44,019 bases of DNA from an uncultured delta proteobacterium. Its GTDB lineage: Bacteria; Myxococcota; Myxococcia; Myxococcales; Anaeromyxobacteraceae. A program made the translations under genes and the position numbers. The notes under the pieces were generated by a model that was given only the letters and a program-made list of their open reading frames with translations, was not told where the DNA came from and ran no database searches. Where the stretch lies: positions 1 to 44,019 of the forward strand of contig CAVYBH010000018.1 in NCBI GenBank assembly GCA_963766715.1. The letters run 5' to 3'. The first letter of the stretch is position 1. Each line of letters begins with the position of its first letter. This document shows, piece by piece, positions 1 to 44,019 of this stretch.

Positions 1-89
1 TGCTCCAGGAGGGCACGGATCGCCTCCTCCAGCTTCACGATCTCCGACCGCAGCGCATCGCGCTTCGCCAGGCGTTCCTCTTGCGTCAC
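1..89 (-). CDS. Partial CDS (N-terminus only, runs off the window), coiled-coil-like, function unknown
   Basis: GTG at 89-87 with an AGGAG RBS (100-96); translates MTQEERLAKRDALRSEIVKLEEAIRALLE; divergent from the cytochrome cluster. Confidence 0.6.
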   Translation of the reverse strand, partial: MTQEERLAKRDALRSEIVKLEEAIRALLE

Positions 90-340
90 AATCGACTCCT
101 CCCCGAGATGCGGCCCGGCGCGGGAGAGCCGCGCGGGGCGAGGGGGCATCATAGCCCCGTCGCGCTCCCCGGAGGAAGCGATTGCGCTCGATTCGGGGCG
201 GATCCCCGGGCCCTTCCGGGGCCACGCCCGGTGTTCACTGTCAGTTCATCTGAAGGCGCCGGATGCGTGACCCCAGCCGGGCCGCGCCGGTCCCCGCTGG
301 GCAGCTCTCTCATAATCTCTCACCCCAGAGGGTCACTCGA

Positions 341-356
341 TGGCCTGTCCCGTGCA
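341..356 (+). promoter_or_regulatory. Candidate sigma54 (-24/-12) promoter for the giant cytochrome
   Basis: TGGCCTGTCCCGTGCA has GG(342-343)-N10-GC(354-355) spacing, about 70 nt upstream of ATG 429. Confidence 0.4.
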
Positions 357-428
357 CTGGGTACGCAAACCTACACGATTGGGTGCGCAGTTCTTGCGGG
401 CGAATTGAGTGTAGTCAGGGAGGGGTAA

Positions 429-3400
429 ATGTCGGGACATAGGTCGGGCGGCACCCACATCGGATTTTCTGTCGTTGTCCTGGCAGCTTGCGTATCCGTG
501 ATATCGGCCTGCTCGAGTCCGCGGCCGGCAGCCCTTACCGGTCCTGGCGATGGCGCATCGGGCGGCAGCAAAGCTTGCACCCTGTGCCATGGCGACGGGA
601 CACGGGTAGCGACCCCGACGAACCCCTATCTTGCCGCCGCCCCCCCGAACGGGACGAACGGGGAGACCAGTGCCTCGAGCCCGCGCCGTCGGCGCCCACC
701 TGCTCCACCTCCAGGGCGGTGCGCTCCGTCCCGCCATCGCCTGTGCCGAGTGCCACGTGGTGCCGACCATCGCGGCCCACGCGAACTCGAAGGTCGAGGT
801 GACCTTCGGCCCGCTCGCCACCACCGGCGGGGCCGTCCCCACCTGGAACGGTTCCTCCTGCTCGGCCTCCTACTGCCACGGCGCCTTCACCGGCGGCGAC
901 GCGACCAACGCCCCCACCTGGACCGCGCCCCGGTCGGCCTCCTGCGGAACCTGCCACGGCCTTCCCCCCGCCGCGCCCCACCCCGACGTGACCGGCAGCG
1001 CGAGCTGCGGCGACTGTCACGCCGGGCTACACGGCCACGTCGGTCAACCTCGCCAACCACATGAACGGCAAGGTCGACGTGGCCGGGCTCGCCTGCTCGT
1101 CCTGCCACGGCGACGCGACCCGCGCCGACACCGCCCTCAATCCCCAGTTCTCCGCCGCGCCTCCGCGCGGGACGAAGGGGGAGACCGCCACCTCCTCCCG
1201 CGCCGTGGGCGCCCACGCCATCCACCTCAGGGACGGCAACTTCCTCGCCTGCACCGAGTGCCACGTCCTCCCCGCCAGCGTCCCCCACTCGAACGGGACC
1301 GTGGAGATCGCCTTCGGCCCGCTCGCCCGCACCGACGGCGCGAGCCCGTCCTGGAACGGCACCACCTGCTCGAACGTCTACTGCCACGGCGCCTTCGCCG
1401 GCGGGAACACCGCCAACGCCCCGATCTGGACGGCCCCGGTCGCGGCCTCCTGCGGCACGTGCCACGGCCTTCCGCCCGTCGCGCCGCACCCGCAGAACGC
1501 CGACTGCTCGAGCTGCCACACCGGCTACACCGCCTCCACCGTCAACCCGGCGCTCCACCTCAACGGCAAGCTCGACGTGAGCGCGCTCGGCTGCAGCTCC
1601 TGTCACGGCGACTCGACGCGCGCCGGGACCGCGCTGAATCCCCTGCTCTCCGCCGCCCCGCCCAAGGACACGGGCGGCAACACCGCCACCTCCTTCCCCG
1701 GCGTCGGCGCCCACCAGGCCCACCTCGAGCGCGGGCACGCTTCGCGGCCCCCTGGCCTGCAGCGAGTGCCACGTCGTCCCGTCGGGCACGCACCCGAACG
1801 GCGCCGTCGACCTCGTCTGGGGCCCGCTCGCCAAGGCGGGCGGCGCGACGCCCGGGTTGGAATCCGGCCACCCACACCTGCACCAACTACTGCCACGGCG
1901 CCACGCTCGGCGGCGCCGCGCACGCCACGCCGTCCTGGACCGGCGGCGCCGCGGAGGTCGCCTGCGGAAGCTGCCACGGCCTGCCGCCCCCGGCGCCGCA
2001 CCCGGCCATCTCGGCGACGACCAGCTGCGGCGACTGCCACACCGGCTTCACCCGGACGTCCGTGAACGCGGCCACCCACGCGAACGGGGTCGTCGATCTG
2101 GCCTCGATGACCTGCACCTCCTGCCACGGCGACTCGACCCGCGCCGCGACCACGCTGAACCCGCTGCTCCCCGCCGCCCCGCCGAAGGACAGCCAGGGCA
2201 ACACCGCCACCACCGTCCGCGGCGTGGGCGCCCACCAGCGCCACCTCGTCGCCGGCGCGCTCACGGCCGGCGTGGCCTGCAGCGAGTGCCACGCCGTCCC
2301 GACCAGCAACTCCCACTCGAACGGCACGGCCGACGTCCTGTTCGGAAGCCTGGCGAGGACGGGCGGCGTCGCGCCGACCTGGAACGGAGCCGGCTGCGCG
2401 GCCAGCTACTGCCACGGCAACTTCAAGAACGGCAACCTCTCCTACGTGCCGAACTGGACCGCGCCCGCGGCCACCGCCTGCGGGACGTGCCACGGCAGCC
2501 CCGGCAGCCCGGCGCCCGGCGGGACCCACCCGGTCGTCACCGCCGCGACGAGCTGCGGCTCGTGCCACGCCGGCTACACGGCCACGACGGTGAACGCCGG
2601 CCACCCACGCGAACGGCGTGGTGGACGTCTCGTCGATGACCTGCACGACCTGCCACGGCAACTCGGCCCAGACGGCCAGCCAGGCCGCGCCGCTCTACGC
2701 CGCGCCGCCGGTCGACACCAAGGGCAACACCGCCACCACCGCCCGCGGCGTCGGCGCCCACCAGGCCCACCTCGTCGGCACGAACCTCCACACCCCGGCG
2801 ATCGCCTGTGGCGAGTGCCACACCGTCCCGGCCTCGGTCGCCCACTCCACCGGCACGGTCGACATGACCTGGGGAACGCTCGCCAAGGCAGCCGGCGCGA
2901 CGCCCAGCTGGACCGGCACCACCTGCACCAACTACTGCCACGGCGCGACGATGGCTGGCGGCACCCTCCGGTCGCCGACCTGGACCGGCGGAGCGACCCA
3001 GGTCGCCACCTGCGGCGCCTGCCACGGCGCCCCGCCGGCCGCTCCCCACGTCCAGAACTCGGCCTGCGGCAACTGCCACACCGGCTACACCTCCACCACC
3101 GTGAACAAGAGCACCCACGTCGACGGCACCGTCACCGTGGTGCCGCTCACCTGCTCCACCTGCCACGGCCTGGCCACCCGCGCCGCCACGGCGCTCAATC
3201 CGCAGCTCGCCGCCGCCCCGCCCTCCGACACGCGCGGGAACTCGGCGACCTCGGCTCGCGGAGTGGGCGCGCACATCGCCCACCTCACCGGCACCACGCT
3301 CCGCACCGCGGCGCTGGCCTGCACCGAGTGCCACGCCGTGCCCACCGCCCAGACCCACGCGAACGGGACCGTCGAGATGGCCTGGGGATCGCTCGCCCGC

Positions 3401-6378
3401 TCGGGCGGCGCGACGCCGGCCTGGACCGGGACCACCTGCACCAACTACTGCCACGGCGCCAACCTGACCGGCGGGACGATCACCGCGCCCACCTGGATCG
3501 GCGGCGCCACCCAGGTGGCGGGCTGCACGGCCTGCCACGGCGCCCCGCCCCCGGCTCCGCACTCCACGAGCACGGCCTGCGGCTCCTGCCACACCGGCTA
3601 CACCGCCACCTCGGTCGACAAGGCCACCCACATGAACGGCGTGGTGGACACGTCCGGCATGAACTGCACCTCCTGCCACGGCACGGCGTCCCGCGCCGCC
3701 ACCGCCACCAACCCCCAGCTGCCCGCCGCTCCTCCGGTCGGGACCAAGGGTGAGACCGCCACCACGACCCGCGCCGTCGGCGCCCACCAGGCCCACCTCG
3801 TGAACACCCGGCTCCGCTCGGCGGCCATCGCCTGCAACGAGTGCCACACGGTTCCCACGAGCACGTCCCACTCCACCGGCGTGGTCGACATGACCTGGGG
3901 CCCCCTGGCCCGCACCAGCCCGGCCGTCCCGACCTGGACCGGAACGCACCTGCACCAACTACTGCCACGGGTCGACCCTGGCGGGCGGAGCCATCACGAC
4001 CCCCAGCTGGACGGGCGGCGCGACCCAGGCCGCCGCCTGCAACGCCTGCCACGGCGCGCCCCCGGCGCTCCCGCACTCGCAGAGCACGGCCTGCGGCTCC
4101 TGCCACGCCGGCTACACCGCGACCACCGTCAACCTGGCCACCCACCTGAACGGCACGGTCGACGTCTCGGGGATGACCTGCACGTCCTGCCACGGCACGG
4201 CGACCCGCACCGCCACCGTCCTGAACCCGCAGCTCGCGGCGGCCCCGCCGGTCGGGACCCAGGGTGAGACCGCGACCACCACCCGCGCCGTCGGCGCCCA
4301 CCTCGCCCACCTCACCGACGGGACGCTCCGCGGCGCCATGGCCTGCACCGAGTGCCACGCCGTCCCCGCGAGCACCAGCCACTCCACCGGCGCCGTCGAC
4401 CTGACCTGGGGCTCGCTGGCCCGGACCGGCGCCACGACGCCGACCTGGAACGGAACCGCGCTCACGTGCACCAACTACTGCCACGGCGCCACCCTGGCGG
4501 GCGGATCGCTCGCCGTCGCCAAGTGGACGAACGGCGCCGCCGACGTGACCTGCGGCAGCTGCCACGGGTCGCCGCCTCCGGCGCCCCACCCCAGCCTCGT
4601 CGCGGGCACGAGCTGCGGCAACTGCCACCCGGGCTACACGGCCACCACCGTCAACGCCGCCACCCACGTGAACGGAACGGTCGACGTGATCGCGATGACC
4701 TGCACCACGTGCCACGGCACGGCCGGCCGCGCCGCCACCGCCCTCAACCCGCAGCTCGCCGCCGCCCCGCCCGTCGGGACCAAGGGTGAGACCTCGACCA
4801 CGACCCGCGCGGTCGGCGCCCACCAGGCCCACCTCGTGAACACCCGGCTCCGCAGCGCCGCCATCGCCTGCTCCGAGTGCCACACCGTTCCGACCTCGAC
4901 ACAGCCACTCCACCGGCGTGGTCGAACATGACCTGGGGCACGCTCACCCGGACCGGCGGCGTCGTTCCCACCTGGACCGGCACCACCTGCACCAACTACT
5001 GCCACGGCGCCAACGCTCACCGGCGGCGACCATCACGGCGCCCACCTGGACCGGCGGCGCGGCCCAGGCCTCCGCCTGCACCGCCTGCCACGGCGCGCCT
5101 CCTCCGGCGCCCCACTCGACCAGCACGGCCTGCGGCTCCTGCCACACCGGCTACACGGCGACCACCGTCAACACCGCCACCCACATGAACGGCACCGTCG
5201 ACGTCGCCGCCATGACCTGCACGTCCTGCCACGGTACGGCCAGCCGCGCGGCCACCGCCCTCAACCCGCAGCTCGCCGCCGCTCCGCCCGTCGGGACCAA
5301 GGGTGAAACCCTCACCACGACCCGCGCGGTCGGCGCCCACCAGGCCCACCTCGTGAACACCCGGCTCCGCTCGGCCGCCATCGCCTGCTCCGAGTGCCAC
5401 ACCGTTCCGAGCTCGACCAGCCACTCCACCGGCGTGGTGAACATGGCCTGGGGCACGCTCACCCGGACCGGCGGCGTCGTTCCCACCTGGACCGGCGCCA
5501 CCTGCACCAACTACTGCCACGGCGCCAACCTCACCGGCGGCGACCATCACGGCGCCGACCTGGACCGGCGGCGCGACCCAGGCCTCCGCCTGCACCGCCT
5601 GCCACGGCGCACCTCCTCCGGCGCCCCACTCGACCAGCACGGCCTGCGGCTCCTGCCACACCGGCTACACCGCGACCACCGTCAACACCGCCACCCACAT
5701 GAACGGCACGGTCGACGTCGCCGCCATGACCTGCACGTCCTGCCACGGCACGGCGGCCCGGGCCGCGACCACGCTCAACCCGCAGCTCGCCGCCGCTCCG
5801 CCCGTCGGGACCAAGGGTGAGACGGCGACCACGACCCGCGCGCGTCGGCGCCCACATGGCCCACCTCGTGAACACCCGGCTCCGCAGCGCCGCCATCGCC
5901 TGCTCCGAGTGCCACACGGTGCCCACCTCGACCAGCCACTCCAACGGGACGAGGGACCTCGTCTTCGGGACGCTCGCGAAGACCGGCGGGAAGGTCCCGG
6001 CCTACAACGCGACGTCGCTCGGGTGCTCCGCCACCTACTGCCACGGCAACTTCACCGGCGGCGAAGACCACGGCGATCCCGCTCTGGACCGGCGCGGCCA
6101 TGACCTGCACCTCCTGCCACAACATGCCGACGACGAGCACCGGCCAGCACTCGAAGCACATGGGCTTCTCCGGGGTCACCTGCGCCACCTGCCACAGCGG
6201 GATCGCCACGGGCTCGACCACCACCGCCGCCATCGTGGGTCCGGCCCTCCACGTGAACGGCACGAAGGACCTGGCGTTCAGCGGCACGTACAGCGGCAGG
6301 GCCGTGTCCATGACGGTCACGCGCAGCGGCACCAGCGTCTCCTGCTCCGGCTCCTGCCACAGCAGCAAGACCTGGTAG
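429..6378 (+). CDS. Giant lipoprotein multiheme cytochrome c (GSu CxxxxCH...CxxCH-domain type), ~1978 aa after indel correction, ~56 heme-type motifs
   Basis: GGGAGGGG RBS; signal peptide with lipobox-like Cys (VVVLAACVSVISAC); 11 modules of ~513-520 nt continue across frames to TAG 6376-6378. Removing 13 single-base insertions (near 680, 1022, 1730, 1850, 2597, 3947, 4900, 4923, 5015, 5027, 5541, 5840, 6062) gives 5937 nt, a whole number of codons. Manual count: 44 CxxCH plus 12 CxxxCH/CxxxxCH. Confidence 0.85.
575..6200 (+). repeat. Intragenic tandem repeat: 11 copies of a ~171-173-aa five-heme module
   Basis: First CxxCH of each module at ~575, 1093, 1592, 2113, 2642, 3152, 3665, 4179, 4701, 5218, 5732; consensus CTSCHG...NPQLAAAPP.GTKG.T....RAVGAH.AHL...ACxECH.VP....H..G.....WG.L...G...P.W.G..CTNYCHG...P.W......CxxCHG.PP.APH....CGxCH.GYT.T.VN.ATHxNG.VD. 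Confidence 0.9.
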
Positions 6379-6387
6379 GAAATCAAA

Positions 6388-6422
6388 CGACCGGCCCCCC
6401 CTTTCCGGGTGGGGGCCGGTCG
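6388..6422 (+). terminator. Strong hairpin between cytochrome 1 and 2 (terminator/attenuator or mRNA-stability element)
   Basis: 12-bp perfect stem CGACCGGCCCCC(6388-6399)/GGGGGCCGGTCG(6411-6422), followed by only a weak U-tract (gtgtacttcttct). Confidence 0.55.
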
Positions 6423-6509
6423 GTGTACTTCTTCTCGTAGAGTCGGCAAGGGAGGGGGTCCCGGCCGGCTGGAAGAGGGCTCTCCGCGAGGAGCGTCCAG
6501 GAGGAAGAC

Positions 6510-8925
6510 ATGACGTCGATGCGAACCCCTGCTCTCGCGACCGCCCTCTCGCTTTCCCTGCTCGTTGCCGCGTGCGCCGATTCACGGCCCGCCACCTCGG
6601 GGGGACCGGGCGTCGTTTCGTCGGGCGCGCACACGGCCCACCTGTCCGGCGGGCCATTCGCGAACGCATATTCCTGTACGACCTGTCACGACAGCGCGTT
6701 CGCGGTCGTCTTCCCGCCCCCGTCGCTGGCGCGCTCGAACGGCGCGACTCCCGTCTTCGACCCGACCACCAAGACCTGCAGCAACGTGTACTGCCACGCC
6801 GGCGGCCCGGCGCTCACACTCGCTGGCGGGACCCTCCCGGTCCCGGTCTTCGAATCCGCCATCCACCGTCGCGTGCGGCGCCTGCCACGGCGCCCCGCCG
6901 CCGGCGCCCCACACGAGCAACGGCAACTGCGGCGTGTGCCACGACGGCTACACGTCCACCACGGTCAACAAGACGCTTCACATGAACGGCGTGCTGAACG
7001 TCACCTCGGGAGCCTGCACGGACTGCCATGGCGACGGCGCCCGCGCCGCCACGGTGCAGAACCCCCAGCTTCCGGCCGCGCCTCCCAAGGACACTTCCGG
7101 GAACACCTCGACCTCTGCTCCAGGCGTCGGCGCTCACCAGGCCCACCTGAACGACGGAACGCTGCGGCGAGCCATGGCCTGCACCGAGTGCCACGTGGTG
7201 CCGGGCGACCTCGCTCACGCGACCCAGCCTCTCCAGCTCACCTGGGGCCCGCTCGCCACGACCCAGGGCGCGACCCCGGCCTTCAACCCGACCTCGCTCA
7301 CCTGTAGCTCCACCTACTGCCACGGCGCGACGCTGAACGCCGGGGGCACGCTCACGAACCCGGTCTGGACCTCGGGTGCTTCCCGAATCGCCTGCGGCTC
7401 CTGTCACGCCGCCCCACCGCCGGCTCCCCACCCGCAGAACGCCAGCTGCGGCTCGTGCCACCCGGGCTACACCGCCACGACCGTCAACGTCGACCTCCAC
7501 GTGAACGGCGTGGTCGACCTCTCCACCCAGACCTGCACGGCCTGCCACGGCGACGCGACCCGCACGGCGTCGGTGCTGAATCCCCAGCTTCCGGCCGCTC
7601 CGCCCAGGGACACAGCCGGCAACACGGCCGCCACCGCCCCGGGCGTGGGCACACACCAGCTGCACCTGAACGACAACGCGATGCGGGGTGCATTGGCCTG
7701 CACTGAGTGCCACACGGTCCCGGCCGACGCCAATCACGCGACCCAGCCCCTCCAGCTCACCTGGGGGCCGCTCGCCACGACCCAGGGCGCGACTCCGGCC
7801 TTCAACCCGACCTCGCTCACCTGCAGCTCCACCTACTGCCACGGCAATTTCCAGTTCACCGCCGTGGTCAGCACGAGCTACACGATCTCCGGGAACAGGA
7901 CCTACGGGCCGGTCTTCAACGCCCCGGCGACCCAGGTCTGCGGCACGTGTCATGGCAGCGCCACGATCGCGACTCCGGTCGGTCACCCCGCGCTCGCGGC
8001 GACCGCCACCAACACCACCTGCAGCGTCTGCCACCCGGCGACCGTGAAGTCCGACGGGACCATCGACGTCGCGGGCGGCAAGCACATCGACGGGCAGGCC
8101 CAGGCGCTGGCGGCAGCGAGCCACCCGGCCGGCTGGATGATCCCGGGTGACCCCAACTTCCATGCCGGACCGGCCGGGCAGGCTCTTCAGGGCTGCATGA
8201 CCTGCCACGCTCCCACGCCTCCGGCGACGGTCGCGAACGTCGTGTGCAGCACCTGCCACGGCACGACCTGGGCGAACGCATGGGTCGACGCAACCAGCTG
8301 CACGATGTGCCACGGAACGTCCGGGCGCACCGGCGGAAGCGCGGCGAACCCGGTCAACGCGGCCCCGCCGGTCGGCACCTACGGGCACGAGACCGACGCC
8401 ACCCGCATCGGTGCCCACCTCGCTCACCTCCAGTCCACGCTTTCCCCGCCGGTCCAGTGCAGCGAGTGCCACGTGGTCCCCACCACGGCCCTCTCCCCGG
8501 GACACGCCAACGGACCCGACGCCACCATCACCTTCGGGACTCTCGCAAGGGCCGACGGGAGCAACCCGACCTGGAACGGGGCGAGTTGCTCGGCGAGCTA
8601 CTGCCACGGCAGCACGACGAACGGCGGGTCGCTCAAGACCCCGAACTGGTCCGGTGGGGCCTCACAGGCGGCGTGCGGCACCTGCCACAGCGTCGCCACC
8701 GCTTCGCTCGGGGGGCACCACGACAGCCCGAGCGAGCACCGGGTGGCCTGCTCCACTTGCCACGGCGACGGATACTCCTCGAGCGCCGTCACGGGCGCGG
8801 CCATCGCCACCCACGTCAACGGCCTGCCCATCACCATCAAGCCAGGCAACCCGCCTGGATGGGACCCGACGCGGCGCGGGTGCACGAACAGTTGCCACGG
8901 CAACCAGTTCGAGGGCCCTTGGTAG
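6510..8925 (+). CDS. Lipoprotein multiheme cytochrome c, ~804 aa, ~22 heme-type motifs
   Basis: GGAGGA RBS; lipobox LLVAAC; one +1 indel near 6852 joins the 6510 and 6565 frames; 17 CxxCH plus 5 CxxxCH/CxxxxCH; same module as gene 1; near-identical internal DNA repeat starting at 7216 and 7735 (519-nt period). Confidence 0.85.
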
Positions 8926-9024
8926 GCACGGGTCGGTCAGCGGTTTTTCCAGCCTGGCGACTTCTCGAATCCGGCCCGGTGGCCGACGCCGCTGCGCCCC
9001 AAAAACAGGGGTCGAGTCGCATCG

Positions 9025-9049
9025 TTGATTAACAAATTAGCATAATCAA
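9025..9049. promoter_or_regulatory. AT-rich inverted repeat upstream of cytochrome 3, candidate transcription-factor site
   Basis: TTGATTA-N11-TAATCAA inside an unusually AT-rich patch (~9020-9070). Confidence 0.45.
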
Positions 9050-9139
9050 ATCGGATATTTGTACGTAACATCGCGGACCAGCGCGACCCGTCCCATTTTA
9101 CCGAGCAGGGCCGATCTCCCAGGACTACAGTCGGGGGCT

Positions 9140-12100
9140 ATGCGCGCGCCCACATTGCGTCCCGGCCTCGCCCTGGTCTTGACCGCCGCCGTCGTCGCCG
9201 GAGCCGGGTGCTCCAAGGGCTCATCGACCTCCGGAACGAACACCCCCGCTCCTACCGGCGCCGTCCATACCCCGCACCTCCAGGGCGGCATGTTCTCGGC
9301 AGGCATGGCCTGCTCCGACTGCCACGCGCCCTCCGGCTTCGCGGTCGACTTCTCGCAGAACCCGGACGTCAAGGCCGCCGGCGCCACCTTCGACCCGGTG
9401 AACAAGACCTGCAGCAACGTCGCCTGCCACGGAAACTTCACCTTCGGCCCGGTGGCTGGCGCGAATGCGGTGGTGAACTGGAACGACCGCACGCCGCTTT
9501 CCTGCACCTCGTGCCACGGGATGCCGCCCACCGGTCACCCGGCGTATCCGGGTACCCCCGACGCGAGGTCCTGCTCTCCCTGCCACGTCGACAGCGTCAA
9601 GGCCGACGGAACCATCAACGTGGGCGCCGGGACGCACATGAACCTGAAGGCCGAGGTCTCCGGAGGCGCCTGCGCGAGCTGCCACGGCGACCCGGCTCGC
9701 GTCGCCACCGTGCCCGGCACCGACCCCGACCTGACCTCGGCGCCCCCGATCGCACCCTCTGGCTCGGCGGCGTCCGTCGTCGGCGCCCACCTGGCCCACA
9801 TGAACCCGAACCCGGGCGCCCTGGTCGCCGGGACCCCGGTGGCCTGCTCCGAATGCCACGTCGTCCCCGCCGACGCGACCCACGCCACCAGCCCTCCCGC
9901 GCAGAAGGTCGTGTTCGGGTCGCTGGCGACGGCTGGCGGTGCCGCTCCCTCCTTCGTGGCCGGGACCGCTGGATGCGCGGCGTCTTACTGCCACGGCAAC
10001 TTCGCCTTCAACGGCGTCTCCGGGGCGAACGCCACTCCGATCTGGACCGACGTCACCGCGATGGATTGCACCTCGTGCCACGGCATGCCCCCCACCGGGC
10101 ACCCGCCGGTCGTGGGCACGCCGAACGCAGCAGCCTGCTCGGCCTGCCACCCGTCCTCCATCAACCCGGACGGCAGCGTGACCGCCATGGGCGCGCACCT
10201 CGACGGCAAGGCGGACGTGGGCGCGCTCGGCTGCACCGATTGTCACGGCGACCCGGCGCGCACGGGGACGCTTCCCGGGACCGACCAGAACCTCGTCTCC
10301 TCTCCCCCGGTCGCGACGACCGGCGCACTGCCGGGCGTCGTGGGCGCCCACCTCGGGCACGTGAACCCCACCGCGGCGAGCGCACTCATGGGCCCCATCG
10401 CCTGCAGGGAGTGTCACGTGGTGCCCACCGACCTGGCTCACGCCAAGAACCCTCCCTCGCAGTCCGTGGTCTTCGGTCCGCTCGCGAAGACGGGCGGAGC
10501 GGCACCGACCTACGCGGCTGGGACGGCCGGCTGCGCGGCCTCCTACTGCCACGGCAACTTCACCTTCAACGGGGTCTCCGGATCGAACGCCACGCCCGTC
10601 TGGACCGATGCCACCCCCCTGACCTGCACCTCCTGCCATGGCATGCCGCCCACGGGCCACCCCGCCATCGCTTCCGGCACTGCCGCGTCCTGCGCCTCCT
10701 GCCACCCGAAGTCCATCAACGCCGACGGCTCGGTCAACCTCACGGACAGGGGCCACCTGAACGGCCTGCCCGACACGTCGGCCGTTGGCTGCGCCTCGTG
10801 CCACGGCGACCTGGCGCGCAAGGGAATCCTCCCCGGGACCGACCTGAACCTGGTCTCCTCGCCGCCGGTGGCGCCGCCCGGCGCGCCGGCCTACGCCGTG
10901 GGTGCGCACCTCGGCCACGTGAACCCCACCGCGGCCAGCGTGCTCATGGCCCCATCGCCTGCGCCGAGTGCCACGTCGTTCCCGCCGATTCCGCGCACGC
11001 CAAGAGTCCGCCCGCACAGAAGGTCGTGTTCGGGGCCTTCTCGAGGACCGGCGGCGCCCTCCCGACCTGGACGGCCGGGACCGCCGGTTGCGCGGCCTCC
11101 TACTGCCACGGCAACTTCACCTTCAACGGCGTGACCGGCGCGAAGGCCACGCCCATCTGGACCAGCACGGCGCTGCTCACCTGCACGTCCTGCCACGGGA
11201 TGCCGCCCACCGGCCACATCGCCACGACCTCCTCACGGCCGCCTCCTGCGCACAGTGCCATCCGGCCGCGGTCAACGCCGACGGGACCATCAAACCCGGC
11301 GAAGGGCCACCTGAACGGGAAGGCGGACGTGACCGCGCTCGCGTGCACCTCCTGCCACGGCGACGCGGCTCGCAAGGGAACGCTGGCCGGCACGGACGCG
11401 AACCTCGCCTCCGCGCCGCCGGTGGCCCAGCCGGGTGCGCCCTCCTACGCGGTGGGCGCCCACATGGGGCACATGAACCCGACGGCGGCGAGCTACCTCA
11501 TGGCGCCCATCGCCTGCAAGGAGTGCCACGTGGTGCCCGTCGATTCCGGGCACGCGACGAGCCCGCCCGCCACCGTGGTGGTCTTCGGCACGCTCTCGAA
11601 GACGGGCGGCGCCGTGCCCACCTTCAACGCCGGCACCGCGGGCTGCGCGGCCTCGTACTGCCACGGCAACTTCACGCTCGGCGCGGTCAAGGGATCGAAC
11701 GCCACGCCCGATCTGGACGAGCACCGCGCTCCTCACCTGCACGGCCTGCCACGGCATGCCGCCCACCGGCCACCCCGCCTACACCGGCACGCCCACGGCT
11801 GCGAGCTGCTTCCAGTGCCACCCGCAGTCGATGAACGCGGACGGCACCATCAAGCAGGGCGGCGGGCACATCAACGGGAAGGCCGACGGCGGAGGCTGCA
11901 CCGGTTGCCACGGGGACCCGCCGGCGACCGGGAAGCACACCCTCAGTGACCACCGCAACCGGCGATGCGACGCCTGCCACCCGACCGGCTACACCAACGC
12001 GACCGCCGGTGGCCCCCTTCCACCAGAACAGCGTCGTCGACATCGGCTCCCAGGCTGGCTACTGCTGCGGCCTCAAGGGCTGCGCCCCGGGTGCCACCCG

Positions 12101-12140
12101 GACGTGCGCCAACAGCTGCCACGGACGCGAGACCTGGTAG
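9140..12140 (+). CDS. Lipoprotein multiheme cytochrome c, ~999 aa, ~27 heme-type motifs
   Basis: [24 protein letters not shown] signal/lipobox; indels near 10950, 11230, 11292, 11708, 12007; 21 CxxCH plus 6 CxxxCH/CxxxxCH; module variant with CAASYCH and [12 protein letters not shown]. Confidence 0.85.
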
Positions 12141-12159
12141 GCCTCCCCGGGGTTCCGGA

Positions 12160-12402
12160 CTACTCGAGGCGGGCCTTCACCGGGCCCGCCTCGGGCGCGC
12201 GCGACGGTACGCCCACCACGGCGGCCGCCAGCGCGAAGAAGGCGGCGGTCCGCCAGGGCGAGGACGTGAGCGCACAGGTCCCGTCCGCCCGGCAGCCGAC
12301 GAGCTGGTAGTACACGACGCCGGCGATCGCCCCGACGCCGGCGAAGATCGCCGTGCGCCAGTGCGAGCTCCACAGCTTCTTCCACTTCCCTGCGCCATCC
12401 AT
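12160..12402 (-). CDS. Small membrane protein with CxxxxxC motif (DUF6132-like), 80 aa
   Basis: [34 protein letters not shown] matches the DUF6132 pattern as I recall it. Confidence 0.65.
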
Positions 12403-12528
12403 CGCCAGGCTCCGTCTTCCGGGTTCGGCCCGCTTCCGCGCTTCCGGGGGCGGGGCCTTGATGATACGCAGGTTGGAGCCCAGTCGCCGCGGAAGGGTTC
12501 CCCGCCCCCGCCGGATCGGAGTCCGTCG

Positions 12529-13644
12529 ATGTCCCGCGCCTTCTCGTTGCCGTCCCTGATCCTGCTCCTCGCCTCCGGGCCCGCCTGCACGGCGCCCGAC
12601 CGGGCGCGCCCCGCCATGCCGGCGCCAGGTGCGCAGGCCGCGCCGGAATGGGAGCTCGAGAACCCGGTCCGGCCCCTGCCGATCCCGCCGCTGGGCGTCT
12701 CCGGCGAGGTGGCCGACCTGCAGCCCCGCGTCACCCCGGAGAAGGTCCGGCTCGGCCGCTGGCTCTTCTACGACAAGCGGCTCTCGTCCGACGGCACGGT
12801 CTCCTGCGCATCGTGCCACGAGCCAGCGGCGGGGTTCAGCGAGCGCGACCCGGTCTCCACGGGCGTGAAGGGCCAGAAGGGCACCCGCAAGGCCCCCCCG
12901 ATCCTCAACGCCGCGTTCCCCATCTACCCGGTGTGGTTCTGGGACGGGCGGGCCACCTCGCTCGCCGAGCAGGCCATGGGGCCCATGGAGAACCCGGTGG
13001 AGATGGGCATGACCCACGCCGGCATCGAGTCCACCGTCCGCGCCATCCCGGGGTACGCGCGGTACTTCATCGAGGCCTTCGGGGACGCCCACGTCGACGT
13101 GGACCGGGTCGCCGAGGCCATCGCCGCGTACGAGGCCACGCGCCTCTCGGGGAACTCGGCCTTCGACCGCTGGGACGCGGGCAATCCTGCCGCCCTCGAC
13201 GATCTCCAGAAGCTCGGCTTCGGCGTCTTCTTCGGGAAGGGCGCGTGCAACCAGTGTCACCTGGGGATGAACCTCACCGACTCGCGCTTCCACAACCTGG
13301 GAGTCGGCTGGCGCCAGCCCGCGCCGGGCGACGATCCGGCCAGCGGCTTCGCCGACCCGGGACGCGCCAAGGTGACGGGTCAGGCCCGGGACACCGGCGC
13401 CTTCAAGACGCCCACGCTGCGCGACGTCTCGCGCCGCGCCCCGTACATGCACGACGGGTCGGTGGCGACGCTTCGCGAGGTGGTCGAGCTGTACGACAGG
13501 GGCGGCGTCGCCAACCCCTGGCTGTCAGCCGAGATGAAACCCCTCCACCTCTCGCCGCGCGAGGTGGACGCACTCGTCGCCTTCCTGAAGGCGCTCGACG
13601 GCGAGGGCTTCGAGGACGTGGCGCCGCGCAGCTTCCCGCGCTGA
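12529..13644 (+). CDS. Diheme cytochrome c peroxidase / MauG family protein
   Basis: Signal peptide; [48 protein letters not shown] motifs; GGAG RBS. Confidence 0.9.
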
Positions 13645-13655
13645 CGCCACGCAGT

Positions 13656-13847
13656 TCACCAGATGGGACGGTTGGCCTGGAGCCGCGCGTAGCGGTTGGG
13701 CGCGAAGCGCTTGAACGCCACGAGCATCGGGATGGCGATGATGGCGAGCATCAGCACGGCCAGGATCACCCCGACGACCGCGTAGCCCACCGATACCGCG
13801 CCGAGACCGAAGAACCCGAGAACCGGAACCAAGAGGATCTTCTTCAT
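13656..13847 (-). CDS. Small hydrophobic membrane protein, 63 aa
   Basis: GGAGGG RBS before ATG 13847; two hydrophobic stretches then a basic tail. Confidence 0.6.
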   Translation of the reverse strand: MKKILLVPVLGFFGLGAVSVGYAVVGVILAVLMLAIIAIPMLVAFKRFAPNRYARLQANRPIW

Positions 13848-13867
13848 TCGTCTACCCTCCGTCCAGG

Positions 13868-13884
13868 TGCGCATGGATTGCGCA
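13868..13884. promoter_or_regulatory. 17-bp palindrome TGCGCA-N5-TGCGCA, candidate operator
   Basis: TGCGCATGGATTGCGCA, 20 nt upstream of the 13847 start. Confidence 0.3.
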
Positions 13885-14076
13885 GCCCGTGCTAGGAGTG
13901 AAGTCTGGCGCCTTTTCCTGAAGAATGTCCATGAGACAGCCGATTGACCTACCCCGCTTGGACTGATTGGCGAGTCGCTTTTTGCGCGACCGCTCAGCCG
14001 GCAAAAATAGACCTGTCCTGTCCATGTACAGCCCTAACTGGGCATCAACGCAGAATTTTGTGACGGTCGCACGGCG

Positions 14077-14982
14077 TCAGGATCGACGCGGCAAGGGCTC
14101 GAGAAGGGTCTTCCCGCGGCGTCGGACGACGAGCTCCGCGACGACCAGCCCCACCCCTCCGAGCACGACGGCGCCCGCCAGCACTTCTCCCACGACGCCT
14201 CTCGCCCCCTCGGTGGCGGTGCCCATTCGCAGGCACCCGTGCCAGACCGCGGCCGCGGCGATGCTCCCCCCGGTGCGCGCCACCACGAAGGCCAGCACCA
14301 CCGACGACGCCACCAGGAGCACGACACCCACGGTGAGAGGGACGAGGGCACCCTGGCCGGACTCCCGCCAGGCGTTGTTCACCAGCAGCAAAGGAAGCAG
14401 CCAGGCGCCCCACGGCAGGGCCGACAGCAGGGCCCCTCCGAGCGGGCCCCGGCTCGACTGGAGCCGAGGGAGCGCCATCCCTCGCCAGCCAATCTCCTGC
14501 CCGAAGCCGACTCCGGCGACGACCAGGTCGAAGACGGTGACGAGCGGCAGCACCGGGATGCCGGGATACCGGGCGAAGAGCTCGAGGGCCGGGACCGGCC
14601 TGCCCAGCGCCGCCAGGACCCCCAGCGTCGCCAGCGCCACCCAGAGCGGGCTGGGCGCGAGCAGCCAGAGCCAGGGAGACCGCAGGGGAATCCGGACCAC
14701 GCGCAGCCCGAGCTCCTTCAGGCCCTTCTCGCCACCCGCCATGGCGGTCACCGCGAACGCGGCGAAGGCCGGACCCGCCATCCCGGCCATGTCGGTGGGG
14801 AGCCGGCCGAAGACAATCCGATCCCCGCTGGCCGCCAGCGAGAGCCAGTCGGACCAGGAGAAGGCGAAGGCGGTGACGAGATAGGCGCCGAACGGGTGCG
14901 CCCGGACGAGCCTCAGGGTCGCCGCGACCGCCGCTGCGAGCGCCTCTAGGACCGCCGCTAGCACCGCCGCGCGATCGTTCAA
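14077..14982 (-). CDS. CPBP/Abi (CAAX protease family) intramembrane protein
   Basis: GFGQEIGWRG and AVWHG motifs, multiple TM segments; TTG start overlaps the upstream gene's TGA (TTGA). The EE motif reads QE, so catalysis is uncertain. Confidence 0.75.
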   Translation of the reverse strand: MNDRAAVLAAVLEALAAAVAATLRLVRAHPFGAYLVTAFAFSWSDWLSLAASGDRIVFGRLPTDMAGMAGPAFAAFAVTAMAGGEKGLKELGLRVVRIPLRSPWLWLLAPSPLWVALATLGVLAALGRPVPALELFARYPGIPVLPLVTVFDLVVAGVGFGQEIGWRGMALPRLQSSRGPLGGALLSALPWGAWLLPLLLVNNAWRESGQGALVPLTVGVVLLVASSVVLAFVVARTGGSIAAAAVWHGCLRMGTATEGARGVVGEVLAGAVVLGGVGLVVAELVVRRRGKTLLEPLPRRS

Positions 14983-15339
14983 CCCGGTCGTCCCACGAAC
15001 CAGGAGAGGAGCAGGTTCACGACGCTGACCACGAGCGCGCCCAGGAATGCGGCCACGAATCCCTTCACCTGGAAGCCGAGCCCCAGCGAGCCGGAGATGG
15101 CCGAGGTGATCCACAGCGCGAGCGCGTTCACCACGAAGAGGAACAGGCCGAGCGTGAGCAGGATGAAGGGAATCGAGAAGAACGCCAGGATCGGCTTCAC
15201 GAACGCGTTCACGAGGCCGAAGACCAGGGCCACGCCGAGGAAGCCGGCGACGCCTCCCTGGTAGGTGATCCCGGAGACGAGACGCATCGGCCACCCAGAG
15301 GGCGGCGGCGTTGAGCAGCAGCCGGAGGATGAGTTCCAT
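14979..15339 (-). CDS. 4-TM 'phage holin family' (YvlD/DUF360-like) membrane protein
   Basis: RLLLNAAALWVA...GLVNAFVKPILAFFSIPFILLTLGLFLFVVNA; one indel near 15288. Confidence 0.8.
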
Positions 15340-15402
15340 CCGTGCATCGTACCGGGGCGGCGGCGCGCCCGCCCCGGCCTTGTTGGGGCCCGCCGGCATT
15401 CG

Positions 15403-15983
15403 CTACGGGTGAGGCGCGGGCGTGAGGACCTGCGCACCCTTCCGGGCCAGGAGGCCCAGCATGACGTAGTTCCAGCCCTGGAAGATCATGTCGATGGCGA
15501 CGAAGAGCCCGATCACCCAGAGCGAAGAGGCGGGCCAGCCGTTCCAGATGAGCATGCCCAGGACAATCGAGACCACGCCGTTGAAGAGGCCCCACCCCCA
15601 GCCGGGATGGCGGCTGCTGATGGCGCCCAGCGACCGGAACGCCCCCAGGACCAGGAAGTAGGCGGCCATGAAGAGGGTCAGACCTCCATGCCGGCCAGCG
15701 GCCGGGTCCAGATGAGGACCCCGGCGATGATCGAGAGGAGGCCGCCGATGAGGAAGAGGAAGAAGCCCGACCACTTCTGGTGGCGGAAGGCCTGGACGAT
15801 CTCGACCACGCCGTAGACCACCAGCAGGCCGCCGATGAAGATGGTGGTGACGACGCCCACGGCCACGCTGTAGCTCAGGCCGGCCAGGCCCGCGATCTCG
15901 AGGATGACGCCCCAGGCGAGCAGCCAGCCCCAGGCCTTCTTCAGCTCTCCCGCCACCGCTGCCTTCGCGTCGACCATCACCAT
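15403..15983 (-). CDS. HdeD/DUF308 family membrane protein
   Basis: GGAGG RBS; WGWLLAWGV...GVVEIVQAF...WGWGLFNGVVSIVLG...WPASSLWVIGLFVAID; one indel near 15681. Confidence 0.8.
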
Positions 15984-16124
15984 GTGGTTCGTCCTCCCGG
16001 ACTCCCTCATGCCCCGGGGGAGGTCGAACCGATAGACCCTTGATGGGGCCGCGATTCGATCACGAAAAGTGAAATGCCCGGCAGGGGCGTCCGGCTGTCA
16101 GACCGGGCCCGTACCCTCCGTTCC

Positions 16125-16949
16125 GTGACACCGCGCCGATTCGTCGCCCTCGACCTCGAGACGGTCCCCGACGAGGACCTGGTCGCCGCCGTGGACGGCG
16201 AGCCGGCCCGCCCCTACCCGGAGAAGCTCCGGCGGCTGCTCGACGAGCGGCGCACCCGCAGCGGCGGGCGCACCGACTTCCTGCCCACCCCCTACCACCG
16301 GCCGGTCGCGGCCTGCACCCTCGAGGCCGAGGAGCGGGACGGCGTGGTGCGGGTGGTCGACGCCTCCGCCTGGACCGACCGCAGCGGCCCGGACGAGGCC
16401 ACCTTCCTGCGCCGCACCTGGCAGCGCATCGCCGGCCGCACCGTGGTGTCGTTCCACGGGCGCGGGTTCGACCTGCCCGTCCTCGAGCTGCGGTCGCTCA
16501 AGCTCGGCGTGCCGGCCACCCGGTGGTTCCAGGGCGCGCGCGCCGAGGGAGCCGAGGAGCATCTCGACCTGCTCGACCTGCTCTCCAACGGGCGCGCCTC
16601 GCCGGCGGCCCCCCTCGACCTCTACGCCAAGCTGGTCGGCCTGCCGGGCAAGGAGGGCGTGGCGGGTCGCGACGTGCACTCCCTGTACGTCTCGGGAGCG
16701 CTCAATCGCATCGCCGCCTACTGCATGACGGACGTCCTGCAGACCTGGCTCTTGTTCCTGAGGTTCCGGCTGGTGGAGGGGACGCTCACGCGCGAGGGCT
16801 ACGACGCCAGCGTGCGGTCCGTGAGGGACGACCTTCCCCCCATGGCGCGGCGCAGCCTGGCCCCGGAGGGGGTGCGGCTGCTCGACGGCTTCCTGGAGCG
16901 GAGCGCGACGTTCCTCGGCCAGCCCGCTCCGGCACGCCAGGCGCGCTGA
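16125..16949 (+). CDS. Stand-alone PolB-like DEDD 3'-5' exonuclease
   Basis: LDLETVPD (ExoI), SFHGRGFDLPVL (ExoII), YCMTDV (ExoIII); start GTG 16125 (ATG 16074 is the alternative). Confidence 0.8.
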   Translation: MTPRRFVALDLETVPDEDLVAAVDGEPARPYPEKLRRLLDERRTRSGGRTDFLPTPYHRPVAACTLEAEERDGVVRVVDASAWTDRSGPDEATFLRRTWQRIAGRTVVSFHGRGFDLPVLELRSLKLGVPATRWFQGARAEGAEEHLDLLDLLSNGRASPAAPLDLYAKLVGLPGKEGVAGRDVHSLYVSGALNRIAAYCMTDVLQTWLLFLRFRLVEGTLTREGYDASVRSVRDDLPPMARRSLAPEGVRLLDGFLERSATFLGQPAPARQAR

Positions 16950-16975
16950 ACGCGCCCGGCGAGCGGGAACCGGGG

Positions 16976-17107
16976 CTACCGCGGGGACTTCTTGGCCCTG
17001 CGCTTGCGCTTCACCGACCGGACGCTGGCGCGCTTGGCCGCGGTCCGCTTCACCTTGCTGCGGTTCTTCACCTTGCGCTTCGACCGATTCGTGCGTTGAG
17101 TCGCCAT
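16976..17107 (-). CDS. Uncalled 43-aa Lys/Arg-rich small protein
   Basis: GAGGAGG RBS, own TTGACG-N16-TACACT promoter, G/C-ending codons; MATQRTNRSKRKVKNRSKVKRTAAKRASVRSVKRKRRAKKSPR. Confidence 0.75.
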   Translation of the reverse strand: MATQRTNRSKRKVKNRSKVKRTAAKRASVRSVKRKRRAKKSPR

Positions 17108-17132
17108 CTGGTTCCTCCTCGTAGGGGCCGGC

Positions 17133-17160
17133 AGTGTATGCAGCGCCGGCGCGCCGTCAA
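17133..17160 (-). promoter_or_regulatory. Sigma70-type promoter of the small basic protein
   Basis: TTGACG (17160-17155), 16-nt spacer, TACACT (17138-17133). Confidence 0.65.
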
Positions 17161-17176
17161 CCCGGACCTCCTCGCC

Positions 17177-18280
17177 TCAGGCGATCCAGTCCTTCTCCCG
17201 CAGCTTCGTCGGCAGGTACTCCTCGGTGATGAAGGAGATCCCGCGGCGTGAAAGGGCCTCGAGCTCGTACTTCACGCCCGACCGCACCATCTCCTGGATC
17301 TCGTGCTGCCACTGCTTGGCCTGGAACCAGGGGTACGCCAGCATCTGCTTGGCGCGGGCCACGTCCCCGTCGTCCATCTTGATGGCCACGTTGGACGGCA
17401 GCTTGTAGGTCACCTTGTCGAAGGAGGACAGCCCGATGAAGCGGGCGTCGGGCACCGCCATCCGCATCGACTCGAAGGCCAGGTTGATCGACCCCTGCTT
17501 GACCACCGAGTAGATGTAGAAGCCCCACGGGTCGTTGTCGACCAGCACGTACACCGGGAGTCCCAGCTCGCGGTGGAGGCGCTGCACCAGCCGCCGGACC
17601 CCGCGGGGCGGCTGCCCCCCGCCGTGGATGATGATGGCGTTCTGGCGCTTCCAGAACTTGTCCTCGTTGAACCGGCTCCAGACCGCGTCCTTCTCCACGA
17701 GCAGCACGTACTTCGCCTCGTGGCGCCCGAACTGGATGACGTTCTCCTCGACGATGGAGGGCACGCCCCAGCCGCCCGAGCCCATGCGCCGCAGGTCGAT
17801 GGTGTCGCCCGAGTCGCGGATGGTGATGGGGCCGACCATGGTCCCCTTCCGCGAGGCGAACAGGTGCAGCTCCTCGCGCAGCGCGTCGAGCGCCACCTCG
17901 ATGTCCTCGATGATGGGATCCGACTCGTCCTGCTCCTCGAAGGTGTTCTGCTTGGTGTCGCCGATGGTGTGCTTGGTGATGTAGTAGAGGTCGCGGATGC
18001 TGGTGGTCTTCCCCGACTCGATGAGCTCCTTGCAGGACTCCGAGACCAGGAAGGTCTGCATGAACTTCTTGGCCATCGAGACGTTGAAGAAATAGCGCTT
18101 CTGCCGCTGGTTCCCCAGCTCCACCACCCGCTTCTTCTCGTTGAAGCGCACGTTGGCCAGGCTGCGCACCGGGATCTCGACGAAGGGGTTGCCGCCCCCC
18201 TTCACCGCCCGGACGACCGACTCGGCCAGCTTCTCGATCTTCGCCACCGTCTTCTTCGACACCGCGTCCATGCGCGCCAT
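17177..18280 (-). CDS. top6A: DNA topoisomerase VI subunit A (Spo11 family)
   Basis: SIRDLYY catalytic Tyr motif, FEEQDESD, VEKDAV and DNDPWG TOPRIM motifs, KYELEAL. Confidence 0.95.
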   Translation of the reverse strand: MARMDAVSKKTVAKIEKLAESVVRAVKGGGNPFVEIPVRSLANVRFNEKKRVVELGNQRQKRYFFNVSMAKKFMQTFLVSESCKELIESGKTTSIRDLYYITKHTIGDTKQNTFEEQDESDPIIEDIEVALDALREELHLFASRKGTMVGPITIRDSGDTIDLRRMGSGGWGVPSIVEENVIQFGRHEAKYVLLVEKDAVWSRFNEDKFWKRQNAIIIHGGGQPPRGVRRLVQRLHRELGLPVYVLVDNDPWGFYIYSVVKQGSINLAFESMRMAVPDARFIGLSSFDKVTYKLPSNVAIKMDDGDVARAKQMLAYPWFQAKQWQHEIQEMVRSGVKYELEALSRRGISFITEEYLPTKLREKDWIA

Positions 18281-18283
18281 GGC

Positions 18284-20342
18284 CTACTCGTCCTCCTCGG
18301 AGCGCCGCGGGCGCCTCGACGTCTTCTCGGCCGCTTCCTCGAGCTTCGCGTCCTGCGAGGCGAGGTCGGCCTCGGTGACCTTCTCGGCCACCCGCATGAA
18401 CTCCCGGCGGATGGGGTCGGGGCTTCGCCCCACGATCTTGCCGATGGCCTGGGCCACCTCGTGGATGTAGAGCTCGAAGATGGAGCGGCGCTGGGCCTGG
18501 TAGTCGGCGTGCTGCCGCTTGCGGATGTGGGCCGCCAGCTTGCGGCCGCACTCCTGCGCGGCCAGCTGGATCTCCCGGAGGATCTCCGGGTAGTGGGCCA
18601 CCGCCTCCTTCGACTCGCTCGTGAAGGGCACCCAGACCGAGGCGATGTGCACGAGCAGCGCCATGGGCCCCACCGGCAGCGAGCCCTTGGGCTGGCTGAG
18701 CAGGTAGTTGCGCCAGTCGGTCTTCACGATCGCCTCGGTGATGCCGCAGGCGGCCTCGCTGGAAGAGGAGCGGGACCCGGTTGGCGAACCGGAAGAGCTC
18801 GATCTGCTTGTCGGCCGGCCAGCTGCCGCCGTAGGCGAGGCCCACCTCGACCTGGAACGGATTTCCCCGGTACACGCGGGGCGGACGCGTCACGGTGGCG
18901 ATGAAGTAGTCGTGACCCTTGATCTTCTCGACCCCCTCCTCGGCCTCCGGCTGCCCGGGCTCGGGGGGCGGCTCCTCGGCGGGCTTCGCCTTCTTGCCCT
19001 TCCCCTTCTTCTTCCCGGCCTGGTCGAGGTCGAGCTGCCCGTCCTCGCCGTCCGGCCCCTCGGTCTCGACCACCGAGAGGAAGGAGACGAGCCCCTGCCG
19101 CATCAGCGCGTCGCCGATGGGCGAGAGGCAGTTCACCGGCGGGGCCATGATCTTCGTCTTCTGGATGCCGGCGTGGAGCTTGGCGGCCAGGTCGCGGTCG
19201 CCGGCGATCTGGCGCGGACGGAGCCGCTCCTTGAGCCCGGCGGCGGAGAGGATCTCGCTCGCCACCTGGGAGGAGACCCGGCTGAAGGAGGTCTGGAGGA
19301 ACCCCTTCACGTCGTGGCTCTTGGAGTCCCCCGCCATCGTCATGAGCGCGCCCAGCTCGACGCCGTGCGGGTGGGGCCGGATCTCCAGCGCCTCCTTGGG
19401 GAGCTCGCTCGTGGCGCGCGGGAAGGAGAGCCGGGACTGCTTGGGCCGGACGTAGTGCACCACGCAGTGCGGGTTCGCGAGCGCGGTGTGCTCCACGTAG
19501 CGGTTCACGAACTTCTGGCCGGCCTGCCAGTTGGCGACGATCTCCAGCTCGACCCGGGTCCCGTGCTCCTGGTGCCAGTCCGGCAGCGCCTCGTCCCGCG
19601 TCACCACCGGGCTGTTCTTGCGCGTGTCGATCTGGATGTCGAAGGAGTGGGTCGGCTTGCCCTTGCCGGTGCGCGAGACCACGCGGATGGGCTGGCCGGT
19701 GGTGAGCTGCCCGTACATGGCCGCGGCGCTGATGCCGATGCCCTGCTGCCCGCGGGACTGCTTCAGCCGGTGGAACTTGGAGCCGTAGAGCAGCTGGCCG
19801 AAGATCTTGGGGGCCTGGGCCTTCACGATGCCGGGCCCGTTGTCCTCCACCGCCACCACGAAGCGCCCCTCGCCCTTGGTGAGCTCGCCCGAGGTCTCGA
19901 AGCCCAGGTCGCGGACCTCGATGGAGATCTCGGGAAGGATGCCGGCCTCCTCGCAGGCGTCGAGCGAGTTGTCGACGGCCTCCTTGATGGTGGTCAGCAG
20001 CGCCTTCGACGGGTTGTCGAAGCCCAGCAGGTGGCGGTTCTTGGTGAAGAACTCGGAGATCGAGAATCTCGCGCTGCCGGGTGGCCATCTGCTCGGCCGT
20101 GGCGCGGCGCTTGGGGCGTGGCGGCTCGGCACGGAAGGGGGGGCCGGGAGCTCTGCGGCCGGGAGCTCGGGCTGCCGTTCCGGCGGAGCCTTCGGCACGC
20201 CGGCCCGGGTGCCCACGCGCTTGGACGGCGCTCCCTTCGCGGCCACGCCCTTCGCCGCGGGCGCCCGGGGAGGCGGGGTCGCCACCGCCACGAGCTCGAG
20301 CTGCCGCTGACCCCGGTCCGATTTCGCCGCCTTCGCCGCCAT
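18284..20342 (-). CDS. top6B: DNA topoisomerase VI subunit B (GHKL ATPase)
   Basis: SISEFFTKNRHLLGFDN, KEAVDNSLDA, DNGPGI, GSKFH..QSRGQQGIGISAA, RFANRVPLL, VPFTSESKEA; indels near 20140, 20065, 18755. Confidence 0.93.
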
Positions 20343-20447
20343 ACCCGCCTCCGATATCGCCCGGATTCGCGTGTACCACGGACCGGACCCCGACGCTAAC
20401 TCTCGGACGGGCCACGGGAATTCCCGGAACCTTCGCTCCGGATCGGT

Positions 20448-20475
20448 TTGACCGGCTCCCGGGGCTGGTTACATT
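20448..20475 (+). promoter_or_regulatory. Sigma70-type promoter of htpX, probably leaderless
   Basis: TTGACC-N16-TACATT with an extended TGn; -10 element ends 7 nt before ATG 20483; no RBS. Confidence 0.6.
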
Positions 20476-20482
20476 GCGCCCC

Positions 20483-21431
20483 ATGGCATGGAACGAACCG
20501 ACCCCGACCTCGACGCGCGGAGCCACGGTCCGCAGCGCCCCGGCCCCGAAGATCGGCGGCTCGAAGCGGCTACCTCAAGACCTTCGTCCTGATGGCGGGC
20601 CTCATCGCGCTGCTGGGCATCCTCGGCAACATGGTGGGCGGCGCCCAGGGGATGCTGCTCTTCGGCGCGCTCGGCCTGGTGATGAACTTCGTCATGTACT
20701 GGTTCTCCGACCGGATCGCGCTGGCGACCAACGGGGCCCAGCCGGTGACGCGGGAGCAGCTCCCGGAGGTCTACGACATCGTCGAACGGCTCACGCGGAA
20801 GGAGGGGATGCCGATGCCGCGCATCTACCTCATCCCGTCCGAGACGCCGAACGCCTTCGCCACCGGGCGCAACCCGGAGCACGCCGCGGTCGCCGTCACC
20901 GAGGGGATCCTGCGCATCCTCGACCGCCGGCAGCTCGAGGGCGTGCTGGCCCACGAGCTCGCCCACGTGAAGAACCGGGACATCCTCATCGCCACCATCG
21001 CGGCCGGGCTGGCCGGGCTCATCGGGTCGCTCGGCCACATGATCCAGTGGGCCGGCATGTTCGGAAGCCTCGGGGCGCGCGACGACGGCGGCCGCGACAC
21101 CAACATCTTCGGCGCGCTGGCCTGGGCCATCCTGGCCCCCCTCATGGCCATGCTCATCCAGCTCGCCGTCTCGCGCTCGCGCGAGTACGCCGCCGACGCG
21201 ACCGGGGCCGGGATGACCGGCGATCCGGAGCCGCTGGCGCAGGCCCTGCTCGCGCTCGAGGGCGCCAACGAGCAGCGCCCGATGGAGCACGCCGGCCCCG
21301 CCACGGCCCACCTCTTCATCGTGAACCCGCTGCACGGACGGGCCTTCGCGAGCCTGCTCTCCACCCACCCGCCCATCGAGGACCGGGTGAAGCGGCTCCG
21401 CGAGATGCGGCCCGGCGTCCGGTTCACCTAG
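20483..21431 (+). CDS. htpX: Membrane zinc metalloprotease HtpX (M48)
   Basis: PNAFATGRNP, GVLAHELAHVKNRD, SRSREYAADA, LLSTHPPIEDRV; one indel near 20563. Confidence 0.92.
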
Positions 21432-21438
21432 GGGAAAC

Positions 21439-22068
21439 GTGACCGCCGTCCTCCCGCTCGCCGTCGCTGCGCTCCTGTGCGCAGGGCCGACCGGGAGCCT
21501 TCGCGACGCCGGGGACCTCCGCGACGTCGACGCGGCCTGGGATGCCGCGGTGGCGTCGCGGGACCAGGCGGCCTTCCTGTCCCGCGTGGCGCCGGACGCG
21601 GTCTTCGCCGGCGCCGCCCTGCAGGTCGGGCGGGAGGCCATTCGCGAGAAGTGGGCCCGCTACTTCGTCGCGGGCGGCCCGACCCTGCGATGGAAGCCGA
21701 CCGACTCGGGGGTCTCGCCCTCGGGCGACCTGGGGTGGACCATCGGGGACGCCGTCTTCGAGTGGAAGGAGAAGGGCACGGCGCCTTCCCCGGGACGCTA
21801 CGTGACCGTCTGGGCTCCGGGAGCGGACGGACGCTGGATGGCGGTGCTCGACGCGCCGCTCGAGCCCTCGCCTCCGGAGAAGGCCACCCGCAAGGCCGTC
21901 CGGACAATCACCTCCCGCGACGGCTCGCTGGAGGCCTCCATCGGCACCTGGGAGCGGGGCGAGGGACCCTCCCGCGCGACGGGCGCCTTCCTCTCGGTGC
22001 GGGAACGGCAGGGCGGCGCCTGGCACACGGTCATCGACAGCGAGGTCGTGGCTCCGCCCGCGAGGTGA
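21439..22068 (+). CDS. Exported NTF2-like (DUF4440/SnoaL-type) protein
   Basis: Signal peptide; LRWKPT...SGDLGWTIG...GRYVTVW....DGRW..VLD. Confidence 0.7.
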   Translation: MTAVLPLAVAALLCAGPTGSLRDAGDLRDVDAAWDAAVASRDQAAFLSRVAPDAVFAGAALQVGREAIREKWARYFVAGGPTLRWKPTDSGVSPSGDLGWTIGDAVFEWKEKGTAPSPGRYVTVWAPGADGRWMAVLDAPLEPSPPEKATRKAVRTITSRDGSLEASIGTWERGEGPSRATGAFLSVRERQGGAWHTVIDSEVVAPPAR

Positions 22069-22133
22069 CCGGGCCGTACCTTCGGCCGGGCGCTTTCATT
22101 GCACCGCCGGCCGCGCCCGGATAACGACGCCCC

Positions 22134-22623
22134 ATGACCATCCCGATCCTGGCCGCGCTCCTCGGGGCGTCGGCTGCACTGAAGGTGGGGGACAAGGCGC
22201 CGGACTTCACGCTTCCCGGCACCGACGGCAAGCCGGTCACCCTCTCGACGCTGCTCCAGAGGGGTCCCGTGCTGCTGGCCTTCTTCCCCAAGGCATTCAC
22301 CCCCGGTTGAACGAAGGAAAATCAAGCGTACCGGGACCGGTACGCAGAGGTGGAGAAGAAGGGCGCCGAGGTCGTCGGAGTTTCCACCGACTCCGTGGAG
22401 ACGCTCTCGAAGTTCAAGGCCGAGTACAAGCTCCCGTTCGTCCTGCTGTCCGACGAGAAGGGAACGGTCGTCGAGCAGTACCCGGGCAAGATTCCCGATC
22501 CTGGGCGTCGCCAATCGCGCGACCTACGTCATCGGCCAGGACGGCCTGGTGAAGGAGATCATCACCGGCGGCGCGGCCATCGACCCGTCCACGGCGGTGT
22601 CGGCCTGTCCTCTCAGGAAGTGA
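22134..22623 (+). CDS. Selenocysteine-containing peroxiredoxin (BCP/PrxQ-like, AhpC/TSA)
   Basis: [13 protein letters not shown]...[12 protein letters not shown](22308-22310)-TKENQAYRD...VVGVSTDS...LPFVLLSD...[13 protein letters not shown] sits exactly at the PxxxTxxC peroxidatic position; one +1 indel near 22495. Confidence 0.88.
22326..22345 (+). promoter_or_regulatory. Bacterial SECIS-like hairpin
   Basis: GCGTACCG-GGAC-CGGTACGC: 8-bp perfect stem, loop starting with G, 23 nt between the UGA and the loop. Confidence 0.75.
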
Positions 22624-23515
22624 CCAGGACCCGGCGGACGACCGCGTCGCCCGCCGGGGTCTGGAGCCGCTCCCCCTCGCGCCAGTGGGCGCGGCGCAGG
22701 TAGCCCAGGCCCAGCCGTCCCTGGCTCGTCTCGGCCGCGCTCGTCACGAGCCCCACGTCCTTGTCCTGGAAGCGGAGCGCGGTCCCCGGACCCGCTCCAG
22801 GCGGCAGCTCGAGCTGGACGAGCCCCTTCTGGATGTGCCCCCGGACCGTGGCGCGGAGCACGACCTCCTGCCCCAGGTAGCAACCCTTCTGGAAGTGGAT
22901 GGCGTCGCGGGTGAGGGCGGCCTCCATGGGCAGCCGCTCGCCGTCCATGTCGGCGCCGAAGCGCGCCACCCCCTCCTCGATGCGCAGGGCCTCGAGGTCG
23001 GACGCGTCGAGATCGGCCGCGCCTCCGGCGACGAGCGCGGCCCGGATGCCGGCCAGGCGGGCGGCCGGCGCCACGACCTCCACGGCCTCGACCCCTCGAC
23101 GCGGCGTGGCGGCGATCGTCTCCGCGCCGCCCGCGGCTCGCGCCGCCTCGATCCCGGCCGGGCCCAGCACCGCCATCGCCTGCAGCGACGCCGACTCGTC
23201 GGTCACCTTCACCGGCGCCGCCAGCACGTACTTCCGGAGGTGCGCGAGCAGCGCCGGCACCTCGTCCGGCTCGGTGAGGAAGAGGAGGTCGTCCGCCCGG
23301 GCCACGGCCAGCCCTTCGCCGACGAGGTGCCCCCGCGTGTCGAGGAAGGCCGCGTAGGCGCTCTCCCCGGGCTGGAGCGCCGAGAGGTGCTGGGTGGACA
23401 TCCGGTGCAGGAAGTCGCGGGCGCCCTTCCCTTCCAGGCGCAGGATGCCTCGCCCCTCCACGGGGCCGACGGCGGCTGCGGAGCGTGCGGCGCGAAGCTT
23501 GTCGGCGAGCGTCAT
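22613..23515 (-). CDS. ygfZ: Folate-binding Fe-S cluster repair protein YgfZ (GcvT-like)
   Basis: KGCYLGQE signature; G.GARDFLHRMSTQ N-terminus. Confidence 0.9.
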   Translation of the reverse strand: MTLADKLRAARSAAAVGPVEGRGILRLEGKGARDFLHRMSTQHLSALQPGESAYAAFLDTRGHLVGEGLAVARADDLLFLTEPDEVPALLAHLRKYVLAAPVKVTDESASLQAMAVLGPAGIEAARAAGGAETIAATPRRGVEAVEVVAPAARLAGIRAALVAGGAADLDASDLEALRIEEGVARFGADMDGERLPMEAALTRDAIHFQKGCYLGQEVVLRATVRGHIQKGLVQLELPPGAGPGTALRFQDKDVGLVTSAAETSQGRLGLGYLRRAHWREGERLQTPAGDAVVRRVLVTS

Positions 23516-23539
23516 CGCCGCAGGATTAACCGCCGGCGC

Positions 23540-24403
23540 TCAGCCCCGCTGCGTCATCGCGACGCCGGCGATGACGAGCAGCCCGCCCACGACGAAGGAC
23601 GGCGTGAGGCGGTCGCCGTAGATCGCCCAGGCGAGCAGCGCCGTGAGCACCGGCTGGGTGTTCGACCAGATGGCCACCCGGCTCGCGTCCTCCCGGGCGA
23701 GGGCCCAGTAGTAGAGGAGGTAGGCGACGACGCTCGTGAGCACGACCAGGTAGGCGAGGCTCCACCAGCCCGGGGCGGAGAGCGCCCGGAAGTCGGCGAC
23801 GCGGGAGAACCAGAGCCCCACCGGGATGTAGAGGAGGCTCCCCGTGACGATGCTGATCCCCGTCGTGGTCACGACCCCGTAGCGCTCGGCGAAGGGCTTG
23901 CCCCACACGACGTACACGGCCCAGGCGACCACCGCGGCCAGCACCAGCAGGTCGCCCAGCAGCGCCCGCGACGCGTCGGCCTGTCCGGAGAGCTGCCCGC
24001 GCGCCACCAGCACCACCGCCGCACCGGAGAAGGCGGTGGCGATCCCGGCGGTCTTCCAGAGGCTCGATCGCTCCTCCCCGCGCAGGAGCGCGAGGACGAA
24101 GACGAAGATCGGCGTCATGGCGTAGAGCAGCGCCGCGTGGCCGGGCGTGGTGAGGGAGAGCCCGAAGAGGAAGAGCCCCTGGTTGAGGGGAATGGCGATG
24201 AACCCGAGGGCGGTGAGCCGGAGGAGGTCGCCGCGCGCCACCCGCTGGGGCCGCGCCAGCAGGAGCGCCCCGTAGATGATGCCGGCCAGGGTGAAGCGCG
24301 CCAGCGCGACCTCGAACGGCGAGAGCTCGAGGAGCGCCCGCTTCGCGAAGAGGTAGGTCCCGGCCGACAGGGCCGAGTGGAGCAGCATGGCGAGATCGAT
24401 CAA
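23540..24403 (-). CDS. DMT/EamA family transporter
   Basis: Two EamA-like halves, ~10 TM; TTG start overlaps the queG stop (ATG 24388 is the alternative). Confidence 0.85.
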   Translation of the reverse strand: MIDLAMLLHSALSAGTYLFAKRALLELSPFEVALARFTLAGIIYGALLLARPQRVARGDLLRLTALGFIAIPLNQGLFLFGLSLTTPGHAALLYAMTPIFVFVLALLRGEERSSLWKTAGIATAFSGAAVVLVARGQLSGQADASRALLGDLLVLAAVVAWAVYVVWGKPFAERYGVVTTTGISIVTGSLLYIPVGLWFSRVADFRALSAPGWWSLAYLVVLTSVVAYLLYYWALAREDASRVAIWSNTQPVLTALLAWAIYGDRLTPSFVVGGLLVIAGVAMTQRG

Positions 24404-25401
24404 GGCGCCGGCTCCGCCATCCGCCCGATGGCCCAGCGGGCCGCCTCGGCCACGCCGGGAAGCTCGCTGCCGAGCAGCCGCCGGAGCTCGGGCAGGAGCC
24501 GGGGATCGCGCGCGCCGGGCGCCGCCAGGGCCGCGTTCCGGACGAGGCCGGCGTGGCCGGCGCGCGCCAGCGCCGTCCCGTAGAACCGGGCGCGGTACTC
24601 GTCGGGCGTGAGCCGGAGGAGCGGGAGCAGCTCGAGCGAGGGATGGCGCACCGGCAGGAGCTCCGGGTCGCTCACCGAGCCCGCGCCCCGGTTCCACGGG
24701 CAGGCCGTCTGGCAATCGTCGCAGCCGAAGCCCCATCGGCCCAGCCGCTCCGCCACGCCGTCGGGCACCGGGCCGCGCCGCTCGATGGTCTGGAAGGAGA
24801 GGCAGAGCCGCGCGTCCACCAGGCCCGGCTCGGGGATGGCGCCGGTGGGACAGGCCGGCATGCAGGCGGAGCAGTCCCCGCAGCGCTCGGGATGCGGGTC
24901 GTCGGGGACGAGATCGCGGTCGAGGAAGACGGTGGCGAGGAGCACCCAGCTCCCCAGGTCGGTCGTGATGAGGCAGCCGTTCTTGCCGACCCAGCCGATC
25001 CCGGCCCGCTCCGCCCAGGCCTTCTCCATGACGGGTCCGGCGTCGACCGAGAGGAAGGTGGCCACGCCGGGATCCCGCTCCCGGAGGCGCGCGACGAGCC
25101 CCTTCAGCTTCCGCTTCAGCACGGTGTGGTAGTCGCGCCCTCGCGCGTACCGCGCCACCCCGGCATGGCCGGCCGGCGGCGGCGTGGACTCCCCGGAGTG
25201 CGCCACGGCGAGCGCGATCACGCTCCGCGCGCCGGGCAGGAGGCGGCGCGGGTCGAGCCGCTCGGCGCGCTGCGTCCGCAGCCAGGCCATGTCGGCCTCG
25301 GCGCCGCGGGCCAGCATCCGGTCGAGCGGCCCCGGGTCGAGCGCCGTCGCCCGGGCGATGCCGGCCTTGTGGAAGCCGGAGGCGAGCGCCGCCTCCTTCA
25401 C
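24400..25401 (-). CDS. queG: Epoxyqueuosine reductase QueG (start approximate)
   Basis: YARGRDYH, EKAWAERAGIGWVGKN, CGDCSACMPACPTGAI, FGCDDCQTACPWN. Confidence 0.92.
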   Translation of the reverse strand: MKEAALASGFHKAGIARATALDPGPLDRMLARGAEADMAWLRTQRAERLDPRRLLPGARSVIALAVAHSGESTPPPAGHAGVARYARGRDYHTVLKRKLKGLVARLRERDPGVATFLSVDAGPVMEKAWAERAGIGWVGKNGCLITTDLGSWVLLATVFLDRDLVPDDPHPERCGDCSACMPACPTGAIPEPGLVDARLCLSFQTIERRGPVPDGVAERLGRWGFGCDDCQTACPWNRGAGSVSDPELLPVRHPSLELLPLLRLTPDEYRARFYGTALARAGHAGLVRNAALAAPGARDPRLLPELRRLLGSELPGVAEAARWAIGRMAEPAP

Positions 25402-25457
25402 GAACGCGCTGTCGAGGACCCCGGACGTGGCGCCGCTCCGCTGCTCTTCCTCGAGAC

Positions 25458-26381
25458 CTAGCGGGCGTCCCGCGTGGCCGAGGCCGGCAGGAACCGCCGG
25501 ACCGCCATGCGCACGAGCACCGCCGCGGGCGCGCCCACGATGGCGCCGAGGACGATGGCCCAGAGCGACGGGATGACCGCCTGGCCCGGCGTGACGTTGT
25601 AGCTCACCACCAGGCCGAACCCGAGGGCCACGCCGGCCGCGATGGTCGCCCCGGAGTCGCGACGGCAGCGGACCTCGCCCACCGCGGCGAGCACGAGCGC
25701 CAGGATCGAGAGGATCCAGGCGAGCCGGTGCGGGAGCCAGTCGCGGAACAGCTCGATCCGCAGCGGCGCGGTGGAGAGCCCCTGCACGCGCTCGAGCTTG
25801 ATGTCGGTCGCGCCGGCCGGGAGCGTCGCCTCGAACCAGTCGGCGTCGTGGTCGTGGGAGACCTTGGCGCTCCCGCCGCGACCGACGCGGGCGAAGCCGG
25901 TCGTCCGGCGAAGCTCGCCCTCGACCGGCTTCTCGAACCCGCCGAGCCGGAAGTTCACGACGGGCTCCGACGCGCCGCCGAGGCGGGTCGACACGAGGAG
26001 CAGGACCTCGCCCTTCGTCCCGGGCGGGATGGTCTGCGTCTCGCCGACCCGGGTCAGCTCGGCCACCAGCTGCGGCTCGCCGGGGTGGACGGCCTCGTAG
26101 GCCGGGACGGCCGCCACCGCGAAGGCCAGGATCGCCGCGGCGACGAGGAGCGCGCGCGTGGCCATCCCGACGGACGGGGAGAGCGCCGGGCGCAGGACCA
26201 TGAGTGCGAGGACGAGCGGCACGAGGACCGCCACGATCCCCCCGACGGCGGACTCGGTGAGGAGGCCGGTGAACCAGAACACGGCGACGCCCACGACGAT
26301 GGTCAGCCCGAACGACGGGAAGAACCAGGGGCGGATGAGCCCCTCGAGCGGGTTCTCCTGGGGACGGGTTTCTTCGGACAT
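25458..26381 (-). CDS. Hypothetical multi-pass membrane protein with a central soluble domain
   Basis: ATG 26381; three N-terminal and three C-terminal TM segments; intact ORF. Confidence 0.7.
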   Translation of the reverse strand: MSEETRPQENPLEGLIRPWFFPSFGLTIVVGVAVFWFTGLLTESAVGGIVAVLVPLVLALMVLRPALSPSVGMATRALLVAAAILAFAVAAVPAYEAVHPGEPQLVAELTRVGETQTIPPGTKGEVLLLVSTRLGGASEPVVNFRLGGFEKPVEGELRRTTGFARVGRGGSAKVSHDHDADWFEATLPAGATDIKLERVQGLSTAPLRIELFRDWLPHRLAWILSILALVLAAVGEVRCRRDSGATIAAGVALGFGLVVSYNVTPGQAVIPSLWAIVLGAIVGAPAAVLVRMAVRRFLPASATRDAR

Positions 26382-26407
26382 GTTCTCGGTTCTCCGGGAT
26401 CGAAAAA

Positions 26408-26435
26408 TGGACAGGATCGATATCGCCCATACCAT
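26408..26435 (+). promoter_or_regulatory. Sigma70-type promoter of the DNA methyltransferase, probably leaderless, containing GATC
   Basis: TGGACA-N16-TACCAT, 8 nt before ATG 26444; GATC at 26398 and 26415. Confidence 0.5.
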
Positions 26436-26443
26436 GCGTAGCA

Positions 26444-27319
26444 ATGGCGCGCCGACTCGATCTTCACGACTGGGACGACCTTCCGGGCACCGAGGACAGT
26501 GGACCCGGCTGGGCGATGGTCCTCGGGAACAGCCTCGAGGTGCTGGAGAAGATGCCGCCCCGGTCGGTCGACCTGATCTTTGCGGACCCTCCCTACCATC
26601 TGTCGAACGGCGGCACCACCTGCCAGGCCGGGCGTCGCGTCCGGGTGGACAAGGGCGGGTGGGATCAGTCCCGCGGCGTGGAGGCCGACCACGCCTTCCA
26701 GCGCGGCTGGCTCCAGGCCTGCCGGCGGGTCCTCAAGCCGTCCGGGACCATCTGGGTCTCCGGCACGCAGCACGTGATCTTCTCGGTCGGATACGCGATG
26801 CAGGAGCTGGGATTCCACCTCCTCAACACCGTCACCTGGTTCAAGCCCAACGCGGCGCCCAACCTGGCCTGCCGGTTCTTCACCCACTCCACCGAGATCC
26901 TCCTCTGGGCCGCGCCCATGCGGTCGAAGCCGCTCGCGCACCGCTTCAACTACCGGGACATGAAGCAGCAGAACGGCGGCAAGCAGATGCGCGACCTGTG
27001 GGAGGTCGCCGAGCGCCCCGAGCCGGACGGCACGCAGGTGGTCTGGCCGCTGCCCACGCCCGGTCCGCGCGAGAAGGTCCACGGACGCCACCCCACGCAG
27101 AAGCCGCTCGCGCTCCTCGAGCGCGTCATCGCCGCGAGCACCACCGAGGGCGACCTCGTGCTCGACCCGTTCTGCGGCTCCGGCACCACCGGCGTGGCCG
27201 CGGTCCGCGCCGGGCGTCGCTTCCTGGGCGTCGAGATGAACGAGGAGTACCTCGACCTCGCGGCCCGCCGGATCCGCGCCGTGGAAGGGTCGCCCGCCGT
27301 CGAAGCCCGCGCCGGCTAG
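26444..27319 (+). CDS. Orphan beta-class amino-DNA methyltransferase, DpnA (M2.DpnII)-like
   Basis: FADPPYHLSNGG..VDKGGWD, APNLACRFFTHSTE, GKQMRDLW, HPTQKP, DPFCGSGTTG; DPPY precedes FxGxG. Confidence 0.88.
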   Translation: MARRLDLHDWDDLPGTEDSGPGWAMVLGNSLEVLEKMPPRSVDLIFADPPYHLSNGGTTCQAGRRVRVDKGGWDQSRGVEADHAFQRGWLQACRRVLKPSGTIWVSGTQHVIFSVGYAMQELGFHLLNTVTWFKPNAAPNLACRFFTHSTEILLWAAPMRSKPLAHRFNYRDMKQQNGGKQMRDLWEVAERPEPDGTQVVWPLPTPGPREKVHGRHPTQKPLALLERVIAASTTEGDLVLDPFCGSGTTGVAAVRAGRRFLGVEMNEEYLDLAARRIRAVEGSPAVEARAG

Positions 27320-27430
27320 CGTTTCCGTGGCAGCACCCGGAAGGGTTCGCCCTCCGTCCGTCACATCCTCCCGGCCACTGCCTCCATTCCTGCGAACGGA
27401 TTCGAACCCCGACGCGGAACGGAGAACGCC

Positions 27431-27631
27431 ATGACGACCCCGAGCCAGAACCAGACCCCCCTGCACTTCACGGTTGGAACCGGGCGCGGCTGGAAGGACG
27501 CCTTCGTCGTGACGTCGCTCGTGATCGTCCTGGGCGCGTTCATCGCCCAGATCTCCTCCACGCCGAAGGCCGGGCAGGCCGTCGAGCGCATGACCTCGGC
27601 GGCCACCGCGGTGACCGGGGGCAACGGCTAG
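27431..27631 (+). CDS. Small single-TM protein, 66 aa
   Basis: GGAGA RBS; one hydrophobic helix; G/C-ending codons. Confidence 0.6.
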   Translation: MTTPSQNQTPLHFTVGTGRGWKDAFVVTSLVIVLGAFIAQISSTPKAGQAVERMTSAATAVTGGNG

Positions 27632-28434
27632 GTCAGCCAGGCCGTCCGGGCCTGTTCGGCCAGGACGCGCGCGCGGGCCACGAAGGGGGCGAGCGCGTGG
27701 AAGCGCTCCCCGCCCACCGGCGATTCCGGCCAGGCCCCGCTCCCGCCGAGCACGAGCGCGACGCCGGACTCCTGGCATGCCGCACCCAGCACCGTCGCCT
27801 GCCGCTGCAGCGCCTCGGGCTCGGTGGAGGCGGCCGACGCCGACACCGCGATCATCTCCGCCTGGCGCTGGCGCGCCACCCCTGCGAGGTCCGCGGCGGG
27901 GGTGTCCTGACCGGCCCAGAGCGTGGCCCAGCCGGCCTCCCGCAGCGCCACCTCCACCAGCGAGAGCCCGAGCGAGTGCCGGTCGCCCTCCGCGCAGGCC
28001 AGCATGCACCGCGGGGCGCCGGGGGCCACGGGAAGCGCGTCCCCGATGCGGGCGAGCGCGCGGGAGAGCCGCTCCGAGGCGAGGTGCTCCTGCACGATGG
28101 TGACGGTTCCGTCTCGCCAGCGGCTGCCGATCTCGGCCAGGGCCTCGCCGAGCATCTCGACCACGGCGAGCCACGAGCCCAGCCGCGATCGCTCGGTGAG
28201 CAGCCGGGCCTCCACGCCCAGGCCGTCGCTCTGGAGGAGGAGGTCGACGAAGGCCTTCGCGGCCGAGCCCTGCGGTGACCTCAGGAACTTCTCGACCTCG
28301 GATCGGTGGAACCGGCGGTGGCCCCCCGCGGTGCGAACGCAGGCGATGAGCCCCTGATCGGCCCACCGCTTCACGGCGGTCGGTCCCACGCCTGCCAGGC
28401 GTCCCACGTCGACGGTGGAGAGTAAATCGTCCAT
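27628..28434 (-). CDS. Cobalamin-binding transcriptional regulator (Xis/BldC-like HTH plus CarH/LitR-type B12 domains)
   Basis: N-terminal TAVKRWADQGLIACVRTAGGHRRF; W-x9-EH (WRDGTVTIVQEH), DxHxxG (DRHSLG), GQDTP, AVSA, VLGG. Confidence 0.85.
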   Translation of the reverse strand: MDDLLSTVDVGRLAGVGPTAVKRWADQGLIACVRTAGGHRRFHRSEVEKFLRSPQGSAAKAFVDLLLQSDGLGVEARLLTERSRLGSWLAVVEMLGEALAEIGSRWRDGTVTIVQEHLASERLSRALARIGDALPVAPGAPRCMLACAEGDRHSLGLSLVEVALREAGWATLWAGQDTPAADLAGVARQRQAEMIAVSASAASTEPEALQRQATVLGAACQESGVALVLGGSGAWPESPVGGERFHALAPFVARARVLAEQARTAWLT

Positions 28435-28521
28435 ATCGTCCTGTACACTTACAGGGTATATCCAGTTCTTTCAAGGCAAAGTAGAGTTGCGGAGTCGATT
28501 AAGGCGATTTAGATCCGACTC

Positions 28522-29563
28522 ATGAGCCTGGGAATCGAGCTGGCCGAGAGGGGTTTCGTTCCGTCACCCGTCGTCCGGATGGGCATCCGCCGCCTGCTCC
28601 GGAGCCGTATCCGCGAGGAGGAGCGCCGTCACGCCGACCGGGAGTCGGCGCTCGCCCGCTTCATCGCAGGCATGGCGGGCGCCGACGTCGCGCCGGTTCC
28701 CGCGCTCGCCAACGAGCAGCACTACGAGGTGCCCGCGGCGTTCTTCCGCACCGTCCTCGGCTCGCGCATGAAGTACTCGAGCGGCTACTGGCCGGAGGGG
28801 GTGGCCACCCTCGACGCATCCGAGGAGGCCATGCTGCGTCTCACGGCGCAGCGGGCCGGCATCGAGGACGGACACCGCATCCTCGAGCTGGGCTGTGGCT
28901 GGGGCAGCTTCTCCCTCTGGGCCGCCGAGCACTTTCCCTCCTCGAAGGTGGTGGGGGTGTCCAACTCGGCGAGCCAGCGCGCCTTCATCCTCGGCGAGGC
29001 CCACCGCCGCGGCCTCGACAACCTCGAGATCGTGACCTGCGACATGAATCGCTTCGAGGCCCAGGGCGCCTTCGACCGGGTGGTCTCGGTCGAGATGTTC
29101 GAGCACATGCGCAACTGGCCCCTGCTCCTGCGCCGGATCGACCGCTGGCTCGCTCCGGGGGGACGGCTCTTCATCCACGTCTTCGCCAGCGCGCGGTTCG
29201 CCTACCTCTTCGGGACCGAGGCGGACGACGACTGGATGGGGCGGCATTTCTTCACCGGCGGGATGATGCCCTCCCACGACCTCCTCCCCCGGGTGGCAGG
29301 CCCGTTCACGGTCGAGGAGCACTGGGTCGTCCCGGGCACGCACTACGCCCGGACGTCGGAGGCGTGGCACGCAAATCTGCGTGGCCCACCACGACGCGGC
29401 GGTGGCCTCGCTCGTCGGCCCGCTCTCCGTCGAGGAGGCGCGCGTCCAGGTCCGGCGGTGGCGGATGTTCTTCCTGGCCTGCGCCGAGCTCTTCGGCTTC
29501 GACGGCGGACGCGAGTGGCACGTCTCGCACTACCGGCTCTCCCGGGCGGGGGGTTCCCCGTGA
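28522..29563 (+). CDS. SAM-dependent methyltransferase, cyclopropane-fatty-acid synthase family
   Basis: [64 protein letters not shown]; indel near 29385. Confidence 0.85.
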
Positions 29564-30799
29564 AGATCGCGGTCGTCGGCTCCGGCGTCTCGGGCCTGGT
29601 CTCCGCGCACCTGCTCGCGCGCCGTCACGACGTCGTGCTCTTCGAGGCCGACGACCGCATCGGCGGCCACACCCACACCTTCGACGTGACCGAGGACGGC
29701 CGGAACGTCCCGGTGGACACCGGCTTCATCGTCTTCAACGAGCGGACCTACCCGAACTTCGTGAAGCTGGTGCGGCAGCTCGGCGTCCCCTGGAAGGAGA
29801 GCGACATGAGCTTCTCCGTCCGGAGCGACCGGCGCGACTTCGAGTACGGGAGCCCCGCGCTCGGCGCGCTCTTCGCCCAGCGGCGGAACCTCGTCGACCC
29901 GCGCTTCCACCGGATGCTCTACGACGTCTTCCGCTTCTACCGGGAGGCCAAGGGGCTCCTCGACGAGGGCTCCGAGGTGCCGCTGCTCGAGTGGCTGGAG
30001 GCGCGCGGCTACTCGAAGGCGTTCGTGGAGGACCACCTCCTCCCGCTGGTCGGCTCGGTGTGGTCGTCCTCGTGCCAGGGGGTCCGCGAGTTCCCGGCCC
30101 GCTTCCTGGCCCGGTTCTTCGACAATCACGGCTTCCTGGAGGTCTCCCGGGCCTTCCCCTGGCTGACCCTCGAGGGCGGGTCGCGCCAGTACGTGCGCGC
30201 CATCCTGGACGGCTTCCGCGGCGAGGTCCGCACCTCGTCGCCGGTCGAGCGGATCACGAGGAACGACGGGGTCTCCGTGAAGGCCGCAGGGCCAGGCCCC
30301 CGAGCGCTTCGACCACGTGGTCGTCGCCGCCCACGCCGACCAGGCCCTGCGCATGCTCGCGGATCCGTCCCCGCTCGAGACCGGCCTGCTGGGCCAGTTC
30401 CCCTACCGCGCGAACAAGGTCCGCCTCCACGTCGACGACCGCATCATGCCGCGGCGCAAGAAGGCCTGGGCCTCGTGGAACTACCACCTGGACGAGGCCG
30501 GCTCCGACGGCGCCACGGTGACCTACTGGATGAACCGTCTCCAGCGCCCCGATGCGAGGCGCGACTACTTCGTGACCTTGAACCGGGACGGGGCGGTCGC
30601 CGACGACCGGACGCTGCTCGACATCACCTACGACCACCCGGTCTTCACCCCCTCCGGGGTGGCCGCCCAGCCGCGCCACGGCGAGCTCATCGGGCATCGC
30701 GACACGAGCTATTGCGGCGCATACTGGCGGAACGGCTTCCACGAGGACGGGGTCGTCTCGGCCCTCGCGGTCTGCAAGACGTTCGGGGAGGTCCTGTGA
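29560..30799 (+). CDS. FAD-dependent oxidoreductase (UfaD/RSP_1091-like fatty acid desaturase family)
   Basis: [59 protein letters not shown] overlap with the upstream gene; indel near 30297. Confidence 0.85.
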
Positions 30800-31536
30800 G
30801 CGCGCTCTCGAGCGCCATCTACTCGGGGACCGTGTCGCACGCGCGGCGCGTGCCGCGTCCCCACGCCTTCTCCTACCGGATGTACATGCTGTACCTCGAC
30901 CTCGACGAGCTCCCCGGGCTCGGGCTCGGGGCCTTCTCCCGCTCGGACTTCCTCGGCGATCCCGCCCGCGACCTGGCCACCGAGGTGCGCGACCGGGTCG
31001 AGGCGGCGCTCGGTTTCCGGCCCGGCGGCCCGGTCCGCCTCCTCACCCACGTCCGCTCGCTGGGCTACGCCTTCAACCCGGTCAGCTTCTACTTCTGCTT
31101 CGACGCGGACGGCCAGACGCTGCGCGCCGTGGTCGCCGAGATCACCAACACCCCCTGGAAGGAGCGGCACGCCTACGTGCTGCCGGCCGGCCCCGGAGGC
31201 GCGTCCGCCCGCTTCGACAAGCAGTTCCACGTCTCGCCCTTCTTCCCGATGGAGCAGACCTACGAGTGGAACCTCGGGGAGCCCGGGGATCGCCTCCGCG
31301 TCGAGATGGTGAATCACGAGAAGGGCGCCGAGGTGTTCCGGGCCGGCCTGGCGCTCCGGCGCAGCGACTGGACCCCGGGCGCGCTCCGCCGCGCCACCCT
31401 GCTCCAGCCGCTCATGGCCTGGAAGGTCCACGCCGCCATCTACTGGCAGGCCCTTCGCCTCTGGGTGAAGGGCGTCCCGTTCCACGTCCACCCCGCCAAG
31501 CGCGCGGCCCCGGCCGCGCCGAGGAGCCAGCCATGA
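30796..31536 (+). CDS. DUF1365 family protein (UfaO/RSP_1090-like)
   Basis: [63 protein letters not shown] overlap. Confidence 0.88.
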
Positions 31537-32761
31537 CCACCCAGGTACACCCCGGCACCGCCACCTCCGCCGGCGCCTCCTGGCGCAACCTCGTCCTGCC
31601 CCGACTCGCCGGCCTGAAGGACGGACTGCTGACCCTGCGGGAGAACGGGTCCGGGCACCACCTTCGGGCACGCCGCCGCCGACGGGCTCGCCGCCGAGGT
31701 GGAGGTGAAGGACCCGGCCTTCTGGCGCCGCGTGGCCACGGGAGGAACCCTCGGCTCCGCCGAGTCGTACGCCGCCGGCGAATGGGACACGCCGGACCTG
31801 ACCTCGGTGGTCCGCCTGGTGACCCGCAACGTCGCGGCGATGGACGGGCTGGAGAGCGGCCTGGCTCGCCTGCGCCGTCCCGTCGACGCCATCCGCCACG
31901 CCTTCCGGCGCAACACGCGCTCCGGCAGCCGGCGGAACATCACCGAGCACTACGACCTGGGGGACGAGTTCTTCGGGCTCATGCTCGACCCGACCCTCAC
32001 CTACTCCTGCGGGATCTTCGAGCGGCCGGACGCCACGCTGGAGGAGGCCAGCGTCGCCAAGATCGACCGGCTCTGCCGGATGCTCGGGACTGGGCCCGGA
32101 CCACCACCTGCTCGAGATCGGCACCGGCTGGGGCGCCTTCGCCATCCACGCCGCCTCCCGCTACGGGTGCCGCGTCACCACCACGACCATCTCGGCGAAC
32201 CAGCTGGCACGGGCCCGGGAGCGGGTGGCCGAGGCCGGCCTCTCCGACCGCGTCACGGTCCTCCACGCCGACTACCGCGACCTCACCGGGCGCTTCGACC
32301 GGATCGTCTCGGTCGAGATGCTCGAGGCGGTGGGAGCGGCCTACTACGAGACCTTCTTCGCGAAGTGCGCCTCGCTGCTCGCGGACGACGGGCTCATGGC
32401 CTTGCAGGTCATCACCATCGCCGACGCCCGCTACGAGCAGCACGTGCGCGGCGTCGACTTCATCAAGCGCTACGTCTTCCCCGGGTCGAACATCCCCTCC
32501 ATCACGGCGCTGCTGCAGGCCGCCACGCGATCCTCGGACCTCACGCTGCGCCGGCTCGAGGACATCGGCCCGCACTACGCGCCCACGCTGGCCGCGTGGA
32601 GGAAGAACCTGGCCTCGAACGCCGAGGCGGTGGCCCGGCTCACCGACGAGCGCTTCCGCCGCATCTGGAACTTCTACCTCTGCTACTGCGAGGCGGGCTT
32701 CGCCGAGCGCTACCTGGGCGACGCGCAGATGCTCTTCGCGAAGCCCGGCGGGAGGATCTGA
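31533..32761 (+). CDS. cfa: Cyclopropane-fatty-acyl-phospholipid synthase family methyltransferase (UfaM/Cfa-like)
   Basis: [71 protein letters not shown] overlap; indels near 31655 and 32087. Confidence 0.88.
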
Positions 32762-32762
32762 C

Positions 32763-33491
32763 ATGTCGCTCGCGCTGGCCGCCGCCACCAGCCTCCTCCT
32801 CGCGAGCCCGGGGGTCGCTCCCCCGGCGCTCGCCTCCGAACCCACTCCCGGCACCCAGGCAGTCGAGCGCTTCCGGGGAGTGGCCCGGTCGAGGGACGGC
32901 AGCGTCGCCTACGTCGAGGTGCACGAGGTGAAGCTCTCCGGGGGGCGCGTGACGTCGGCCGAGACCCGCTACGAGCGCCCCGACGGCCGCACCATCGCCC
33001 GCCTCGTCTCCGAATATCCGGCGGGCTCGTTCGCCCCGGACTACGAGTTCCACGACCTCCGGAGCGGCGCCCGGGAGGCCGTGCAGCGCGCCGGCAACGG
33101 GATCCGCCTCGTCGACGGCGACCGCGACAAGGTCCTTCCCCTTCCCGAGAAGCTTCCGCTCGTGGCCGGGCAGGGTCTCGACCGCTACGCGCGGGCGCAC
33201 CTCGAGGAGCTGGCGCGCGGCGACGTGCTCCGCGTCTCGCTGGCCCTCCCCGGGCGCCTGGACGCCTTCGGGTTCCAGCTCCGGGGCGAGCCCGCGGCCG
33301 ACGGCCGCATCCGGGTCTCCTTCGAGCCCACCAGCTTCATCCTCCGGCTCCTCGCTCCGTCCCTCGTGGGCGAGTACGACCGGTCCACCGGCCGGCTCGT
33401 CCGCTACGAGGGCGTGTCGAACGTGGCCGGCGAGGACGGTTCCCCCCAGCACGTGGAGATCGCCTATTCCTACGCAGACGCCAGCCCCTGA
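32763..33491 (+). CDS. Exported hypothetical protein (beta-rich), 242 aa
   Basis: Signal peptide MSLALAAATSLLLAS; starts 1 nt after the cfa stop. Confidence 0.7.
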   Translation: MSLALAAATSLLLASPGVAPPALASEPTPGTQAVERFRGVARSRDGSVAYVEVHEVKLSGGRVTSAETRYERPDGRTIARLVSEYPAGSFAPDYEFHDLRSGAREAVQRAGNGIRLVDGDRDKVLPLPEKLPLVAGQGLDRYARAHLEELARGDVLRVSLALPGRLDAFGFQLRGEPAADGRIRVSFEPTSFILRLLAPSLVGEYDRSTGRLVRYEGVSNVAGEDGSPQHVEIAYSYADASP

Positions 33492-33516
33492 CCGGATCTC
33501 CGCGGTCCTCGGCCTC

Positions 33517-34126
33517 GTGGCCGTCGCCGGCAACGTCGGCGGCGTGCTCTTCCTCGCCGACGTGCCCGTCGCCTACCGCCCCACCGACATCGACGGCTGG
33601 GCGGCGCTGTCGGCGGCGCACCCGTCGGCCACGGTGGCGAGCGCGCTCTTCTTCATCCTCGGCCTGCTCGCGCTGGCCGGATGGGCGACGGGGCTGGGCC
33701 GCCGCGCGGCGACCCCATCCGCGAGGTTCGGCGGGACCACGATCGCCGCGGGCGCGATGCTCAACGCGGCGGGCTGCGTCGCGCCGCTCGTGCTGGTCGC
33801 CCACGTCGTCCCCCGCTGCGGCGAGGCGGCCTGCGCACCGGTGGCGCGCGCGCTGCTCGGCCTGACCCTCTCCCTCGACGCGCTCTTCAACCTCCTGCTC
33901 GGCATCGGCCTCCTCGTCCTGGGAACCGTCCTCTGGCGAGCGGGGGGAGCGAGCCGTGGGCGTGCTCGGCGTGGTGGCCGGCCTGGCGTCGATCCCGGTC
34001 GCCGGCCAGCCCTTCTTCGAGGCCTCCGCGAAGCTGCTGGGCGTGGCCGCACCCCTCTGGCTCGGCTTCATCCTCTGGACGAGCTTCCGGATGTGGCGGG
34101 CGGTCCCGGGAAGCGCCCGCCCGTGA
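33517..34126 (+). CDS. Hypothetical multi-pass membrane protein (start uncertain)
   Basis: Hydrophobic ORF; indel near 33950; ends ...WRAVPGSARP-TGA overlapping the next GTG. Confidence 0.55.
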
Positions 34127-34902
34127 CCTTCGTCCTGGCCACCTCCGCGGCCGCGGTGACCCTCTACATGGTCGTCGCCTGGCTCGTCTCGCTGCGGCTG
34201 CGGGACGCCTCCATCGCCGACGTCTTCTGGGGGCCAGGCTTCGCGCTCGTGGGGGTCCTTTCCGCCGCGATCTCCCGGCCGTCCGGCCGCGGCGTGCTGC
34301 TCGCCGCCCTCACCTGCATCTGGGGCGTGCGGCTCGCCCTCCACATCGGCGCTCGCTGGCGCAAGAAGAAGGAAGAGGACCGGCGCTACCAGGCCATGCG
34401 GGCGGGCTGGGGCGACCGATTCCCCCTGGCGAGCCTGTTCACGGTGTTCCTCCTCCAGGGAGCCCTTCTCTGGGTGGTCTCGCTCCCGCTCCAGGTCGGC
34501 GCGGCCCTGGGAGCCGAACGGCCCCTCGGCCTCCTGGACGCGGCCGGGGTGCTGCTGTTCGGGGTCGGGCTGGGATTCGAGGCCGTGGGAGACGCCCAGC
34601 TGGCTCGCTTCCTCTCGGATCCGGCCAGCCGGGGCCGGGTCATGGAGACCGGGCTGTGGCGCTACACCCGCCACCCCAACTACTTCGGCGACGCCCTTCT
34701 CTGGTGGGGGCTCGGGCTCGTCGGAGCGGCCACCGGGGCGTACTGGTGCCTCCTCGGTCCCGCCCTCATGACCTTCCTCCTCGTCCGGGTATCCGGCGTG
34801 TCCCTGCTCGAGAAGGACATCGCCGGCCGCCGCCCGGAGTACGTGGCCTACATGCGACGGACGAGCCCGTTCCTGCCGATGCCTCCCTCCCGGGCTCCGT
34901 GA
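34123..34902 (+). CDS. DUF1295 (steroid 5-alpha-reductase-like) membrane protein
   Basis: DASIADVFWG, WGVRLALH, EDRRYQAMR, GDAQLARF, GLWRYTRHPNYFGD. Confidence 0.88.
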   Translation: MTFVLATSAAAVTLYMVVAWLVSLRLRDASIADVFWGPGFALVGVLSAAISRPSGRGVLLAALTCIWGVRLALHIGARWRKKKEEDRRYQAMRAGWGDRFPLASLFTVFLLQGALLWVVSLPLQVGAALGAERPLGLLDAAGVLLFGVGLGFEAVGDAQLARFLSDPASRGRVMETGLWRYTRHPNYFGDALLWWGLGLVGAATGAYWCLLGPALMTFLLVRVSGVSLLEKDIAGRRPEYVAYMRRTSPFLPMPPSRAP

Positions 34903-34933
34903 GCCGTCCCGGCGTTGCCGCCCCCGGGGCCGC

Positions 34934-36081
34934 ATGGTAACGGTGGCTGCCGTGAGAACGTCGGGCAAGCGAGAGCGCGCGGAGAAGCAGGAAGAGGTCA
35001 CCGAGCCGGCCGGCAACATCGCGTCGGCCGTCGATTTGAAGGCCGGCGACCGGGTCGTATACCCGAAGCAGGGCGTCTACCGGGTCACCGGGCTCGAGCA
35101 GCAGGACATCGCCGGGCAGCGGCTCGAGTTCGTGAAGATGACGCGCGAGGAGGACGGCGCCTCGGTGCTCGTCCCGCTCGCCAAGGTCCCGACCATCGGG
35201 CTGCGTCGCGTGGCCACCGCCGACGACATCGAGGGGGTCTTCCACTACCTCGGCGCCTCCTACGACGACCCCGAGCTCGACTGGAAGGTCCGCCACCGCG
35301 ACAACGTCGAGCGGCTCATCGCCGGCGGCGTCCTCGGCGTGGCCGAGGTGGTGAAGGGGCTTCACTCCCTGGCGCGGCTGCGCCCGCTGCCGGCCAAGGA
35401 GCGCGAGCTCTACGACAGCTCCCGCCACCTGCTCGTGAACGAGATTCTCGGTTTCACTCGGGGTCCCCGACGTCATCGCCGAGGACTACGTCGACCTGGC
35501 CCTCATGCCGCCCGCCGGCATGAAGCTCCCGCTCAAGCCGCCCCCGACCCCGGTCGAGCTCAAGGGTCCGCCGTGGAAGCGGAAGAAGCCGGTCGCTGCC
35601 GACGACGACGACCTCGGCCTGGCCGACCTGGGTATCGACCTGGGCGCGCTGGAGGGGGTCGCCGAGGGCACCGCCGAGAGCGAGGAGTCCGAGGAAGGCG
35701 AGTCCGAGACGGCCGCTCCCGCCGAGGAAGGGGCCGAGGAGGCCGATGCGGTGCCGGCGAAGCCGGCGCCCAAGCGCGACGGAGAAGGCCCCGGCTGCCA
35801 AGGCTGCGGCCCCGAAGAAGGCTGCTCCGCCGCCCCCCCCGCCCGCGCCCCCGAAGAAGCAGGCGGTCAAGGCAGCGCCGCCTCCGAAGGCCGCGCCCAA
35901 GGCCGCACCGGCGAAGAAGCCCGTCCCGAAGACGCCGCCCAAGGCCGCCCCCAAGGCGCCCGCGAAGCCGGCCGCGAAGGCCGCTGCACCGAAGAAGGCC
36001 GCACCGGCGAAGAAGCCCGCGGCCGCCAAGGCACCGGCGCCCAGGAAGGGCGCGAAGCCCGCGAAGGGGAAGAAGAAGTGA
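34934..36081 (+). CDS. carD: CarD global regulator with an acidic region and a histone-H1-like K/A/P tail
   Basis: GDRVVYPKQGVY..LVPL.K...GLR..DWKVR CarD/CdnL domain, D/E-rich stretch, then AAPKKAA repeats ending KGKKK-TGA; indels near 35450 and 35778; start approximate. Confidence 0.85.
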
Positions 36082-36623
36082 TCCGGATCGTCACGCTCGC
36101 CGCCTACGACGAGGGGGACATCACCCACCTCTCGAAGACGCTGTACCGCTCCTTCGGCGTCGGCACCGAGCACGTCGGGGAACGCCCCCTGCCGAAGAAG
36201 GGCGCGCGCGAGGACGGGCGGTACGACGCCATCAAGCTCCTCGACGACGCGCCGCCGGTGCGGGCCTACGCCGACGACAAGGTGCTCTACATCACCGACG
36301 TGGAGCTGGCGATCCCGAAGGGACCGCTGGGAGAGCCGCCCACCTGGGGATACGCCGAGCAGGGCGGTGACCGGGCCATCATCTCCACCTTCCGCTTCAA
36401 GCCCCGCGGCGTCACCGAGGCCTCCATCGAGGTGTTCCGGCGTCGCCTGGCCCGCGAGTCGATCCACTTCATCGGCCACCTCTGGGACCTCCACCACTGC
36501 TACGACGCTCGCTGCGCCATGCACCCGTCGTGGTCCCCCACGCTGCCCGACGATCCCGAGTTCGAGCTCGACTCGTTCTGCCGGGACAAGAGCGAGCGGC
36601 GCATCCGCCTCGCCAAGACCTGA
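36078..36623 (+). CDS. carG: CarG zinc-binding adaptor (archaemetzincin-like, catalytic Glu absent)
   Basis: GTGA overlap with carD; HFIGHLWDLHHC....CAM motif with F in place of the HExxH Glu. Confidence 0.8.
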   Translation: MIRIVTLAAYDEGDITHLSKTLYRSFGVGTEHVGERPLPKKGAREDGRYDAIKLLDDAPPVRAYADDKVLYITDVELAIPKGPLGEPPTWGYAEQGGDRAIISTFRFKPRGVTEASIEVFRRRLARESIHFIGHLWDLHHCYDARCAMHPSWSPTLPDDPEFELDSFCRDKSERRIRLAKT

Positions 36624-36648
36624 GCGACCTCGGCCGGCCGCCTCGCCC

Positions 36649-37632
36649 GTGAGCCAGCTGCCCGAACATCACGGGCCGAGCTACAAGCTCCCCGCCCCTC
36701 CCCCTCCGGATCCCACCGGCTGGATCGAGTTGCGCCGCAAGGCACGGACCGCGCTCTGGCCGCCGCAGCCCGCGGCCTGGGCGGGCTTGCTCGCCGTGGC
36801 GGTGGCGGCCGCGAGCCTGCACGGCCTCTGGTTCCTGTCCACGCTCCCGGGCCGGCTCCCTTCTCCGACCGACTGGAAGGCGGTGGCGACGCTGCTCGCC
36901 CGCGACGCCCGCCCCGGCGACGCCGTGGCCCTCTCGCCGGCATGGGCCGAGCGCGCCCGCGAGGTGCTGCCGGACCGCCTGCCGTCGCGTCCCGACCTGA
37001 CCCTGCCGGTCCTCGCGCTGCCCTCCTATGCGGAGGCCGAGGAGGATCTGCCGGGCGTGAAGCGGGTCTGGCTCGTCTCCCTCCCGGGCGCCCCGGGCGC
37101 ATCGCGCAGGATCGCGAGCCAGCTCGAATCCCGGTCGGAGAGGTCGGAGGGGCCCGCGCCGGTGGGGCGGCTCACGCTCACCCGGTACGACCTCCGCTCC
37201 CCGCTCCTGCCGCTCCACTCCTTCGCCGACCACCTGGGGTCCGCCACCATCCGGAGTCCGGGCGGGCGCGTCTCCCGGGAGATCCGCGAGGTGGACCTCC
37301 TCCCGCGGACCTGCATCCTGGCGGCCTTCCCGGGAGCCCGGCCCGAGCCTGCGGCGATCTCCTTCCCGGCCGTGCCGCTGGGGCGGGCCCTCCGGGGGCA
37401 CCTCGGCCTGGTGGGCGACGTCTCGGCCGGCGCTCCCCCGGTCTCGCTCCGCGTGAAGGTCGACGGCCTGGAGGTGGGGCGCGCCGAGGCCACGGCGGGA
37501 CGCCCGGGTTGGACCCCGTTCCAGATCGACACCAGCCGCATCTCCGGCCCGTCGCGCGAGGTGACGGTGGAGCTGACGCCGTCCGGACCGCTGCCCCGCG
37601 GCGTCTGCCTCGAGCTGGGGAGCCTGCCGTGA
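36649..37632 (+). CDS. Membrane-anchored hypothetical protein
   Basis: GTG 36649; one TM near the N-terminus; stop overlaps the next start. Confidence 0.6.
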   Translation: MSQLPEHHGPSYKLPAPPPPDPTGWIELRRKARTALWPPQPAAWAGLLAVAVAAASLHGLWFLSTLPGRLPSPTDWKAVATLLARDARPGDAVALSPAWAERAREVLPDRLPSRPDLTLPVLALPSYAEAEEDLPGVKRVWLVSLPGAPGASRRIASQLESRSERSEGPAPVGRLTLTRYDLRSPLLPLHSFADHLGSATIRSPGGRVSREIREVDLLPRTCILAAFPGARPEPAAISFPAVPLGRALRGHLGLVGDVSAGAPPVSLRVKVDGLEVGRAEATAGRPGWTPFQIDTSRISGPSREVTVELTPSGPLPRGVCLELGSLP

Positions 37633-39252
37633 ACGTCCGCGTGGGCATCGCGCTCGCCTGGGGCGTCGGGGTCTTCGTGGTCGCGGCGGCGACCGCACCG
37701 GCCGTCGGCATCTCCCGGGACGAGAGCGTCTACCTGGAGGCCGGGGCCGCCTCGGCCCGATTCTGGCGGGAGGCGCTGCGCTCGCCCGGGAACGTGCTGG
37801 AGCTCGCCGACCGTCACTACGCGTGGAACCACGAGCACCCCGGGTTCGCCAAGGGCGTCTTCGCGACCACCCGGACGCTGCTCGCCGACGGGCTCGGCTG
37901 GACGGGAGAGGTCCAGGGATCGCGCTTCGGCGCCTTCCTCTTCGCGGCGCTGCTCGCGGTCGTGCTCGCGCTGTGGGGCTTCGACCTCGCAGGGCCGATC
38001 GGGGGGGCTCTCTCCCCCGCGCTCTTCTTCCTCGTGCCGCGGAACTTCTACCACTCGCACCCCGCGGTGCTCGACCTGCCCATCTCCGCGCTCTGGCTGG
38101 CCACGACCTACGCCTTCTGGCGAAGCACCAGCGCCTCGCGCGGCTGGCTCTCGACCGCCGGATGGGCCACCGCCACCGGCCTCCTCTTCGGAGCCGCGCT
38201 CGGCACCAAGCACAACGCCTGGTTCATCCCCCCGGTCCTGGTCGCCGCCTGGCTCCTCGGCTCGGTCCGGGGACGCCAGCGCCCCTCGGGCGCCGGCGCG
38301 GAGGAACGCGGACCCCTGGCCTTCGGCGCGATGGCCGTCCTGGGCCCGGTCGTGCTGGTGGGGTCGTGGCCCTGGCTCTGGCACCGGACCCTGCCCCGGA
38401 TCCGCGACTGGCTCGGGTACCACCTCCACCACGAGAACTATCCGTGGATGTACCTCGGGCGGCTGCTGCGCGAGCCCCCCTTCCCCGCCAGCTATCCCTT
38501 CGTGGTCACGGCGCTCACCGTCCCCGCGGCCATCCTCGTGGCCATGCTGGGTGGCGTGGCGCAGGCATCGGGCCGGATCGTCGCCGCCTGGCGCGGCAGG
38601 GACGACTCGGTCTCGCTCCCCACCGAGTGGCTCCTGCTCCTGAACGCCGTATTCCCCGTCGCCCTCATCGCCTGGCCGACCGTCCCGCACTTCGGGGGCG
38701 TGAAGCACTGGATGCCGGCCATGCCCTTCCTGGCGCTCCTGGGGGCGAGAGCGCTCGTGACCGCCGGACGGCGGCTCTGGCCCGCGCGGGCGGCGCTCGT
38801 GACCGGCGTCCTCGCGGCGCTGGCGCTCGCCCCGGCCGCCTGGCAGGTGGCGCGCAGCCACCCCTTCGGCACCGCGGCCTGGAACGAGCTCGCCGGTGGG
38901 GCCCCCGGGGCTGCCTCGATGGGCATGCAGCGCCAGTTCTGGGGAGACGATCTCGGTGGCCGTGCTGCCGTCCCTGAACGTCCACGCGGCGCCCGGCGCG
39001 CGGGTGTGGTTCCAGGAGGCCACCTCGCTCGCCGCCCGGCAGTACCAGCGCGACGGACGGCTCCGGCCGGACCTCGTCGTGGCCTCCGGCCCCGAGGACG
39101 CCGACATCTCGATCTGGCAGTATCACCAGGAGTTCCGCGACCGGGAGTTCAGGACCTGGACCGAGTTCCGCACCGCTCGCCCGGTGACCGGCGTCTACCT
39201 CGACGAGGTGCCGCTGGTGCAGGTCTACGCCCGGCCGGGAGCGTGGAGATGA
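37629..39252 (+). CDS. GT-C fold glycosyltransferase (PMT/ArnT-like)
   Basis: GISRDESVY acidic pair after TM1, NHEHPGFAK, LGTKHNAW, many TM segments; indel near 38952. Confidence 0.72.
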
Positions 39253-40991
39253 CCGGCCTGCTCCGCAAGTCATGGGTGCTGGTCGCGCTCGCCGCGATCC
39301 TGCCGTTCGCCCAGACGCTTCCTCACCCGCCGGTGCTCGACGACGGCTGGGCCGTGGTGGAGAACCCGCTCGTCCAGGGCGGGCTCCGGAACGCCGCCCG
39401 GATCCTCACCGCGCCGTACAACTACGGCGGCCCCGGGACGACGGGCGGGCTCTTCCGGCCCGTCACCACCCTCACCTTCGCGGCCAACTACGCCGTCCAC
39501 GGACGCGCGCCGGGCGGCTACCACCTGGTGAACCTGCTGCTCCACCTGGCGGCCTCGCTCCTCGTGCTCTCGCTCGCGCGGCGGCTCGCCGAGGCCGCGA
39601 TGCCCGATCGGGCGCCCTGGGTCGCGCTCGTGGCCGGACTGCTCTTCGCCGTCCACCCCGCGCACGTCGAGGCCATCGCGCCCTTCGTGGGGCGCAAGGA
39701 ACTGCTCTCCACGACCTTCGCGCTCGGTTCGATGCTGGTCGCGTTCTCGGGGCGGGGCGCGGCGCGCAGCCTGGGGCGGCTCGCGGGCGCGGTGGGACTG
39801 CTCGCGCTCGGCATCCTCTCGAACGAGGGGGTGGCCGTGACGCCCCTCCTCTACGGGATCGTGGCCTTCGCCCTGCCCGGCGCCGCGGGGCTGGGCGGAC
39901 GCCCCGGCCTCCGCGATTCCGCTTCCCGCAGCGCGCTCCTCCGCCTGGCGGGGGTCGGGGGCGCGCTCGCCCTCTCGATCGTCCCCTACCTCGTGCTCCG
40001 GGGAATGCCGCGGGGCGTGCCCCTCGAGGCCCAGTGGCTGGCGGGCGTGCCCCGCTCCACGGTGACCTACACCACCAGTCGCATCCTGGCCGAGTACCTC
40101 CGCATCCTGTCCTTCCCGTCCTTCCTCGGAACCGACTTCGCCTACGCGGCGCGGGTGCCGCTCGTCGCCGCGCCCGGCGCCACCTTCCTCCTCTCGACCG
40201 CCATCTGGCTGCCCTTGCTCGTGGGCGCGGTGATCCTCCTCCGGCGCTTTCCCCTCCCGGCTGCCGGGGTTCTCTGGTCGTTCGCCGCCCTGCTCCCGGT
40301 CCTGCACCTCTTTCCCATCGGCGTCCTCATGGCGGAGCGGCTCACCTACCTCTCGTCGGCCGGGTTCTGCATCGCCGCGGGCGCGCTCGTCGGGTCGGTC
40401 CGCCGCTCTCCGGTGGTGGTCGGCGCCGTCTTCGCGGTGGTGGCGGTGCTGGGGATCCGATCCGCGGTGCGCGCGGCCGACTGGCAGAGCGACCTCGCGC
40501 TGTGGGAGTCGGAGCTGCCCAAGGCGCCGGACGACGTCGTGGTGAACAACAACCTGGCGGTGGCCTACTCGTTCCGGGGCGAGTACGCGAAGGCCGTCCC
40601 GGTGCTCCGGCATGCCATCCAGGTCGCGCCCGGCTACTGGCGCGCCCACGTGAACCTGGGCATCGCCGAGCAGGGGCTCGGTCACCGGGAGGAGGCGCGG
40701 CGGGCGTTCCTGGGCGCCATCCGGATGGCGCCCGGCGTCTCCTCACCGCTCTACTTCTACTCGCGCCTCCAGGCCGAGGAAGGCGACCTGGCCGGCGCCG
40801 TGGTCACGCTGCAGGCGGCGCGCCGGCTTGCCCCGGAGGAGGCCCGGCTCGCCACGGCCCAGGGGCAGCACCTCGCGAAGCTGGGACGGGTCGCCGAGGC
40901 CCGGGCGGCCTTCCAGGCGGCGCTCGCCATCGACCCGGCCGACGCCGAGGCCCAGCGCGCCCTTTCGTCAATGAATTCAGCGCCTCCTTGA
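39249..40991 (+). CDS. TMTC-like GT-C glycosyltransferase with C-terminal TPRs
   Basis: VLDDGWAVVEN, FRPVTTLTF, YHLVNLLLH, LFAVHPAHVEAI..VGRKELL, MAERLTY, then TPR-like repeats (NNLAVAY, AHVNLG). Confidence 0.78.
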   Translation: MTGLLRKSWVLVALAAILPFAQTLPHPPVLDDGWAVVENPLVQGGLRNAARILTAPYNYGGPGTTGGLFRPVTTLTFAANYAVHGRAPGGYHLVNLLLHLAASLLVLSLARRLAEAAMPDRAPWVALVAGLLFAVHPAHVEAIAPFVGRKELLSTTFALGSMLVAFSGRGAARSLGRLAGAVGLLALGILSNEGVAVTPLLYGIVAFALPGAAGLGGRPGLRDSASRSALLRLAGVGGALALSIVPYLVLRGMPRGVPLEAQWLAGVPRSTVTYTTSRILAEYLRILSFPSFLGTDFAYAARVPLVAAPGATFLLSTAIWLPLLVGAVILLRRFPLPAAGVLWSFAALLPVLHLFPIGVLMAERLTYLSSAGFCIAAGALVGSVRRSPVVVGAVFAVVAVLGIRSAVRAADWQSDLALWESELPKAPDDVVVNNNLAVAYSFRGEYAKAVPVLRHAIQVAPGYWRAHVNLGIAEQGLGHREEARRAFLGAIRMAPGVSSPLYFYSRLQAEEGDLAGAVVTLQAARRLAPEEARLATAQGQHLAKLGRVAEARAAFQAALAIDPADAEAQRALSSMNSAPP

Positions 40992-41015
40992 CCGTGTCCG
41001 GCCCGTCCCTATATT
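40988..41015 (+). promoter_or_regulatory. Sigma70-type promoter of tmRNA
   Basis: TTGACC-N16-TATATT, 21 nt upstream of the mature 5' end. Confidence 0.7.
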
Positions 41016-41036
41016 CCCCCTCGAGTTCGTTCATTC

Positions 41037-41381
<345 letters not shown>

Positions 41382-41383
41382 TT

Positions 41384-41414
41384 AAACCCCAGGCGAAACC
41401 TGGGGTTTTTCTTT
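41384..41414 (+). terminator. Intrinsic terminator of ssrA
   Basis: AAACCCCAGG-CGAAA-CCTGGGGTTT followed by TTCTTT. Confidence 0.9.
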
Positions 41415-41570
41415 GGGACCGTGGGGGGTTCTACCCTGCGCTCATTGGAGCCGGGGATTTTCAGTCTCTCCCCGTGTACCCATAGGTCCGAGTCATCCAT
41501 CCGCTGCGGGGAAGGGCTCTGGCAACGGGGATTATGGCGTGGGAATGGAGGCGACGGGTTGGCGCTCTCG

Positions 41571-43908
41571 TCAGTCCACCGGCAGGTCCATCTTGCGCAG
41601 GAACGGCTTCCAGCGCGGGTCGGAGTGGAGGGAGTTGAGGAGCGGCGAGTTCCGGAAGTAGCCCACGCCGGCGCCGTGCGGCCGGCCGATTGCCAGGCCC
41701 TGATCCAGCCACCGGAACGCGTCGTCCGTGCGCCCGAACCAGGCCGCCACTTCCGCCGCACGCCACGGATACTTCTTGCCGAATCGCTCCACGTAGTCGT
41801 CTGCCGCCCCACCGGCTGCCGGACCCTGCCCAGGCGAGCGCGAAGCCAGGGCCATCAGGTAGAGCCGTCTGCCCTCGTCCTCGTCGGCCCTTGCCAGCTC
41901 CACGACCTTGCCAGCCTGGTCTCGCAGCAGCAGTGCCTGCGCAAGGAGTGTCGTGGACCATTCGTTCCTCGGCGCAATCTCGATCGCGCGTCGAGCGGAG
42001 TCCTCTGCCCCGCCAGCGTCTCCCGCGGCGAGCTTTGCCGCCGCCAGCTCCGCGAGCCGAATGACCGAGAGTGGATCGAGGTCGACGGCCTGCCGGGATA
42101 CGCGTAGCGCCTCGGGCACCTGGCCAATCGCGCCGTGCAGGAGCCCCATCCGTGCGACGGTCAGTGAATCCGACGGGTTGAGCTGGAGGGCCCTCTCGAG
42201 GTCGGATTCTGGCACCGACCCAGTCGTAGTCGAGCATCATTCGCAGGAAGCCCCGGGCGGAGTACCCGTCCCCGGCATCCGGGGCGAGTTCGATGGCTCG
42301 GGCCGCTGCGTGGCGAACCTCCTGGTACGCCACATCTCTCGTCAGGGAGTCCCGCTCGCGATTGGCGACCCCGGCCCCGATCGTTGCGAGTCGAGCCCAC
42401 GCCTTGGCGAAGCCTGGATCCAGCGCCACGGCTCTCTCCAGCGCCCGGCGCGCGCGCTCCATGTCGGCGAATCCGGCCTGAGTCCTCATGATCTGCATGG
42501 CGAGCAGGTACTGGTGGTACGCCTCTGGGACGACCGATTCCGGCTTCGCGCCGGGGCGGAGCCTGGAGCGCAGGGCCCCTGCCACCTCGACTGCGATCTC
42601 CTCCTGCAGGGCGAGTATGGCGCCCAGCTCGCGGTCGTAGCTTTGCGACCACACCCGGGTCCCGTCAGCGGCATTCACGAGGCGGGCCGAGACGCGGATG
42701 CGGCTTCCTTCCCTTCGGATGCTCCCCTCCAGGAGGGAATTCACGCCCAGGCGCCGCCCTACCTCGGATGGCTCGATGTCCTTCCCCTTGAAGTGGAAGG
42801 ACGACGACCGACCGACGACCTTGAGCCCCTCGACACCGGTCAGCGCGTTCAGGATTTCCTCGGCGATGCCGTCGGACAGGTACTCCTGGTCTTTCTGCGG
42901 ACTCATGTCCGTGAACGGGAGCACGGCGATGGACGGTTTGCCGTCCGCCTCTGTAACCGGCCGCGACACACGGTGGACTGCGCCACCGACGACCACACCA
43001 CCGAGGACTACGCCAAGACCTGCAAGCAGCACGATGCGACGCATTCGTGCTGGCCGCTCGCCCGCATGCCTCGCCGTCTGGAGAAGGTCCAGCCACGCTT
43101 GCCCGTCCCTTGGGCGGGCTGCCAGGTCGGTCGAAGTAGCGAGAGCGATGGCTCGGTCCAGCCGTCGCGGGCGTCGCCCCCCCAGCATCTCGCCCATCAC
43201 TCGGCCAGCGGCGTACACATCGGCCCGCTGGTCCACCTCGCCACCCCGGGCCTGCTCGGGTGCCATGTACGCCGGTGTCCCCGCACCGCTCACGCCCTCG
43301 GTGCCCAGCAGATGCGCGAGCCCGAAGTCGAGGAGCTTCACGCGACCGTCGTCGCAGAGGAAGACATTGGCGGGCTTCAGGTCCCGGTGCAGCACGCCAC
43401 GCTGGTGCGCGTGGGCGAGCCCCTTCGCCATCTCCTCTGCGATGCGCAACGCCTCCGCCACTGGGACCGGCCCCTCGGCCAGCCGCTGAGAGAGCGTTCG
43501 TCCCTCGAGAAGCTCCATGACGAGGTACGGACCGCTCGCGCAGTTGCACACATCGAACAGGGTGACGATGCTGGGATGGCCGAGCTTGGCCACGGCCTCA
43601 GCTTCCTTTTTGATCCAGCCTGCAGAGAACTCTTGCCGGGCCCGGCCTGGACGCAGTGTCTTGATGGCAACACGTCGCCCGAGTTCACGGTCGAACGCCT
43701 CATAGACCGCTCCGAACCCTCCCCTCCCAACCTCCTGGCGGATCTCGAAGCGATCCAGGCGGTCGCCGGGCTGGAGGCCAGCCTTCCATGCATCGAGGAT
43801 GTCTGAACCCGGCGCGTCGGCCAGTTCCTGGAGGAGTCGGGAGAGCGGACCGGGCTCACCGGCGCTCAACTCGACGGCGCTGTCGCGCTGCTCCTCGGTC
43901 CCCGCCAA
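41571..43908 (-). CDS. Membrane Hanks-type Ser/Thr protein kinase with TolB-like and TPR domains
   Basis: GRGGFGAVY, VAIK, HRDLKPAN, DFGLA, GTPAYMAPE; TM; SIAVLPFTDMSPQKDQEYLSDGIAEEILNAL; TPRs; indel near 42212. Confidence 0.88.
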
Positions 43909-44019
43909 GGCCAGCCCCCAGGGGTAGTCCCCGGAGGCTAGCAGGGGGCCACCGAGGGTGTCATCCGGGGCTACTTCTCCTGCCCATGACGGAGGATTTC
44001 GAACGTCTGAACCGCAGAG

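What the first reader, a model, noticed from the sequence alone, without database searches (positions are those of the whole stretch)
429..6378. Hidden ~1980-aa, ~56-heme single-chain cytochrome made of 11 tandem five-heme modules
Seen: the ORF track shows only fragments, but the ~171-aa module continues across frames from a lipoprotein signal to one stop codon. Removing 13 single-base insertions restores one frame carrying 44 CxxCH and 12 CxxxCH/CxxxxCH motifs. Known: CxxxxCH...CxxCH-domain multiheme cytochromes occur in Geobacter and Anaeromyxobacter, but to my knowledge have little structural or functional characterisation. Inference: a membrane-anchored, covalently concatenated heme wire for extracellular electron transfer or electron storage, distinct from polymerised OmcS/OmcZ filaments.
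Basis: partly seen in the sequence, partly recalled or inferred. Interest (0 to 1): 0.85.

Follow-up and report, generated by a model that had tools for sequence, protein, structure and literature searches.

The report
Frameshift-hidden 56-heme wire cytochrome gene
Thirteen extra single bases, most likely sequencing errors, hide one long gene for a protein with 56 heme-binding sites in 11 repeated units; it is likely a membrane-anchored electron wire, and it is an ordinary-sized member of a named but structurally unsolved family in Anaeromyxobacter-like and Geobacter bacteria.

Summary
Observation confirmed. Window 429-6378 reads as one 1978-aa frame after 13 single-base insertions are skipped (no deletions, no stops). 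It has 44 CxxCH + 12 CX3-4CH motifs in 11 modules and a lipoprotein-type leader. The insertions are most likely assembly errors: other genes show the same +1 bias (41 vs 7), short-read contigs of related strains lack the base at 7 of the 13 sites, and intact relatives exist. The break density is, however, about 7 times the genome background. The protein belongs to TIGR01904/PF09698 (Geobacter OmcG/H/A-like; 40-heme Anaeromyxobacter protein). It is no record: a same-genus frame holds 94 motifs, published counts reach 87 and 113, and single-chain wires were already predicted for OmcA/G/H. Added here: each module is a triheme unit plus a diheme unit, each carrying as many spare histidines as hemes (likely all bis-His). 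A confident two-module model matches no solved fold. Modules 1-4 are conserved by position, while distal modules and the tip vary. A conserved sigma-54-type motif lies upstream, and two paralogues plus a MauG-like diheme gene follow. Best reading: a lipid-anchored, probably surface-exposed electron wire; untested. New member of a known kind.

The parts
341..356 (+). Conserved 16-base motif with GG-N10-GC spacing, read as a sigma-54 (-24/-12) promoter (the label is recalled consensus)
   Evidence: Unique in the own genome. Exact copies sit upstream of the orthologous gene in G001, G011 and twice in G013. 6 of 119 collection matches are followed by 3 or more heme motifs, 5 of them at 218-219 bases as here. 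rpoN is present.
429..6378 (+). Gene A: 1978-aa, 56-motif TIGR01904-family cytochrome, interrupted by 13 single-base insertions
429..512 (+). Lipoprotein-type signal peptide; Cys28 (510-512) is followed by Ser-Ser
   Evidence: Read from the sequence. Hydrophobic stretch plus lipobox in 155 of 240 relatives; many of the rest appear N-terminally cut.
567..2632 (+). Modules M1-M4 (567-1084, 1085-1582, 1583-2103, 2104-2632): anchor-proximal, positional orthologues across the genus
   Evidence: Coordinates. Best matches fall on the same-numbered module in G011, G001 and G013a, except that M1 is absent from P0001.
2633..5722 (+). Modules M5-M10 (2633-3142, 3143-3655, 3656-4169, 4170-4691, 4692-5208, 5209-5722): distal, lineage-specific; M9 and M10 are a recent duplication
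   Evidence: M9/M10 are 95% identical, with 13 synonymous and 8 residue differences. Both match one module of P0001. M5-M10 are 78-95% identical to P0001 modules and 50-63% to those of other species.
5723..6375 (+). M11: last full triheme unit plus a compact triheme cap ending in Trp
   Evidence: 6 motifs and 6 spare His. A C-terminal Trp is present in 94 of 240 relatives.
6388..6422 (+). GC-rich inverted repeat just after the stop codon
   Evidence: Read from the sequence; not called as a terminator by the scan; not folded
6510..8925 (+). Gene B: paralogous lipoprotein-type cytochrome, 22 motifs, 1 frame break; begins with a truncated triheme unit
9140..12140 (+). Gene C: paralogous lipoprotein-type cytochrome, 27 motifs, 4-6 frame breaks; begins with a truncated triheme unit
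12529..13644 (+). Diheme CCP_MauG-family protein with a lipoprotein-like leader; closes the cluster in the genus
   Evidence: PF03150 at 184 bits; below the cut-offs for MauG and MbnH; same position in G011, G013, G001, G010 and G005

Best explanation
This is one gene, broken in this assembly by 13 extra bases that are likely sequencing errors, for a predicted lipoprotein with 56 heme-binding motifs in 11 repeats that likely works as a lipid-anchored, single-chain electron wire on the cell surface. Shown: the frame, the motif counts, the family, and that each repeat is a triheme unit T (CxxCH, GxHxxH, CxxCH, HxxG, CX3-4CH) plus a diheme unit D (CxxCH, PH, CxxCH, HxxG), with one conserved spare histidine per heme. 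Inferred, step by step: (1) the protein is exported by Sec, matured by the cytochrome c assembly proteins in the genome and lipidated at Cys28; (2) every heme would be bis-His, so there is no open catalytic site; (3) T and D would fold locally and string into an elongated chain of about 70 nm if spacing is like that of published models, with a possible hinge at each D-to-T junction; (4) being far longer than a periplasm is wide, it would be displayed outside, perhaps by the type II secretion system, and pass respiratory electrons by hopping from the anchor end to minerals, humics or partner cells, holding charge as a side effect; (5) the repeat number and tip change by recombination at the distal end. 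Odds: intact gene about 0.9; surface wire, given intact, about 0.6.
For: Errors rather than decay: 13 of 13 breaks are +1, with no stop and no lost motif. In 136 other genes, 42 are broken, with 41 '+1' and 7 '-1' switches. Short-read contigs of related strains lack one base at or beside 7 of the 13 sites: 1024, 1727, 1866, 2596, 3947, 5542, 6063 (tables were cut to the best rows). P0001 is in frame and 78% identical over 1593 columns. Ligand count: 55 spare His at conserved positions plus the 6-for-6 M11 pattern (59 spare His in all). In 1124 canonical repeats from 283 proteins/ORFs, at least 2 His lie between h1-h2 in 1121 and at least 1 between h2-h3, h4-h5 and h5-h1 in 1123, 1124 and 1123; these His are 100% conserved in T and D alignments. 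T can repeat without D (126 cases). Model of M5+M6: pLDDT 89, pTM 0.77, junction blocks about 90. No catalytic or porin domain in the chain. PF01578 genes (3) and GspD are present. Geobacter OmcA/OmcG/OmcH are predicted long wires (PMC11492766), show the same T pattern by eye, are listed as needed for optimal Fe(III) or electrode growth (PMC2825233) and rise with current in one strain (PMC13130476).
Against: Break density in gene A is 2.2 per kb against 0.29 per kb in the control genes; repeats and a position at a contig start may explain it, but this was not shown. 6 of 13 sites have no listed read evidence, and the laid contigs are from other strains and can be paralogous repeats. The same insertion context recurs in the near-identical M9 and M10. 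No heme distances were measured. Covariation gave 2 T-to-D pairs but 0 D-to-next-T pairs at z>=4. No porin gene lies in the cluster, and MtrB/PioB and an OmcS-like query found nothing in this 85%-complete genome, so the electron donor to the wire is unidentified. One paper describes OmcG/OmcH as regulators of other cytochromes rather than as carriers (PMC13442872). No expression data.
Confidence: 0.57

Rival explanations
1. The protein is intact but mainly an electron store (capacitor): a flexible, membrane-tethered chain that folds back in the periplasm or on the surface and buffers respiration when acceptors fluctuate, without bridging a distance.
For: Proposed for the 40-heme A. dehalogenans protein (PMC2330069), whose database counterpart P0072 (40 motifs, 1330 aa) is 48% identical here. 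No coupling across module junctions. The three genes together hold 105 motifs. No adjacent porin.
Against: Modules 1-4 are conserved by position while distal modules and tips vary, which suits a directional stalk. A store would not need swapped tip domains. A two-module model has a defined relative pose (pTM 0.77).
Confidence: 0.2
2. The chain feeds or is processed by the co-encoded diheme CCP/MauG-family lipoprotein, for example by delivering electrons for peroxide reduction at oxic-anoxic interfaces, or it has a scaffolding or regulatory role for other cytochromes.
For: The diheme gene closes the cluster in G011, G013, G001, G010 and G005. Geobacter OmcG/OmcH are described as regulators of other outer-membrane cytochromes.
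Against: Clusters in G036, G028 and G017 show no such diheme gene in the stretches fetched. A two-electron enzyme does not need 56 hemes. About 390 bases separate it from gene C.
Confidence: 0.12
3. The insertions are real and gene A is a recent pseudogene.
For: Break density is about 7 times background. Geobacter multiheme cytochromes evolve fast and are often lost (PMC12977616, abstract and first part).
Against: All breaks are +1, as across the genome. No stop and no motif loss: each random substitution has a 2.0% chance of a stop and 6.9% of destroying a motif, so 65-130 neutral substitutions would leave no trace with P = 2e-3 to 5e-6; for only 13 substitutions P = 0.3 (the ratio of substitutions to indels is my assumption). 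Related strains lack the bases at 7 sites.
Confidence: 0.06
4. The gene is real but its module count is an assembly artefact (repeat duplicated, or chimeric with the paralogue on contig C13).
For: P0001 has one module fewer. The C13 paralogue is 83-85% identical to the distal part. No laid contig spans the gene.
Against: M9 and M10 differ at 21 codons, 13 of them synonymous. No exact internal repeat reaches 80 bases. M2-M9 are collinear with P0001.
Confidence: 0.05

Closest known systems
CxxxxCH/CxxCH domain c-type cytochromes (NCBIfam TIGR01904, Pfam PF09698) of Anaeromyxobacter, e.g. P0072 (A. dehalogenans, 40 motifs), P0011 (A. sp. Fw109-5, 58), P0010 (A. terrae, 58), P0006 (A. sp. SG17, 61)
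   Same: Same five-heme repeat, lipoprotein-type leader, length about 1300-2100 aa, 43-50% identity over the 443-aa test piece
   Different: Only module number, mix of CX3/CX4 motifs and tip; nothing categorical
Geobacter sulfurreducens OmcA/OmcH/OmcG (GSU2884-2882)
   Same: Tandem three-gene cluster. The same triheme unit, and in OmcG one diheme unit, seen by eye in the supplement sequences. Predicted long single-chain wires.
   Different: Mostly triheme units in a row rather than strict T-D alternation; fewer hemes; OmcG/OmcH leaders show no lipobox Cys by eye. Their operon has tandem cGAMP riboswitches; none was found here, where a sigma-54-type motif is conserved instead.
GSU1996 dodecaheme c7 concatemer (TIGR04257)
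   Same: Wire built by concatenating small heme modules in one chain
   Different: Score 28 against a cut-off of 40; no fold match; different repeat, lipid anchor, nearly five times as many hemes
Polymerised nanowires OmcS/OmcE/OmcZ
   Same: Presumed long-range heme hopping
   Different: Those polymerise from small subunits (PMC11492766). This is one chain of fixed length whose His count suffices within the chain; no sequence or fold match.
Periscope proteins (PMC8201768, abstract seen)
   Same: Anchored tandem-repeat protein whose repeat number varies, with a distal tip
   Different: Periscope repeats are near-identical and non-redox; here only M9/M10 reach 95%, and variation is shown between species, not within one

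Membership tests
TIGR01904 / PF09698 CxxxxCH-CxxCH cytochromes | Domain score above the curated cut-off | tested here: met
   TIGR01904: 90.1, 82.2, 63.9, 74.3 and 27.1 bits for five in-frame pieces against a cut-off of 27; the leader piece has no hit and the cap piece scores 21.9. PF09698: 24.5 against 21.7.
TIGR01904 / PF09698 CxxxxCH-CxxCH cytochromes | Several copies of the domain in one exported multiheme chain | tested here: met
   12 CX3-4CH motifs in one frame; multiple hits along C18:778-6071
TIGR01904 / PF09698 CxxxxCH-CxxCH cytochromes | Heme actually attached at all motifs, including CX3-4CH | not testable with these tools
   Needs protein; cytochrome c assembly genes are present
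Geobacter OmcA/OmcH/OmcG | Triheme repeat grammar and tandem gene cluster | tested here: met
   By eye on supplement sequences; not aligned
Geobacter OmcA/OmcH/OmcG | GEMM-I (cGAMP) riboswitch upstream of the operon | tested here: not met
   Rfam scan of the window and 5 related loci found only tmRNA
Geobacter OmcA/OmcH/OmcG | One-to-one orthology | not tested
   The Geobacter sequences were not held as searchable proteins
c7-type nanowire cytochromes (GSU1996, TIGR04257) | c7 triheme domain above cut-off, with c7 fold | tested here: not met
   28.1 bits against 40; no fold match at Z>=2 or E<=0.001. Generic PF14522 hits do pass their cut-off, and a missing fold match does not prove that folds differ.
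Polymerised nanowires OmcS/OmcE/OmcZ | Sequence or fold match to a filament subunit | tested here: not met
Polymerised nanowires OmcS/OmcE/OmcZ | Self-polymerisation into filaments | not testable with these tools
   No complex job was run
Porin-cytochrome (Pcc/Mtr) conduits | Adjacent porin gene | tested here: not met
   None among 37 window ORFs or 55 neighbour ORFs of relatives; PF11854 not found in the genome. Anaeromyxobacter-type Pcc porins were not searched.
Periscope proteins | Near-identical tandem repeats with length variation between strains of one species | tested here: inconclusive
   Repeats are 51-95% identical; one-module difference from the 78%-identical P0001; no within-species series available

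The most novel reading that the evidence does not exclude
A redox 'periscope': a single-chain, lipid-anchored heme wire of an unsolved fold, assembled from two self-ligating bricks (triheme T and diheme D), whose anchor-proximal modules are fixed while distal modules and tip domains are added, lost and swapped between paralogues by recombination, so that gene length sets how far (tens of nanometres) the cell can reach for an electron acceptor.
Probability: 0.3. Interest if true: 0.68.

Novelty: new member of a known kind. Interest (0 to 1): 0.38.

Why it matters
Anaeromyxobacteraceae are common metal reducers of wet soils, and 33 of 36 family genomes searched carry this repeat, yet no member of the family has a solved structure by the searches here. 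A one-module or two-module construct is now easy to define (T+D, about 171 aa, confident model), so the wire-versus-capacitor question can be tested directly. The case also shows how noisy assemblies and short-read fragmentation hide or undercount the largest cytochromes. This gene itself is not unusual within its family.

Tried and rejected
Size record: rejected (94 motifs in a G010 frame and 83 in a G028 frame; 87 with a spike at 56 in PMC11492766; 113 in PMC9250108). Solved relatives: a profile search gave only generic heme-motif hits (best E 7e-6, an octaheme protein); Foldseek and VIA-align found nothing for the two-module model or the lone T model (pLDDT 72). The idea that T is a circularly permuted c7 domain rests on recalled PpcA ligation and got no support from these searches; it is not claimed. 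Riboswitch control: none found. Sigma-70 promoter: none found. The exact 16-base motif is mostly chance in the genome collection: 113 of 119 matches have no heme cluster behind them. I first read L083 as a complete 7-module orthologue (note 2); its frame stops mid-module and more motifs follow, so that was dropped. The run search found no run with half of the words (best 0.27, wetland and sediment metagenomes), so this organism's own reads were not available and no habitat is claimed. The ESM Atlas returned only the same family and no structure search. The peat cytochrome preprint 10.64898/2026.05.27.727921 had no relevant passage. Earlier notes by place and by sequence: none. Cluster membership and accession numbers of the named relatives stayed unchecked. 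No complex prediction was run, because the open question is within one chain.

Full report
1. Observation. The window is the start of contig C18 of a 4.2-Mb, 18-contig, 72%-GC genome, 85% complete. Named best hits are Anaeromyxobacter proteins. Between 576 and 6343 the + strand holds 56 heme motifs in a regular order across shifting frames, against 0.22 on average in shuffles. Frameshift-aware alignment to the intact relative P0001 places 13 single-base insertions and no deletion. Skipping them gives 1978 aa with no internal stop, 44 CX2CH, 8 CX3CH and 4 CX4CH, ten modules of 166-176 aa and a final 217-aa module with six motifs. The calculated mature mass is 192 kDa, or about 227 kDa with hemes.

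2. Error or decay. I compared 185 ORFs of a same-genus genome with G000. 136 had a match of 60% or better; 42 of these are broken, with 41 '+1' and 7 '-1' switches in 167 kb, so the assembly has an insertion bias. Contigs from six public short-read runs, of related strains and not this organism, lack one base at or next to 7 of the 13 sites. The tables are cut, and the other six sites are not listed. P0001 is in frame and 78% identical over 1593 columns. No stop and no motif loss has accompanied the 13 indels. Against this, gene A has 2.2 breaks per kb, about seven times the control. Gene C and the C13 paralogue are also often broken and gene B only once; I infer poorer consensus in repeats but did not show it. 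A duplicated-repeat artefact is unlikely: M9 and M10 differ at 21 codons and no exact repeat reaches 80 bases.

3. Family and size. In-frame pieces pass TIGR01904 and PF09698. A search of longer proteins gave 887 hits among 7995 candidates scored. The 120 listed have 23-68 motifs, most in the same pattern. The repeat was found in 41 of 61 genomes, in 13 of 13 of the genus and 33 of 36 of the family without G000. Open frames in relatives carry 94, 83, at least 75, 66, 61, 54 and 50 motifs. In print: 87 as maximum with a spike at 56 in Desulfuromonadia (PMC11492766, section read), 113 elsewhere (PMC9250108, one passage) and 40 in A. dehalogenans with a capacitor proposal (PMC2330069, passages). 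PMC11492766 already predicts OmcA, OmcH and OmcG as long single-chain wires, and a 27-heme cluster representative as 350 A long with Fe-Fe under 15 A (section read). I did not show that this cluster is the same family. The G. sulfurreducens OmcG and OmcA sequences in its supplement show the same triheme pattern by eye; the supplement's structure figures were not visible to me.

4. Anatomy. Each module has five motifs and five aligned spare histidines. Across 1124 canonical repeats from 283 proteins and ORFs, which are not independent, the spare His fall 2 between h1-h2, 1 between h2-h3, mostly 0 between h3-h4 (1009 of 1124), 1 between h4-h5 and 1 between h5-h1. They are fully conserved in sampled alignments. 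The number of CxxCH between successive long motifs is mostly 4 (1124 cases), then 2 (126) and 6 (100). So the repeat parses as a triheme unit T with three His and a diheme unit D with two; T can follow T directly, and the chain starts and ends with T. One ligand per heme implies bis-His hemes and no open site (inference). A natural deletion hints at pairing. Of 17 signal-bearing proteins that start without h1, genes B and C included, 1 keeps the HxxG-type motif after h2 and 6 have any His in those 25 residues. Of 133 that start with h1, 54 match the strict motif and 132 have a His there (the loose count for the 17 is by eye, and they come from few lineages). The His after h2 therefore probably ligates h1. 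AlphaFold2 on M5+M6 gave pLDDT 89 and pTM 0.77 with little secondary structure; T alone gave 72 and 0.65. Neither matched a solved fold. No coordinates were returned, so heme distances were not measured. Mean-field covariation gave 21-23 pairs within T, 4 within D, 2 from T to D and none from D to the next T at z>=4, which fits a hinge at the module boundary or simply a conserved contact.

5. Locus and evolution. Genes A, B and C hold 56, 22 and 27 motifs. They are followed by a CCP_MauG diheme gene, an Rce1-like protease gene and topoisomerase VI. The diheme gene holds the same place in five same-genus genomes, the downstream order matches G011, and DUF1015 lies upstream in G011, G013 and G001. 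No porin gene was seen. A 16-base motif at 341-356 with sigma-54-type spacing is conserved upstream of the orthologues, rpoN is present, and no riboswitch was found, unlike the cGAMP-controlled omcAHG operon (PMC6456294, passages). M1-M4 match the same-numbered modules in other species at 58-74%, whereas M5-M10 match only P0001 well. M9 and M10 both match one P0001 module, and the distal part and cap are 83-85% identical in DNA to a paralogue on C13. Complete orthologues in G011 and G013 end in long multi-heme tails instead of the small cap. The array thus varies at the end far from the anchor.

6. Mechanism. Most likely: Sec export, heme attachment (three PF01578 genes), lipidation at Cys28, sorting to the outer membrane (no Asp at +2; recalled E. 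coli rule), surface display, perhaps through type II secretion (GspD present; precedent recalled from Shewanella), and electron hopping along about 70 nm (scaled). Indirect support from Geobacter: OmcG and OmcH are listed as needed for optimal Fe(III) or electrode growth (PMC2825233, passage), rise with current in one strain (PMC13130476, passage) and are described with other Omc proteins as mostly involved in Fe(III) reduction (PMC9961858, passages). They are also described as regulators (PMC13442872, passage). The donor is unknown. Anaeromyxobacter spp. have two-gene porin-cytochrome clusters elsewhere (PMC4245776, passages), which I did not search for; MtrB-type and OmcS-like queries found nothing here. 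Variable heme number among close homologues of other large cytochromes has been noted before (PMC7399161, passages), and length-variable surface stalks are known as periscope proteins (PMC8201768, abstract). Capacitor, diheme-partner, pseudogene and mis-assembly readings are weighed in the rivals.

7. Novelty. New member of a known, named and structurally unsolved family. Paper searches (open-access library only) showed no structural or biochemical study of a family member and no description of the T/D ligand grammar; subscription papers were not searched. Earlier notes of this scan describe similar proteins in other genomes. They are leads, not support. Interest 0.38.

Noticed in passing
G010:C28:30368-42073 (L020:5369-17074, - strand): Uninterrupted 3902-codon frame with 94 heme motifs of the same family, above the 87 maximum of the Desulfuromonadia survey; ends in a paired-CxxCH domain
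   Followed up: partly
G001:C8:312687-325725 and G013:C7:231537-244718: Frameshifted orthologues of gene A spanning about 13 kb each, likely over 4000 aa; G013 carries two tandem copies, each with the upstream motif
   Followed up: partly
G000:C13:89450-93530 and G000:C15:365150-366350: Further TIGR01904 genes in the same genome; the C13 one shares distal modules and cap with gene A at 83-85% DNA identity, suggesting module exchange
   Followed up: partly
G000:C13:18140-20617, - strand: 30 CxxCH motifs in 2.5 kb (about 27 aa per heme), no long motifs: a different dense multiheme protein
   Followed up: no
L031:292-5369 (G025:C137): CCP_MauG-like diheme gene, CcsA and ResB genes lie directly beside 66-motif family members, hinting at dedicated heme attachment
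   Followed up: no
L025:11394-12770 (G036): Hexaheme protein with an OmcS-like N-terminus (label recalled) next to a cluster of these giant cytochromes
   Followed up: partly
L081 (Acidobacteriaceae record): The same 16-base motif lies 261 bases before a 7-motif cytochrome of another type
   Followed up: no
window 9020-9080: AT-rich stretch with TTGAT...ATCAA inverted ends upstream of gene C; possibly a separate regulatory site
   Followed up: no
window 1-95, - strand: Start of a small conserved ORF, divergent from gene A and cut by the contig end; it precedes DUF1015 in relatives
   Followed up: no
window 17160-21641 and 41037-41383: DNA topoisomerase VI subunit B gene (A subunit beside it in G011) and a tmRNA gene
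   Followed up: no
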